Origin: an uncultured Bacteroidales bacterium
GTDB taxonomy: Bacteria; Bacteroidota; Bacteroidia; Bacteroidales; JALTDM01
DNA length: 64,000 nt
NCBI GenBank assembly: GCA_964421355.1
Contig: CAYQWX010000002.1
Location: forward strand, 10,241 to 74,240
Reading direction: 5' to 3'
Part shown: one piece after another, positions 1-64,000 of the stretch
Layout of the letters: the number at the start of each line of letters is the position of its first letter
How positions within the stretch are numbered: position 1 is the stretch's first letter
Notes under the pieces: model-generated
Told to the model about the DNA's origin: nothing
Databases searched by the model: none
What the model saw: the letters and a program-made list of their open reading frames with translations, nothing else
Made by a program: the position numbers and the translations under genes

Positions 1-1
1 T

Positions 2-1036
2 TCCGGATTTGAATTTGATAAAGCATTGTCAAACGGTATTCCAGGTAATAAAATTATCTTTAACGGTCCTGGCAAAACAAAAGCAGATTTGCAAAAAGCA
101 ATAAATCACGGGGCATACATACACGTTGACCATTTTGACGAGCTTTATGATATATTTGAAATAGCAAAAACATCAGAAAAACGTCCAAAATTAGCCATAA
201 GAATAAATATGAATACAGGCATTTACCCTGTATGGGATAGATTTGGGTTTAATTATGAAAACGGTGAAGCTTGGAATGCTATAAATAGGATAATGTTAAA
301 TGATAAAGTAGATTTGGTAGGACTTCATACTCATATAGGAACATATATAATGACACCCGAACCTCATGGAGTTGCCGCAACAAAACTTGCCGAATTAGCA
401 GTAAAAATAAAGAAAAAGTTCGGACATAATATCAACTATATAGATATAGGAGGTGGCTTTGCTTCTGAAAATACATTAAAAGGAGCATATTTGCCGGGAA
501 GAGATACTTTTCCGGGGTTTGACGGCTATGCAGAATCTATCACTAATGCTTTAATAAACTCTGAAATATCGCCAGATGATTTACCTGTGTTGTTTTTAGA
601 AACAGGACGGGCACTTATAGATGATAGTGGATATTTGGCAGGAACGGTAATTGCTACAAAACGACTGCCAAATGGTATGCGCTCATTAATAATAGATGCA
701 GGTGTTAATCTATTATTTACTTCATTCTGGTATGAGCACGAAATATATCCTGCACAAGAAACAGGCTCAAGTACCGAAGACACCGTTATTTACGGACCTC
801 TTTGTATGAACATAGATGTGATAAGAAGTGCTATAAGATTTCCCGCTCTAAAAAAAGGAGACCATTATGTAATCAAAAGAGTTGGTGCATATAATGTTAC
901 ACAGTGGATGCAATTTATAAGTTTGAGACCAAATGTAATACTAATAGATACCCAAGGCAATAGCCATATAATAAGACATAAAGAACAACTTGAAACTATT
1001 ACATCATTAGAAGAAACACCTGAATACATGAAATAA
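2..1036 (+). CDS. PLP-dependent decarboxylase of the Orn/DAP/Arg decarboxylase family (alanine-racemase fold); 5' end lies outside the window
   Basis: The reading frame is open to the window edge (SGFEFDKALSNG... precedes the tracked ORF). Family-typical blocks are present: GLHTHIGT, IDIGGGF, ETGRALID, YGPLCMNIDV, RVGAYN. Substrate cannot be assigned from sequence alone. Confidence 0.75.
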   Translation, partial: SGFEFDKALSNGIPGNKIIFNGPGKTKADLQKAINHGAYIHVDHFDELYDIFEIAKTSEKRPKLAIRINMNTGIYPVWDRFGFNYENGEAWNAINRIMLNDKVDLVGLHTHIGTYIMTPEPHGVAATKLAELAVKIKKKFGHNINYIDIGGGFASENTLKGAYLPGRDTFPGFDGYAESITNALINSEISPDDLPVLFLETGRALIDDSGYLAGTVIATKRLPNGMRSLIIDAGVNLLFTSFWYEHEIYPAQETGSSTEDTVIYGPLCMNIDVIRSAIRFPALKKGDHYVIKRVGAYNVTQWMQFISLRPNVILIDTQGNSHIIRHKEQLETITSLEETPEYMK

Positions 1037-1041
1037 AATAA

Positions 1042-3231
1042 ATGGAAAAAAGTAGGAATGTAAGATTCTTTATTAGCTCTATATTAAATAGTTATTCTCA
1101 AACATTTTTTGCAGAGGATAACTATTTATTTTCCTTATTATTACTATTTACAAGTTTTTTTGACTTATGGTTAGGAATATATGGATTAGTATCGGTATTA
1201 GCTGTCAATAGTGTAGCTTATTTGTTAGGATACAACAAATATTTTATAGAAAAAGGACTATACGGATTTAACGCCTTACTTGTCGGAATAGGTATAGGAG
1301 TATTGTATGTCCCTTCTACTACACTATTAGTAATAATTATATTTTCAGTATTACTCACCTTATTTTTAACCATAGCATTACAGGGAATATTAGGCAAATA
1401 CGGACTTCCATATTTGAGTATCCCTTTTATTGTAGTAATGTGGATTGTGATAATGGCAACGCGAAACTTCCCCGCTCTTGGGCTTGCAGAAAGAGGAATA
1501 TATACATACAATGAGCTATATGCATTAGGTGGCAACAAACTTGTAGAATTATACAACTGGTTAGCGGCACTCCCTGTTGCAAAAAGTATTAAAACATATT
1601 TCTACTCATTAGGAGCAATTTATTTTCAAAACAATATTCTTACAGGAATAATTACAGCAATTGGTTTAATATATTTTTCTCGTATTGCTTTTTCTTTATC
1701 TGTGTTAGGTTTTTATATAGCATATTTGTTTTACCAACTGGTGGGAGGAGACTTTTATGCACTATCTTACACATTTATTGGATTTAATTACATACTTACA
1801 GCCATAGCAATAGGAGGATATTTTTTAGTTCCTTCAAAAACATCATATCTATGGGTAATATTATTACTGCCAATTACTGTATTGCTTACATTTGGCTTAT
1901 CTGCAATGTTGTCAATATGGAGTTTAAGCATTTATTCACTTCCTTTCAATATTATTGTTTTGCTGTTTATATATAGTCTAAAATTAAGAACATCTAAAAA
2001 CAAACATTTGGAAGACAATTTTGTGAGACTAAAAAATCCTGAACAAACATTATATTTATACAAAACTGTTACGGAAAAATTTAAATCGGAAAATTACATT
2101 CCGATAAACCTTCCTTTCAAAGGAGAATGGCAAGTAATGCAAGGACACAATGGGAAATACACTCACAAAGACGAATGGCAACATGCGTGGGATTTTGTAA
2201 TAATAGACGAAAACGGAAAATCATACAAAAACAAAGGAGACTATTGCGAAGACTATTATTGTTATGGAAAACCGGTATTTGCTCCATATTACGGATATGT
2301 AGTAGGAATAGCCGATGGAATACCAGACAACGCAATAGGAGAAGTAAACACTGAACAAAACTGGGGAAACACTATAGTAATAAAACATAGTGAATATTTA
2401 TATTCACAAGTAAGTCATTTAAAGTCCGGAAGCATAAAAGTCAAAATAGGAGATTATGTGAAAAAAGGAGATATGATTGGAGTAGTTGGTAATTCGGGAC
2501 ACTCTCCTTATCCTCACTTACACTTTCAATTACAAGCATTCCCTCATATAGGCTCAAAAACTATAGACTATCCTTTGCATAATTACATAAGGATAAAAAA
2601 TAACCTAAAAGATTTAATAATATTTGGTAAACCTGAGGAAAACGAAATAATATCTCCTACAACACCTGACAATATTCTGAAAGAAACTGTCAAGTTTATT
2701 CCCGGCAAGGTATTAGAGGTATTTAGCAATAATAATCCAAATACACGAAAATGGCTAATTTCAAAAGATATTTATAATCAGACATTTATTGTAGACAAAA
2801 ATACTAATTCATATATTTATTTTTATTCAAACGAAGTAGGAATATTCTTTACAAACTTTAAGGGAGACACAAAATCAGATTTATTTATGCTTTTTCAAGC
2901 AATATATAATTTACCTGTCGTTATAGATAAAAATATAAGTATATCAAATAAGATAAGACCTGATTTGTTTTTCAAAAAACACATTATGTGGATACAAGAT
3001 TTTGTTGCACCATTCATTATTTTTTCAAAAGTGAAATATACAATATCATATATTTCTAAAGATGATGAACTTTTTCCAACACAAGTTACCTTAAAATCAA
3101 ATATGGAAAAAACCATTTTTAACAAAAGCATACAACAAACGGAATATTATATAACAATAACCAAACAAGGCATTGTTGAAATAAAAAATAAAAAAACATC
3201 ACAAACTCTAACAATAAACATGAAAAAATGA
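1042..3231 (+). CDS. Fusion protein: N-terminal urea-transporter (UT) family membrane domain, M23 metallopeptidase domain, and an uncharacterised C-terminal region of about 210 aa
   Basis: The N-terminal ~320 aa are polytopic with two UT-like repeats (SQTFFAEDN... and LGAIYFQNNILTGIITAIGLIYFS). The M23 blocks are QHAWDF, NTIVIKHSEYLYSQVSHL and GNSGHSPYPHLHFQL (HxH). The gene starts 5 nt after the upstream stop. Confidence 0.7.
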   Translation: MEKSRNVRFFISSILNSYSQTFFAEDNYLFSLLLLFTSFFDLWLGIYGLVSVLAVNSVAYLLGYNKYFIEKGLYGFNALLVGIGIGVLYVPSTTLLVIIIFSVLLTLFLTIALQGILGKYGLPYLSIPFIVVMWIVIMATRNFPALGLAERGIYTYNELYALGGNKLVELYNWLAALPVAKSIKTYFYSLGAIYFQNNILTGIITAIGLIYFSRIAFSLSVLGFYIAYLFYQLVGGDFYALSYTFIGFNYILTAIAIGGYFLVPSKTSYLWVILLLPITVLLTFGLSAMLSIWSLSIYSLPFNIIVLLFIYSLKLRTSKNKHLEDNFVRLKNPEQTLYLYKTVTEKFKSENYIPINLPFKGEWQVMQGHNGKYTHKDEWQHAWDFVIIDENGKSYKNKGDYCEDYYCYGKPVFAPYYGYVVGIADGIPDNAIGEVNTEQNWGNTIVIKHSEYLYSQVSHLKSGSIKVKIGDYVKKGDMIGVVGNSGHSPYPHLHFQLQAFPHIGSKTIDYPLHNYIRIKNNLKDLIIFGKPEENEIISPTTPDNILKETVKFIPGKVLEVFSNNNPNTRKWLISKDIYNQTFIVDKNTNSYIYFYSNEVGIFFTNFKGDTKSDLFMLFQAIYNLPVVIDKNISISNKIRPDLFFKKHIMWIQDFVAPFIIFSKVKYTISYISKDDELFPTQVTLKSNMEKTIFNKSIQQTEYYITITKQGIVEIKNKKTSQTLTINMKK

Positions 3232-4529
3232 GAATGGGAAAAGTAAAGTGCTTTTTAATTATAATACTGTATGTAATAACTTCCAACTCAAAAGCACAAC
3301 AACCTGCAAATCTTTCTAATATTGACAAGATTACTTATTCGCAATACATGAAAAAAGATTGGGACAATCTTATAAAAACAGGAGAAAAAGCTATAAAAAA
3401 CGGAGTTGAATTTTATTATTTAGATTATCGTATTGGCATTGCATGGTATGCCAAACATAACTTTACCAAAGCAATAAAATATCTAAAAAAAGTGTATAAA
3501 TCCTCTCCAAATGATGTTTTTGTAAAGACATATCTATATTATGCTTACTTACAGACAAACCGTTTTGATGATGCACGATTATTAAGTTATACCTTTGATG
3601 ACAAAGACAAAGAAACCCTTCATATACCATTAAAAAATCCTTTTATCAAATTTACACAGGCATCTTATACTACAAGCAGAATAGGCAATTACAGCTATTA
3701 TTCCCAAAATACGAATGATAATATTGAACAATTGGTAATAAAAAACAACACTGTGTTTAATTTTTTGTGGGGACATTATATAGGCAATAGAACAACTCTT
3801 TCCTTTTCATACACCAAAGTAAATCAAGATTTGGAAATCCGTCCAATAGAAAATAATTCTTTATTACAGCATTTATCACAACCAGAATTTTATACTTCAT
3901 TAAAATATCATATTGCCTATGGATATAGTATATTTGCAGGTATTCATTTTCTTAAAACAACAATATCTACACCTGTGCAAAAAGAAAACAGAAACTCCTC
4001 AAATATAATTTTTAGAGATAATGCTACTTCTTATTCTGCTGGAATAACTAAAGATTTTCCTTTTTTCACTTCCACATTAGAAGCATCTATGTCAAACTTA
4101 AATCTAAAAAAACAGTTGCAACCAACATTAACCTTACAATTTTACCCTTTAGGTAATAATAAATTTTACTTAGCTACAAAAGGTATATATATTCAAGAAA
4201 AAGATGCCAACCACACAAATGAATACTATGCAATAAAACAAGGACTTACTTTTAGGATAAAGCATTATTCTTTTATAAATCCCTCTATCACAATAGGTTC
4301 ATTTAAGAATTATACCGACTACAATGCGTATATAGTAAATAACAATCCCGATAAAACCAAGATTAATTTTGAAAATACAATAAATATAGGACTAAAAAAA
4401 GGAAAAATAAATCTATTCTTTTATTATCAATACAATATAAAAGAAAATACATTTGAGATAAATAATATCGAAAAAAGAAAAACCTATACCGAACAAAACT
4501 TTTTATTTGGTATAAATTGGATATTCTAA
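3228..4529 (+). CDS. Secreted hypothetical protein; TPR-like N-terminal part and a beta-strand-rich (possibly outer-membrane barrel) C-terminal part
   Basis: Signal-peptide-like N-terminus (KCFLIIILYVITSNSKAQQ). Helical repeat-like region (YRIGIAWYAKHNFTKAIKYLKKVYKSSPND). The C-terminal part has alternating aromatic/polar strands and ends in ...FGINWIF. The ATG overlaps the upstream stop (ATGA); ATG 3234 is an alternative start. Confidence 0.55.
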   Translation: MRMGKVKCFLIIILYVITSNSKAQQPANLSNIDKITYSQYMKKDWDNLIKTGEKAIKNGVEFYYLDYRIGIAWYAKHNFTKAIKYLKKVYKSSPNDVFVKTYLYYAYLQTNRFDDARLLSYTFDDKDKETLHIPLKNPFIKFTQASYTTSRIGNYSYYSQNTNDNIEQLVIKNNTVFNFLWGHYIGNRTTLSFSYTKVNQDLEIRPIENNSLLQHLSQPEFYTSLKYHIAYGYSIFAGIHFLKTTISTPVQKENRNSSNIIFRDNATSYSAGITKDFPFFTSTLEASMSNLNLKKQLQPTLTLQFYPLGNNKFYLATKGIYIQEKDANHTNEYYAIKQGLTFRIKHYSFINPSITIGSFKNYTDYNAYIVNNNPDKTKINFENTINIGLKKGKINLFFYYQYNIKENTFEINNIEKRKTYTEQNFLFGINWIF

Positions 4530-4550
4530 TAACAAAAAAACATAACAGAT

Positions 4551-5168
4551 ATGAAACAAATAGCAGTATTATTTAGTTTAGTATTAGCCACTTTGTCTTA
4601 TACAATGGCTCAAACAAATGAAGAGGCAGTTGTCAATGCTTTTAAAAAAAGTTATGAGATTGAAAAACAAGGTAATTACAAAAAGGCTGCAGACGAACTA
4701 AAAAAAGTATATTCCGAAGATTCTTACGAAATTAATTTGCGGTTAGGTTGGCTTACTTATAATGCAGGGCTTTTTCAAGAGTCTGCAAGTTATTACCAAA
4801 AAGCCGTTACTCTAAAACCTTACTCCGAAGAAGCAAGATTCGGGCTTATTAATCCTCGTGCTGCACAAGCTAAATGGTCGGAAGTAATAAATATTTATAA
4901 AAAAATCCTTGAAATAGATCCTAATAATACCATTGCCAATTATAAACTTGGACTTATATATTATGGACAAAAAAAATATTCAGATGCCAAACCATTATTT
5001 GAAAAAATAGTAAATCTCTATCCTTTTGACCACGATGGATTACTTATGCTTGCTTGGACATATTACTATATGGGACAAAAAAACAAAGCAAAAGTGTTGT
5101 TTTACAAAACATTAATGAATAACCCTTATGACAAATCGGCTCAGGAAGGTTTGTCTTTAATTAAATAG
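4551..5168 (+). CDS. Periplasmic tetratricopeptide (TPR) repeat protein
   Basis: Signal peptide MKQIAVLFSLVLATLSYTMAQ followed by several TPR-like units (YQKAVTLKPYSEEA, YKKILEIDPNNTIANYKLGLIYYGQKKYSDAKPLFEKIVNLYP). Confidence 0.75.
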   Translation: MKQIAVLFSLVLATLSYTMAQTNEEAVVNAFKKSYEIEKQGNYKKAADELKKVYSEDSYEINLRLGWLTYNAGLFQESASYYQKAVTLKPYSEEARFGLINPRAAQAKWSEVINIYKKILEIDPNNTIANYKLGLIYYGQKKYSDAKPLFEKIVNLYPFDHDGLLMLAWTYYYMGQKNKAKVLFYKTLMNNPYDKSAQEGLSLIK

Positions 5169-5170
5169 TC

Positions 5171-5764
5171 ATGTTTGGCATATTTTACAAATTAGGTGTT
5201 TTCCACATAATCAATATAGAAGCATACGACCATATTCTGTTTGTAACAATGTTGGTTGCTGTATATCGTATTAAACAGTGGAAACAAGTATTAGCTTTGG
5301 TTACGGCTTTTACAATAGGACACAGCATTAGTTTAGCTTTAGCTACTTTTGATATTATGTCTTTGCCTTCGGATTTGGTAGAGTTTTTAATTGCCGTTAC
5401 AATTTTTCTTACAGGATTGGAGAACCTATTATTCAAAGTTCCTCAAGGAGATAACATATTTTCTTTAAGTTATTGGATAAAATATGGTATTGCCATGTTT
5501 TTTGGCTTAATACATGGCCTTGGATTTTCCACTACATTAAAAAATATTCTTTTGGATTCGTCGTCAGTAATTACTCCCTTATTAGGGTTCAATCTTGGAG
5601 TAGAAACGGGACAAATAATAGTAGTATTCGTGGTTCTTATTTTAATTTTCTTACTTACTAATGTATTAAAAATAAAACATAAATACATTATGTGGACGCT
5701 ATCTGTGATAGGAATTATTATTTCTATTTTGCTAATGTATTATAGGGGAATAGAAATATTATAA
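5171..5764 (+). CDS. HupE/UreJ-like (HupE_UreJ_2 type) integral membrane protein
   Basis: N-terminal FHIINIEAYDHILFV motif, GHSISLALA, GLIHGLGFS and GVETGQ blocks, about 6 TM helices. It starts 2 nt after the upstream stop and a hairpin follows the gene. Confidence 0.7.
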   Translation: MFGIFYKLGVFHIINIEAYDHILFVTMLVAVYRIKQWKQVLALVTAFTIGHSISLALATFDIMSLPSDLVEFLIAVTIFLTGLENLLFKVPQGDNIFSLSYWIKYGIAMFFGLIHGLGFSTTLKNILLDSSSVITPLLGFNLGVETGQIIVVFVVLILIFLLTNVLKIKHKYIMWTLSVIGIIISILLMYYRGIEIL

Positions 5765-5773
5765 ATATAAAAA

Positions 5774-5798
5774 GCCGTCCCTAACTTAAAGAGACGGC
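5774..5798. terminator. Stem-loop between the convergent HupE-like gene (+) and rpmE2 (-)
   Basis: gccgtccc / gagacggc stem with one mismatch. The T-run is on the minus-strand side, so it is a better fit as the rpmE2 terminator. Confidence 0.5.
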
Positions 5799-5830
5799 AT
5801 AAAAACAAACTTAAAAATCCTCTCCTTCGT

Positions 5831-6085
5831 TTATTTTTTCTTAAAATTCTTATAACGGTTATAGAATTTATCAACTCTACCTGCAGAGTCAACCAATTTC
5901 ATCTTACCTGTGAAAAACGGATGAGAAGTATTGGATATTTCAACCTTTACCAATGGATATTCCACACCGTCAATTTCAATAGTGTCTTTTGTCCTTGCGG
6001 TAGAGCGAGTAATAAATGTATAGCCGTTTGAAATGTCTTTGAAAACAACTAACCTGTAGTTTTTTGGATGTATTTCCTTTTTCAT
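5831..6085 (-). CDS. rpmE2: 50S ribosomal protein L31, type B (no CxxC zinc motif)
   Basis: [17 protein letters not shown]...[25 protein letters not shown] is the characteristic L31 sequence and the zinc-binding cysteines are absent. Confidence 0.9.
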
Positions 6086-6121
6086 TTTTATTTCTTTTTA
6101 ATGTTCCACACAATCTTTTAG

Positions 6122-6194
6122 TGAACGTGGCAGGGGTCGAACCTGCAACCTACGGCTTAGAAGGCCGTTGCTCTATCCATTGAGCTACACGTCC
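6122..6194 (-). tRNA. tRNA-Arg (anticodon UCU)
   Basis: The reverse complement folds by hand as GGACGTG TA GCTC AATGGATA GAGC A ACGGC CTTCTAA GCCGT AGGTT GCAGG TTCGACC CCTGC CACGTTC A. The acceptor has 7 bp (one G-U), the T-loop is TTCGA, and no CCA is encoded. Confidence 0.9.
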
Positions 6195-6270
6195 ATCACT
6201 TAAAAAAGTGCTGCAAAGATAATACTTTTTATTTTAACTAAAATTAAATTTTTAACAAAAAAATGTAAAA

Positions 6271-6291
6271 ACAGGAAGTTTTTCTTCCTGT
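6271..6291 (-). terminator. Rho-independent terminator downstream of hutU
   Basis: acaggaag / cttcctgt 8-bp stem with T/A runs on both sides, 20 nt past the hutU stop. Confidence 0.6.
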
Positions 6292-6310
6292 TTTTATAGC
6301 TAAGAAAAAA

Positions 6311-8305
6311 TTAAAAAATATTCTCTATTATATTATCATCCACTATGTTAGGAAATGTTATTTGCAATTCTGGAGTTCTTTTCATTTCCCGTTCAATGGC
6401 AAACATTGCTCCTTTGTTTCTAGCCCAACTCCTTCTTGTTATTCCATTATTTACATCCCAAAACAACATTCTTTGTATTCTAATATCGGTTTCAGGAGTG
6501 CCATCAAGCACCATACCGAACCCTCCGTTTATTACTTCTCCCCAACCTACGCCGCCACCATTATGTAACGATACCCAAGTTGCTCCTCTAAATGCATCTC
6601 CAACAAAGTTGTGAACTGCCATATCTGCAGTAAAACGTGAACCGTCATAAATATTAGATGTTTCCCTGTATGGAGAATCTGTCCCAGATACATCATGATG
6701 ATCTCTACCTAATACAATTGGTGCGGATATTATTCCATCTCTTATAGCCTTATTAAAACGTAATGCTATTTTTATCCTACCTTCTGCATCGGCGTACAAA
6801 ATACGGGCTTGTGAACCAACTACTAAATTGTTTGGACCTGCTTCTTTTATCCAATGTATGTTGTCATAAAGTTGATTTTTTATTGGTTCCGGAGCATCGG
6901 TATATATTTCTTCCAATACTTCTTGAGCTATTTTGTCTGATTTTTCCAAATCTTTAGGGTCTCCAGAAGTACATACCCAACGGAAAGGACCAAATCCATA
7001 ATCAAAAAACAAAGGGCCCATTATATCTTCTACATAAGAAGGATAAATAAATCTTCCGTTTGGTTTTACTATATCTGCACCTGCTCTACTTGCTTGCAAC
7101 AAAAAGGCATTACCATAGTCAAAAAAGTACATTCCGTTTTTATGAAGTTCATTTATTGCAGCTATTTGTCTTCTTAATGATTCATGTACTTTTTCTTTAA
7201 ATTGTTCGGGATTGTTTGCCATCATGTATTGTGCCTCTTCCATAGTCAATCCCACCGGATAATATCCTCCCGAATAAGGAATATGCAATGATGTTTGATC
7301 AGATCCTAAATCAACCTTTACACCTTTCTTTACAAGGTATTCCCACAGATCCACAACATTGCCAAGATAACCGATGGACAAAGCTTCTTTTGCTTTTCGT
7401 GCTTGTTCTGCTCTACTCAACACTTTATCCAAATCGTCATATATCTCGTCCACCCAACCTTGGGAGTGCCTTTTTTCTATTGCTTTAGGGTTAATTTCTG
7501 CAATTATCCCTACTATCCCTGCTATACGACTTGCTTTTGCTTGTGCACCAGACATTCCTCCCAAGCCGGAAGATACAAATAATTGACCTCTAATATCCCT
7601 GCTACCCGTAATCATTCTTGCTGCATTCATTACTGTAATGGTAGTTCCGTGTACTATTCCTTGTGGTCCTATATACATATATGAACCCGCTGTCATTTGT
7701 CCATATTGAGTTACTCCCAAAGCATTGTATCTTTCCCAATCGTCTAATTTAGAATAATTTGGTACCATCATTCCATTTGTTACTACAACTCTTGGTGCTT
7801 CTTTGTGTGAAGGAAATAATCCTAGCGGATGCCCCGAATACATAACCAAAGTTTGTTCGTCGGTCATGGTGGCCAGATACTTCATGGTAAGAAGATATTG
7901 TGCCCAGTTTTGAAATACCGAACCGTTACCTCCATAAGTAATGAGTTCGTGTGGGTGTTGTGCCACAGCAGGATCTAAATTATTTTGTATCATTACCATT
8001 ATAGCTGCTGCTTGTTTTGATTTATACGGATATTCGTCTATTGGTCGGGCATACATTTCATAGTCAGGTCTAAACCTGTACATGTATATCCTTCCATATT
8101 TTTCCAGTTCTTCCTTAAACTCTTTTGCCAATACTTCATGCCATTCTTTTGGAAAATACCTTAAACCATTTTTTAATGCTAATTTTTTTTCTTCTTTTGT
8201 TAGTATGTCTTTTCTCCTTGGTGCATGATTTACAGTTGTATCATAAGGCTTAGGGTCCGGTAATTTTTCCGGAATACCTTGTAATATTGCTTTTTTTAAG
8301 TCCAT
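6311..8305 (-). CDS. hutU: Urocanate hydratase (urocanase)
   Basis: Full-length match in character to urocanases (~660 aa), with GGMSGAQ, GLGGMSGAQAKA and DHHDVSGTDSPYRETS blocks. Confidence 0.95.
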   Translation of the reverse strand: MDLKKAILQGIPEKLPDPKPYDTTVNHAPRRKDILTKEEKKLALKNGLRYFPKEWHEVLAKEFKEELEKYGRIYMYRFRPDYEMYARPIDEYPYKSKQAAAIMVMIQNNLDPAVAQHPHELITYGGNGSVFQNWAQYLLTMKYLATMTDEQTLVMYSGHPLGLFPSHKEAPRVVVTNGMMVPNYSKLDDWERYNALGVTQYGQMTAGSYMYIGPQGIVHGTTITVMNAARMITGSRDIRGQLFVSSGLGGMSGAQAKASRIAGIVGIIAEINPKAIEKRHSQGWVDEIYDDLDKVLSRAEQARKAKEALSIGYLGNVVDLWEYLVKKGVKVDLGSDQTSLHIPYSGGYYPVGLTMEEAQYMMANNPEQFKEKVHESLRRQIAAINELHKNGMYFFDYGNAFLLQASRAGADIVKPNGRFIYPSYVEDIMGPLFFDYGFGPFRWVCTSGDPKDLEKSDKIAQEVLEEIYTDAPEPIKNQLYDNIHWIKEAGPNNLVVGSQARILYADAEGRIKIALRFNKAIRDGIISAPIVLGRDHHDVSGTDSPYRETSNIYDGSRFTADMAVHNFVGDAFRGATWVSLHNGGGVGWGEVINGGFGMVLDGTPETDIRIQRMLFWDVNNGITRRSWARNKGAMFAIEREMKRTPELQITFPNIVDDNIIENIF

Positions 8306-8489
8306 AACAAAAATATTTTTTTGCTAAATTAATATTTTTTAAGCACTCATAGAGCATTGATGAAAATAATTTGTTATTATAAAAAATGAGAACATTTTTT
8401 GAAACAAATTTATTTTTGAAATAGATACAATTTCATTTTATTTTTTATTTAATTTGCAATTGAAAAACTAATAAAAAATATGTTATAAT

Positions 8490-8669
8490 ATGGAAGCAAA
8501 AGAACAAAAAGTATTAGAAGCAATGAAAAAAGCGGGAAAAGAACTTAAAACCGCCGACATATCCGAGCTTAGTGGTATAGATAAAAAAGAAGTATCAAAA
8601 ATTATTTCAAATCTTAAAAAGGTTGGACTTATAGAAAGTCCGAAACGTTGCTATTACAGAGCTAAATAA
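8490..8669 (+). CDS. Small (59 aa) winged-helix/HTH-like protein; missed by the 60-aa ORF cutoff
   Basis: Hand translation gives MEAKEQKVLEAMKKAGKELKTADISELSGIDKKEVSKIISNLKKVGLIESPKRCYYRAK. It has an HTH-like core (TADISELSGIDKKEVSKIISNLKK), a clean ATG and TAA, and a hairpin follows. Confidence 0.5.
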   Translation: MEAKEQKVLEAMKKAGKELKTADISELSGIDKKEVSKIISNLKKVGLIESPKRCYYRAK

Positions 8670-8683
8670 GATTGAACAAAAAT

Positions 8684-8706
8684 CCCCTCTTCTTTTTGAG
8701 GAGGGG
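8684..8706. terminator. Bidirectional stem-loop between the small wHTH ORF (+) and dapB (-)
   Basis: cccctcttc ttttt gaggagggg, a 9-bp stem including one G-U. Confidence 0.6.
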
Positions 8707-8730
8707 AGGATAAAATCTTTAATATTTTTT

Positions 8731-9462
8731 CTACTTTTGAAAATCTCTTAATAAATCTTCCATAGAGAAGCAGCCTTTTTTATCTTTCACAAATTCAGCT
8801 GCTATAATTGCTCCTTGAGCGAATCCATCTCGTGAATATGCCTTGTGTTGTAGAGATATTTCATCAATATCAGATTTGTATGTAATTGTGTGAGTACCAA
8901 TGGTTTCTTCCTCCCTTATTGATTTTATTGGAAGTATATCTTTTTGTTTTATAGTGGTTTCTGCAAGTTGCCAATTAGTATATAAGGCATGATTATTCAT
9001 TATTTGTTCTGCTATAGTTATGGCGGTGCCGCTTGGCTTATCTTTTTTGTGAATATGGTGTATCTCTTCTATTTCAGCCTGATATTGTGAAATATTATTC
9101 ATAAGTTTTGCAAGAAACTTATTTACTTCAAACAGAATATTTACTCCAAGACTAAAATTACTGGTATAAAAAAATGTTGCATTTTTTTCTTTACAATATT
9201 TTTCTATTTCTTCTTTTTTATCTAGCCATCCCGTTGTGCCAGATACTACAGGAATGCCTGCATCAAAGCATTTTTTATAATTTTCAGGGGCAGATTTGGG
9301 TTGCGTAAACTCTATAACCACATCGGCTTTTTGTAAATCTTGCAACGAAATATTATCTACATTATCTATATCAATAATGTTTCCTATAGTGTGGTTTCGT
9401 TTTTTAGCCCATTTTTCTACGGCTTTGCCCATTTTTCCATATCCCCAAATGATAATATTCAT
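8731..9462 (-). CDS. dapB: 4-hydroxy-tetrahydrodipicolinate reductase
   Basis: MNIIIWGYGKMGKAV Rossmann N-terminus and HHIHKKDKPSGTA (the E/HxHHxxKxDxPSGTA signature). I chose the start at the ATG at 9462 rather than the tracked 9489, because the extension is not DapB-like and a -7 box lies in it. Confidence 0.9.
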   Translation of the reverse strand: MNIIIWGYGKMGKAVEKWAKKRNHTIGNIIDIDNVDNISLQDLQKADVVIEFTQPKSAPENYKKCFDAGIPVVSGTTGWLDKKEEIEKYCKEKNATFFYTSNFSLGVNILFEVNKFLAKLMNNISQYQAEIEEIHHIHKKDKPSGTAITIAEQIMNNHALYTNWQLAETTIKQKDILPIKSIREEETIGTHTITYKSDIDEISLQHKAYSRDGFAQGAIIAAEFVKDKKGCFSMEDLLRDFQK

Positions 9463-9478
9463 GTTTATATATTTTTTA

Positions 9479-9486
9479 CAAATATA
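9479..9486 (-). promoter_or_regulatory. Bacteroidota -7 promoter box (TATATTTG on minus strand) for dapB
   Basis: Matches TAnnTTTG, 17 nt upstream of the chosen dapB ATG. Confidence 0.4.
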
Positions 9487-9665
9487 CACAAATGCTTTTT
9501 AAATCAATTACGGGATTTATTTGAAGTTTTGACCTGTTACTACTTTTATTCTACTTCAAAAGTGGTAATGAAAATTAAATTATTTATAATCAATGTAATA
9601 TTTCTTTACTAAAAGTTAATTTGAACACTAATGTACAGCGTAAATTTTCTTTTTTTTTGTTAAAA

Positions 9666-9686
9666 AATCACTACTGTCCGATAAAA
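9666..9686. repeat. Left terminal inverted repeat of the IS remnant
   Basis: See the mobile_element entry; 19/21 match to the reverse complement of 10500-10520. Confidence 0.7.
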
Positions 9687-9771
9687 ACAGAAAATAATAG
9701 ATATCAATTCTTAATACACTGATAATCAGTATCTAATTTTTCTAAGAGAAGTGTTTTCAAAAGTAAGTTCC

Positions 9772-10218
9772 TCAAAACAAAGAAGGTTTCAACAACTCAT
9801 CATAAGTTTTTTGCCAATCTTTCTCAGGATTTTCTAAAAATCGTATCAGATGGATGTAATTGAACAGATGTATTTTACAAAAACTGACCAAATTGGAAAA
9901 TGCCCACTTTCTTTTTATGGTTTTCTGAATCACGGTCATCAGCAAATTGGCAATAAAAGCACAATATATCTGTATCTTAATGGCATTCTCATTGTCTCCG
10001 AGGAAATATTTTAGCGGAAAATTTTGTTTCAACTGCTTAAAGAGTAATTCTATTTGCCAACGAAGTTTATAAATAGCCGCAATCCAATCTGCTCTGAGTT
10101 CAAACAGGTTGGTTAAAAACTCAAACCTTCTTTTCTGGTTTCTATCATAAAACTGCACCTTACGAAGTTTTAACGGGCGTGAAGTGTTGTTGATTTTTAC
10201 CTGAACTTCCCAACCCAA
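9772..10218 (-). pseudogene. Truncated IS4-family DDE transposase (C-terminal ~148 codons only)
   Basis: Contains the IS4 Y(2)R(3)E(6)K signature (YKLRWQIELLFKQLK). There is no ATG, the frame is closed by an in-frame stop 4 codons upstream (10231-10233), and the N-terminal DD part is missing. Confidence 0.8.
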
Positions 10219-10499
10219 GTATGGCTTAGCTTACTTCTCGCAAAGAAGTACATTTGGCCAAAGAACAGAAAACCATACTTATCAGATAATCATTTGTCTT
10301 AAATTTCTTAATATAATGGTCTGATTGGTACTTTTTTAAGTCCTGTCAATTATCATATTATCAATTAAGGAAAATCAGCTGTCCGAAAACCGATGTGCCG
10401 AAAAAATGTGTTTTGCCTATATCTTCAATTTTTTAGGGAAAATTAAAGATATAAAAAAGCGGAAAATCCTTTTCTGGAAATCCCGCTTTTGAAAAAAAC

Positions 10500-10520
10500 T
10501 TTTATCGGACAACAGTGATT
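10500..10520. repeat. Right terminal inverted repeat of the IS remnant
   Basis: See the mobile_element entry. Confidence 0.7.
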
Positions 10521-10561
10521 AAATAACTTAATTGTTACACTTACTAATTGAATTTATGGGC

Positions 10562-10569
10562 TATATTTG
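10562..10569 (+). promoter_or_regulatory. Candidate -7 promoter box (TATATTTG) upstream of the pgk-pgk fusion
   Basis: Matches TAnnTTTG but lies about 140 nt upstream of ATG 10712, a longer leader than at the other genes here. Confidence 0.3.
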
Positions 10570-10711
10570 CTACTTTGTATAATTTTTGAAAAAATAGTTG
10601 GAACGCTATTGTGATATTAAAATAGTATTGCAAAGATATCATTCATTATAATTTTTTAATATAGCTTTGTGCAATTGTCAATTTGAGAAAATATTTTTTG
10701 TTATGTATTCA

Positions 10712-13093
10712 ATGGATAAGTATAATTTTAAAGGGAAAAAAGTATTAGTTAGAGTTGATTTTAATGTTCCCCTTGATGAAAATCAAGAGGTTACAGATGA
10801 TACTAGGATAATAGCATCTCTACCTACCATATTAAAAATACTTACTGAAGGAGGAGCTGTTATTTTAATGACTCATATGGGGCGTCCCAAAGGCAAATAT
10901 GTTCCTGAATTATCCACCAAGCCTTTAATACCTACTTTATCTCGGTTATTAGGAAGGGAAGTTAAGTTTGCTCCGGATTGTATAGGAGAAGAAGTGGAAC
11001 AATTGTCCAAGTTGTTGAATCCGGGAGAAGTTATGTTACTTGAAAATCTTCGTTTTTATCCTGAAGAAACAAAAGGGGATGAGGAATTTGCAAAAAAACT
11101 TGCACGATTGGGAGACGCTTATGTAATGAATGCTTTTGGAACAATACATAGAAAGCATGCTTCTACTTATACAATTGCAAAATTTTTTCCTTATGATAAG
11201 TTATTTGGTTCTCTTGTAGAGAGTGAGATAAATCACTTGGATAAAGCACTTAAAAATCCTGAGCGTCCGTTTACTGCTATTATAGGTGGGTCCAAGGTTT
11301 CTACCAAAATAGGTATAATAGAAAATTTATTGCCAAAAGTAGATAACTTAATTATAGCAGGAGGAATAGTATATACATTTATTAAAGCACAAGGAGGACA
11401 GATAGGAGATTCGTTGGTTGAAGACGATTATATAGATGTTGCACTACAAATAATAGAAAAAGCAAAAAAATACCATGTAAACCTTATTTTGCCGATAGAT
11501 GCTTTGGTTGCGGATAAATTTTCCAATGATGCTGAAATACAACATTATCCTGTAGATAAAATACCGGAAGGATGGATGGGACTTGATATTGGTATAAAGT
11601 CCCAAACATTGTTTATGAATGTGATAGAAAAATCCAAAACTATTTTATGGAATGGACCTATTGGAGTATTTGAATTTGAAAATTTTTCGGCAGGAACTCT
11701 TCGTGTAGCATTAGCAGTGGCACGTTCTACCGATTTGGGGGCATATTCTATTGTGGGTGGAGGTGATTCTGTAGCTGCAATAAATAAATTTAATCTTAAT
11801 AATAGGATAAGTTATATCTCTACTGGTGGCGGAGCAATGCTTGAATATGTAGAAGGAAAAACGCTTCCAGGTATTGCAGCGATTAAAGAATCTTTCTCAA
11901 TAGATAATGTTGATTTTAATAACAAAAAAGTTCTTATGCGGGTGGACTTCAATGTTCCTTTAAATGAAAAGGGAGAAATTATGGATGATACCCGTATCGT
12001 TACGGCGTTGCCAACCATAGTGAAAATATTGAGTGAAGGTGGAGCTGTAATACTTCTTTCTCATTTAGGAAGACCAAAAGGGCAATATATACCTGAGTTG
12101 TCTAACAAGCACCTCATACCTTATTTATCCAAAGCTCTAAATAAAGAAATAAAATTTGCACCTGATTGTGTGGGGTCAGAAGTGGAAAAGATGGCTAAAG
12201 AGTTAAATTCTGGAGATGTATTATTGCTTGAAAATCTTCGTTTTCATCCTGAGGAAACAAAGGGAGATGACGAGTTTGCTAAAAAGCTTGCACGTCTTGG
12301 TGATATATATGTGATGAATGCTTTTGGTACGGTTCATCGTTATCATTCTTCGGTTTATCATATTGCAAAGTATTTTGAAGGGAGAAGATATTTCGGATAT
12401 TTGGTAGAAAGCGAAATGCACCATATAGACAGGGCATTACATCATTCAGGAAAGCCTTTTACTGCAATTATAGGAGGTTCTAAAATATCAACTAAGATAC
12501 AGATTATTAAAGCATTACTTAATAGAGTAGATAACTTGTTGATTGCAGGAGGCATTGCCAATAATTTTATAAAAGCAATGGGTGGAAAGATTGGAAATTC
12601 AATAGTTGAAGATAAATATTTGCATGATGCTTTGGAAATATTGGAGCTTGCAAAAAAGAAAAATGTGAATATTTATTTACCTATTGATTCTGTAACTGTA
12701 AATAAATTTCCTAATTATACCGAAATAGAACATCATCCAAGTAATAAAATTCCTATTGGTCAAATATCAATAGATATTGGGATAAAGACTCAAACACAAT
12801 TTATGAATATAATAGAAAACTCTAAAACCGTGTTGTGGAATGGACCAATGGGAGTGTTTGAGATAGATGATTTTGCTAATGGAACACTCAGAGTTGCATT
12901 AGCAGTAGCCAGAGCTACCGATCTTGGAGCATATACTATTGTGGGAGGAGGAGATACTACTTCTGCTCTTAATAAGTTCCATTTGTTGCAAAGGATTAGC
13001 TATATATCTACTGCCGGTGGAGCTTTGCTTGAATATATAGAGGGGAAAGAATTACCTGGTATTAAAGCTATAAAAGGTAATTTCGATAAGTAA
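10712..13093 (+). CDS. pgk: Tandem phosphoglycerate kinase fusion (two complete PGK units in one ORF)
   Basis: Unit 1 runs about 10712-11890 and unit 2 about 11900-13090. Each has [27 protein letters not shown](I/V)HR.H.S, GGSK(V/I)STKI, WNGP(I/M)GVFE and GGGD(S/T). There is no stop, frameshift or internal Met at the junction (...[29 protein letters not shown]...). Start chosen at ATG 10712 ([10 protein letters not shown]); ATG 10703 is also possible. Confidence 0.9.
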
Positions 13094-13116
13094 GAAAAAT
13101 TAAGTGATGTAAAAGT

Positions 13117-14157
13117 TTATTTGTCTTTTCCTTCTATTATAATGTTTGCTATTTCGGGAAGGTAAGTAATATGTTTTATCTCTAAGCTTACGAATTGCTG
13201 AGGAAACCGTTTTGATAGATATTTTGCAAGATATAGTTGTTCGGTTTGTCTCGGAGTGGGGATAAGTATAGCAGGTACACCTATACAATATAAATCCATA
13301 ATGGTAGAGTAGCCGCTACTACATATTACAAGTTTTGAACGATTCATTTGTTTTATTACTTCTTTGTATGAAAGGTAACTAATATATTCTAATCCTTTGA
13401 TGCCAAAATTTGCACCGTATTTTTTGCCTGCAACCATAAGTTTTTTACCATTTATTGCATCTATTTGCTGTATAATTTTTTTTTCTATCATTGACCTTGA
13501 TGGTTCGGGACCTGATAGCAGTATCATTACATCCCATTCTTTTTTTTCTTCTTGTTTGTTTTGGTTACATGCATAAGATAGAAAGCCTATATCTATTATA
13601 TTTGGTTTTCTTTTTTTCCAAGCTAAATAGCCTGCAAGTTTTACAGATTTGTCGTCAGGCAGCCAAATTGCGTCAAAAGGAGACAAGTATTTGTGCATAA
13701 ATTTGCAGACAATGTTGTCTGCTATCAGTCCCCATGGAGTTTTTATACAGGTTTGATGTGTTATCAGAATGTTTTTTGTGGTATCGCTGTAAAAACCATA
13801 ACGGTTGTCGGAAATAATATAGTCTGCTTTAAAAGTTTTTGATAGTTGTGTTGCCCGTTTTTTATCTTTTTTTATTTGAGTGTTTAGTTGTTTGTGAAAT
13901 GAAATTAAACTTGAAATAGAAAAAAACTTTTTATCAAAACAATAAGGAGCTTCCTGCCATTTTTTTATTTCTAAATTAGGAAATTCTTCTGCTAAAATAT
14001 CTATGGAAGGAGATGAGCCTGTCAATAAAATATGATTATCATTGGCAAGTAGTTGTTTTACAAGTAATGTCAATCGTGTAGCATGTCCCAATCCCCAATT
14101 GAGTGGAGATATTATTATTTTACTTTGTCTAATATCTTTGGGATGCCATAATGCCAT
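13117..14157 (-). CDS. Glycosyltransferase (GT-B fold, MurG/GT28-like family)
   Basis: N-terminal SPLNWGLGHATR glycine/histidine loop and a C-terminal SSGYSTIMDL...GVPAILIPTPRQTEQ block typical of GT28/GT1-like transferases. Confidence 0.65.
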   Translation of the reverse strand: MALWHPKDIRQSKIIISPLNWGLGHATRLTLLVKQLLANDNHILLTGSSPSIDILAEEFPNLEIKKWQEAPYCFDKKFFSISSLISFHKQLNTQIKKDKKRATQLSKTFKADYIISDNRYGFYSDTTKNILITHQTCIKTPWGLIADNIVCKFMHKYLSPFDAIWLPDDKSVKLAGYLAWKKRKPNIIDIGFLSYACNQNKQEEKKEWDVMILLSGPEPSRSMIEKKIIQQIDAINGKKLMVAGKKYGANFGIKGLEYISYLSYKEVIKQMNRSKLVICSSGYSTIMDLYCIGVPAILIPTPRQTEQLYLAKYLSKRFPQQFVSLEIKHITYLPEIANIIIEGKDK

Positions 14158-14160
14158 TTG

Positions 14161-15657
14161 TTACTTTACAAAATCAAAATTATAATTCTTTATGAAGTCA
14201 ATAGATTTATTTATGAGACTATACATTACTACATCATTTTCTACAAATGGTACCTGTTTTCTAAACTCTTTAAGCAGATTTTGTAATACGAAAGATGTTT
14301 GTTCTTTTCTGAAAAATAATCCTTGAGATGCAGTAAATAGTTCAATGCCAAAAACTTTATAAACATTATCGATTATTTTTAGTGCTTTGGTTGCAGCATT
14401 TGCCCCCATGCTTACATGGTCTTCTTGTCCTTGTGAAGACTCTATGGAGTCTATTGAAGCCGGTGTGGCATATTGTTTATTTTGGCTTACTATGGCTGCT
14501 GAGGTGTATTGTGCAATCATAAATCCTGAGTTTAAGCCGGGATTGGCAACTAAAAACGAGGGAAGTTCCCTTTTGCCTGCTATGAGACGATAAATACGAC
14601 GTTCGGATATATTAGCAAGTTCTGATATGGCAATACTCAATACATCCATTGCTATTGATAAAGGTTGTCCGTGAAAGTTGCCACCAGATATAATTAAATT
14701 ATCATCAGGGAAAACCATAGGGTTGTCTGTAGCAGAGTTCATTTCCGTTTCCACTACTTTTTCTACATAAGCAAGAGCATCTCTTGTGGCACCATGCACT
14801 TGTGGCATGGTTCTAAATGAATAAGGGTCTTGTACATGCTGTTTTTTACGCCTTATAAGGTTGCTACCATCCAGTATTTTTACAACATTATTTGCTACTG
14901 TTTTTTGTCCTGAATGGGGGCGAGCATTGTGTATTTGTGGATAAAACGGTTCCAATCTTCCGTCGTATGCTTCTAATGATAATGTTCCTACTACATCGGC
15001 TATTTTTACTAACTTTTTGGCATTTATGACATTCCAAACAGCATAAGCAAGCATAAATTGGGTGCCATTTAACAAAGCTAAACCTTCTTTTGATTCTAAT
15101 TTTAATGGGCTGATGTTTAGTTTCTTATATAGTTTTTCTGTTGGTGATTTTTCATTGTTGTATATTACTTCTCCAAGACCTATTAGTGGTAAAGCTAAGT
15201 GGGCAAGTGGAGCCAAATCTCCAGATGCTCCTAACGAACCTTGTTCATAAACTACAGGAATAATATTATTGTTGAAGAAATATAATAACCGTTCTACCGT
15301 TGCCAAACGTATTCCGGAATAACCATAAGATAATGATTGTATTTTTAGTAATATCATTAGTTTTACTATATGTGTAGGTACTTGATTTCCTACCCCACAA
15401 GCGTGTGATTTAATTAGGTTTTCTTGTAATGTGCCTAAATCTTTTTTTGATATTGATTGATTGTATAGAGCTCCAAATCCTGTGTTTATACCATAAATAG
15501 GTTTTTCTTCTTGTTCCAATTTATCTTCCAAAAACGTTCTGGATTTGATTATACGCTTTTTAGCATCTTCAGAAAGAGCTAATTTTTTGTTTTCTTTTAA
15601 TATATTTTCAATATCTGTAAATGATATTTTTGATGTGATTTGGAAAATGTTATTCAT
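14161..15657 (-). CDS. hutH: Histidine ammonia-lyase
   Basis: GSLGASGDLAPLAHL (the Ala-Ser-Gly MIO-forming triad) and overall HAL-like sequence. Start set at ATG 15657 (MNNIFQITSK). The tracked 64-codon extension overlaps the trkA promoter region and contains a -7 box. Confidence 0.95.
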   Translation of the reverse strand: MNNIFQITSKISFTDIENILKENKKLALSEDAKKRIIKSRTFLEDKLEQEEKPIYGINTGFGALYNQSISKKDLGTLQENLIKSHACGVGNQVPTHIVKLMILLKIQSLSYGYSGIRLATVERLLYFFNNNIIPVVYEQGSLGASGDLAPLAHLALPLIGLGEVIYNNEKSPTEKLYKKLNISPLKLESKEGLALLNGTQFMLAYAVWNVINAKKLVKIADVVGTLSLEAYDGRLEPFYPQIHNARPHSGQKTVANNVVKILDGSNLIRRKKQHVQDPYSFRTMPQVHGATRDALAYVEKVVETEMNSATDNPMVFPDDNLIISGGNFHGQPLSIAMDVLSIAISELANISERRIYRLIAGKRELPSFLVANPGLNSGFMIAQYTSAAIVSQNKQYATPASIDSIESSQGQEDHVSMGANAATKALKIIDNVYKVFGIELFTASQGLFFRKEQTSFVLQNLLKEFRKQVPFVENDVVMYSLINKSIDFIKNYNFDFVK

Positions 15658-15687
15658 AATTATAATTTTACCTTGTTCTTTATATTG

Positions 15688-15695
15688 CAAATCTA
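15688..15695 (-). promoter_or_regulatory. -7 promoter box (TAGATTTG on minus strand) for hutH
   Basis: TAnnTTTG match 31 nt upstream of ATG 15657. Confidence 0.5.
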
Positions 15696-15748
15696 CATAA
15701 AAACAAAAAACAAAGTTATTAGTGATAACAATAAAAATATTTTTACTA

Positions 15749-15756
15749 TACATTTG
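15749..15756 (+). promoter_or_regulatory. -7 promoter box (TACATTTG) for trkA-trkH
   Basis: TAnnTTTG match 22 nt upstream of ATG 15778. Confidence 0.5.
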
Positions 15757-15777
15757 CACCGTAAAAAATTTTTGTTT

Positions 15778-17118
15778 ATGAAAATAACAATTGCAGGAGC
15801 AGGAGAGGTAGGTACGTTTCTTACAGAGCTTTTGGACAGGGATAATCATGATATAATTGTAATAGATGTAGATGAGGAGAGGTTAAATTATATAAATTCA
15901 AATTATGATGTATTAACTGTATTGGGGTCTGTATCATTTTTTAGTGTGCTGGAGGAGGCAAAGGTTAAGAATACGGATATTTTTATTGCAGTAACCTGTG
16001 ATGAACATGTAAATCTTGTGGCATCTTCTCTTGCTAAGCAGATGGGAGCCAAGCGTTCTATTGCACGGATAAATAGTCTGGAATATACATACAGTAAGAA
16101 TAAGCGACATTTTAAGAGTCTTGGAATAGATAATCTTATAAGTCCCAATAAGTTGATGACAGATGAGATAGTTAGTTTAATAAAAAGGACAACATCAAAC
16201 GAAGTTGTGGAGTTTTCTAAAGGAGAGTTGTCTTTGTTTGTTACACGGCTTACTAAAGATTCAAAAGTAATAGGAAAAACACTTAAAGAAACGGATGAAT
16301 TAAATCCCGATTTTGAATTTAGGGCACTTTTACTAATGAGAGATAATAAGGCTTTTATTCCGAAAGCAGATGATGTGTTTCAGGAAAATGATGTAGTATA
16401 TGTTATTTCTCATAAGCATGGGTTGAATAGGTTATTGGAGATATCGGGGCAAACACCTTTGTCTATTAAAAAAATAATGATACTTGGAGGAGGTACAATA
16501 GGGAAATTAACAGCATATCAGTTGGAAAAAAAGTATGATGTAAAGCTTATAGAGAAAGATAGAGAAAAATGTGAAGATTTAGCAGATTTTCTTAATGATA
16601 CACTTATACTTAATGCGGATGGTAGGGATATAGATTTGCTTAAACAAGAAGGGCTCGATGATATGGATGCGTTTATTGCTGTAACGGGTAATTCGGAAAC
16701 AAATATTTTTACTTCTTTGATTGCAAGAAATTATAATGTGCCGCGTATAATAACAGAAGTGGAGAATGTGGATTTTATAAAAATATCCAAAGACCTTAAG
16801 ATAGAGGGAATAATAAATAAGAAACTGATTACGGCAAGTCACATAACACGCTATACAATACGGGCAGATATAATTTCTGTTAAATTACTCAATACTGTTA
16901 ATGCTGATATTATAGAGGTGATAGCTCGTCCTGAGTCTAAGATTACCAAATACCCTATAAAAGACTTACATTTACCCAAAGGAATTATAATTGGAGGAGT
17001 AATAAGGGGCAATGAGAGTTTTATTGCTGTGGGGAATACCAAAATAGAACCGGGAGATATTGTTGTATTGCTGGTAATGCCGAATAAACTATATGAAATA
17101 GAAAAATTATTTACTTAA
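15778..17118 (+). CDS. trkA: Trk potassium uptake system, NAD-binding peripheral subunit TrkA
   Basis: Two RCK/KTN units, each starting with a Rossmann motif (MKITIAGAGEVG and IMILGGGTIG). Start set at ATG 15778. Confidence 0.9.
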   Translation: MKITIAGAGEVGTFLTELLDRDNHDIIVIDVDEERLNYINSNYDVLTVLGSVSFFSVLEEAKVKNTDIFIAVTCDEHVNLVASSLAKQMGAKRSIARINSLEYTYSKNKRHFKSLGIDNLISPNKLMTDEIVSLIKRTTSNEVVEFSKGELSLFVTRLTKDSKVIGKTLKETDELNPDFEFRALLLMRDNKAFIPKADDVFQENDVVYVISHKHGLNRLLEISGQTPLSIKKIMILGGGTIGKLTAYQLEKKYDVKLIEKDREKCEDLADFLNDTLILNADGRDIDLLKQEGLDDMDAFIAVTGNSETNIFTSLIARNYNVPRIITEVENVDFIKISKDLKIEGIINKKLITASHITRYTIRADIISVKLLNTVNADIIEVIARPESKITKYPIKDLHLPKGIIIGGVIRGNESFIAVGNTKIEPGDIVVLLVMPNKLYEIEKLFT

Positions 17119-17127
17119 TATTTGAAT

Positions 17128-18564
17128 ATGAATTATAGAAATATAATATTTGTTTTTGCCCGCTTGATTTCTATAGAAGGTGTTTTTTTAATTTTATCAG
17201 CTTTTGTTGCGTTGTATTATGGTGGTAGTGATTTTAATTCTTTGTTATTTACAGGATTAGGAGCTTTTGTTGTTGGGTGGTTGCTATCTGCAATATTGAA
17301 ACAGGAAAAAGGTAAAATGACAAAGCGGGAAGGGTATTTGGCTGTGAGTTTAGTGTGGATTGTTTTTTCATTGGTAGGGGCGGTTCCTTTTGTAATATCC
17401 GGATACATTCCTCATTATGTAGATGCTTTTTTTGAAACTATATCAGGGTTTACTACTACTGGAGTTTCTATTATTCCTGATGTAGAAGTTTTTCCCAAAG
17501 GACTTTTGTTTTGGCGTAGTCTTACTCAGTGGTTGGGTGGTATGGGTATTATTGTTTTATCTTTGGCAATATTGCCTGCTCTCAATGTGGGAGGGATGCA
17601 ATTATTTGCGGCGGAAGTTGCAGGTCCTACCAAGGATAAACTTCATCCTCGTATTACACAGACTGCTAAAAAATTGTGGCTGTTGTATGCAGGTTTTACC
17701 TTTTTGGAAGCTTTGCTACTTTATTTAGGTGGAATGTCTGCTTTTGACGCCATTACCCAGTCTTTTACTACTCTTGCAAGTGGTGGTTTCTCTACCAGAA
17801 CTAATAGTATCGGTTCGTTTCATTCTGCTTATTTTGAGTATATTATAACTATTTTTATGTTTATAGCCGGTACTAATTTTTCTATTAATTATCAGTTGTT
17901 GCGTTTTAATTTTAGTAAGGTCAGGAAAAATGAGGAATTTAAGTTTTATTCTTTAATATTTTTTGGTATTTCAATATTAGTTGCTGTTGTTTTATATTTT
18001 AATAATCATTGGGATATAGAAAAATCTTTTAGGATAGCATTGTTTCATGTAGCCTCAACACTTACTTGTACAGGATTTACTACCAATGGTTATTTGCATT
18101 GGCCTACTTTTGTTACATTAATTTTGATAATAAATATGATTATGGGTGGTTCGGCAGGTTCAACTGCCGGGGGTATTAAGATGATACGTGTTCATGTGGC
18201 TATAAAAAATAGTTTTTTGGAGCTTAGACGTTTGATACATCCAAGGGCTATAATTCCTTTGAAATATAATGGTCATTCTTTGTCCGATAGTATTGTAAAA
18301 AGCATAATGGCTTTTGTTTTTATTTATTTACTTATATTTTTTGTGTCAGTAATAGTTGTATCTGCAATGGGATACGATTTATTAACAGCTATGGGGTCTG
18401 TAGCCACTACTCTTGGTGGTGTGGGTGCTACTATGGGGCAGCTTCTTAATTATTCTGGAGCTTCGGATTTTGGTAAATTGTTTTTCTCTTTTCTTATGTT
18501 AATTGGTAGGTTAGAGGTTTTTACGGTATTTATGCTATTCTCAAGGCATTATTGGAAGAATTAA
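17128..18564 (+). CDS. trkH: Trk-type potassium transporter membrane subunit TrkH
   Basis: Polytopic protein with TrkH-type selectivity-filter-like segments (SGFTTTG, LASGGFST, CTGFTT, GSTAGGIK). It lies immediately after trkA. Confidence 0.9.
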   Translation: MNYRNIIFVFARLISIEGVFLILSAFVALYYGGSDFNSLLFTGLGAFVVGWLLSAILKQEKGKMTKREGYLAVSLVWIVFSLVGAVPFVISGYIPHYVDAFFETISGFTTTGVSIIPDVEVFPKGLLFWRSLTQWLGGMGIIVLSLAILPALNVGGMQLFAAEVAGPTKDKLHPRITQTAKKLWLLYAGFTFLEALLLYLGGMSAFDAITQSFTTLASGGFSTRTNSIGSFHSAYFEYIITIFMFIAGTNFSINYQLLRFNFSKVRKNEEFKFYSLIFFGISILVAVVLYFNNHWDIEKSFRIALFHVASTLTCTGFTTNGYLHWPTFVTLILIINMIMGGSAGSTAGGIKMIRVHVAIKNSFLELRRLIHPRAIIPLKYNGHSLSDSIVKSIMAFVFIYLLIFFVSVIVVSAMGYDLLTAMGSVATTLGGVGATMGQLLNYSGASDFGKLFFSFLMLIGRLEVFTVFMLFSRHYWKN

Positions 18565-18572
18565 TAATAAAA

Positions 18573-18604
18573 AAACCGTCCTTTTGTAAATAGGAGGACG
18601 GTTT
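18573..18604. terminator. Bidirectional rho-independent terminator (trkH + / zinc-ribbon gene -)
   Basis: aaaccgtcct / aggacggttt 10-bp stem flanked by an A-run and a T-run. Confidence 0.75.
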
Positions 18605-18629
18605 ACTTTTTTTATTATGTATTACAATT

Positions 18630-19490
18630 CTATTTGGAAGAAGTCCTTCTTACTCTACGAGATGTTTTTTTAGGTTTTTGTATTAGAGCTTTTTCTTCTT
18701 CCTCCTCTTTTTGTTTTATTTCCAGGAATTTGCCTCCTAATTCTTCGTATGCTTTGAATGCGAGTGTCTTGTCTATTAAAACACGACCACAATGTTCGCA
18801 TACTATTATTTTTTTGTGAGAACGAATATCTACTTGTCTTTGTGGCGGAACTTTATTGAAACAGCCACCACAAGCATCTCTTTGAATACGTACTACTGCC
18901 AATTTGTTACGGGCATTCATTCTAATTCTTTTGTATGCAGAGAGTAAACGGGGTTCTATTTGTTTAGCTAATTTTTCTTCTTCTTCTTTTAATTCGGAAA
19001 GTTCTTTTTCTGTTTCTTTTTGTATTTCTTCCAATTCTTTTTTCTTTTCTACTAGATCTTCTTTTTTCTTTTCGAGTTTATTTTTTGCTTGTTCTATTGT
19101 TTTTTCATATTCTTCTATTGCTTCTTTTGATTCTTTTATTTTTTTTTCAGTTAATTCTACTTCAAGTGTTTGAAATTCTATTTCTTTGGTAAGTGAGTCG
19201 TATTCTCTATTATTTCTAACTTGGTCTAATTGTTTGTTATAACGTTCTATTAAGGCTTTTGATTCGTCTCTTTTTTGGTTTTGTTGTTTTATTTCATCTT
19301 TTTTCTCATCAATTAGTTTTTTATATTTTTCTATACGAGTTTCTAATCCTTCTATTTCATCTTCGAGGTCTTCTACTTCCAAAGGAAGTTCTCCTAACAA
19401 GACATGTATTTTATCTATTTCTGTATCAATGGCTTGGAGCTTAAAAAGCATTTTGAGTTTTTCTTCTACACTGTATTCTTTTGTTTTCAT
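18630..19490 (-). CDS. Coiled-coil C4 zinc-ribbon protein (COG1579-like, usual partner of NIF3)
   Basis: Long heptad-rich region followed by CGGC...x...CEHCGR, then a Lys/Glu-rich tail. It sits directly downstream of the NIF3-family gene. Confidence 0.7.
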   Translation of the reverse strand: MKTKEYSVEEKLKMLFKLQAIDTEIDKIHVLLGELPLEVEDLEDEIEGLETRIEKYKKLIDEKKDEIKQQNQKRDESKALIERYNKQLDQVRNNREYDSLTKEIEFQTLEVELTEKKIKESKEAIEEYEKTIEQAKNKLEKKKEDLVEKKKELEEIQKETEKELSELKEEEEKLAKQIEPRLLSAYKRIRMNARNKLAVVRIQRDACGGCFNKVPPQRQVDIRSHKKIIVCEHCGRVLIDKTLAFKAYEELGGKFLEIKQKEEEEEKALIQKPKKTSRRVRRTSSK

Positions 19491-19492
19491 AA

Positions 19493-20596
19493 TTAAAAAT
19501 AATTTACGGGATTTGTATTTGTCTCACTTAAATAGGTTGCAAAGTTAGAAAAATTTTCTTTAATGCTATTGAAAAATGTTTCTTTCACAAAATATTCTGC
19601 TTCGTAGTGTCCTATATCTACCAAAGTGATATTGTTTCCTGCATCAAAAAATTCATGATATTTAATATCAGATGTTATAAAAATATCTACTCCTGCTTTT
19701 TTTGCATCAGGAAGTGCAGATATACATGTTCCTCCACAAATTGCTATTTTGTTGATTAGTTTATTCAAATCTTTATTTCCTGCATATTTTAGGCATGGAA
19801 TTTTTGTGTGTTTTTTTATTTGGGTTAGTATATGCTCCAATGTTGATGGCTGGGTGAGTTTGCCATATATTCCCATACCTTTGTAGGGATTTATGTTTTC
19901 CAATGTATATATGTCATAGGCTACTTCTTCGTAAGGGTGTGCTTGCAATAAAGCATTTATTACTTTATCGTGCAGATAATCGGGGTATATTGTTTCCAGC
20001 CTTCTTTCTTTTTCTGTGTGTAGTTTGTTAGGTTCTCCAACAAAAGGGTTTGTGTTTTCGTTGCCTCTGAATGTTCCTTCACCGATTACAGAAAAACTTG
20101 TTTGGTCATAATTGCCTATTACTCCTGCACCTGCTTCAAATAATGCTTTTCTGACTTGTTCGGTATAGTTGTCTGGAACGAATGTTACTATTTTTTTCAG
20201 TTTCCCTTGTTGTGGTTTTAGTATTTTGAGGTTTTGTAGCCCTAATTTGGTTGCAAGTAGGTAATTTGTTCCTTCTATGCAGCTATCTGTATTTGTATGA
20301 GAAGCTATTATTGCAATGTCATTTTTTATTGCAGTAATTATTGATTTTTCTATATAGTTTTGTCCTGTAATTTTTTTTAGTCCTTTAAATATTAGTGGGT
20401 GGTGTGCAAGTATTACATTGCATTTTTTTTCGATGGCTTCTTTTACTACTTCTTCAGTTATGTCTAATGATATCAATACGCCTTTTATTTCCCATCCATA
20501 ATTTCCTACCAATAAACCTGTGTTGTCGTATGATTCTTGTAATCCGAAAGGATATTTTTGATTAAGCCAGCTGAGAAATTGTTTTACGGTTGTCAT
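19493..20596 (-). CDS. Nif3-like dinuclear metal centre protein (YbgI/GTP cyclohydrolase 1 type 2 homologue family)
   Basis: VILAHHPLIFKG, IASHTNTD and a C-terminal GHYEAE block with an inserted PII-like middle domain, as in long NIF3 proteins. Confidence 0.8.
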   Translation of the reverse strand: MTTVKQFLSWLNQKYPFGLQESYDNTGLLVGNYGWEIKGVLISLDITEEVVKEAIEKKCNVILAHHPLIFKGLKKITGQNYIEKSIITAIKNDIAIIASHTNTDSCIEGTNYLLATKLGLQNLKILKPQQGKLKKIVTFVPDNYTEQVRKALFEAGAGVIGNYDQTSFSVIGEGTFRGNENTNPFVGEPNKLHTEKERRLETIYPDYLHDKVINALLQAHPYEEVAYDIYTLENINPYKGMGIYGKLTQPSTLEHILTQIKKHTKIPCLKYAGNKDLNKLINKIAICGGTCISALPDAKKAGVDIFITSDIKYHEFFDAGNNITLVDIGHYEAEYFVKETFFNSIKENFSNFATYLSETNTNPVNYF

Positions 20597-20600
20597 ATTT

Positions 20601-20936
20601 TTATTCAGATAGTATTTTTTTTAGCCAGATTAGTTTTCGTTTTAGTTCTTTTAGTTCTTCTATAAATTTGTAATCATTGAGAAAACTTTTTTTTCTTTTC
20701 TTTTTCAATTCTTCTTTGGCTCCTTTAATAGATAGTTTTTTTACTTTAAGTAAATAGTAAATTTGTTCTATTATGGTGATGTCTTCTTTTGTGTATTTTC
20801 GTTCACCTGAAAATTTACGAGGAGAAAGTTGTGAGAATTCTTTTTCCCAATATCTGATAGTAGAGGTTTTTACCCCCAAATAATTTGCAACTTCTCCAAT
20901 TGAGTAAAAAGATTTATCAGGTAATTCACTCTTCAT
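20601..20936 (-). CDS. MerR family transcriptional regulator
   Basis: YSIGEVANYLGVKTSTIRYWEKEF HTH followed by a coiled-coil tail. Confidence 0.8.
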   Translation of the reverse strand: MKSELPDKSFYSIGEVANYLGVKTSTIRYWEKEFSQLSPRKFSGERKYTKEDITIIEQIYYLLKVKKLSIKGAKEELKKKRKKSFLNDYKFIEELKELKRKLIWLKKILSE

Positions 20937-20941
20937 AGAAA

Positions 20942-21919
20942 TTAGTCAAGAGATTGACCGCCCTGTTGAGCACTTTGTTCTATCATTTTGTCATATTCAG
21001 CAGGTGACAAATCTAAATAGAAAAAGTTTATCGGATTTATAGGGACATTGTTTTTTCTGACTTCATAATGCAAATGTGGACCTACTGATTTACCAGTGTT
21101 TCCTACAAGTCCAATTACTTGTCCTCTATGAACTTTTTGTCCTTCTTTTACTAATATTTTGCTTAGGTGCGCATATTTGGTTTTATAAGAGTATCCGTGT
21201 GATATTTCTATTTGATTTCCGTATCCTCTGTTGCCATGTTTGGTGAGAGTAACTATACCGTCTCCTGTAGCATGTACAGGAGTGCCTATTGGTGCGGTTA
21301 AATCTATTCCATCATGATGTTTTTTCACTTTATAAATAGGATCTATCCTATACCCAAAATATGAAGATATTCTTCCTAATTGTTTGTTTAGAATAGGTTG
21401 TATTGCAGGTATGTGGCGGAGCATATCTTCTTTTTTCTTTGCCAATTTTACAATTTCGTCATAGGATTTACTTTGGACATAAGTTTCATTTTCTACTCTA
21501 CTGAGTTTTTTTGTTAGATTTATAATAAGGTCTGAATAGGAATATCCTTCCAAATTTTCATAGTTATTTGATCCTCCTGTACCTCCTTCTCTTAGTGTAG
21601 TAGGAATTGGTTCGGCTTCGAATATTGTCCTGTAAATATTATTGTCTCTGTATTCCAAATCTTTAAGTACTTTATCAATTTTATTTAATTTTGATTGCAT
21701 TAAAATAAATTGGTGTTTGTATAATTCATTTTCCCGTTTTAATATTATCTCTTCAGGAGAATCATAAAAGTAATAAAAAACAAATATAAATATTGCAGAA
21801 AGTATTAAGGAAGAAGTAACAATAGGTATTGTTTTCAATAAAAATTTTGACCACGAAAACTTAGGTTTTCGTAATGATAGCGTTTTATCGTCGAATTCTA
21901 ATTTTTTGTTTTTAAACAT
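20942..21919 (-). CDS. M23 family metallopeptidase, membrane anchored
   Basis: HHDGIDL (HxxxD), ISHGYSYKTKYAHL and GNTGKSVGPHLHYEV (HxH), with one N-terminal TM helix. Start set at ATG 21919 because the tracked start overlaps a -7 box. Confidence 0.85.
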   Translation of the reverse strand: MFKNKKLEFDDKTLSLRKPKFSWSKFLLKTIPIVTSSLILSAIFIFVFYYFYDSPEEIILKRENELYKHQFILMQSKLNKIDKVLKDLEYRDNNIYRTIFEAEPIPTTLREGGTGGSNNYENLEGYSYSDLIINLTKKLSRVENETYVQSKSYDEIVKLAKKKEDMLRHIPAIQPILNKQLGRISSYFGYRIDPIYKVKKHHDGIDLTAPIGTPVHATGDGIVTLTKHGNRGYGNQIEISHGYSYKTKYAHLSKILVKEGQKVHRGQVIGLVGNTGKSVGPHLHYEVRKNNVPINPINFFYLDLSPAEYDKMIEQSAQQGGQSLD

Positions 21920-21940
21920 ATTCAATGCATTTTTGCGGCA

Positions 21941-21948
21941 CAAATATA
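21941..21948 (-). promoter_or_regulatory. -7 promoter box (TATATTTG on minus strand) for the M23/MerR/NIF3/zinc-ribbon operon
   Basis: TAnnTTTG match 22 nt upstream of ATG 21919. Confidence 0.45.
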
Positions 21949-22072
21949 CATTTTTTTTTAAAACGATGATTTGTTTAATTTTTTATATTGATTGCAATAT
22001 TGATAAAAATATATTGTTTTTTTAGTATTATTGTAAGTTTATTTAAAACACAGTTTTCTATATACAAATCTA

Positions 22073-25000
22073 ATGCCTATAAAAAAACGTAAAATATTAT
22101 TTAATAGTATTATTGGGCTGGTAATTTTTCTTGTGGTATTTATTGTCCTGTTTATTACTTCAAATTGGGTTCAAACTTTTGTGGCACAAAGGGTAGCGGC
22201 TTATTTGTCAAAGCGTGTGCATACTAAGGTGAGTATTGACAAATTGTCATTTGATATATTTGGGAATATAGGAATGGAAAACTTATTTATTGAAGATTAT
22301 AATAAAGATACTCTACTATTTGCTAAATATGTTAGCGCGGATATTGACTATTTATCATTAAAAAAGCAGACAATTATTTTTTCAAATATTTCTTTTAAGA
22401 AGCCGTTAATTAAACTGCAAATTAATAATGGTAAGTTCAATTTAACCGAATTGTTGTCATATTTATTGGATACTTCAAGAGTGGATACTTTGCAAAATAA
22501 AAGTAGTTGGAAAATAATAAGTCGTAATTTGTCAATTGAGGGTGGACGCTTCAACTACTTGGTTACTAGTGGTATAAAACCTTTTATGCACCAGATAGAT
22601 TTTGATAATATTTTATTTACTAATATTAATGTAGATGCAGATGATTTTATGATAACTCCGATATTGAAGTTTGATATAAAAAAATTTTCTTTAAAGGAAC
22701 GAAGCGGATTTGTTATAAAAGATCTTAGTGGCAAGATATCTATTGATAATAAAATGTTTACTTCTTCTAATTTAACTATTTCCACTAATTATTCTACAAT
22801 AAATTTTGATACATTAAATATTGTTTCTCCTGTAGATAGTATTAATGTCTTTTCGGGAATAGTTAACTCTTCCGATATGTTTATAAAGTTGAATAAAAGT
22901 AAATTATCACTTCTGGATATTAAATATTTTTCAAAGTTGGGTGTTTCTACATCTCCTGTATTTTCCATTAGTGGTAAGATAGTTGGGAAGTTGCCACATT
23001 TTAAATTAAGAAATTTTAATGTGCTTTGGGCAGCATCTTCTTTTGTAAAAGTAAATGGTACGATAGATGGATTACCTGATGTTGATAATACTTTGTTTTA
23101 TCTTGATTTTGCACCTGTATCTACGAATAAGAAAGGTATAGAATTGCTTGTAAGGCGGCTTTCGTCTGACAGCTCTGATTTTGCATTGCCGTCTATTATG
23201 AACAACATAAAGTATTTCAGGTATAAAGGTTCGTTATCTGGTTATTATAATGATTTTGTAGTTTATGGTTTATTATCTACTAATCTTGGTTTGATAAAGA
23301 CCGATGTTAAATTAAAAAAGACAGATAGCTTAAATATAGAAGGACATATATCAACATCAAACCTACAGCTTGATAAGTTAATGAAATCTAATGATACTTT
23401 ATTGGGTAATTTGTCAATGAATGGTAAAATAAATGGCAAAATTGATTCGGTGGGTAATTTTTCTTTTGATGTGGCTTCGCATATATCTTCGTTTGAATTT
23501 AATAAGTATCCGTATAAAAACATTGATATTAACGGGACTTTTGATAATACGTCTTTTGATGGTGAAGTGCTGGCAAAAGATACTGCTTTGAAAATGGTGT
23601 TTCTTGGTCAAGTGGATTTTTCTACTAATAATCCTGTTTTTGATTTTACGGCAGATTTAAAACATATTGCTGTAAAAACAATAAACTTGTCTTCATATAT
23701 TCCTTTTGACTCTTTATCATTCTTTTTAAAATCAAAAATATATGGTTTGGAACTTTCTAATCTAAAAGGTAGTTTGGAAATTTATAATGCACGTTTTCAT
23801 AAAAAGGAAAAACAAAGCAGAATTTCACAATTAATATTGTTAGCAAAAACAAAAAATGATTCCCTACATACAATATCTATAAATTCCGAAGTATTAAAAG
23901 GAGAAATTAAATATAATGTTCAAGATATCAATCAGTTTGCAAATATTATTAATAATACTATAAAACATTATTATACCTATTATAATTTTCATTTATCAAG
24001 TAGCAGTAAGGCAAATAACAGATTTATTTCTGCTAAAATAAGTATTCCAAATCCTGACTTTTTTAATAAAATGTTATTTTCATATTTGTCATTAGCACCT
24101 CATACTTATATTGAGTTTTATAATAATACGATGGATAGTGTGAGTTTTAATATATATACAGATAATATAGTTTATGATAAAGTGCGGCTGATAAAACCTT
24201 CCATAGCACTAATGCCATATAATAAGTCTTTGGTTTTTCTATTTGATACCAAAAGGATTTATTTCAATGATTTTTATTTAGATTCTTTTGTGTGTGATGT
24301 AGATATTTATCCAGATACTGCCAATTTGGAAATAAGTTGGCATAATGTTGCAGATTCGTCTGTGTATGAGGGAGATTTACAATTTCAAACTTTAGTGTTG
24401 GATACTCATAATGTAAAAATGGATTTCTTACCTTCTTATGTGATTTTAAAGGATACAATGTGGTATATGGATCAATGGAATATGTGCTTTTTAGACAGTG
24501 TTGTCAAAGTAAATAATTTTGTATTAAACCATGAATATGAATATATAGCTGTTAATGGTAATTTATCAAATAAAACAGAAGATACATTAAAGGTAAAAAT
24601 AGGAAATATAAAACTGGACCATTTTAATTTTTTGTTAAAAAATACAGGAATAAATATAAAAGGTTATACAAACGGAAGTATATATGCTACTTCACTACTG
24701 CACAATCCAATAGTAAATTCAAATGTAAATGTTTCAAAATTTGTTTTTAATGGAGAAAAGTTTGGGGAATTTGGCTTTAATACACAGTGGAATGATGCAA
24801 GACAACGTTTGCATACAAATATTTATTTGTTAAGGAATAAGCTTAAGACATTGGAATTGTTGGGAGATATTTATCCCAATTCTCAAAAAATAGACATGAA
24901 ACTTTATGTTAGAAAATTATTGTTGAAACATTTACAACCGTTTTTGATAGGAGTTCTTGATAATTTTAGAGGTTTAGCAGATGGTAAAATAAATATAAAC

Positions 25001-26530
25001 GGAAGTTTATCTCATCCTATTACAGAGGGGATACTGCATCTTAAAAAGGTTTCTTTTAAGGTTGATTACTTGAAAACATATTATTCGTTTACCGCACCAA
25101 TGTATATAAATGCAAAGGGGGCTTTTCTCAAAGATATAGATGTGTATGATTCCGAAGGGAATAACGCAAAGGTTTCGCTAGGACTGATGCATAATAATTT
25201 TTCGTCATTAGATTACGATGTGAATATCAATACGGATAAACTTTTGATGTTAAATACTACAATGAATGACAATAATCTTTTTTTTGGGAAAGTGTATGCA
25301 AAAAGTAAAGTTGATATAAATGGTACATCTTCCCGTATAAATATAAAAGGAGATATAAACACTCTTGATAAAACAGTCTTTAATTTAATGTTGGAATCAC
25401 CTGAAAGTGCAGAAGAGTTAGGTTTTGTTACCTTCGTTTCCCATGATAATTATTCCGATACTGTAACTATAAAAAATGAAAAATTAAATACAACAACAGG
25501 TCTTGATCTTGATTTGAATATAAAAACTACTCCAGACGCACTTGTTCAGCTTATTTTTGATTCAAAATCAGGAGATATAATAAAAGCGGAAGGGAGAGGT
25601 GATTTGAATTTGACCTATGATACTCTTGGTAATTTATCTTTGAAAGGCTTGTATGATATAGAAGAGGGAAATTATTTATTTACCCTTCAAGATATGATAA
25701 ATAAAAAATTGGAGATAAAAAAAGGTAGTTATATAAAGTGGAATGGGGATCCTTATAAAGCATATATTAACATAACTGCAGCATATAATCTGAGGACATC
25801 ATTATATGATTTAACACTTGATAGTAATGATAGAGAGAATGTGTATGTAGAATGTCTTATTCATATGAAAGACAGATTAGATGACCCTACAATTACTTTT
25901 GGTATAAATATAAAATCTCCTAATAGCAGGGCTCAATCAATTTTGGCAAATATGAACCAAGAGGAAATAAGTAAACAGATAATAATGCTTATGGTAATGG
26001 GACATTTTTATACTCCTGAAAAGTTCAGGCAAGGGGTAGAGGTAGCTCAGGATGTTTCACAAACAAATAGTTTGGGAATGAATGCCAGTGAGTTGTTATC
26101 GGAGCAACTTAGTTATTGGTTGTCTCAAATAACAAAAGACTTTGATGTAGGGGTGAAATATACTCCGGGAAATGAGATATCCCGTTCCGAGTTGGAAGTG
26201 GCATTGAGTACCCAGTTGTTTAATAATAGGGTGATAGTAAATGGGAATGTAAATATGGGGGGAAATGTGCCAACAAGTTCGGGAGTAGCAGGAAATGTAT
26301 CTGTTGAGCTAAAACTAAATAAAAAAGGTACTATCAGGTTGAAAGGTTTTAATGAGACAAATGATAATCTTTTATTATACCAGGATTCTCCTTATACTCA
26401 AGGTGTAGGGATATTTTATACTGAAAGTTTTAATTCATTGGGAGAAGTATTTAGAAAATATTATTCGGGACTGACTACTATTATATCTAAAAAGATGAAA
26501 ATACTTAAAACTAAAATAGATAAAAGATAA
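22073..26530 (+). CDS. tamB: Translocation and assembly module protein TamB-like (DUF490 C-terminus)
   Basis: 1485 aa with a single N-terminal TM anchor, a very long beta-rich repetitive body and a conserved C-terminal region (...LSTQLFNNRVIVNGNVN...GVGIFYTESF). This is the size and architecture of Bacteroidota TamB. Confidence 0.75.
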   Translation: MPIKKRKILFNSIIGLVIFLVVFIVLFITSNWVQTFVAQRVAAYLSKRVHTKVSIDKLSFDIFGNIGMENLFIEDYNKDTLLFAKYVSADIDYLSLKKQTIIFSNISFKKPLIKLQINNGKFNLTELLSYLLDTSRVDTLQNKSSWKIISRNLSIEGGRFNYLVTSGIKPFMHQIDFDNILFTNINVDADDFMITPILKFDIKKFSLKERSGFVIKDLSGKISIDNKMFTSSNLTISTNYSTINFDTLNIVSPVDSINVFSGIVNSSDMFIKLNKSKLSLLDIKYFSKLGVSTSPVFSISGKIVGKLPHFKLRNFNVLWAASSFVKVNGTIDGLPDVDNTLFYLDFAPVSTNKKGIELLVRRLSSDSSDFALPSIMNNIKYFRYKGSLSGYYNDFVVYGLLSTNLGLIKTDVKLKKTDSLNIEGHISTSNLQLDKLMKSNDTLLGNLSMNGKINGKIDSVGNFSFDVASHISSFEFNKYPYKNIDINGTFDNTSFDGEVLAKDTALKMVFLGQVDFSTNNPVFDFTADLKHIAVKTINLSSYIPFDSLSFFLKSKIYGLELSNLKGSLEIYNARFHKKEKQSRISQLILLAKTKNDSLHTISINSEVLKGEIKYNVQDINQFANIINNTIKHYYTYYNFHLSSSSKANNRFISAKISIPNPDFFNKMLFSYLSLAPHTYIEFYNNTMDSVSFNIYTDNIVYDKVRLIKPSIALMPYNKSLVFLFDTKRIYFNDFYLDSFVCDVDIYPDTANLEISWHNVADSSVYEGDLQFQTLVLDTHNVKMDFLPSYVILKDTMWYMDQWNMCFLDSVVKVNNFVLNHEYEYIAVNGNLSNKTEDTLKVKIGNIKLDHFNFLLKNTGINIKGYTNGSIYATSLLHNPIVNSNVNVSKFVFNGEKFGEFGFNTQWNDARQRLHTNIYLLRNKLKTLELLGDIYPNSQKIDMKLYVRKLLLKHLQPFLIGVLDNFRGLADGKININGSLSHPITEGILHLKKVSFKVDYLKTYYSFTAPMYINAKGAFLKDIDVYDSEGNNAKVSLGLMHNNFSSLDYDVNINTDKLLMLNTTMNDNNLFFGKVYAKSKVDINGTSSRINIKGDINTLDKTVFNLMLESPESAEELGFVTFVSHDNYSDTVTIKNEKLNTTTGLDLDLNIKTTPDALVQLIFDSKSGDIIKAEGRGDLNLTYDTLGNLSLKGLYDIEEGNYLFTLQDMINKKLEIKKGSYIKWNGDPYKAYINITAAYNLRTSLYDLTLDSNDRENVYVECLIHMKDRLDDPTITFGINIKSPNSRAQSILANMNQEEISKQIIMLMVMGHFYTPEKFRQGVEVAQDVSQTNSLGMNASELLSEQLSYWLSQITKDFDVGVKYTPGNEISRSELEVALSTQLFNNRVIVNGNVNMGGNVPTSSGVAGNVSVELKLNKKGTIRLKGFNETNDNLLLYQDSPYTQGVGIFYTESFNSLGEVFRKYYSGLTTIISKKMKILKTKIDKR

Positions 26531-26531
26531 T

Positions 26532-27056
26532 TTATTTATTTTTTTCTTTGACAACAGGTTTTAGTAATTCTTTTAAGCATTCTATTTTTAAGCAAAAAGC
26601 AGGAGTTTGTTTTTTGTAGTTTATGTAATCTTTTCCAAATTTTCTTATAGCTTCGGGTTCTTCCCATAGTTTTATCATTATTAGCATAAATGATATTTCT
26701 ATTGGAGCAATTATTAATATAAATGACGGAGAACCTACTATAAAAGCAATAGATAGAGGGAATAAAAAAAGTCCTAGGTGCATAGGGTGTCTCATATATT
26801 TATATATACCTTTTGTTACGAGTATATTTGTTTCCATTCTTTTAATATTTCCTTTCCGTCCATATTTTGCTAAAGTTCTTCCTGTATTTTTGCTTATTTG
26901 TATTGTTAAATAAAAGAAGATTGTACCCACAATAAAAGAGATTATATGAAAAAAGTAACTATTGTGTATATTTGGAAATAATATGGTGTCAATGTGATAT
27001 CCTCCAATAATTCCTCCTAAAATCATAATTATCCAAATTATTAAGCGAGGTATCAT
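26532..27056 (-). CDS. Membrane methyltransferase of the isoprenylcysteine carboxyl / phospholipid methyltransferase family
   Basis: About 4-5 TM helices and a GIYKYMRHPMHLG motif (compare RHPMYxG of the ICMT/PEMT family). Confidence 0.65.
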   Translation of the reverse strand: MIPRLIIWIIMILGGIIGGYHIDTILFPNIHNSYFFHIISFIVGTIFFYLTIQISKNTGRTLAKYGRKGNIKRMETNILVTKGIYKYMRHPMHLGLFLFPLSIAFIVGSPSFILIIAPIEISFMLIMIKLWEEPEAIRKFGKDYINYKKQTPAFCLKIECLKELLKPVVKEKNK

Positions 27057-27084
27057 TGTTTTGTAATTGTATTCATTAGTTTGA

Positions 27085-27092
27085 CAAAATTA
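27085..27092 (-). promoter_or_regulatory. -7 promoter box (TAATTTTG on minus strand) for the methyltransferase gene
   Basis: TAnnTTTG match 29 nt upstream of ATG 27056. Confidence 0.45.
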
Positions 27093-27126
27093 TTATTATT
27101 TTTGATATGATAGCTAATTTTTGAAA

Positions 27127-27150
27127 AAAGGAGGCTGTTATGCCTCCTTT
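27127..27150 (-). terminator. Rho-independent terminator of the hydCBA operon
   Basis: aaaggaggc / gcctccttt stem, T-run on the minus strand, about 10 nt past the hydA stop. Confidence 0.75.
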
Positions 27151-27160
27151 TTTATGACTT

Positions 27161-28936
27161 TTATACTCTATTCCGTTTTGTGTAGTGGGTGTGCAGCAAT
27201 TTATGTGATTTTTCACCAAGAGGTTCTTTAAGATATTCTTTATATACCTGAACTATTTCAGGATTTTCATGTGATTTTCTAACAGGTAATCCTTCGTCTT
27301 CTCTGTAAATAGCTTCAATACGTTTTTGTCGCACCTCATCATTAGTAGGTATAGGCTGTCCTCCTCCTCCGATACAGCCACCAGGACATGCCATAATTTC
27401 AATAAATAGATAAGGTGATTTTCCTGCTTTTATTTGGTCCATTACTTTTCTGGCATTTTTCAAACCGTGGGCTACAGCTACTTTTGCTTCTACTCCTTCC
27501 AAAAATTTGAATTCTTCTTTGCAATTTTCAAATTTAATGGCTGCTTCTTTTACGCCATCTAATCCTCTTACAGGTGTTATGTTTAATCTATCAAAAGGCA
27601 CTTCTCTGCCTGTAACTACTTCATAAACAGTGCGCAATGCTGCTTCCATTACACCACCTGTTGCTCCAAATATAACTGCAGCACCACTACCTTTTCCCAT
27701 TATGGAGTCAAAATCTTCTTCGGGAAGTTTTTTCAAATCTATTCCTGCTTGTTTTATCATCTTGGCTAATTCTCTTGTTGTAAGTCCTGCATCAATATCT
27801 TGATAACCACTACTTCTCATTTCTGGGCGGTTAGCCTCAAACTTTTTAGCGGTACATGGCATAATAGAAACTGATACAATTTTGGAAGGGTCTAATCCTT
27901 TCTTTTCTGCATAATATGTTTTAGCTAATGCCCCAAACATTTGTTGTGGAGATTTACATGTTGATAAATGGTCTAATAAGTTGGGGTACATGTGCTCTAT
28001 GAATTTTATCCATCCTGGAGAGCAGGAAGTAATCATAGGTAAGGCAACATCTTTGCCATCTACGAGTTTTTCTTTGAGACGTTTAAGCAACTCATGGCCT
28101 TCTTCTATAATTGTAAGGTCTGCGGCAAAGTTTGTGTCTAGTACTGAGTCGAATCCTAAACGGCGAAGTGCAGCTGCCATTTGACCTGTTACTATGGTGC
28201 CATGAGGTAATCCAAACGGTTCTCCCAATGCAACACGCACAGATGGAGCTGTGTTTACTATTACATGCTTTTCGGGATCTTCTATTGCTTCCCATATTTC
28301 ATCGTAATATGTCCTTTCGGTTAGAGCTCCTGTTGGACAGTGTATTACGCATTGTCCACAATTGGTGCAAGCAACTTCTCCGAAAGTTTTTTCCATAAAA
28401 GTAGTGATCATCATATCTTTTCCTTTGAATATGGGACTTAGTGCATTTACTCCTTGTATTTCGGCACAAGTTCTTACACATCTTTGGCATCTTATACATT
28501 TTGAAGGGTCATACCGTAATGCTGTACTTTTATCTATGTGGTATTCTCTTCCAGTAGTTAGATTTATGAATACTGGTTCTTCGGCATAAAAATCTGCTGC
28601 TAAATTTTGCAGTTCGCAATTACCGTTTTTGTAGCACGAAGTACATTCTTCTTTGTGTTCACTCAAGAGAAGCTGCAATATAGTTCTTCGTGCATTTCTT
28701 ACTTTTGGTGAATTTGTTTCTATTTCCATACCTTCTTCTACAGGTATAGCACAAGAAGCTTCTAATCGTTGGTGTCCTTTTATTTCTACCACACAAACTC
28801 TACAGTTTCCTGCTACACACAAGTCGTCATGGTAGCACAAAGTTGGTATTTCTATGCCTAATTTTTTTGCGGCTTCCAATATAGTTGTACCTTCGGGTAC
28901 TTGCACTTTTTGATTGTTTATTGTTATTGTAATCAT
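27161..28936 (-). CDS. hydA: [FeFe]-hydrogenase catalytic subunit, CpI-like M3 architecture (HydA of a HydABC-type complex)
   Basis: N-terminal 2Fe-2S domain, HxxxCxxCxxxxxC cluster (HKEECTSCYKNGNC) and two CxxCxxCxxxC motifs. H-cluster motifs: L1 ITSCSPGW (non-canonical, see findings), L2 MPCTAKKFE, L3 EIMACPGGCIGGGGQP. Confidence 0.9.
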   Translation of the reverse strand: MITITINNQKVQVPEGTTILEAAKKLGIEIPTLCYHDDLCVAGNCRVCVVEIKGHQRLEASCAIPVEEGMEIETNSPKVRNARRTILQLLLSEHKEECTSCYKNGNCELQNLAADFYAEEPVFINLTTGREYHIDKSTALRYDPSKCIRCQRCVRTCAEIQGVNALSPIFKGKDMMITTFMEKTFGEVACTNCGQCVIHCPTGALTERTYYDEIWEAIEDPEKHVIVNTAPSVRVALGEPFGLPHGTIVTGQMAAALRRLGFDSVLDTNFAADLTIIEEGHELLKRLKEKLVDGKDVALPMITSCSPGWIKFIEHMYPNLLDHLSTCKSPQQMFGALAKTYYAEKKGLDPSKIVSVSIMPCTAKKFEANRPEMRSSGYQDIDAGLTTRELAKMIKQAGIDLKKLPEEDFDSIMGKGSGAAVIFGATGGVMEAALRTVYEVVTGREVPFDRLNITPVRGLDGVKEAAIKFENCKEEFKFLEGVEAKVAVAHGLKNARKVMDQIKAGKSPYLFIEIMACPGGCIGGGGQPIPTNDEVRQKRIEAIYREDEGLPVRKSHENPEIVQVYKEYLKEPLGEKSHKLLHTHYTKRNRV

Positions 28937-28954
28937 ATTCTTAAATTTTAACGA

Positions 28955-30136
28955 TTAGTAAATAATTTCTTCTTTGAATTCATCTACAATAGAGCAAAAC
29001 GAATTTGCCACACTTTGTCCAAGTCCGCATTTTGAAGTGATTTTCATAGTTCCTGCAAGTTTGTACAATTCTTTTAAATAAACAGGGTCTTTTTCTCCTT
29101 TTTTAATGGCTTTAATTCCTTTGAGCAATTGCTGTGTGCCTACTCTACATGGTGTACATTGTCCGCAGGATTCTTCTTCAAAGAATTCTAAATAATTTTC
29201 CAGGACGCGATACATGGAACGAGTACTATTAAATATCATTATAGAACCACCTGTAGGTAGAGAATCACCTTCTAATTTTCCTGTGAAGCCTATTGTTTTT
29301 TCTTTAAATTTTGCTCTTGGAATACAAAATCCTGATACCCCCCCGACTTGTACAGCCTTTGTATTGCCGTCTCCAAATTCATTTACAAGGTCTTCTACCG
29401 TAAGTCCTAATTCTAATTCGTAAACCCCTGGTTTAGGAGTGTCACCAGCAATAGAGAAGAGTTTGGAGCCTTTTTGTCCTTTCATTCCATATTCGGCAAA
29501 TTTATCTGCACCTATTTTACATACCATCATAGCATTAACAAAGGTTTCTACATTATTTACTACAGTAGGATATCCTTTGAATCCTTTGGTTATTGGAAAT
29601 GGAGGTTTGTTGCGGGGTTCTCCGCGTTTACCTTCTGCAGAATTTAGCAATGCGGTTTCTTCTCCTACTATATATGCTCCAGCCCCCATTTTTATTTCTA
29701 CTCTAAAATCTATACCGAATTTGTCACAGTGTGCATGAAATTTATTTATTTCTTTTTGAAGGTCTTCTTTTAAGTATTCATATTCGGCTCTTAAATAGAT
29801 AAATCCTCTTTTTGCTCCAATTACATGTGCACATATTCCCATTCCCGAAAGCATTTTTCTTGGGACTCTTTTTAGTATTTCTCTATCTTTGAATGTGCCG
29901 GGTTCTCCTTCGTCTGCATTACTAACCACATATTTTTCTTTTCCTATGGTTTCTTTGGCAAACTTCCATTTAAGTCCTGTGGGAAATCCAGCACCTCCTC
30001 TTCCCCTTAATCCTGATTTTATAAGTTCGTTAATAATAGTATCCGGATCTTTTTTTATGGTTTCACTCATTACCTTATATGGATATTCCGAATAAGGTGC
30101 AAATATTATATCAGCTCTTTTAATTGTTGTTCCCAT
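28955..30136 (-). CDS. hydB: NuoF-like flavoprotein subunit of the hydrogenase (NAD(P)H/FMN/4Fe-4S core only)
   Basis: GRGGAGFPTGLKWKF, NADEGEPGTFKDR, YIVGEETALL and ESCGQCTPCRVG...KCGLG. At 393 aa it has no extra N- or C-terminal Fe-S domains. Confidence 0.9.
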   Translation of the reverse strand: MGTTIKRADIIFAPYSEYPYKVMSETIKKDPDTIINELIKSGLRGRGGAGFPTGLKWKFAKETIGKEKYVVSNADEGEPGTFKDREILKRVPRKMLSGMGICAHVIGAKRGFIYLRAEYEYLKEDLQKEINKFHAHCDKFGIDFRVEIKMGAGAYIVGEETALLNSAEGKRGEPRNKPPFPITKGFKGYPTVVNNVETFVNAMMVCKIGADKFAEYGMKGQKGSKLFSIAGDTPKPGVYELELGLTVEDLVNEFGDGNTKAVQVGGVSGFCIPRAKFKEKTIGFTGKLEGDSLPTGGSIMIFNSTRSMYRVLENYLEFFEEESCGQCTPCRVGTQQLLKGIKAIKKGEKDPVYLKELYKLAGTMKITSKCGLGQSVANSFCSIVDEFKEEIIY

Positions 30137-30142
30137 AATCTT

Positions 30143-30616
30143 TCAGTTTTTGTTATTTAATTTGTATTCCTTTAATATTTTTTCTACTTTATTGTTGTTT
30201 AGTTCTGTGTAGATGTTTTCATTTATCATCATTGCTGGGGCTTTATCACATTGCCCTAAACAATTTGTTTCTAGCAATGTAAAAAGTCCGTCTGGCGTGG
30301 TTTCTCCGATTTTAATACCCAAACAATGATATATGGTATCAAGAACTTCACTTTTCCCTTTCATATCACATACTATTGTTCTACAAACTCTTATAATGTT
30401 TTTGCCTCTTGGTTTTGTGTCTAAAAATGAATAAAAGGATGCAGTACCATATACCTCGGCACCGGATAAATCTAAGGCTTCTGCAACTTCAAAAAGTCTT
30501 TTTTCACTTAGATGTCTTTCTTCTTTTACTATTTCTCTGAGTATAGGCAAAAGTGATTCTCGTTTTTTGCCATACTTTTCAACAAGTGTTTGTACTATAT
30601 TTGTGTTTGTTGACAT
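30143..30616 (-). CDS. hydC: NuoE-like thioredoxin-fold 2Fe-2S subunit of the hydrogenase
   Basis: CRTIVC (Cx4C) and CLGQC (Cx3C) ligand pairs. Start set at ATG 30616, because the tracked TTG at 30649 lies inside the -7 box. Confidence 0.85.
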   Translation of the reverse strand: MSTNTNIVQTLVEKYGKKRESLLPILREIVKEERHLSEKRLFEVAEALDLSGAEVYGTASFYSFLDTKPRGKNIIRVCRTIVCDMKGKSEVLDTIYHCLGIKIGETTPDGLFTLLETNCLGQCDKAPAMMINENIYTELNNNKVEKILKEYKLNNKN

Positions 30617-30646
30617 AATAATATAAAGTTTTTCTTTATTTATGAA

Positions 30647-30654
30647 CAAAAATA
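30647..30654 (-). promoter_or_regulatory. -7 promoter box (TATTTTTG on minus strand) for hydCBA
   Basis: TAnnTTTG match 31 nt upstream of ATG 30616. Confidence 0.5.
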
Positions 30655-30803
30655 GGAGAGTGAGTAAACTTTTATTATGACAAAAATCATAAATAAAAAT
30701 GTTTTATAATTTTTTGTAAGTTGATTGTATTTATTATTAAACAATGTAAATTGTTCAAGTGCAATAAATAATATAAATTCTCGTTATTTTAAAAAAAAAG
30801 GAA

Positions 30804-31358
30804 ATGAGATTTATTATATTTTTATTGTTAATAATCAGTATTCCGAGTTATATTTTTGCTCAAGATACTCTTATTGATAGGGATAATACTTATTTTTTAA
30901 AATATAGTGGAAGCATTAATCTTGCTTATGATTATGGAATATATAGTTTTTATTTACCAGGATTTGGCGTAGATAGAGAAAAATTTGAAATTGTTAATGG
31001 AGTAAAGTTAAATTCTTATATGTCAATTGGGATAGGAAGTGGTATGCATTATTATTTTGATTTTGATAAAAAAGATGTGTGGCTTCCTATTTTTGTAAAT
31101 ATGAAAATTACTTTTATGAAAAATAAAATTTCTCCATTTATTTCTTTAAGCAGTGGTTATTCTTTTGATTTGAAAAATAAGTTTAATAATATTGGCTTTC
31201 TTGTAAATTCATTTTTAGGAATAAAATATAGGATGTGGAATAAATTTTCTTTGGCTACAGGAATGGGGTTTGAAATGCAAAAGGTCAAAGTTTTTTTATG
31301 GGATAAACCTGCATATTTAAATGCAATGACTTTTAATATTAGTTTGTGGTTTAATTAA
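30804..31358 (+). CDS. Small secreted hypothetical protein, probable outer-membrane beta-barrel
   Basis: Signal peptide MRFIIFLLLIISIPSYIFAQ and an alternating-hydrophobicity strand pattern, ending ...FNISLWFN. Confidence 0.5.
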   Translation: MRFIIFLLLIISIPSYIFAQDTLIDRDNTYFLKYSGSINLAYDYGIYSFYLPGFGVDREKFEIVNGVKLNSYMSIGIGSGMHYYFDFDKKDVWLPIFVNMKITFMKNKISPFISLSSGYSFDLKNKFNNIGFLVNSFLGIKYRMWNKFSLATGMGFEMQKVKVFLWDKPAYLNAMTFNISLWFN

Positions 31359-31437
31359 TATGTAAGCATTAATTTCCAATAAATAAATTTCTATTAAAAA
31401 ACTTTTTTAAGTAGGAAATATTGCAACATAATTTTAT

Positions 31438-31445
31438 TATCTTTG
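31438..31445 (+). promoter_or_regulatory. -7 promoter box (TATCTTTG) for iorAB
   Basis: TAnnTTTG match 31 nt upstream of ATG 31477. Confidence 0.5.
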
Positions 31446-31476
31446 AAACGAAATAAAAAAGAAAAACATACAATAG

Positions 31477-33093
31477 ATGAAAAAGTTATTATTATTAGGA
31501 GATGAAGCGGTAGCACAAGGAGGGATAGATGCCGGTATATCCGGTTTTTATGGCTATCCGGGTACTCCTTCTACAGAAATTATAGAATATGTGCAGAGAG
31601 CACCTGAAGCAAAACAAAGAAATATTCATAGAGAGTGGTCAACAAATGAAAAGACTGCAATGGAAGCTGCATTAGGAATGTCTTATGCAGGCAAGAGAGC
31701 TATTGTTACAATGAAGCATGTTGGGCTTAATGTGGCGGCGGATGCGTTTGTAAATTCAGCGATAACAGGAGTTAATGGCGGCTTGATTGTTTCAGTGGCA
31801 GATGACCCTTCTATGCACTCATCTCAAAATGAGCAAGATTCAAGGTACTATGGGAAATTTGCTTTTACACCTATATTTGAGCCTTCTAATCAGCAAGAGG
31901 CATACAATATGGTAAAATACGGGTTTGACTTATCGGAAAAATATGGAGTGCCTGTTTTGTTGAGATTAACAACTCGTATAGCACATTCAAGAGGCGGTGT
32001 AGAAACTGTTGCGAATCCAAGAGAAGAAAATAAAGTTCGTTTACCTGAAGATCCTGTTCAATTTGTATTGTTACCTTCAATAGCTAAAAAGAGATATGAC
32101 AATTTGTTAACGGAACAACCTGCTTTGGTTGAAGAGTCTGACAATTCCCCATTTAATAAATATATAGAAGGGCAAGACACTTCTATGGGAGTAGTTGCTT
32201 CGGGTATTGCTTATAACTATTTAATGGAAAATTTTCCGGAAGGTTGTCCTTTTCCTGTTGTGAAAATAGGTCAATATCCGCTTCCTTATGATATGTTAAA
32301 AAAACTTTTTGATAATGTAGATAGTGTATTGGTATTAGAAGAAGGCTATCCTTTTATTGAAGAGCAGTTAAGGGGACATTTTAACTATTCTCCCAAACCA
32401 ATAAGAGGTAGGATGGACGGTACAGTGCCTCGCACAGGAGAATTAAATCCGAATATTGTGGCGAAGTCACTGGGTAGGGAAATAGAAGTACCGTATCCAC
32501 CAAGCAGTGTAGTAAAAGTGCGTCCTCCACAATTTTGTGAGGGTTGTGGACATATATTCTTTTACAAAGCGTTAAATGAAGTAATGGAAAGCTACGGGAA
32601 AGGAAGAGTATTTGCTGATATAGGTTGTTATACTCTGGCTGCCTTACCACCATTTAATTCAATTAACTCGTGTGTAGATATGGGAGCTTCCATTACAATG
32701 GCAAAAGGTGCTGCAGATGCTGGCTTATTACCATCTGTAGCAGTAATAGGAGATTCCACTTTTACACATTCAGGTATGACGGGATTACTTGATGCCGTAA
32801 GAGAAAATACTAATATGACAGTATTTATACTTGACAACTCTGCTGTGGGGATGACGGGAGGACAAGCTTCGGCTGCTACCGGAAAGATAGATAATATTGT
32901 AAAAGGATTAGGTGTGGATCCTGACCATATAAGAGTGGTAAATCCTATTCCAAAAGAACATAAAACTATGGTAGAAGTGTTTAGGGAAGAAATAGAACAT
33001 AAAGGGTTATCTGTGGTAATTCCGAGAAGAGAATGTGTGCAAACATATATTAGAAGAATAAAAATGCAGAAAAAAGCAAAAGCAAATAAATAA
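31477..33093 (+). CDS. iorA: Indolepyruvate:ferredoxin oxidoreductase, alpha (TPP-binding) subunit
   Basis: MKKLLLLGDEAVAQGGIDAGISGFYGYPGTPSTEI N-terminus. The TPP region has FCEGCGH and GDSTFTHSGMTGL. Confidence 0.9.
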   Translation: MKKLLLLGDEAVAQGGIDAGISGFYGYPGTPSTEIIEYVQRAPEAKQRNIHREWSTNEKTAMEAALGMSYAGKRAIVTMKHVGLNVAADAFVNSAITGVNGGLIVSVADDPSMHSSQNEQDSRYYGKFAFTPIFEPSNQQEAYNMVKYGFDLSEKYGVPVLLRLTTRIAHSRGGVETVANPREENKVRLPEDPVQFVLLPSIAKKRYDNLLTEQPALVEESDNSPFNKYIEGQDTSMGVVASGIAYNYLMENFPEGCPFPVVKIGQYPLPYDMLKKLFDNVDSVLVLEEGYPFIEEQLRGHFNYSPKPIRGRMDGTVPRTGELNPNIVAKSLGREIEVPYPPSSVVKVRPPQFCEGCGHIFFYKALNEVMESYGKGRVFADIGCYTLAALPPFNSINSCVDMGASITMAKGAADAGLLPSVAVIGDSTFTHSGMTGLLDAVRENTNMTVFILDNSAVGMTGGQASAATGKIDNIVKGLGVDPDHIRVVNPIPKEHKTMVEVFREEIEHKGLSVVIPRRECVQTYIRRIKMQKKAKANK

Positions 33094-33118
33094 GAATTTT
33101 TAAAAGATAATTGTAGTT

Positions 33119-33706
33119 ATGAAAACCGATATAATTTTAGCAGGAGTAGGCGGACAAGGTATATTGTCAACTGCCGCAATAATTGCCGCTTCGGCTCTTC
33201 AAAAAGGATTGTATGTAAAACAGTCTGAAATACATGGAATGAGTCAAAGAGGTGGTGATGTGCAATCAAATTTAAGAATATCAGACAAACCGATAGCTTC
33301 TGATTTGATACCAATGGGTAAAGCTGATATAGTACTTGGATTAGAACCTATAGAAGCATTGAGATATGTTCATTATTTGAAAAAAGAAGGTTGGCTTATT
33401 GTAGATTCTACCCCATATAAAAATATTCCTGATTATCCTCCTATTGAAGAGGTGCTTGCAGAAATACAAAAATATCCAAATCATATTATTATCAATGCAG
33501 AGAGCGAAGCAAAGAAGTTAGGTAGTTCGTTGGTTGCCAATGTTATACTTATAGGGGCAGTTAGTCCTTATCTTGGGTTGGAATACGAAGACTTGGAAGC
33601 CGGAATTAAAGAAATTTTCGGGAGAAAGGGAGAAACAGTAGTTGAAATGAACTTAAAAGCTCTAAAAAGAGGTCTGGAACTTTCCAGAGAGTTTGTAAAT
33701 AAGTAA
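33119..33706 (+). CDS. iorB: Indolepyruvate:ferredoxin oxidoreductase, beta subunit
   Basis: ILAGVGGQGILS...SEIHGMSQRGG is typical of the gamma-type domain of 2-oxoacid oxidoreductases. The gene is adjacent to iorA. Confidence 0.9.
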   Translation: MKTDIILAGVGGQGILSTAAIIAASALQKGLYVKQSEIHGMSQRGGDVQSNLRISDKPIASDLIPMGKADIVLGLEPIEALRYVHYLKKEGWLIVDSTPYKNIPDYPPIEEVLAEIQKYPNHIIINAESEAKKLGSSLVANVILIGAVSPYLGLEYEDLEAGIKEIFGRKGETVVEMNLKALKRGLELSREFVNK

Positions 33707-33728
33707 GTAATAATTGTAAAATAATAAG

Positions 33729-33750
33729 AAGGGGCAAAATATAGCCCCTT
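33729..33750 (+). terminator. Rho-independent terminator after iorB
   Basis: aaggggc / gcccctt stem followed by TTTTTATTTTT. Confidence 0.7.
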
Positions 33751-33758
33751 TTTTATTT

Positions 33759-34178
33759 TTATTCTCCAATTATTTTTATAAGTACTCTTTTATTTCTTTT
33801 ACCGTCAAATTCTCCGTAAAATATTTGTTCCCAAGGTACGAGGTCAAGCTTACCGTTTGTTATGGCAATCACAACTTCACGTCCCATTACTTGTCTTTTG
33901 AGGTGAGCGTCACCATTATCTTCTCCTGTGCGATTGTGCATGTAGTGTGAATGTGGTTTTTCGGGAGCCAATTCTTCTAACCACCGTTCAAAGTCTTGGA
34001 GCAGTCCTGATTCGTCATCATTGATGAATACGCTTGCCGTAATGTGCATGGCGTTTACCAAACAAAGTCCTTCTTTTATACCGCTTTCCATTACACATTC
34101 TTCTACTTCCGTGGTAATGTTTATAAAATCCCTGCGATGTGGTGTGTTAAACCATAATTCTTCTCTATAACTTTTCAT
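33759..34178 (-). CDS. yjbQ: YjbQ family protein (UPF0047, secondary thiamine-phosphate synthase enzyme)
   Basis: [23 protein letters not shown] and [12 protein letters not shown] blocks; 139 aa. Confidence 0.85.
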
Positions 34179-34192
34179 GACTATATGTTTTT

Positions 34193-34813
34193 TTACATTA
34201 GTATTATAACAGTAACTAGTCCTGTGAGCATTCCTGCTAATCCACTTTCTATTAGATTGATAGTTTTTTTATTTTTACCTCCTGCAATGTATCCTTGTTT
34301 GATGTATTTCTTGTCTTTGAGTTTAGGGAATTTTTTGTCAAATTTATTCTTTGATGGTGGTATTAAAGATAATGTTATTGTAGGTATAAGTACTCCTACA
34401 GGAGAATATACCATATATCCCATTGTGGACAATTCTAAAGTGATTGCAGTAGATAACAAGTATTCGGTAATTATTGCTATAGTGGGCTTGTAATATTTTG
34501 TTGCCAATTGTTCTCCTTTTATAAAGTCTTGCATTTGTTGTGGAGTATATTCATTTGTTGCAGGTTTATAAAAAATTTCTAATGTTCCGTTTTGTTTTTT
34601 TATGCCAAAAACATCATTTATGTCAAATTGTTTTTCCTTTGTTTTTACTTTTTTCAATACTATAGAAGCTGTAATACTACTATCTTCTTGATTAAATGTA
34701 TATTTTTCTAAAGCATAAGTATTGCCATTTAATAAAATAAGAGTGTCTTTTTGAGAAAAAACTGAGAATGATGTGATAATCAGTAGTGTGAATAATGTTA
34801 AAATTTTTTTCAT
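34193..34813 (-). CDS. Hypothetical membrane protein (signal peptide, ~100-aa soluble domain, 3 C-terminal TM segments); paralogue of the upstream gene
   Basis: Same architecture as 34810-35445, with shared blocks (QxDTL.L..G, IPPS.NK, GY..AG). The two genes overlap by 4 nt. Confidence 0.55.
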
Positions 34814-35445
34814 AAACTTTTTAATTTTGATATTATTATGTATGACGGAATACCGATTATTAGACCTGTAAAACCATATTTAAAAGAGTTAAATGATCTT
34901 ATGGGTTGCCCTGCTACTTTATAGCCTTCTAAAAAATATTTATTGTTTGTAATTTTTTTTACTTTGTTGGCGGAAGGAGGAATGTAAGTCATCATCAAAC
35001 TGAATCCAATTGGTAAGATAGGGGCAAATAATAAGCTTCCGCTAATCCAACCGGATATTACAGGAGAAGTTAGTCCTATTAAAAAACTTGTGATTTTACC
35101 CAAAATGAATTTATAATGCTTGCGGGCATATTTTTCTCCCGCAATATATTTTTTTGTATTGTCCTTTGTAAAATTTAATCCGCTTTTTTCATCTTCAAAT
35201 TCTTTGAAAAAAATAATTTCTTCTCCGTTTATTTTCTTTAAAGAGAATATCTCAACGGGATAAAATTCTTTTTCTTTTATTTCTCCTGAAGGAAGTATTG
35301 TATTAAATACATACATATTGTTAGGTAATTGTTTGTAATTTTTCACAGGAATTTGTTTTCCTGACATTAATAGAAGTGTGTCGGATTGTGCTTTTATATT
35401 ATTGATAATTAGAATCACAAATAATATGTTGATTAAAATCTTCAT
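34810..35445 (-). CDS. Hypothetical membrane protein, paralogue of 34193-34813
   Basis: See the previous entry. Signal peptide MKILINILFVILIINNIKAQ. Confidence 0.55.
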   Translation of the reverse strand: MKILINILFVILIINNIKAQSDTLLLMSGKQIPVKNYKQLPNNMYVFNTILPSGEIKEKEFYPVEIFSLKKINGEEIIFFKEFEDEKSGLNFTKDNTKKYIAGEKYARKHYKFILGKITSFLIGLTSPVISGWISGSLLFAPILPIGFSLMMTYIPPSANKVKKITNNKYFLEGYKVAGQPIRSFNSFKYGFTGLIIGIPSYIIISKLKSL

Positions 35446-35461
35446 TAAAATTCGTTTTTTA

Positions 35462-35469
35462 CAAAAATA
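35462..35469 (-). promoter_or_regulatory. Candidate -7 promoter box (TATTTTTG on minus strand) for the paralogue pair
   Basis: TAnnTTTG match 17 nt upstream of ATG 35445. Confidence 0.35.
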
Positions 35470-35504
35470 ATGAAAAATTTGATAATTTCAATTGGTGAAC
35501 CTGA

Positions 35505-36446
35505 TTATTCAAATTTTATAAAATTACTTTGTTTGCTTAGTTCCATATATTTTTCCAATACTTTTAGGCAAAGTAAGTCTTCTATATAATTATTTTGAAA
35601 TTTTTTTATATAGTTGTGTGCATTATTAATTATTGTTTTTGCCTCTTCTGTATGTTGTGTATAATACAATAATTTTTCTTCTAAATTGGAAAAATCGTTT
35701 TTTATTTCTACATAATGTATCCCTTTTTTGAGGGTTCCTTCCATGAACCATGTTTCATAATGAGGTTTTGTCATAAAGCATAGTGAGTTTGAGGACATTG
35801 CCCATTTCAAGTTAGATGCAACATCGTTGCCTTCCAGACATAATATGAATTTGTATTCAAGTTGTTTTTTGATAGGTAAAAATGGTTTTTGCCATGGTGC
35901 ATTTTCTTTTGGAGTATTAGTTTGTCCCACATCACATAAGGGGTGATTCCAGTAAGATTTTACAAATTTTTTGCGTAATGTTTGATATGCACCGCCACGC
36001 CATACAAGCATGTTTTTCTTTTGTTCAAAAGTATATGGGTCGTTTACCCATTTAAAATGTCTTACCTTGTTTAGTTTAAATAATACGGAATTAGCATTGT
36101 TGTTGTCAATTATACGGGCTTTTACCAATGTTGGATATTGTGGTGTTTCGGTATTGTCTCCAAATCTATAAAGTAAGCGAGCTTCAGGATTGAAATAATG
36201 TAAAAAATCTTTTAAGTCTAAAAAGTAATTGCTGCTGTTTCCTTTTCTTTTGAAATCTTTTATTGCTATTGCTTCTGGAGGTAAGCGGAAAGTGGTATTT
36301 GTTTTTACATAATAATTTAATCTACTGTTTAATTCCTCTTTGTCAATTTTAGTTTCCAGTTTTTTTAGGAATTTATATTTTTGTTTGAAATATATTGAAG
36401 GAAGGTGTTGGTATCCGAATCTTTGTAAATAATAAAACAGTTTCAC
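35505..36446 (-). CDS. Glycosyltransferase family 90 (CAP10/KDELC-like domain) protein
   Basis: WRGG...R, YKFILCLEGNDVASNLKWAMSSNSLCFM and HYVEIKNDFSNLEEKL follow the CAP10-domain pattern. It lies 13 nt downstream of the sprA stop. Confidence 0.7.
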   Translation of the reverse strand: MKLFYYLQRFGYQHLPSIYFKQKYKFLKKLETKIDKEELNSRLNYYVKTNTTFRLPPEAIAIKDFKRKGNSSNYFLDLKDFLHYFNPEARLLYRFGDNTETPQYPTLVKARIIDNNNANSVLFKLNKVRHFKWVNDPYTFEQKKNMLVWRGGAYQTLRKKFVKSYWNHPLCDVGQTNTPKENAPWQKPFLPIKKQLEYKFILCLEGNDVASNLKWAMSSNSLCFMTKPHYETWFMEGTLKKGIHYVEIKNDFSNLEEKLLYYTQHTEEAKTIINNAHNYIKKFQNNYIEDLLCLKVLEKYMELSKQSNFIKFE

Positions 36447-36459
36447 TATTCTAATATAT

Positions 36460-39400
36460 TTATTGTGCTAATGAAAATCTTACACTTACTCCAAATCTGG
36501 CATTTGCCGTAAGAGGTGGATAGTTTATTACTGATTTATTTATTGTATGGTCATAGAATAATCTAACTGTGAATTGCGGACCAAGAGCATAGTCTGCTGT
36601 AAATTTAATTGTGTATATTACAGTTCCTGATGTTACTTGGGAAAGTCGCTCTTGTATTCTGTTGATTATATTTACTTGTTTTCTCATACTTAAATCCAGT
36701 CTCAAGTCTAAGTCGCTATCAAAAGTTTTGTTCCAACCGCCTGCTTTTACGGTTATTTTCAGGCTTTTGAATCTGTAGCCACTTCCAACGGTATATTCCG
36801 TACCATTCATTTCGTTTATTTGTCCGTTGGAGGTGCTTAATGTTATTGTTCTATTTTTTCTTATTTCTACGCGAGCAAGCAAACTATTGTTCATAGTGGC
36901 ATCTATGTTTATAAGAGGAGAGAAACGTTCGTCTATTGTTACTCCAAGCATATCGTATTTTGGATAGAAATTACCAACCATGTCTCTTACATAAGAAAAT
37001 CCTGATTCGTTAGGGTTGTACAGTAGGTTAGTGGTGTATGAATTGATTGAAAAAGTAGAGGTATATGCGTGTGATATTGTAAATGTTCTGAAATAATGTT
37101 TTATTAGTTTGTAATTGGTTAGACCTGTGATAGATACCCGCCAGTTAGGATATGGAATAGAAAGGAAAAAATCTTTTGCTTTAGCAAATGTAGTTGGGTT
37201 ATTTCCTGAATATACCGCTAAGAATGTAGCAATCATTACATCTTGTTGGAATGGTCCGTATCCATCTGGATACCCATTGTTTACACTGGAATGGTTGTTT
37301 ATTATGTTTGCAGAATAATTGTTTGGGTCATTGTTTCGGCGTTTGTATGCCATAGCTTTTGCTACTTCAAGACGTTTGTTTAAGAATTCTATAAATAATG
37401 GAGATTCAAGTTCATTAGTTATAGGATCTCTTTTAAGTCCTTTAAATGAGGTTTTTATGGTGTTGAATGTAATATTAAAGTTACCTCTATCAGAGGAGTT
37501 TCTTATTTCAAAATCATTTGTGTTGTATCTGTAATATAATTGTTTTGATGTGCTATTAGAGATGCTACGGGTAGCAGTTAAATCTATTTTTACACCTTTG
37601 AATGGCTGAATAGATGCTTTTAGGTCTAAATTTACATTATTTGTATTTCCTATATTTTGTATTAGAGATGTGTCTTTTACCAGCCAGCTTTGGTCTGTTG
37701 CATTTCTTATGAGGGAGTCGAGATTTTCTTGCCACCCAACTATGAAGTAGGGACCTGGAGCATATAAGCCTGAAGCTAATTTCTGCATTCCTATCAGTTG
37801 TGATTTATATCTATATCCCGGTATGCTTGTTGCTTGGTTTACACTATATGTTGCTCTTATGTTTTTTATTCCCATCATTGCAAGAATGCTTCGTTCCATA
37901 ATTTGTTTCCATAATGGATCTACATCTTCGCGGGTGCCCACTACTTGTATTTTGGCATTTTTAATAGTTGTATCTGAAATAAATACGAGTCTGTTTTTGT
38001 TTATGATTTTTGTTTTACCGCTTATTTTTTTGCCGGCAGAGTCTGTTACTGTTATTGCTACATCTTCTGTTTTTAGTCTATGGTAAACAGATTTTGGTTT
38101 TCCTTTTTTGAAATTCATATAGATGGGAGGTTGTCCTTTGTCAGGGTAATATACTTCTTTCCTTCTGTTTTTTCTTTGCGGTCTGCTATATTTTTGTCGT
38201 AATTTACGTAGGTATTTGAAGTTGTTGTATAATGATAGCATATTTAAGTTAAGGTTGGCGTGTTGTGTGTTTCCGTTTATAATAGTGTTTCCGGGATCTA
38301 TAAAATCTTCATCTGAGCCTGGTGTTTCTACTACAGGAGATGCTTGCCATTTGTATCTACCACTATATCCTACTGTTGCACTTACCCAATTTAGGTAAGG
38401 TAATTTGTTTATAGGTAAAGCATAGGATAGATTTAGTGAATGTTGATAGTTATTTATTCTACCTCCTTTACCCATTATTGCATCAAATAGACTATCTCTT
38501 AGAGTGTTGTTATCCACATATCCTTGTGGTTCACCAATTATTGCATTTGAGCCGGAAGTGAAGTCAAATGATAATGATCTTGTAAACTTGTGTCGCAGGG
38601 AGAAATTACGATTCCAATAGAAATTTTTGTTAAAAGTAGGTACCATTGTAATTTCATATCCGGGAGTTAGGTTACGTTTGAGTACTTCATTGTAATTTCT
38701 TGTAACATCTGTGGTAAAAGTTATTGATTGTGGCATTATATAGAAGTTAAAGTCTTTGATAAGTTTCAAATATTTGGATCTTAGTATTTTGCTTCTTGAT
38801 TTGCGGAATGGAGCATAGTTTTTTGGACTGTTATTGAAATTATATGTAAGTGCCGTATGATAATTTTTGGTGATATTATGATCGGTATTTATATCTCTCA
38901 TAAATATTTCGTTGTATGAATAAGTTGCCGCCCAGTTATTTAATGTCCACAGGCGAGGTTTTCGTGGCATTTTGCCTATTTGTACATTTGTGAAATTAAG
39001 GCTTCTGCGTTTTACATAGGTTTGTATAATTCTTTTTACAGAGTCTCTTTGTTGTGGGTTAAGATTTTTTAATGTTACATCTGTTGGTATATCTGGGTCT
39101 AATGGGTTGTATTGAGGATTGCTAAACATTTCGGATGTTGAAAAGAACATAGGAACTCTTACATTTAATTTTTCGGGGAAAAACTTACCGAGTTGAAGGT
39201 TGGTAGAAATGTTGTATTGATAAATATCTTCTTTGCTTCGTTCGCTTAATTTTTGTTCCAAGCTACCAAATCCTGGTTTACTTGTCATACATGATATAGT
39301 TACATTTCCTAAGTCAGCCAGTTTTGCAGATATTCTTGTAGTTGCTGCCCAACCGCCTTTTTCATCAAAATCTGTGAGCCTTAATTCATTTACCCATATT

Positions 39401-42400
39401 TCGGCAGATTTAGGTAATCCATCATCAGGTAGAGGATTTTTACTTTTTTTACGGTTTCTAATACCTATCATTACGGTTTTAATATTGCTTATGTTCGGGT
39501 TTCCAACAATAGTAATCATTCTTTCTCCGTCTGCTACTTTGTATGGTGTGGTTAGTGATACTGTGGAATTGTTTGTGAGCATTGCATTGTTTCTAGCTTG
39601 TTTAGCTTGTAGTAGTATATCAAAAGGAATGTCTATTTCATTAGCAGTAGGCCAGACTATTTCTCTATCATCTTGATTGTCATTATTATAACTACCTGGA
39701 GGTGTTAGGTAAACAGGGACTTCGTATTCATAATAGTTGTCTTTGAAATCGGAACCTAAGCGAATAAATACGCAAACATCTTTGTCGTTAAGAGGTGTTT
39801 CTGCATAAGGAAGAGCTTCGGCATGTATAAACATCTTTAAGCGTTTGTATTTACGCACATCCATATTTAATGTTTTGTAAACGGCTTTTGCATCTCCATC
39901 GGGTAAGTTTATTACTTTTAACAATAAGGCTTGTTCATTTAACTCCCTCAATTGTGGTTGTGTGGGGTCTATCATACGGGTTACTCCGGGAGGTAGCACA
40001 TAGTTTACAGGTTGTTTTTTGCTGTTTTCTTCTATATTTACTGCTCCTACTTCAAATGAAGAAGAGCCTTGTTCTTCAGGTTCATACATGCCTCCGTCCA
40101 TAAGGGAGAAGCGATATTTACGCCATTCGTTTCTTACTAATTCTAATGTGCCAAATCTGAATACAGTTTTTCTATCGAACCCCTTAAATAACATTCGCAT
40201 AAAGCGGATAGATTTAAAATCACTTATTTCTCCTACTACTTTATCCGGTTGGTAAATTGGGATACGTATATGGTACCATTTTACTTTTATCCCATTGGCA
40301 TCTGTTTCATTGCTTTCTATTATATCTGTAATGTAATTTTTACCAACTTGCATATCTTCAGGAGCGATGTGTAATTTGTATTCAAAATAATTTTCGGCTT
40401 CGCTCAGTGTGTTGTCATCGTTTATGTCTTCTTTGTTGGGTAGTGAAGAATAAATGTCTTGTGTGTTGGGTTTGGAATTACCTTCAGGGTTGTTGTAATA
40501 TTTGTATCTGTCTATAATGTGTGCATGTTGTTGGTTGAATGTTTCATCTCTATAATGTTTGAAGTCATCGGCTGAAGGGTCATTGTAAGCTTGTAGGTAT
40601 GCTTGTGTATTTTCTCCAAGATATGCTTTTATACTGTCAAGGTAATCATATAAATATCCACCTCCGTAAAAACTTCTTTCATCATTGTCTCCAAGTCCGT
40701 CATATCCCACATCTTGATATTGACGAGCATTAACATCATCGCTAAATCCGTTGGTAACTGCCTGAATAATAGGAACACGTCCCCAAATAGTAGTATCCAC
40801 ATTTGTAATAACATCAGAAGAAGGTAATCCTTGTTCAAATTGTTTTCGGGAGTCTTTAAGTATGTCTTCGGAAATATCACCTAGGTCAAAATACATATAT
40901 CCACCTGTTGCCGTAGAGTCATATACAAAGGGGTCCATTAGCCAAAAATCTATAAATTCGATATTTGCAGCTTCAAAGTCATTTGTAGTAAGTGGTCTCA
41001 TTATACCTCCCCAACGACTTTGTGGATCTTTGAGAGTTCCGTCAGCATTAAGACCTGCTGAGAAGCTTGTAGGTTTTACATCAAAGTTGTAAGGACCTCT
41101 GTGTTTGGGGTCAAAAACCACATTAAGGGTGTAAATTTCAGGACGCTCGTCTGTTGCGTTTTGTCTTTGAGGGAATAATTCTTTTTTGTAAACGACTCTT
41201 ACAAAGTGGTTTTTTTGTTCTTGTTCGTTATTTTTGAGATAATCTGGAGTGTTAGATGTGTTTGTTACTAAAGACAAATCTACTGTAAACCAATTGATAC
41301 GAGCTCTGTTAAAATTGGTTTCTATTCCGTAAAAGTTTCCTTCGGGGAAATCATTATTTTTTTGTGGTACACTACTTAAAAACCATCTTGTTCTTGAAGA
41401 GAGGTCTATGCTTGTTTGGCTTCCTTCGAAATCATCTATATATGCGTTTCCTTTTTTGTCTATTGCTTTATTGTGTCCTGGTATCAGTTGGGCAAATTCA
41501 CCGCTTACTGTTATATTTGACATTTCTTTAGTGTCTATAAGTGGTATTTTGTCTATCAATTTGGTTAGGAACCGAGAATCTCTTCTGTATGTTCCATCTA
41601 GTCCCCATATAGTATTTGATATAGGCTCGTCTCCTATGTTTACTTTTTGCGTGAGGGGTTTTTCGGTAAGGTTTAGAATAGTAGCACCTAATCTAAAATC
41701 TTTTGAAACATTGTAATCTAGGTGTGTGCCTATCAATGATTTACTTTGAATACTAAACATAGTATTACTTTCCAGAGAGATTTTTATTGGTACTCCCGAT
41801 TGCAATAATCCTTGATTAAGAATGGTAACTTTACCTATATTGTAATCTACTACATAATCTACATTTTCTGTAAGTTCTTGACCATTTGCAGTTACTTTTA
41901 CTGAGCCTGGAGGAATGTTTATTGCGTTAAGAGATATTTCTGAGCCTGATGCGGAGCGATATTCACCTTTTAAGAAGAATTTGTCTTTATCTGCTATTTG
42001 TTGTGCTATATATTGTGTAGAGTCATAGAGTTCTTGGTAAACATATTTTTTTGCAACAGTAGTATCGGCAGGATTATTTGCTACTATTTTATTTTTCAAA
42101 AAACTTCCGAATGGTTCCAATTCAGGAAATATTATTTTACCATTGTTGGCAATAATAGTGTATCCGTCAATAAAGTCAAATTTTCCATCATGTACTCGTT
42201 GCTGTTGGTCGTTCAAATTGTCTAGGTTCATTACTTGGAGTAATCTTTCTCCGCTGATAGCACCTGCATCTGATAGGTAATCGATGGCTGTACCTGTTTG
42301 GTCGTTTTGATAAAATATATAAAGTTCAAATCCATCAGGATTTATTTGGTATGAGTTTAAAGAATAGATATTTTTCATCATAAGGTCCCAATTAGGTTTA

Positions 42401-43962
42401 TGTGGAGAAAAACTTGTGCCTTTTATCATTTTCACTACCAAAGCGTTAGGTGGGTTTATTCCGTCAGTGGAGAATTCTCCTACTTGATAAGTTTTTCCAT
42501 TGTATGTGTATTGGAATGCAACGGCTAATACTTCGTCGGAGTTTAAAGCAGAATTTAATGAAATATATCCAAGATTATCATTTACTTTATATTCGGACGG
42601 AGACAGTTTTCTTGCAGATTCTACTTTCACGAAGTCACTACCACCTACCAGTCCGATACCTTCAAGGTATTGGGAGGCGGTATTAAAAGAGCGAATTAGA
42701 GAGTCTTGTTTTACATCGATGAGGGTATTAGCGGAGTCTGAGGGTATGTCATAAGGGAAATTTGGATTTGGTAGAACTACTGAAGGATTATTTAGATGAG
42801 AGCGTTCACCTAAGTCAATTAATGCAATAATGTTTCTTGCATTTTCATATCGTCCCGTTTTGTTTGTTACCCATACTTCTACTTTTGTAATTCTTATTGG
42901 GGAAGTTACTACCGGTAGATTTTTTAACCATTCTTCATAATGATCTCTAAAAAAGTGTGATAAAAAGAAGTGCTTATTTGCTTCATAGTCAGATGCTTTA
43001 ATTTTAAACTCTTGTTTTTGTGCCCCGCCTTCTACTTCTATTGTTTGACTTTTACCTTTTTGTTGTGAAAATATACTTGTTACATCAAGATGCCCAAATT
43101 TAAGTTTTGTTTTTATTCCGAATAATGTTTGACTTCCTGATATAAGTGTTCCTGTAAGTGGTAAAGATACGTTTCCAGCTTCTATTTCTTGTATTATTTC
43201 GTCTTCATCACCTTGGTAGGCAATTTTCATTTTGTTTTCAAAATCAAAACTTGCTTCTGTATCGTAATTGGCATTTACTCTTAGTTTATCTCCTATTTGA
43301 CCTGTAACATTCATTTGTATTTTTTCCTGAAAGTCAAAAGTGGTAACTACTTGTTGGTCTTTTTGAAGTTGAGGGTTGCGATTTACATTTACATCCAATC
43401 CAAAACTCAACTCTGCTGCTCCATTAGGAGTTATGCTTATTGTATTGGACCCGAAAATGCTTTGAAAAGCCTCTCCTCCTAAATGTAATGACGGAATGAG
43501 TGAACTGTGTCCTTCATAGGTGGCATTTTGAGCCTTAAGCCTCCAATATTTTTGAATAGATTTGTCAATATCGAAGTTTCTATATTCGTCAAAAGACATT
43601 ACCCTTGCTGGTGGATAAATGCGTTTACCTCCTATTTTTTGATAGAATATATAATTTCCTGTTTCAGGGTCATATTCTACTTCATTTTCCATGTTGCTTG
43701 GGTTGCCTAGATATAATGGTGAAGTAAGATTTGAATTTGGGAAAGGATAGCCTTCTGTTTTGGGGAAAGGATAAGGTAGAGAAATAGTGTCATTAGAGGT
43801 TGATGATGTATCTGATGTTGAAGGAGGTGTAATGCTATCTGTTTTTTGAGTTAATGTTAATGTATGTGATTCTAAAAAGTTTGTGGCATCTGAATTAATA
43901 GCTATTCCCCATGCCGTAGTTAGCAAAAATGTAAAGATTATGTAGTTAAAAAATGTTCTCAA
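36460..43962 (-). CDS. sprA: Type IX secretion system translocon / gliding protein SprA
   Basis: 2500-aa secreted beta-rich protein in the classic ruvA-sprA arrangement of Bacteroidota. It has a signal-peptide-like N-terminus. The only in-frame start is TTG 43962, which overlaps the ruvA stop (TTGA). Confidence 0.85.
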   Translation of the reverse strand: MRTFFNYIIFTFLLTTAWGIAINSDATNFLESHTLTLTQKTDSITPPSTSDTSSTSNDTISLPYPFPKTEGYPFPNSNLTSPLYLGNPSNMENEVEYDPETGNYIFYQKIGGKRIYPPARVMSFDEYRNFDIDKSIQKYWRLKAQNATYEGHSSLIPSLHLGGEAFQSIFGSNTISITPNGAAELSFGLDVNVNRNPQLQKDQQVVTTFDFQEKIQMNVTGQIGDKLRVNANYDTEASFDFENKMKIAYQGDEDEIIQEIEAGNVSLPLTGTLISGSQTLFGIKTKLKFGHLDVTSIFSQQKGKSQTIEVEGGAQKQEFKIKASDYEANKHFFLSHFFRDHYEEWLKNLPVVTSPIRITKVEVWVTNKTGRYENARNIIALIDLGERSHLNNPSVVLPNPNFPYDIPSDSANTLIDVKQDSLIRSFNTASQYLEGIGLVGGSDFVKVESARKLSPSEYKVNDNLGYISLNSALNSDEVLAVAFQYTYNGKTYQVGEFSTDGINPPNALVVKMIKGTSFSPHKPNWDLMMKNIYSLNSYQINPDGFELYIFYQNDQTGTAIDYLSDAGAISGERLLQVMNLDNLNDQQQRVHDGKFDFIDGYTIIANNGKIIFPELEPFGSFLKNKIVANNPADTTVAKKYVYQELYDSTQYIAQQIADKDKFFLKGEYRSASGSEISLNAINIPPGSVKVTANGQELTENVDYVVDYNIGKVTILNQGLLQSGVPIKISLESNTMFSIQSKSLIGTHLDYNVSKDFRLGATILNLTEKPLTQKVNIGDEPISNTIWGLDGTYRRDSRFLTKLIDKIPLIDTKEMSNITVSGEFAQLIPGHNKAIDKKGNAYIDDFEGSQTSIDLSSRTRWFLSSVPQKNNDFPEGNFYGIETNFNRARINWFTVDLSLVTNTSNTPDYLKNNEQEQKNHFVRVVYKKELFPQRQNATDERPEIYTLNVVFDPKHRGPYNFDVKPTSFSAGLNADGTLKDPQSRWGGIMRPLTTNDFEAANIEFIDFWLMDPFVYDSTATGGYMYFDLGDISEDILKDSRKQFEQGLPSSDVITNVDTTIWGRVPIIQAVTNGFSDDVNARQYQDVGYDGLGDNDERSFYGGGYLYDYLDSIKAYLGENTQAYLQAYNDPSADDFKHYRDETFNQQHAHIIDRYKYYNNPEGNSKPNTQDIYSSLPNKEDINDDNTLSEAENYFEYKLHIAPEDMQVGKNYITDIIESNETDANGIKVKWYHIRIPIYQPDKVVGEISDFKSIRFMRMLFKGFDRKTVFRFGTLELVRNEWRKYRFSLMDGGMYEPEEQGSSSFEVGAVNIEENSKKQPVNYVLPPGVTRMIDPTQPQLRELNEQALLLKVINLPDGDAKAVYKTLNMDVRKYKRLKMFIHAEALPYAETPLNDKDVCVFIRLGSDFKDNYYEYEVPVYLTPPGSYNNDNQDDREIVWPTANEIDIPFDILLQAKQARNNAMLTNNSTVSLTTPYKVADGERMITIVGNPNISNIKTVMIGIRNRKKSKNPLPDDGLPKSAEIWVNELRLTDFDEKGGWAATTRISAKLADLGNVTISCMTSKPGFGSLEQKLSERSKEDIYQYNISTNLQLGKFFPEKLNVRVPMFFSTSEMFSNPQYNPLDPDIPTDVTLKNLNPQQRDSVKRIIQTYVKRRSLNFTNVQIGKMPRKPRLWTLNNWAATYSYNEIFMRDINTDHNITKNYHTALTYNFNNSPKNYAPFRKSRSKILRSKYLKLIKDFNFYIMPQSITFTTDVTRNYNEVLKRNLTPGYEITMVPTFNKNFYWNRNFSLRHKFTRSLSFDFTSGSNAIIGEPQGYVDNNTLRDSLFDAIMGKGGRINNYQHSLNLSYALPINKLPYLNWVSATVGYSGRYKWQASPVVETPGSDEDFIDPGNTIINGNTQHANLNLNMLSLYNNFKYLRKLRQKYSRPQRKNRRKEVYYPDKGQPPIYMNFKKGKPKSVYHRLKTEDVAITVTDSAGKKISGKTKIINKNRLVFISDTTIKNAKIQVVGTREDVDPLWKQIMERSILAMMGIKNIRATYSVNQATSIPGYRYKSQLIGMQKLASGLYAPGPYFIVGWQENLDSLIRNATDQSWLVKDTSLIQNIGNTNNVNLDLKASIQPFKGVKIDLTATRSISNSTSKQLYYRYNTNDFEIRNSSDRGNFNITFNTIKTSFKGLKRDPITNELESPLFIEFLNKRLEVAKAMAYKRRNNDPNNYSANIINNHSSVNNGYPDGYGPFQQDVMIATFLAVYSGNNPTTFAKAKDFFLSIPYPNWRVSITGLTNYKLIKHYFRTFTISHAYTSTFSINSYTTNLLYNPNESGFSYVRDMVGNFYPKYDMLGVTIDERFSPLINIDATMNNSLLARVEIRKNRTITLSTSNGQINEMNGTEYTVGSGYRFKSLKITVKAGGWNKTFDSDLDLRLDLSMRKQVNIINRIQERLSQVTSGTVIYTIKFTADYALGPQFTVRLFYDHTINKSVINYPPLTANARFGVSVRFSLAQ

Positions 43963-44567
43963 CCTGCTAAGATTTTTAGAGTTTTACGCACAACATCTGC
44001 TACATCCGAATATTCTCCGGAGGCTAAAACTTTGTTTATAGCTTTTTCTGCTTCTTTTCTTTTGTATCCCAAAGCCAATAAAGCACTTAACGAATCGGAA
44101 GCTATTCTATTGTGTAAATTATGTGTTTTTTTAGTAAAATTTCCTTGGTCATCATTAGCTAATTCATTTGTTTTTATCTTGTCTTTTAAATCAACAATTA
44201 TTCTTTCTGCTGTTTTGGTTCCTATTCCTTTTATTGTCTTAAATGTTTTAGTATCACCATTAGCAATTGCTATCATTGCTTCATTATAGGTGAGGGAAGA
44301 TAATATAACTCTGGCAGTATTAGCTCCTACGCCATTTACCGTAATAAGTAATCTGAAAATCTCTCTCTCTTTTGAGTCTGCAAAACCATAAAGAATATAG
44401 GCATCTTCTCTTATTACTTCGTGAATATATATTTGTGTGATGGTTTTGTTTTTTAATAAAGAGTGTGTGTATAAAGAAATATTGATGTAATAACCTATAC
44501 CATTTACATCTAAAATTAAAAAAGTAGGAGTATTTTCCTTGATTTCACCTCTTAAATAATCAATCAT
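43959..44567 (-). CDS. ruvA: Holliday junction branch migration complex subunit RuvA
   Basis: MIDYLRGEI...GIGYYINIS N-terminus, two HhH motifs (VNGVGANTA, IKGIGTKTAERI) and C-terminal domain III. Confidence 0.9.
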   Translation of the reverse strand: MIDYLRGEIKENTPTFLILDVNGIGYYINISLYTHSLLKNKTITQIYIHEVIREDAYILYGFADSKEREIFRLLITVNGVGANTARVILSSLTYNEAMIAIANGDTKTFKTIKGIGTKTAERIIVDLKDKIKTNELANDDQGNFTKKTHNLHNRIASDSLSALLALGYKRKEAEKAINKVLASGEYSDVADVVRKTLKILAG

Positions 44568-44582
44568 TTATTAAATTTTGCA

Positions 44583-44590
44583 CAAAATTA
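44583..44590 (-). promoter_or_regulatory. Candidate -7 promoter box (TAATTTTG on minus strand) for ruvA-sprA
   Basis: TAnnTTTG match 16 nt upstream of ATG 44567. Confidence 0.4.
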
Positions 44591-44616
44591 ATTTTTTTGT
44601 AAAAAGTTTTCTTTTT

Positions 44617-45165
44617 TTAATCTCTATAAGCAGGACACCTTACACTGCTTCTTCCTCTTTTTCTCATGCCTCCAAAGCGATTGTTGTGATTACAACCTAA
44701 AAAGAAGAATATGATTCCTGCACGGGCATTTATTTCTTGCCAATATGCATTATATCTTGCTTCTACATAAGGATATATATGACAATTTATAGCCCATCTT
44801 AATCCTAATCCTGCTTCTTCCGTTATACTTTCGGGTTTAGCATAAGTGTTGTGAAATTCAATATAATTAAACCAGTTATTTTTTTCTACACCTGCTAACA
44901 AATATATTTCAGGATTTTTAAGGAGAATGGTAAAATCGATGTCCATCCCCCAATAATCTTCAAATATTTTATTGAAAGAAGGGAAACGGTTATATTGCGG
45001 AACAAAAGCCCACCTGGGTGATACTTGCCAATGAAGTCTCAAGTCGTATCCGATGCTTTTGGTTCTAAAATTATAAATTCCACCTATTCCAAGTCCTAAT
45101 TTTTGAGAATAACCGTGTAGTATTATGCCTGCAAACAATAATATGAAGAGTAAGTTTTTTTTCAT
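44617..45165 (-). CDS. Small outer-membrane beta-barrel-like protein with an unusual basic, Cys-containing C-terminal tail
   Basis: Signal peptide MKKNLLFILLFAGIILHGYSQ. The strand pattern ends ...AGIIFFF and is then followed by 27 extra residues, LGCNHNNRFGGMRKRGRSSVRCPAYRD. Confidence 0.5.
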   Translation of the reverse strand: MKKNLLFILLFAGIILHGYSQKLGLGIGGIYNFRTKSIGYDLRLHWQVSPRWAFVPQYNRFPSFNKIFEDYWGMDIDFTILLKNPEIYLLAGVEKNNWFNYIEFHNTYAKPESITEEAGLGLRWAINCHIYPYVEARYNAYWQEINARAGIIFFFLGCNHNNRFGGMRKRGRSSVRCPAYRD

Positions 45166-45421
45166 AAAAAAATTTTTTGCAAAGTAAATTAAAAATGTTA
45201 AATCTTGATTAAAATATTTACATTGAATTTGTGTGTAGATATAAAAAAATAAATGATGACCAAAATAATTTTACCGGGATATTAAAAATGTAATATTTGA
45301 TAGTTTAATTTACCGATAAACAAATTGAGTATTCCATTTTAATAAAAAAAGTAGTTTGTTCTGTATTTACAAAAAAAATATTATTATTGACACGATTTTT
45401 AACTTTAAAATAAATATAATT

Positions 45422-46609
45422 ATGAAACGAACTATTGTAAAATTACCGGGAGATGGCATAGGTAGAGTAGTATTGGAAGAAGCTATACGAGTATTGGATG
45501 CAGCTGGCTTTGAAGCGGAATATATAGAAGGAGATATAGGTTGGGAATTTTGGAAAAAAGAAGGTAATCCTTTGCCTGATAGAACTATAGATCTTTTGAA
45601 AAAGCACAAAATAGGATTGTTTGGTGCCATTACTTCTAAGCCTAAAGATGAAGCGGCAAAGGAATTGTCTCCTGATCTCCAAGGTAAAGGATATATCTAT
45701 TCCAGTCCTATAGTCGGATTAAGGCAATTGTTTAATTTGGATATAAGCATTAGACCTTGTCGTACTTATGAAGGTAATCCCTTGAACTTTATTAGAAGAG
45801 GTAAAGGTGATTCTGTAGAAGAACCTAAAGTAGATGTAGTAATTTTCCGTCAAAATACAGAAGGGTTGTATTCAGGTGTTGAATGGAGTAATCCTCCTGA
45901 AAATGTTCATGAAGCTTTTTTAAGTCATACAAAGTTTAAAAAGAATTTTGGTAATGTGCCGAAAGAAGATTTGGCTATATCTACAAGGATATTTACAAGA
46001 AAAGCAGTGGAAAGGATATTGAGGTCGGCTTTTGAATATGCTAAAAACTATGGCTATAAATCGGTTACTGTGTGTGAAAAACCGAATGTGTTGAGAGAAA
46101 CTTCGGGTATGATGTATAAAATGGCTAAAGAAATGCAGGCAAAAGATTATCCGAATATAGAATTGTGGAATACAAATATTGATGCTCAGATGATGTGGCT
46201 TACAAAAAATCCGGAAAATTATGGTGTAATTGTAGCGGGAAATATGTTTGGAGACATTATTTCCGATGGTTTTGCCGGATTGGTAGGAGGATTGGGCTTT
46301 GCTTCCAGTGCAAATATTGGTGATGAAGTTGCAGTGTTTGAGCCTACTCATGGCTCTGCTCCTAAATATGCAGAGTTTGAAGTGCCAATTGTAAATCCTA
46401 TTGCAATGATAGAGGCAGCATGTATGATGCTTGATCATATAGGAGAAAACAAAAAAGCACAAAAAATAAGAAATGCCATTGCGGAAGTTATAAAAGAAGG
46501 TAAGGTAAGAACTTATGATATGTTGAAGCTTAAAGGTGCTCCGGATGTAATAAAACAAGGTGCTGCAAGCACTTATGAAATGACTGATGCAATAATCTCA
46601 AAATTATAG
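45422..46609 (+). CDS. Isocitrate/isopropylmalate dehydrogenase family (beta-decarboxylating dehydrogenase) protein
   Basis: LPGDGIGRVV, IFRQNTEGLYSG, NMFGDIISD and EPTHGSAPK blocks. Start set at ATG 45422 (MKRTIVKLPGDGIG). Substrate is not assignable by eye. Confidence 0.85.
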   Translation: MKRTIVKLPGDGIGRVVLEEAIRVLDAAGFEAEYIEGDIGWEFWKKEGNPLPDRTIDLLKKHKIGLFGAITSKPKDEAAKELSPDLQGKGYIYSSPIVGLRQLFNLDISIRPCRTYEGNPLNFIRRGKGDSVEEPKVDVVIFRQNTEGLYSGVEWSNPPENVHEAFLSHTKFKKNFGNVPKEDLAISTRIFTRKAVERILRSAFEYAKNYGYKSVTVCEKPNVLRETSGMMYKMAKEMQAKDYPNIELWNTNIDAQMMWLTKNPENYGVIVAGNMFGDIISDGFAGLVGGLGFASSANIGDEVAVFEPTHGSAPKYAEFEVPIVNPIAMIEAACMMLDHIGENKKAQKIRNAIAEVIKEGKVRTYDMLKLKGAPDVIKQGAASTYEMTDAIISKL

Positions 46610-46614
46610 AAATT

Positions 46615-47160
46615 ATGATGGAAGAAGTAAAAAGACTTTGGGGCAAAGAGCTCGATTGGATACAAGATGCCGAGTTAAGGGAAAAAACTGCTAAGGTGTG
46701 GGAACTTGCACTTAATCAAAGTGTGTTGAGTGCCGATGACTTGAACAGGATACCATTTACGCTAAAAGCTAATGGTCCTGTAGTTACATTTATGGCGCAT
46801 AAAAGGGCAGTAGTACATATTTCCCGTAAAAGTGCAGAAACTATAATAGAGATGTTTGGTGATGTTTTGCCTGTAAATATGGATGTGTTGATTTCGGGAG
46901 CAATTTTGTGCGATGTAGGTAAACTTTTGGAGTATGAATTGGATGAAAATGGTAATGCAATAGTTGGTAGATATGGTAAATATGTGAGACATCCTTTTTC
47001 GGGGGTTGCATTAGCGGCTGAGGTGGGATTACCTGCCGAAGTTCAGCATATAATTGCTGCACATGCGGGGGAAGGAGATATGATCACCAGAAGTGTAGAA
47101 GCATATATTGTTCATCATGCAGATTTTATGACATTTTTGCCATTTAAGAATCGCATATAG
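46615..47160 (+). CDS. HD-superfamily-like phosphohydrolase domain protein (variant motif)
   Basis: Helical protein with H...(L)CDVGK...RHPFSG...HIIAAHAGEGD...HHAD. It resembles the HD/HDIG layout but reads CD where HD is expected. It lies 5 nt downstream of the dehydrogenase gene. Confidence 0.55.
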   Translation: MMEEVKRLWGKELDWIQDAELREKTAKVWELALNQSVLSADDLNRIPFTLKANGPVVTFMAHKRAVVHISRKSAETIIEMFGDVLPVNMDVLISGAILCDVGKLLEYELDENGNAIVGRYGKYVRHPFSGVALAAEVGLPAEVQHIIAAHAGEGDMITRSVEAYIVHHADFMTFLPFKNRI

Positions 47161-47183
47161 GTATAGTATAGTAAATAAAATAA

Positions 47184-47207
47184 AAAAGGGGCTAAAAAGC
47201 CCCTTTT
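47184..47207. terminator. Bidirectional rho-independent terminator (HD gene + / tRNA-Leu -)
   Basis: aaaaggggc / gcccctttt stem with a 6-nt loop. Confidence 0.75.
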
Positions 47208-47213
47208 TTATTT

Positions 47214-47302
47214 TGGTGCCCGGGATCGGACTCGAACCGATACGGCCAAAAATGGCCACTGGATTTTAAGTCCAGCGCGTCTACCAATTCCGCCACCTGG
47301 GC
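47214..47302 (-). tRNA. tRNA-Leu (anticodon UAA), class II with long variable arm, CCA encoded
   Basis: The reverse complement is GCCCAGG TG GCGG AATTGGTAGA CGCG CTGGA CTTAAAA TCCAG TGGCCATTTTTGGCCGT ATCGG TTCGAGT CCGAT CCCGGGC A CCA. There is one A-C mismatch at acceptor pair 5:68. Confidence 0.9.
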
Positions 47303-47353
47303 AACCCTTATCAATAAAAAACCCGTGGTAAATTAACCACAGGTTTTTTACTG

Positions 47354-47426
47354 AGCGAGAAACGGGACTCGAACCCGCGACCCCAACCTTGGCAAGGTTG
47401 TGCTCTACCAACTGAGCTATTCTCGC
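47354..47426 (-). tRNA. tRNA-Gly (anticodon GCC)
   Basis: The reverse complement is GCGAGAA TA GCTC AGTTGGTA GAGC A CAACC TTGCCAA GGTTG GGGTC GCGGG TTCGAGT CCCGT TTCTCGC T, a perfect cloverleaf. Confidence 0.92.
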
Positions 47427-47533
47427 AAAAGATTTATATAAGAACCTTAAAAAAATTGCGTTGCAAATATACAACTTTTTTCTTTTACAAAAGTTTTTGT
47501 TATGTGATTTTTTTTGAAAAAATCTTAATTAAA

Positions 47534-49600
47534 TCATTCTTTAATTAGATCTACACTCCTTTTGATAAAATTAGATAATTTTTCTCCTTTTAACATTCCT
47601 TGTGCAAGTAAAGCCAAGTCTAAAAGTTCATTTACTACTTTATGATTTTTTGCAAAATCTTTAAGTATTTTTTCTTTTTCCGTTCTTACTTTAACTATTT
47701 CTTTATCAAGATTGTCCATTTTTTCTTTATCGTCTTTTGGAATATCTTTTTCTTCTTTATCTTTATGTTTTTCTTTTAATTTGTCATATTGTTTTTGTAA
47801 CTCTTCTTTATTTTTATCTAATTCATCTATTTTTTGTTTTATAGTTTTGCCTTTATCTTCTATTACTTTTTTTATCAAAGGATGATTTATATTTATTACT
47901 AATGTATAAGAGTCAGGTACCTCTCCATACATTGTTGTGCCACCTGTCATTTTAGCCATATCTTTCATTCTGCGGAAGAATTCCGGTTGAACTAATTTTA
48001 CAGGTAGTTCATCTTCTTTTCCTTCAATAAATGATACTAAATAAAAGGCTTTACTCTCTTCTTCCACAGGTGCTTTAAATATTTGTATTAACTCGTCTTT
48101 TTCGGGTTCGTCAAGTTTAGCTTCTTTTGTGTCATCTTTATCTATTAGATTATCTGCTATATCTGCATCTACTCTTACAAACTTAATGCTACTTTCTTTT
48201 TGTTCCAGATGATTTATGAAATGTATATCTAATTGTCCATCAAGTACTAATATGTCATAGCCTTTTTGTTTAGCATCGGATATGAAATTATATTGTTCAT
48301 CTTTATTGGTGGTATATATGAATACCAGATTACCGTTTTTATCTTTTTGAGTACTTTTAATCAATTCTTTATATTCTTCTAATGTAAAATGCTTATTTTC
48401 GGTGTTTTTGAATAATACGAATTTAATTGCTTTTTCATAAAATTTGTCATTGGTAATCATTCCATAGTATATAAATAATTTTAGGTCATCCCATTTTTCT
48501 TCAAATGTTTTTCTATCTTTTTTAAATATTTCAAGAAGTTTGTCTGCTACTTTTTTTGTAATGTGTGATGATATTTTTTTAACGTTTGCGTCTGCTTGTA
48601 AATAACTTCTGGATACATTAAGCGGTATGTCTGGAGAGTCTATTATACCGTGTAATAATGTTAAAAATTCGGGAACGATGTTTTCTACAGAGTCTGTTAC
48701 GAATACTTGGTTTGAGTATAGGTATATTTTATTTTTTTGTATTTCTATGTTGTTTCTAATTTTGGGGAAATATAGAACTCCTGTTAAGTTAAATGGATAA
48801 TCTACATTAAGATGTATCCAAAATAAAGGTTCTTCATTAGTGGGATATAGTTCTTTGTAAAATTTTAAGTAATCTTCGTCTTTCAGTTCTGATGGGTTTT
48901 TTGTCCAAATAGGTTCTACATTGTTTATTATATGCGGTTTGTCTGTTTCTATTTCTTTACCGTCTTTCCATTCTTTTTCGTATCCGAAGGCGATTGACAC
49001 CGGCATAAAACGGCAATACTTTTTAAGTAGCTCTTCTATGCGTGTTTCATCAAGATACTCTTCATTTTCTTTGTCTATGTGCATTATTATGTCTGTGCCT
49101 CTGCTTTCTTTTTTATCTGTAATTTCCATTTTGTATGCGGGACTGCCATCACACTCCCAGTGTACAGCAGGAGCATTATCTTTGTATGATTTGGTATAAA
49201 TTTCTACTTTTTCGGATACCATAAAAGAAGAATAAAAGCCTAAGCCAAAATGTCCGATAAGGTTAGCCGCATTGTCTTTATATTTTTCTAAAAATTCTTC
49301 TGCACTGGAAAATGCAATTTCGTTTATATATTTATTTACTTCTTCTTCTGTCATTCCAATACCTCTATCACTTACTGTGATAGTGCGATTTTTTTTGTCT
49401 AATTTTACCCAAATAGTTAGGTCACCAAGTTCTCCTTTAAATTCTCCTTTCCCTGCGAGAACTTTTAGCTTGTTTGTTGCATCTACGGCATTTGATACTA
49501 CTTCTCTCAAAAATATTTCATTATCAGAATATAAAAATTGTTTGATGATTGGAAAGATATTTTCACCGCTTACTCCTATTTTACCTTTTTTTGCATTCAT
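47534..49600 (-). CDS. htpG: Molecular chaperone HtpG (Hsp90 family)
   Basis: FLRE(V)VSNAVDA, GQFGLGFYS-like (GHFGLGFYSSFMV) and LNVSRSYLQ motifs; 688 aa. Confidence 0.95.
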   Translation of the reverse strand: MNAKKGKIGVSGENIFPIIKQFLYSDNEIFLREVVSNAVDATNKLKVLAGKGEFKGELGDLTIWVKLDKKNRTITVSDRGIGMTEEEVNKYINEIAFSSAEEFLEKYKDNAANLIGHFGLGFYSSFMVSEKVEIYTKSYKDNAPAVHWECDGSPAYKMEITDKKESRGTDIIMHIDKENEEYLDETRIEELLKKYCRFMPVSIAFGYEKEWKDGKEIETDKPHIINNVEPIWTKNPSELKDEDYLKFYKELYPTNEEPLFWIHLNVDYPFNLTGVLYFPKIRNNIEIQKNKIYLYSNQVFVTDSVENIVPEFLTLLHGIIDSPDIPLNVSRSYLQADANVKKISSHITKKVADKLLEIFKKDRKTFEEKWDDLKLFIYYGMITNDKFYEKAIKFVLFKNTENKHFTLEEYKELIKSTQKDKNGNLVFIYTTNKDEQYNFISDAKQKGYDILVLDGQLDIHFINHLEQKESSIKFVRVDADIADNLIDKDDTKEAKLDEPEKDELIQIFKAPVEEESKAFYLVSFIEGKEDELPVKLVQPEFFRRMKDMAKMTGGTTMYGEVPDSYTLVININHPLIKKVIEDKGKTIKQKIDELDKNKEELQKQYDKLKEKHKDKEEKDIPKDDKEKMDNLDKEIVKVRTEKEKILKDFAKNHKVVNELLDLALLAQGMLKGEKLSNFIKRSVDLIKE

Positions 49601-49764
49601 AATTTTTTGTTTTTGGAGAGAACTTATAGCAAAAAAAATACCTATTTGATGGTTTATGACAAAAAGTCAATAAACAAAAAAAGCTGTTATTTTATGAACA
49701 TTATCCAATTGCTTTTTTAGTAGCAGATTAAATAGTCTTATTGGTGTTAATTTTAGTTGATATT

Positions 49765-50670
49765 TTATCTTTTGACAATATCGGGGGTAATATGAACGGT
49801 ATCTAGATATACCCCATAACCGCCCCAAATGCCAAGTGCTCCTCCGTTTATGTTTGTATATGGTGTTACCGGTGATGCAAATGGGTTGCCGTTAGAAGCT
49901 TGCTGCTGTTCTGCCGTGTGCCAAAACATAAAACTTTTTCTGTCTAATGAGCAGAATTTAACAACAACTGTTTCTCCCATTACAAAATAATACCACTTGA
50001 TGCCAAGACTGTCTCTGCCTTCTTCATCATATAAATCTTGTTGCATTATGTTTCTTCCTCTGTATATTGAAAATTCCATTGTTTGTCCATTGTAAAATTT
50101 ATCTTCATCTACCGACATATCGGGGTGTACGAATATGAAATCTTTACCTAATGTTTTTGAAAGTATTCGATAATTGTTTCCAAGGGTATCAGGGTCTTTT
50201 GCATAAATCCATAAAAAACCCAAAGTATCGATATCATGTCTGGGGTCGGGATAAAATTTTATACTGTCTATTGGCACTGCGTATGGTATTGTAGTTGTAG
50301 CCGTATAAGTTTTACCATTATAAATGACTTTTAAATAGTAAGTTTTGCCTGCTTCTCCTATTATTTTAGTGCCTTTGAAAATCTTGAATCCTCCATGATT
50401 AAAATATGTAAGAGTATCTGTTTGGTTATTGTCACTTACTATTACAGTTGCTTCGTCGCCTCCTATCAAAATATTGTTTACTGCATTGGTGTCTATTGGT
50501 TCAAAATATGGTATGCTTTTGGATAGTTTCACTTCTGCATAAGTTCCTGTTTCTATGCTTCCTTCTATTACTAATTTGGATTTGTATTCGGGTAAATCTA
50601 CTGTAATTTCTTTTTCACATCCCCAAGTAAACAACAAAAATGATAATATGATAAAATAATACTTTTTCAT
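49765..50670 (-). CDS. DUF4249-like lipoprotein (partner of the upstream TonB-dependent receptor)
   Basis: Lipoprotein signal (LLFTWGC), then VDLPEYKSKLVIEGSI... It lies directly downstream of a CarbopepD_reg-type TonB receptor, the usual pairing. Confidence 0.65.
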   Translation of the reverse strand: MKKYYFIILSFLLFTWGCEKEITVDLPEYKSKLVIEGSIETGTYAEVKLSKSIPYFEPIDTNAVNNILIGGDEATVIVSDNNQTDTLTYFNHGGFKIFKGTKIIGEAGKTYYLKVIYNGKTYTATTTIPYAVPIDSIKFYPDPRHDIDTLGFLWIYAKDPDTLGNNYRILSKTLGKDFIFVHPDMSVDEDKFYNGQTMEFSIYRGRNIMQQDLYDEEGRDSLGIKWYYFVMGETVVVKFCSLDRKSFMFWHTAEQQQASNGNPFASPVTPYTNINGGALGIWGGYGVYLDTVHITPDIVKR

Positions 50671-50677
50671 AATTTTT

Positions 50678-53059
50678 TTAGAATTTAAAGTTCCATGTTA
50701 TAGATGGTATAATTGGGAACAATGATACTTGATATGCTTTTGTTACTAATGATCCGTCATAAAAATTTCCTTCTTGGTCAAAATAAATGAAATACGGATT
50801 TTGATGGTTGTAAACATTGTATATTGAAAAATTCCAATAGGACTTGAATTTTCTTTTTTTATTTGGTTTAGGTGTATAAGTGACAGATAAATCCAAACGG
50901 TGATATGGTTCCATACGGTAAGAATTTCTTGCCATATATTCTACTACCATACGGTAATCTATCATGTAGTATGCAACGGGTAGTGTAACGGCATTTCCCG
51001 TGGCATATACAAATACGGCGGATGCAGTGAATTTATCGTTTATGGTGTAATTGGCTACTATTGACAAATCATGTCTTCTATCATATTTGGCGGGAAAAGG
51101 TTTGCCCTCGTTCAAGTCAGGAAACATTTTTGTTGTTTTGGATAGAGTATAACCAATCCAGCCTGTAAATCTTCCTGAGTTTTTTCTTATGAATAGTTCT
51201 ACACCATAAGATTCTCCGCTGCCAAAAACAAAACTGTTATCTTCATTGCCGCCTGCATTTTCTCCCGGATATGCTCCATCTTTGTATTCTATTTGATGTT
51301 TCATATTTTTGTAGTATGCTTCTACGGAAGTTTCAATTTCGTTATCCATAAAATTTCTAAAATATCCAACTGCATATTGTTCGCTAAATTGCGGTAATAC
51401 TCTTGTTGAACTTGGTACCCACAAATCGGTAGGCATTGAGGCGCTTGATATAGATGCCATGTGCACATATTGGTAATTTTGTGTGTATGAGGCTTTTATA
51501 GATGATTTTGAATTTAGTGTATAACGTCCTATTAGTCTGGGTTCGGCTCTTACATAAGTAACTACATTTTGCCATGGTTTGTAGTGTATCGTATCTATAA
51601 TATTTCCTAGAGTGCCTACAACATAACGGTCAAAAGGTCCTATTTGTTGAAACAGTGTAGGACGTAACCCGACATGTATTTTGAATTTTTCCGTAACATC
51701 AAAGTCATCACTAATATATAATGCGGCTTCGTTGGCATATTGATTTACTCCTTCTCCTATGCTATATTCGGTATCTCCTACTTTAGCTGAAAATGATTGA
51801 GGTTTGAAGTCATGAAAGATATATTGTGCACCAAAATTTATTTTGTGTCTTACATCGGGTAAATAAGTGAAATCAGCTTTAATTGAAGCATCTTGTATTC
51901 CTGATAAAAGTTTCATTTCAAAATCGTTTTGAACAGCACCAAATTCAAAATGATAATTACTGTACACGGCAGTCGTGTTCATAAATAATTGACTGGAAAA
52001 CAGGTGATTCCACCTCAATGTGGTTGTTGCATTTCCCCATGGTATATTTGCTCTAAATGCTCCTCCCATGCCATCAAAAGAAAATACATCTCTACCAAAG
52101 TATCCGCTTAAATACAAACGGTTTTTATTTGAGAATTTATAATTTACTTTTGTATTCAAATCGTAAAAATAATATCCTGTAGTTTTGGCTTTGGAGCCTT
52201 TTGGAGCAAGTGCATGCATAAAAATATCGGCATAAGTTCTTCTTCCAGATATCATAAATGATGCGGTGTCTTTTTTTATAGGACCTTCTACCGTAAGTCG
52301 TGATGCTATAATTCCTATTCCTCCTTCTGCATGATATTCTTTCATGTTGCCTTCTTTCATGGTAATGTCCAATACGGAAGATAGTCTGCCTCCGTATTTA
52401 GTAGGCATCCCTCCTTTGATCAGGTTTACGTCTTTTACTGCATCCCCATTGAATACCGAGAAAAATCCGAATAGATGTGCTGCATTATACACTACGGCAT
52501 CGTCAAGTATGATTAAGTTTTGGTCAGGCCCCCCTCCTCTAACATAAAAACCTGCACTTCCTTCACCTCCAGATTGTACTCCGGGTAATAGCTGGATAGT
52601 TTTGAGTACATCTACTTCTCCGAATACTACAGGTATGGTTTTTATTTCTTCCACAGGTATTTTTACTGTACTCATTCTTACTTCTTTTACATTTTCGTCA
52701 GGGCGTTTTGATTTTACAACTATTGTTTTTGTTACAAAAGCATTTTTTTCAAGTTCAATGTTTAATTCAATATTTTTGTTGAGATGAATATTTTTTTCAA
52801 AATCTTTGTATCCTATAAATGAGGCTTTTAGTAAATAATCTCCTTGTGGTAAAGTAAGAGAATAAAAGCCGTATTGGTTTGAGACAACACCTTTTTGTAT
52901 TGATGGGATATATACTGTGGCTCCATATAATGATTCTCCAGAAGATGCATCTTTTATATACCCACTTATGGTATATTTGTTTTGAGCTGTAATATTACTT
53001 ATGATAAAAAAGAAAAGTAAAGTTATAATTATATAGTTTATTACCTTATTATTTTGCAT
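50678..53059 (-). CDS. TonB-dependent outer-membrane receptor with N-terminal carboxypeptidase-regulatory-like domain
   Basis: YTISGYIKDASSGESLYGATVYI (CarbopepD_reg), plug region (VLKTIQLLPGVQSGGEGSAGFYVRGG) and a long barrel ending ...PSITWNFKF. Confidence 0.85.
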   Translation of the reverse strand: MQNNKVINYIIITLLFFFIISNITAQNKYTISGYIKDASSGESLYGATVYIPSIQKGVVSNQYGFYSLTLPQGDYLLKASFIGYKDFEKNIHLNKNIELNIELEKNAFVTKTIVVKSKRPDENVKEVRMSTVKIPVEEIKTIPVVFGEVDVLKTIQLLPGVQSGGEGSAGFYVRGGGPDQNLIILDDAVVYNAAHLFGFFSVFNGDAVKDVNLIKGGMPTKYGGRLSSVLDITMKEGNMKEYHAEGGIGIIASRLTVEGPIKKDTASFMISGRRTYADIFMHALAPKGSKAKTTGYYFYDLNTKVNYKFSNKNRLYLSGYFGRDVFSFDGMGGAFRANIPWGNATTTLRWNHLFSSQLFMNTTAVYSNYHFEFGAVQNDFEMKLLSGIQDASIKADFTYLPDVRHKINFGAQYIFHDFKPQSFSAKVGDTEYSIGEGVNQYANEAALYISDDFDVTEKFKIHVGLRPTLFQQIGPFDRYVVGTLGNIIDTIHYKPWQNVVTYVRAEPRLIGRYTLNSKSSIKASYTQNYQYVHMASISSASMPTDLWVPSSTRVLPQFSEQYAVGYFRNFMDNEIETSVEAYYKNMKHQIEYKDGAYPGENAGGNEDNSFVFGSGESYGVELFIRKNSGRFTGWIGYTLSKTTKMFPDLNEGKPFPAKYDRRHDLSIVANYTINDKFTASAVFVYATGNAVTLPVAYYMIDYRMVVEYMARNSYRMEPYHRLDLSVTYTPKPNKKRKFKSYWNFSIYNVYNHQNPYFIYFDQEGNFYDGSLVTKAYQVSLFPIIPSITWNFKF

Positions 53060-53163
53060 TTCATTATTGTATTTCAGTGTTTTATATGTTGATAATTTTA
53101 ACTTGTAAATTTAATGTAATTAATATTAAGATGTATCGCAATGAATGTTTTTTTGTATTTTAG

Positions 53164-55200
<2,037 letters not shown>

Positions 55201-55262
55201 ATATTGTGTGTAAAAAAATAATTTTTTCTACCATTTTTATTTGGTGGATCAATATTTTGATA

Positions 55263-55270
55263 TATATTTG
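55263..55270 (+). promoter_or_regulatory. -7 promoter box (TATATTTG) for the T9SS cargo gene
   Basis: TAnnTTTG match 32 nt upstream of ATG 55302. Confidence 0.5.
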
Positions 55271-55301
55271 CAATGATAATAACCAAAAAAATTAAATTAT
55301 T

Positions 55302-56222
55302 ATGAAAAAAATTATTTTAGCAGTTTTAGGATTGTTTGTTGGTAGCACAATGTTTGCTCAAAATTTTTCAGCAATACCTAAAAAGTTTGACAAAGGAACA
55401 ATTAAGTTACCTTCTGCTAGTGTGAAAACTACTTGTGATACATTAGATCCTATAGCAGGAAATGATACTATTACAGTTTATAGTATAGTTGATGCTCAGG
55501 GAAATTTTAAAGGGTATATGACTGGAACAAATCCTTATTTTACATCTAATGGAGAGTATTTTACTTATACAGGTACAGGAACTCAATTAAGTGAAATGTA
55601 TGTTTATTTTGGAGAAGTAAATGACGGAGGGAATGGAACATCTATTTCTGTAAAAGTCTATGCTCCTTTGAATGATACAACTCCTGGTACTGAATTGGCA
55701 TCTACAAATGTTCCATTATCAGATATAACAACTTCGTCTTTAACACACATTACTTTTTCTACACCTGCTACCATTAGTGGTAATTTTATTATAACAATAG
55801 ATGATCCAACAGGTAATAATGATTCTATAGCAATTTATTCTAATAAATCAGGACATTCTACTCCTCCAGATATTGCTCTTGCAAAATATAATGGACAATG
55901 GTATCCTATTGATCATCTTATGCAAAATTTATCACCTCTTTCTTTAGCTATTATGCCTATTATATGTGACAACCAAACAAATGCAGAAACAGCTGCTTTA
56001 AATAATGTTGTAGTATATCCTACTTTAACAAGTGGTAAAATATTATTTGGTGGAGCAAACAATGCAATGGTTGATATTTATGATATTACAGGTAAAAAAG
56101 TTGCATCTTTCAATAATGTAAATAATCACATAAATATTTCTAATTTGAATAATGGTGTTTATGTATTGAGAATGATGCAAGACGGTAAAATGTTAGTTAA
56201 GAAGATAGTTTTACAAAAATAA
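55302..56222 (+). CDS. Secreted protein with T9SS (Por) C-terminal sorting domain
   Basis: Signal peptide MKKIILAVLGLFVGSTMFAQ. The C-terminal ~75 aa (VVVYPTLTSGKILF...DIYDITGKKV...NGVYVLRMMQDGKMLVKKIVLQK) match the T9SS CTD pattern. The N-terminal domain is unassigned. Confidence 0.75.
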   Translation: MKKIILAVLGLFVGSTMFAQNFSAIPKKFDKGTIKLPSASVKTTCDTLDPIAGNDTITVYSIVDAQGNFKGYMTGTNPYFTSNGEYFTYTGTGTQLSEMYVYFGEVNDGGNGTSISVKVYAPLNDTTPGTELASTNVPLSDITTSSLTHITFSTPATISGNFIITIDDPTGNNDSIAIYSNKSGHSTPPDIALAKYNGQWYPIDHLMQNLSPLSLAIMPIICDNQTNAETAALNNVVVYPTLTSGKILFGGANNAMVDIYDITGKKVASFNNVNNHINISNLNNGVYVLRMMQDGKMLVKKIVLQK

Positions 56223-56247
56223 GAAATATGTAAATATTTATTCTTGA

Positions 56248-56272
56248 AAGGGCTGCCGTGTGGTAGCCCTTT
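56248..56272 (+). terminator. Rho-independent terminator after the T9SS cargo gene
   Basis: aaagggct / agcccttt stem followed by TTGTTTTT. Confidence 0.7.
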
Positions 56273-56691
56273 TTGTTTTTGTAATAAAAATTTTGATGTA
56301 ACAGGGTGAGGTTTACGAATTATGAAGACTTTTAACTCGTAATAATTTATTAAAAGTATTATTAGATAATAATGCTTTTGGCTTGCAATGACTAGTGTAG
56401 TTATTTAATCAACTCTACTTCTCTTCAACCTAGTGTAGGAGTTTTTATTATAAAACACACTTACTTTTTTATTTTGTAAATTAGACTATTACAGATTTAT
56501 TTTGTTTTTTCTCCACTTTTGGCTTGATTCAAAAAGTGGCAAAAGGTAAAAAAATGCTATTAAAGATGTTTAATAAAGTGGAAAACACCTTAATACTCAT
56601 TTGTTTGGTATAGGTGATGAGAATAAAACTTTTGTATTAATAATTGTTTTACTAATGACCATAGTAAGTAAAATTAACCACTAAATTTTAT

Positions 56692-56699
56692 TATCTTTG
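56692..56699 (+). promoter_or_regulatory. -7 promoter box (TATCTTTG) for the alanine dehydrogenase-family gene
   Basis: TAnnTTTG match 32 nt upstream of ATG 56731. Confidence 0.5.
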
Positions 56700-56730
56700 C
56701 AAATAATGTAAATGTCAAATATGTTTTCTA

Positions 56731-57942
56731 ATGAAAAGAGAATTTACAAACTTGCCAATAGAAAGTATTCTACCCGAAGAAAAACTTTTAAAAATAGAAA
56801 AAAAGCACAAAAAGGTTGTTATTGGTATTCCTAAAGAGCAGAATAAAAATGAAAACCGTATTGCATTAGTTCCGCAATCAATAGAACTTTTTACCAATTA
56901 TGGATTTGAAGTGCTGGTAGAAGCAGGAGCTGGTAAAAAAGCTAATTTCCCTGACTCTAATTTTAGTGATTTGGGAGCAAAAATAGTTAATGATAAAAAC
57001 AAGGTTTGGAATGCTGATATTGTATTAAAAATAGCTCCACCAACCATAGAAGAATTAGATTTGATGCAAAATGGTAAAATACTTTTATCATCTTTTCATA
57101 CGGTATCACAATCAAGACAAATACTTGAGAAATTTAAAGAAAAACGACTTACTGCCATAGGTTTTGAATTTATACGGGATAATGACTATTATTATCCTTT
57201 TGTTCGTTCTATGAGTGAAATAGCAGGTAGTGCTTCTATAATTATTGCTGCAGAACTATTAAGCACTACTACCCACGGTGGGATGGGAAAACTTTTGGGA
57301 GGTATTACAGGAGTTAATCCTACTGAAGTTGTAATAATTGGAGCTGGTACTGTGGGAGAAAATGCTGCACGCACAGCATTAGCTCTGGGGGCTTCTGTAA
57401 AAGTATTTGATAAGTCCATTTATAAACTTCGAAGCATTAAGCACAAACTTTGTAAAAACATATATACTTCCGTATTACAACCTCGTGTGTTAGAAAATGC
57501 ACTTAAAAATGCAGATGTGGTAATTGCAGCCATGTGGGTAGATGAAGGTAAACCTGAAATGATAATTACACGAGACTTAATAAAAAATATGAAAAAAGGA
57601 GCAGTTATTATAGATGTAAGTGTAGATAAAGGTGGTATATTGGAAACTTCCCGTACCACATCTTTGGATAATCCCGTGTTTGTAGAAGCTGGTGTAATAC
57701 ATTACGGAGTACCTAATATTGCATCTAAATTTGCCCGCACCTCTTCTTATGCCATAAGTAATTTGCTTGAAGATTTGTTACTGGAGCTGGCGGCATCACC
57801 CTCACTAGAACATGCATTAAAAATAAATACTTCTTTGAGGACAGGAACATATTTCTACAAAGGTATTTTAACAAACAGGTCTATTGCCAATTATTTTGAA
57901 GTGCAATATCAAGACATAAACTTACTAATTGCTGCGTTCTAA
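56731..57942 (+). CDS. Alanine dehydrogenase / PNT family NAD(H)-binding protein
   Basis: ENRIALVP N-terminal domain start and a VVIIGAGTVGENAA Rossmann motif. At 403 aa it is somewhat longer than classical Ald. Confidence 0.75.
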   Translation: MKREFTNLPIESILPEEKLLKIEKKHKKVVIGIPKEQNKNENRIALVPQSIELFTNYGFEVLVEAGAGKKANFPDSNFSDLGAKIVNDKNKVWNADIVLKIAPPTIEELDLMQNGKILLSSFHTVSQSRQILEKFKEKRLTAIGFEFIRDNDYYYPFVRSMSEIAGSASIIIAAELLSTTTHGGMGKLLGGITGVNPTEVVIIGAGTVGENAARTALALGASVKVFDKSIYKLRSIKHKLCKNIYTSVLQPRVLENALKNADVVIAAMWVDEGKPEMIITRDLIKNMKKGAVIIDVSVDKGGILETSRTTSLDNPVFVEAGVIHYGVPNIASKFARTSSYAISNLLEDLLLELAASPSLEHALKINTSLRTGTYFYKGILTNRSIANYFEVQYQDINLLIAAF

Positions 57943-58027
57943 AAAAATCAAAAAGTATTTATTCTATAAAATTTCTATAATAATTTTTTATTACCTTGCA
58001 CTCCAACTTTAATTAAAATAAAATATT

Positions 58028-60178
58028 ATGAAAACAATTTCCAAAAGTATTTTGTTAGTTATGTTTGCGGTGTTTATTACATCGTGTAATTACAATCAAA
58101 AACCAAATAATATGATGGCAAAAAATACAAAGGATACAACGAATAATCCGCTTTTGCAAAAGTTTGATACTCCGTTTGGGGTACCTCCTTATGACAAGAT
58201 AAAACCTGAACATTATTTGCCTGCACTAAAAAAGGCAATAGAAGTTCATAACAAGGAAATTGAAGAAATAGTAAATAATCCTGAAGAGCCTACTTTCAAA
58301 AATACAATAGTGGCTTATGCTCGTAGTGGACGTTTGTTTGATAGAATTACAAGTATATTTTTTACTGTAAATGAGGCAAATACCAATGATGAAATGGAAA
58401 AAATTGCAGGGGAAATTACTAAACTGCAAACTAAACACGAAACAGACATTTTACTTAATGAAAAACTTTTCCAAAGAATAAAAACTGTATATGACAAAAG
58501 GAATGAATATAATCTAAATCAAGAAGATAGTGCATTACTCGGAAAAATATATAACGATTTTACAAGAAATGGAGCAAACTTAAACGAAGAGGATAAAGCA
58601 AAATTAAGGAAACTGAATGAAGAGTTATCCTTATTAAAATTGAAATTTGGACAACATGTATTGGCAGAAACCAATCGTTTTAAGCTTGTGGTAGACAAAA
58701 AGGAAGACCTTGCGGGATTACCCGATTATATGATAAAAGATGCAGCAAAAAAAGCCGAAGATGCAGGACTAAAAGGTAAATGGGTCTTCACAATTGACCG
58801 ACCAACATTATATCCTTTTTTGACCTATGCTAAAAATAGGGCTTTAAGACAAAAATTGCTTGAAGGTTATATAACCAAAGGAGACCACAATGATAGCTTG
58901 GATAACAAAGAAATAGTAAATAAAATAGTGAACCTTAGAATACAAAAGGCAAAACTCCTTGGTTATAATACATGGGCTGATTTCCGTTTGTCTAACAATA
59001 TGGCAAAAACTCCTGATAATGTCTATAATTTGATGAATAAAATATGGGAACCTGCTTTGAATGTGGCAAAAAAAGAAGCTACCGAATTACAAAAAATGAT
59101 AGACAAAGAAAATGGTGGATTTAAACTTCAACCTTGGGACTGGTGGTATTATGCAGAAAAAGTAAGAAAACAAAAATATAACCTCGAAGATGAAGAACTA
59201 AAACCTTATTTCAAACTTGAAAATGTAGTAAAAGGGATATTTTATACAGCAAAACGACTTTATGGACTTCAGTTTGAAGAAAGGAAAGATTTACCAGTTT
59301 ATCATCCTGATGTGAGAGCTTTTTTGGTAAAAGGTGCACAAGGAGATACTATCGGAATACTTTATATGGACTTTTTTGTAAGACCATCCAAACGTGGTGG
59401 AGCATGGATGGAAGCAATAAGAAAAGAATACAAAGATGAAAACGGCAAACGTGTGCCTCCTATAATTTATATAGTTACCAATTTCCCACCACCTTCACAA
59501 GATAGACCTTCTCTCTTGACATTGGAACAAGTTACTACTTTGTTTCATGAATTTGGACACTCTTTACACGGATTGCTTACACAATGTACATACCGTATGA
59601 TTTCGGGAACATCGGTATATAGAGATTTTGTGGAATTTCCTTCCCAGTTTATGGAAAATTTTGCAACAGAACCCGAAGTGCTAAAACAATATGCATTCCA
59701 TTATCAAACAGGCAAAGTAATACCTGATGAGTTGATACAAAAAATAGAAAATAGTAAATATTTCAATCAAGGATTTGCTACTGTAGAATATCTTTCTGCC
59801 GCTTATCTTGATATGGATTGGCATACTCTCACAGAAAATAAAGATTATGATGTAAATAAATTTGAAAAAGATGCTTTGGACAAAATAGGTCTGATCCCTC
59901 AAATAGTGGTGAGGTATAGAAGCACATATTTTAACCATATTTTTTCAGGAGATTATTCTGCAGGATATTACAGTTATATTTGGGCAGATGTGCTGGTAGC
60001 TGATGCGTATGCTTATTTTAAAGAAAAAGGAATATTCAACCCCGAAGTAACTACTGCTTTCAGAAAAAATATACTTGAAAAAGGAGGAACAGAAGACCCG
60101 ATGGTGCTTTACAAAAAGTTTAGAGGACAAAAGCCAGATGTAAAATGGCTATTGAAGGCAAGAGGGCTAATTAAATAA
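58028..60178 (+). CDS. dcp: M3 family metallopeptidase, peptidyl-dipeptidase Dcp-like, lipoprotein signal
   Basis: HEFGH zinc motif (TLFHEFGHSLHG), a downstream EFPSQFMEN glutamate, and a lipobox-like FITSC. Confidence 0.88.
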   Translation: MKTISKSILLVMFAVFITSCNYNQKPNNMMAKNTKDTTNNPLLQKFDTPFGVPPYDKIKPEHYLPALKKAIEVHNKEIEEIVNNPEEPTFKNTIVAYARSGRLFDRITSIFFTVNEANTNDEMEKIAGEITKLQTKHETDILLNEKLFQRIKTVYDKRNEYNLNQEDSALLGKIYNDFTRNGANLNEEDKAKLRKLNEELSLLKLKFGQHVLAETNRFKLVVDKKEDLAGLPDYMIKDAAKKAEDAGLKGKWVFTIDRPTLYPFLTYAKNRALRQKLLEGYITKGDHNDSLDNKEIVNKIVNLRIQKAKLLGYNTWADFRLSNNMAKTPDNVYNLMNKIWEPALNVAKKEATELQKMIDKENGGFKLQPWDWWYYAEKVRKQKYNLEDEELKPYFKLENVVKGIFYTAKRLYGLQFEERKDLPVYHPDVRAFLVKGAQGDTIGILYMDFFVRPSKRGGAWMEAIRKEYKDENGKRVPPIIYIVTNFPPPSQDRPSLLTLEQVTTLFHEFGHSLHGLLTQCTYRMISGTSVYRDFVEFPSQFMENFATEPEVLKQYAFHYQTGKVIPDELIQKIENSKYFNQGFATVEYLSAAYLDMDWHTLTENKDYDVNKFEKDALDKIGLIPQIVVRYRSTYFNHIFSGDYSAGYYSYIWADVLVADAYAYFKEKGIFNPEVTTAFRKNILEKGGTEDPMVLYKKFRGQKPDVKWLLKARGLIK

Positions 60179-60200
60179 AATAAACCATATTTAGGATAAA

Positions 60201-60229
60201 AGAGACCATTCTTTAGCAGGGTGGTCTCT
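60201..60229 (+). terminator. Rho-independent terminator after dcp
   Basis: agagacca / tggtctct stem followed by a T-run. Confidence 0.75.
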
Positions 60230-60295
60230 TTTTTTATTATTTTTGACGGACAAACTGAAAAAACAAAAACTTGATTTGTAAAAAAGTGATAACTA

Positions 60296-61030
60296 ATGGG
60301 AATTGTGAATGAATATAAAGATTTTGAAGATTTTTTGGATGATTTAGGCAATAACTATGAAACAATAGAACAAAGTATTTCTATAGAGGTGCAAATAGAA
60401 TATTTTAATACTGCAGCTAAACTTTCCGAAGAAAATACTGCAGGAGTACAAGTTTCTATAAAAGATATGACAACAAAACTCAATTCAAAAGAAACAAGTA
60501 TAGAGGAAAAAAAGAAAATAATAATAATGCTTGCCTCATCAGACAATATTGAGGCATACAAAGCCTTGAAAAAATACAAAGAGAATCCTGATGAGGAATT
60601 GAGACAATGGGTAGCATTGGGCTTTCAGCACAGTAAAATAACAATGGAAAATAGTCTACTTAATACAAATAAAATATTGATATCCAGTGGACTTGGAATA
60701 AAAGATAATTTAATGCGATTTTTTTTGGTCTTTTTCAAAAATGAAAAAATTGAATTTACAAAAGCTCAAAAATTGGCAACTAAAGTAGAACTGGAAAGCA
60801 TTATTAAGCGGGAAGGTGGAGAAGTGGAAAAAATAGATTTTAAAGATTTTTATGCCAAAGCATTATTTTTATTCCCTATAAAAAAGAATGTTGCTAATAC
60901 TATACAAGAAGTTGTAAGCACAGTAAACCAATATGGTAATTTCTTGTTAAACCGATACATACTCACAAATGTAAAAGAAATGGATGACGATATGATAAGT
61001 TTTTTATACAATAAGTTTAAAGAAAAATAA
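60296..61030 (+). CDS. Hypothetical cytoplasmic protein, no recognisable domain
   Basis: 244-aa ORF with coding-like composition. It sits between dcp and pepC and ends 13 nt before the pepC start. Confidence 0.5.
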   Translation: MGIVNEYKDFEDFLDDLGNNYETIEQSISIEVQIEYFNTAAKLSEENTAGVQVSIKDMTTKLNSKETSIEEKKKIIIMLASSDNIEAYKALKKYKENPDEELRQWVALGFQHSKITMENSLLNTNKILISSGLGIKDNLMRFFLVFFKNEKIEFTKAQKLATKVELESIIKREGGEVEKIDFKDFYAKALFLFPIKKNVANTIQEVVSTVNQYGNFLLNRYILTNVKEMDDDMISFLYNKFKEK

Positions 61031-61043
61031 AAACAATGAGATT

Positions 61044-62441
61044 ATGAAAAGAAATTTATTATTAGTAAGTGTAATTTTATTATTTGCTGTTAGTGCTTTT
61101 GCCCAGGATATAAAAAAAGGAGCAATCACTAAAGAAATGTTACAAGAGTTTAGAAGCAGTTATAAAGAAAATGCTTATCACAAAGCAGTAGAGCATGCAG
61201 TATGGCACAATCCTCTTGCAAAATTGGCATACACAGGCAAAAATGATAATATAGATGACTATTTTAAATACAGGGTAAAAACAAAAGGTATTACCAATCA
61301 AAAACAATCGGGAAGATGTTGGATGTTTGCAAGTCTTAATACTATACGACCGATTATCATAAATAAACTTAATTTATCCTCTTTTGAATTTTCAACCAAT
61401 TATTTGTATTTCTATGACCAATTGGAAAAGTCTAATTTGTTTTTGGAAGGAATAATACAGACAGGTAACGCACCTTATACGGATAGAACAGTAGAATGGC
61501 TTTTTAATAATCCCATTGGAGATGGTGGAGTATGGAATCTGTTTGTAGATTTGGTGAAAAAATACGGAGTAGTGCCAAAAGAAGTAATGCCAGAAAACTA
61601 TAATAGTGAGAATACCAGGCAATTAAATAAAATGTTGAAATATAAATTGAGGGAATACGGTTATCAGCTTAAAGAAGCGGCTCTCAAAGGGACATCATAT
61701 AATGATTTAGAAAAACAAAAAAAGGAAATGCTTAAAGATATTTACAAAATACTTGTGATTGGGCTTGGAGAACCACCTACAGAATTTACTTGGAGATATA
61801 AAGATGCAGACGGAAATGTAAGTGAATGGAAAAAATATACTCCTAAATCATTTTATGACACATATATTGGGAAAAACTTAGATGATTATGTTCTTATAAT
61901 GGATGATCCCAGTCGTGATTATTACAAACTCTATGAGATAGAATATGACCGAGATTTGTATGAAGGACGTAACTGGTGGTTTATTAATTTGCCAACAAAT
62001 AAATTTAAGAAAGCAGCATTAGAAGCTATCAAAAACAATGAGGCTCTTTATTTTTCTTGTGATGTAGGCAAAGAATTGGATAGAGACAAAGGAATATTAG
62101 CAATGGGAAATTATGATTACGGGAGCTTATTTGACACTAAAATGGCCATGGATAAAAAGGCAAGGGTCTTGACACATCAAAGCGGTTCTACTCATGGTAT
62201 GGCACTTGTGGGGGTAGATGTGGATAATAAAGGGAATATCACCAAATGGCTATTGGAAAATAGTTGGGGAAGTAATCATGGTCATAACGGCTACCTTATA
62301 ATGACTGATGAGTGGTTTGATAATTATATGTTTAGGATAGTTATTTCTAAAAAGTATTTGAGTGATGATATTATCAAAATGTTAGATCAAAAGAAAACTA
62401 AGTTGCCACCTTGGGATCCAATGTTTGAATATGATAAATAA
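61044..62441 (+). CDS. pepC: C1-family cysteine aminopeptidase (aminopeptidase C / bleomycin hydrolase-like) with signal peptide
   Basis: Active-site QKQSGRCWMFA and later HGMALVG and NSWG blocks. The N-terminus MKRNLLLVSVILLFAVSAFAQ looks like a cleavable signal. Confidence 0.85.
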   Translation: MKRNLLLVSVILLFAVSAFAQDIKKGAITKEMLQEFRSSYKENAYHKAVEHAVWHNPLAKLAYTGKNDNIDDYFKYRVKTKGITNQKQSGRCWMFASLNTIRPIIINKLNLSSFEFSTNYLYFYDQLEKSNLFLEGIIQTGNAPYTDRTVEWLFNNPIGDGGVWNLFVDLVKKYGVVPKEVMPENYNSENTRQLNKMLKYKLREYGYQLKEAALKGTSYNDLEKQKKEMLKDIYKILVIGLGEPPTEFTWRYKDADGNVSEWKKYTPKSFYDTYIGKNLDDYVLIMDDPSRDYYKLYEIEYDRDLYEGRNWWFINLPTNKFKKAALEAIKNNEALYFSCDVGKELDRDKGILAMGNYDYGSLFDTKMAMDKKARVLTHQSGSTHGMALVGVDVDNKGNITKWLLENSWGSNHGHNGYLIMTDEWFDNYMFRIVISKKYLSDDIIKMLDQKKTKLPPWDPMFEYDK

Positions 62442-62467
62442 ATAAGTTTTTTTGCATATATAAATAA

Positions 62468-62495
62468 AAAAGGGTGCTTGATATGGCACCCTTTT
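62468..62495. terminator. Bidirectional rho-independent terminator (pepC + / icd -)
   Basis: aaaagggtgc / gcaccctttt 10-bp stem with an A-run and T-run on either side. Confidence 0.8.
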
Positions 62496-62515
62496 TTATA
62501 AAGACTTTACTTTAT

Positions 62516-64000
62516 TTATGAATTAACTGCAACATTTGATAACTTACTAATTATTGAATTATAAGTATTACTTGGTCTCATTGCTTTGTTTGCTTTTTCT
62601 TCGTCAGGTAAATAATAGCCTCCTATGTCTTGAGGGTAGCCTTGAGATTGTAGCAACTCATTATTTATTTTTTCTTCATTGTTTTTAAGTTCTTCTGCTA
62701 TATGCGCAAATGCTTTTTTGAGTTCTTCATCCTTATTTTGTGAGGCAAGTTCTTCTGCCCAATATAATGACAAATAAAAGTGTTCGTTTCTGTTGTCTGG
62801 TTCATTTACCTTGCGTGAAGGTAATCTGCTGTTGTTAAGTAGTTTTTCAACGGCTTTGTCTAATGCTTCTGATAATATAGAGGCTTTTTGATTATTATAT
62901 TTTTTACCTATATCTTCTAATGTAACGGTAAGTGCCAAATATTCTCCTAAAGAGTCCCAACGAAGATGGCCTTCTTCCAAGAATTGTTGTACGTGCTTTG
63001 GTGCTGAGCCTCCTGCACCTGTTTCATATAATCCACCACCTGCTAAAAGTGGAACTATAGAAAGCATTCTTGCACTTGTACCTATTTCCAATATTGGGAA
63101 TAAATCGGTTAGATAATCACGAAGCACATTTCCAGTAACGGATATTGTGTCTTTTCCTGCTTTTACTCTGTCTAAAGTATATCTCATAGCCTTTTGCGGA
63201 GACATGATGTGGATTTCTAAACCGGTAGTGTCATAATCTTGGAGATATTTTTTTACTTTTTCTATTATTACAGTGTCATGTGCACGATTTTCATCTAACC
63301 AAAATACAGCAGGATTACCTGTTTCTTTTGCTCTCCTTACGGCTAATTTTACCCAGTCTTTTATAGCAATGTCTTTTGCTTGACAACCACGGTATATGTC
63401 ACCTTTTTCTACTTTGTGCGACATTAAGGTTTCTCCTGTGTTGTTGTCTATTACTTTTACAGTACCATTTTCAGGTATCTTGAATGTTTTGTCATGTGAA
63501 CCGTATTCTTCGGCTTTCATTGCCATTAGTCCTACATTGGCTACGTTTCCCATGGTAGCAGGGTTAAATGCTCCGTGTTCTTTACAGTATTCTACAGCTT
63601 CTTTATACATTGTAGCATAAGACCTGTCGGGGATGTTTGCTTTTACTTGGTGTAATTTACCATCAGGTCCCCACATTTTACCTCCTTCTCTTATTAGAGG
63701 TGGCATAGAAGCATCAATTATTACTAGATTAGGGGCATGTAGGTTTGTTATTCCTTTGTCGGAGTCCACCATTGCCAAATCGGGATTTTTTTCATATACC
63801 GATTGTATATCTTTTTCTATTGCGGTGCGTTCTTGTTCAGGTAATGATTGTATTTTTTGATATAAATCAACTAACCCAAGATCCGGATTTACACCTATTT
63901 TATTAAAAGTATCTGCATATTTTTCAAATACTTCTTTGAAGTAAACGGATACAAAATGTCCGAAGATAACAGGGTCGGATACTTTCATCATTGTAGCTTT
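62516..64000 (-). CDS. icd: Monomeric-type NADP-dependent isocitrate dehydrogenase, C-terminal ~495 codons (5' end outside window)
   Basis: [12 protein letters not shown]..., [17 protein letters not shown] and GGYYLPD blocks are typical of the ~740-aa monomeric IDH. The frame stays open to position 64000 (KAT precedes MMKV). Confidence 0.88.

Follow-up and report, generated by a model that had tools for sequence, protein, structure and literature searches.

A single gene in the genome of an uncultured Bacteroidales bacterium encodes two phosphoglycerate kinases (PGKs) end to end. In the window, which is the entire 64,000-nucleotide stretch of DNA that was analyzed, the complete tandem gene extends from position 10703 to 13093 on the plus strand, stop codon included. 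It lies within one listed open reading frame (10667 to 13093, plus strand) that would yield 808 amino acids if opened at a TTG codon, while translation from an ATG gives either 796 amino acids (ATG 10703) or 793 amino acids (ATG 10712). The longer of these two products begins MYSMDKYNF, matching the N-terminal consensus MxSIDNYNF of the protein family described below, and a database protein identical to the window product (P0001; 796 amino acids, ENA contig ERZ27262668:k141_559830) also starts at ATG 10703. Residues of the window protein are numbered here according to the 793-amino-acid form.

The tandem gene is flanked on one side by an IS remnant and dapB and on the other by a glycosyltransferase gene and hut genes. 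The decayed IS element noticed upstream in the preliminary description corresponds to a truncated transposase (9772 to 10218, minus strand) of 148 amino acids, which matches only positions 117 to 197 of the 200 in the DDE_Tnp_1 profile (E = 1.3e-9) and sits 485 bp from the tandem gene on the opposite strand. The AT-rich intergenic sequence between the two (10219 to 10702, plus strand), in which no open reading frame was called, presumably contains the promoter and leader.

The proposal that one open reading frame of about 793 amino acids contains two complete PGKs was confirmed with the PF00162 profile (EC 2.7.2.3), which matched the protein twice in the same frame. When the halves were scanned separately, each covered all 379 of 379 profile positions, with scores of 519.6 bits for unit 1 (N half; 10712 to 11899, plus strand, amino acids 1 to 396) and 477.9 bits for unit 2 (C half; 11900 to 13090, plus strand, amino acids 397 to 793), both far above the gathering cutoff of 27 bits. 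A BLASTP alignment of amino acids 1 to 396 with 397 to 793 contained no gaps, with 263 of 395 positions identical (67%) and 85% positives, so that the 60 to 65% identity first estimated was slightly too low. The nucleotide sequences of the halves are likewise 67% identical, with a longest in-register exact run of only 18 nucleotides. The heavy synonymous difference reported earlier is evident throughout: third codon positions are 46% identical, and the 42% identity at 4-fold degenerate sites, compared to 35% expected from composition, places synonymous sites near saturation.

Every motif block previously listed for the 3-PG basic patch and the nucleotide site was found in both halves. Key residues in unit 1 are D16, N18, R32, H55, R58, R114, R147, K195, K199, N314, E321, and D352, and those in unit 2 are D412, N414, R428, H451, R454, R510, R543, K591, K595, N710, E717, and D748. 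In human PGK1 numbering, the 3-PG/1,3-BPG basic patch (D23, N25, R38, H62, R65, R122, and R170) is complete in both window halves, and across the family each of its residues occurs in 116 to 117 of the 117 N halves and in all 117 C halves. Residues for nucleotide binding, Mg binding, and phosphoryl transfer (K215, K219, N336, E343, D374, and the GGGD and GGG loops) are likewise present in both window halves, except that the C half has G394A, the STAGGA form seen throughout the family. Nearly all family halves keep the checked positions and glycine loops, apart from G236A and G394A changes. The window N unit carries STGGGA instead of the family STAGGA found in its C unit.

The C half of the window protein is the more derived of the two at the nucleotide pocket, where it reads GQISIDIG, has IVYTF replaced, and contains HRYHSS in place of the usual HRAHAS. 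Noncanonical residues around its adenine pocket (W to Q, G312S, L313I, and F241N) could change or weaken function. Comparison with the closest homologue (P0002, from GCA_054035535.1) shows purifying selection on both halves: pN is 0.108 and pS is 0.79 in the N half, and the corresponding values in the C half are 0.128 and 0.81. We infer that both units are catalytically competent.

The two units are joined by a very short junction (11879 to 11914, plus strand, amino acids 390 to 401), as the preliminary description had indicated. Neither a stop codon nor an in-frame ATG, GTG, or TTG occurs in the DNA of this region, and the effective linker, within the sequence AIKESFSID, is only about 3 to 5 residues. 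In an AF2 model of the tandem (mean pLDDT, 84.7), pLDDT drops below 50 only in the linker and lies mostly between 80 and 95 in unit 1 and between 75 and 95 in unit 2. Solved PGK structures found with Foldseek align to each half with target-normalized TM scores of 0.80 to 0.95, and each unit is confidently predicted to fold as a two-lobed, hinge-bending PGK. For packing of the units as a pseudo-dimer, the model gave a pTM of 0.59 and no confident inter-unit arrangement. Because both chain termini of PGK sit in the N-domain, the short linker should place the two N-domains next to each other without hindering closure of either C-domain.

At least 117 independently assembled homologues of about 794 amino acids, from ENA, JGI, NCBI, and Logan assemblies, are 57 to 83% identical to the window protein over their full length and have the same uninterrupted junction. 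The few that have names derive from Bacteroidales, Marinilabiliales, and Bacteroidota metagenome-assembled genomes (MAGs). We define a Bacteroidales-type tandem family as proteins of about 794 amino acids with two PGK units, a spacing of about 396 residues between RVDFNVP motifs, and a linker of the form ...AIK[QE]S[FY]S[IV]D.... The window protein belongs to this family, with a spacing of 396 and the linker given above. The same RVDFNVP spacing is found in 95 of 117 homologues, and both the length of the linker and its motif ([KR][QE][SN][FYL][ST][IV]D) are conserved. In a junction-spanning scan of GTDB genomes, using conserved patterns that also matched single PGKs, the only complete tandem among the matches listed was in L002 (JAQIBY01), and L006 contained a remnant plus an intact unit. 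The tandem architecture is not confined to this window and characterizes a large clade of Bacteroidales-like bacteria, all uncultured. The preliminary description knew of no described PGK-PGK tandem, and no such description was found in the literature, including a 2020 review of PGKs (PMC7729029); however, the architecture is common in this clade, and NCBI nr already contains tandem proteins, labeled merely "phosphoglycerate kinase."

To compare the evolution of the two halves, family proteins were split at the second RVDFNVP motif before alignment. In the resulting tree, all fused halves of the family form one clade with a single-unit PGK (L004) at 99% bootstrap. The altered glycine loop follows the same boundary: 232 of 238 fused halves read STAGGA or SSAGGA, whereas among 130 single PGKs sampled only L004 does so, and 124 of the 130 have the conserved STGGGA. 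These patterns point to a single origin of the Bacteroidales-type family. The STGGGA of the window N unit, shared with its three closest relatives (P0002 to P0004), suggests that this subclade has reverted.

The preliminary description had called the duplication old, and because synonymous sites are saturated, this part of the claim stands. Simple divergence since that time does not, as a separate N clade and C clade expected from one old duplication followed by independent divergence are contradicted by the tree (0% bootstrap for N-half monophyly and 0% for C-half monophyly) and by identity matrices, in which N and C halves of the same lineage (0.70 to 0.73) are more similar than N-N or C-C pairs from different lineages (0.66). 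For example, the N half of P0099 has the C half of the same protein as its sister (98% bootstrap), and odd residues are common to both halves of single lineages, such as MGIG and GGGLTYTFSKA in this protein and Q..FMN in the subclade of the window. These data indicate that the halves have not diverged independently.

Recent gene conversion was rejected at the DNA level, with N/C synonymous-codon identity near background in the window protein, P0002, and P0099. This was the case in P0099 even where its halves are 93 to 100% identical as protein, and the window halves showed mildly raised synonymous identity only at codons ~91 to 120 and ~271 to 315. Any homogenization of the halves must therefore be old. 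The possibility that the single PGK of L004 was produced by recombinational collapse of a tandem, which predicts an N-like 5' end and a C-like 3' end, was not supported; its diagnostic sites (10 N-type and 3 C-type) have no polarity, and the protein is N-like throughout.

The history we favor would begin with tandem duplication of pgk, followed by loss of the stop codon of the first copy and the start codon of the second. The duplication and fusion would have taken place in the ancestor of the uncultured Bacteroidales-like clade and been kept since, and ancient intragenic gene conversion or reduplication would then have homogenized the halves in several lineages.

A second PGK-PGK protein, P0122 (797 amino acids), is encoded on an ENA metagenome contig with a GC content of 0.69, where it is followed by tpiA. 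It shares the double architecture, canonical motifs in both halves, and a near-zero linker (...ALTV/LPFRTLRDL, compared to an N terminus of MPFRSIKDL). However, its identity to the window N-half query is just 44%, it keeps STGGGA, and it has the pgk-tpiA arrangement; in the tree, its two halves pair with one another at 100% bootstrap and fall outside the Bacteroidales clade. Based on these differences, P0122 represents an independent second origin of the PGK-PGK fusion, in a high-GC organism.

Each unit of the window protein resembles canonical monomeric PGKs, such as those of Geobacillus stearothermophilus (1PHP) and Thermotoga maritima (1VPE), in fold, length (~395 amino acids), motifs, and catalytic residues, and structure alignments to these two proteins gave 50 to 51% identity and target-normalized TM scores of 0.89 to 0.93. 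Unlike canonical single-unit enzymes of about 45 kDa, the window protein has two units per polypeptide, and every solved PGK covers only half of the tandem model (query-normalized TM, ~0.47). A second difference is the G394A change (STAGGA) of the tandem family, compared to the STGGGA loop that single PGKs conserve and the window N unit keeps.

Oligomeric and fused PGKs already described include archaeal complexes, the PGK-TIM fusion of Thermotoga, and multidomain PGKs of protists (PMC7729029). The Thermotoga PGK-TIM fusion (fus, NCBIfam NF010569) is similar in that PGK carries a further glycolytic enzyme covalently attached to its C terminus, and NF010569 was the top NCBIfam match to the window protein. 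Identity as a PGK-TIM was rejected, as the best stretch is confined to the PGK portion of NF010569 (positions 9 to 393 of 645), and Pfam detected no TIM domain; the C-terminal partner is a second PGK instead. Kinetoplastea and other protists encode large multidomain PGK open reading frames, some of them "dead" proteins that have lost catalytic residues (PMC7729029). These dead proteins resemble the lineages of the tandem family with catalytic changes discussed below, but protist PGKs are fused to unrelated partners, for example PAS, cyclic-nucleotide-binding, or membrane segments, and none is a PGK-PGK, while both units of the window protein are intact. In the 100-kDa mammalian hexokinases, either both halves are active (hexokinase II) or one is regulatory (hexokinase I). 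Whole-gene tandem duplication followed by in-frame fusion, which yields an enzyme with two homologous halves, is also known from gene elongation of the HisA/HisF type (PMC7284861), and although both cases share the duplication-fusion mechanism, they concern different enzyme families and domains of life and are analogies to the tandem PGK, not homologues.

The interpretation we favor, with a probability of about 0.68, is that the gene encodes a covalent double PGK of about 88 kDa, the product of tandem duplication, in which both units are active and which is the cell's ordinary glycolytic and gluconeogenic enzyme. Each unit would bind 3-PG/1,3-BPG in its N-domain and nucleotide in its C-domain and would bend at a hinge of its own, and a protein with two active sites follows from the apparent competence of both units. 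A role as the ordinary PGK in both glycolysis and gluconeogenesis is suggested by strong purifying selection together with full active-site conservation, as expected for a sole essential PGK.

Much less likely is a subfunctionalized or neofunctionalized tandem, in which one unit (probably the N unit in the window protein) is an efficient PGK and the other is regulatory, stabilizing, or altered in nucleotide preference, in parallel with the regulatory half of hexokinase I. This is consistent with the lower PF00162 score of the window C half and with its substitutions near the adenine pocket and hinge, which are subclade specific or unique to the window. Other lineages show asymmetry: eight C halves carry K215Q, 17 N halves carry N336D (16 of these appeared as WDGP in a motif scan), and GGDK is found in 12 N halves, with WDGP and GGDK combined in the N halves of one subgroup. 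The rumen MAG L006 retains its first unit only as a decayed remnant. These losses confined to one half, together with the L006 remnant, show that two active sites are not always required. In the window protein, however, all checked catalytic, 3-PG-binding, and phosphate-binding residues are intact in both halves, constraint on the halves is nearly equal (pN of 0.108 and 0.128), and most family members have canonical motifs in both halves, all of which argues for two active units.

A related and rather doubtful proposal is that the units are an obligate, coevolving pair instead of redundant enzymes, with the residues shared within lineages reflecting selection for matched halves and not conversion alone. 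If so, the protein could act as a pseudo-heterodimer in which hinge closure or occupancy of one unit regulates the other, or the units could be tuned to opposite flux directions or different nucleotides.

It is improbable that the tandem is an accessory paralogue with a specialized or conditional role while a canonical single pgk elsewhere performs housekeeping. The tandem gene has no glycolytic neighbors and canonical single PGKs are widespread in Bacteroidota, both of which would suit such an arrangement, but pgk is often a stand-alone gene in this phylum, no second PGK was found within the 64-kb window, and the selection and conservation described above are those expected of a sole enzyme.

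Finally, an artificial fusion, due either to a sequencing or assembly error joining adjacent genes or to translation of the second unit from an internal start, is highly improbable: one related lineage does have an in-frame Met inside its linker (IKAIMESFSIDDYNF) and an NCBI protein of 400 amino acids (P0300, MDD2387315.1) that equals the C half of its 795-amino-acid tandem (P0059), but the window junction has no such start codon, and at least 117 independent assemblies retain an open frame and equal linker length, which excludes an assembly artifact even without recourse to reads. Repeat collapse is impossible given that the halves differ at 33% of nucleotides, and assembly collapse and recent duplication, both dismissed in the preliminary description, are likewise rejected by this divergence, the saturated synonymous sites, and the shared junction.

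What is new here is an architectural variant, PGK-PGK, of an already known enzyme, and it resolves no long-standing question. PGK is the textbook monomeric hinge-bending enzyme, and a double PGK would be a natural covalent dimer that could show whether PGK units couple, stabilize each other, or divide labor. The family also offers a natural duplication-fusion experiment: besides proteins with two intact units, it has proteins in which one unit has a catalytic change, one remnant that has decayed, and one member with only a single unit, and it shows a signal of concerted evolution between halves of one gene. There is also a lesson for annotation in that tandem proteins carry plain PGK labels, and at least one member of the family appears in NCBI only as its C half.

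The tandem phosphoglycerate kinase (PGK) gene lies in a plus-strand open reading frame at 10667..13093 that encodes 808 aa if counted from a TTG codon, with alternative ATG starts at 10703 (796 aa) and 10712 (793 aa, the start used in the preliminary description). The start at 10703 is likely the true one, because its N-terminus, MYSMDKYNF, agrees with the homologue consensus MxSIDNYNF and begins the identical database protein P0001. The window derives from an ENA metagenome contig of 90 kb. The protein yielded two Pfam PF00162 (PGK) matches, and each half searched alone spanned the whole profile (positions 1-379 of 379), with scores of 519.6 bits (N half) and 477.9 bits (C half), bearing out the original proposal of two complete PGKs in one frame. 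The halves were collinear, as proposed, and gap-free; the earlier estimate of about 60-65% identity was low, with BLASTP finding 263 of 395 residues identical (67%, 85% positives, gaps 0). DNA identity between the halves was 67% overall and 46% at third codon positions, four-fold degenerate sites were 42% identical versus 35% expected from composition, and the Nei-Gojobori pS was 0.70. At the nucleotide level, the two copies are thus old, in keeping with the heavy synonymous divergence described earlier. At the junction (...[32 protein letters not shown]), the DNA contained no stop and, as had been claimed, no start: there was no in-frame ATG, GTG, or TTG before the Met immediately preceding RVDFNVP. 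The second unit retains counterparts of the first unit's N-terminal residues (S-x-D-x-x-[ND]-F), and fusion would have cost essentially just one stop and one start codon.

In a homologue search of 5.8 billion proteins, 118 of the best 120 matches were 779-808 aa long. The tandem homologues, from ENA, JGI, NCBI, and Logan assemblies, were 57-83% identical across 98-100% of the query. The few with names were "Bacteroidales bacterium," "Marinilabiliales bacterium," and "Bacteroidota bacterium" MAGs, and database labels read just "phosphoglycerate kinase" or "hypothetical protein." Among the matches listed in a scan of GTDB species representatives, mostly single PGKs, only L002 (Bacteroidales MAG GH38) carried a complete tandem, and no cultured organism with the tandem was seen among these or the best 120 protein matches. 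Some tandem genes are annotated by one half alone, since the 400-aa "phosphoglycerate kinase" P0300 (NCBI MDD2387315.1) is only the C half of the 795-aa tandem protein P0059. In the related P0059 lineage, the linker holds an in-frame Met.

By profile, residues, and fold, both units belong to the PGK family, in a protein that departs from the canonical one-unit architecture. Residues were checked in an alignment of 234 family halves, the Thermotoga maritima and Geobacillus stearothermophilus PGKs, and a human PGK1 sequence that served for numbering alone. Both window halves had the 3-PG/1,3-BPG site (D23, N25, R38, H62, R65, R122, and R170), K215, K219, N336, E343, and D374, and intact GGSK, WNGPxGVFE, and GGGD loops. 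Numbered along the 793-aa protein, the N unit has D16, N18, R32, H55, R58, R114, R147, K195, K199, N314, E321, and D352 at these positions, the C unit has D412, N414, R428, H451, R454, R510, R543, K591, K595, N710, E717, and D748, and the claim that both halves keep the 3-PG basic patch and nucleotide-site blocks held at every residue checked. Compared to P0002, the closest homologue (83% identical), pN/pS was 0.108/0.79 in the N half and 0.128/0.81 in the C half, and strong purifying selection of similar degree acts on both. AlphaFold2, given a 66-sequence family alignment, folded each half confidently (mean pLDDT of 84.7); linker residues 390-401 had pLDDT below 50 and pTM was 0.59, so no inter-unit arrangement can be claimed. 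All of the best 50 Foldseek matches in the PDB were PGKs spanning about half of the model (TM of about 0.47 query-normalised and up to 0.95 target-normalised), and none of them was a solved tandem.

The protein is probably (at about 0.68) a double active PGK, in which a single translated chain would carry two working active sites, and it would presumably be the organism's PGK. Both chain termini of PGK lie in the N-domain, so the 3-5-residue linker should keep the two N-domains side by side and leave both C-domains free for hinge closure. Hexokinase offers the best functional parallel: after its duplication and fusion, both halves remain active or one turns regulatory.

The C half is the more derived, with GQISIDIG in place of [13 protein letters not shown] in place of IVYTF and with HRYHSS where HRAHAS is usual (HRKHAS in the window N half). 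Part of these changes is common to the closest relatives and part is found in the window alone. Because the changed sites are close to the adenine pocket, they leave room for a modified function, and a functional shift of one half is possible, if doubtful. In other lineages, a catalytic or near-catalytic residue is altered in one unit only. K215Q (GGSQ) occurred in eight C halves (P0015, P0027, P0050, P0052, P0057, P0062, P0063, and P0071), and N336D occurred in 17 N halves (seen as WDGP in 16 of 17 by motif scan), with GGDK in 12 N halves and HWGRP in 13; N halves of the P0031/P0059 group combine all three. This restriction to one unit suggests that in the K215Q or WDGP lineages one unit may be drifting to a pseudo-enzyme or new function.

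A canonical pgk elsewhere in the genome, with the tandem gene as an accessory, would overlap with either of these readings and is unlikely. No second PGK was present within the 64-kb window, and no glycolytic neighbours lay beside the tandem pgk, which has a truncated DDE transposase remnant and dapB upstream and a glycosyltransferase and histidine-utilisation genes downstream. The remnant (9772-10218, minus strand), 485 bp upstream on the opposite strand, is a 148-aa ORF matching only DDE_Tnp_1 positions 117-197 of 200 (the C-terminal part), consistent with the decayed insertion sequence first reported there. An artefact, or separate translation of the units, is highly improbable, and a junction stop or frameshift is not credible, because at least 117 homologues, standing in for a read-level check, keep an open junction with an RVDFNVP-to-RVDFNVP spacing of 395-402 residues (exactly 396 in 95 of 117) and a linker motif of invariant length, ...AIK(Q/E)(S/N)(F/Y/L)(S/T)(I/V)D.... 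A PGK-TIM fusion was ruled out because the TIM domain is absent.

A 2020 review (PMC7729029) lists PGK as a monomer, as oligomers in archaea, as the Thermotoga PGK-TIM fusion, and as multidomain or "dead" forms in protists; the PGK-PGK form is absent from that review and was not found by full-text literature search. The tandem is a known enzyme in a new architecture, frequent in a single uncultured clade but not described in the literature searched, and its sequences are already public under generic annotation. Its interest for enzymology and for the evolution of duplicated, fused genes is moderate.

A neighbour-joining tree (200 bootstraps) combined the fused halves with 20 single PGKs, of which 14 came from Bacteroidota or Chlorobiota genomes and 6 were the nearest cluster representatives. 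All Bacteroidales-type fused halves and one single PGK, L004, formed one clade (99% bootstrap). G394A (STAGGA/SSAGGA instead of STGGGA) was found in 232 of 238 fused halves and, among 130 single PGKs, in L004 only (STGGGA in 124). Along with the fixed junction, these results support a single origin of the Bacteroidales tandem. L004 (5098-6288, uncultured Bacteroidales MAG binchicken_co291_93) is a genuine single 396-aa PGK nested in the tandem clade, has STAGGA, and clusters at 70% with N halves from the subgroup that includes the window. Being N-half-like from end to end, it shows no obvious sign of N/C recombination, and it may be either a pre-fusion survivor or a tandem that secondarily lost one unit. 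A 638-aa ORF in the rumen MAG Bacteroidia RUG13712 (uncultured; L006, 5275-7191) has a decayed PGK C-domain remnant (GGDK, WNGT, DGDD) ahead of an intact PGK unit with an internal insertion, and may be a degenerating tandem or partial duplication.

N halves and C halves were never reciprocally monophyletic in the neighbour-joining tree (0% bootstrap). The two halves of the tandem homologue P0099 were sisters (98%), and within-lineage N-C identity in most subgroups (0.70-0.73) exceeded between-lineage N-N or C-C identity (about 0.66). Unusual motifs were common to both halves of P0099 (MGIG and GGGLTYTFSKA) and of the window's subclade (Q..FMN and TDLG). Orthology was kept in the P0031/P0059/P0066/L002 groups, where bootstrap support was 94% for the cluster of C halves and 57% for that of N halves. 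The two halves have thus not evolved independently of each other. Any homogenising events were ancient, with strong constraint afterwards, because half-versus-half synonymous sites are saturated even in P0099, whose C-terminal 100 residues are 93-100% identical. Homogenisation could have occurred by gene conversion or by collapse and then re-duplication; alternatively, selection may keep the two halves matched.

The PGK-PGK architecture originated at least twice, because the halves of P0122, a 797-aa PGK-PGK on a 358-kb ENA metagenome contig (L083 8001-10394, GC of 0.69), are each other's sisters (100% bootstrap; 72-73% identical), far outside the Bacteroidales clade. A tpiA gene immediately follows it. 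Multiple PGK stretches were also seen in two representative-search matches, P0126 (1,031 aa, from the snail Bulinus truncatus) and P0131 (1,918 aa, five stretches); in P0126, tandem pgk copies may have been merged into one gene model without any true fusion, and P0131 is possibly a similar case.

Flanking the pgk region on the minus strand, urocanase (hutU, ~6310-8304) and a histidine/aromatic ammonia-lyase (hutH-like, 14161-15849) are kept apart by dapB, the insertion sequence remnant, pgk-pgk, and the glycosyltransferase; the hut genes look split, possibly by rearrangement. Farther away, a plus-strand gene (~1041-3230, equal to L001 339-2528) encodes a 729-aa product with a seemingly unusual pairing of urea transporter (PF03253) and Peptidase_M23 (PF01551) domains, with HupE/UreJ-like and TPR genes close by.
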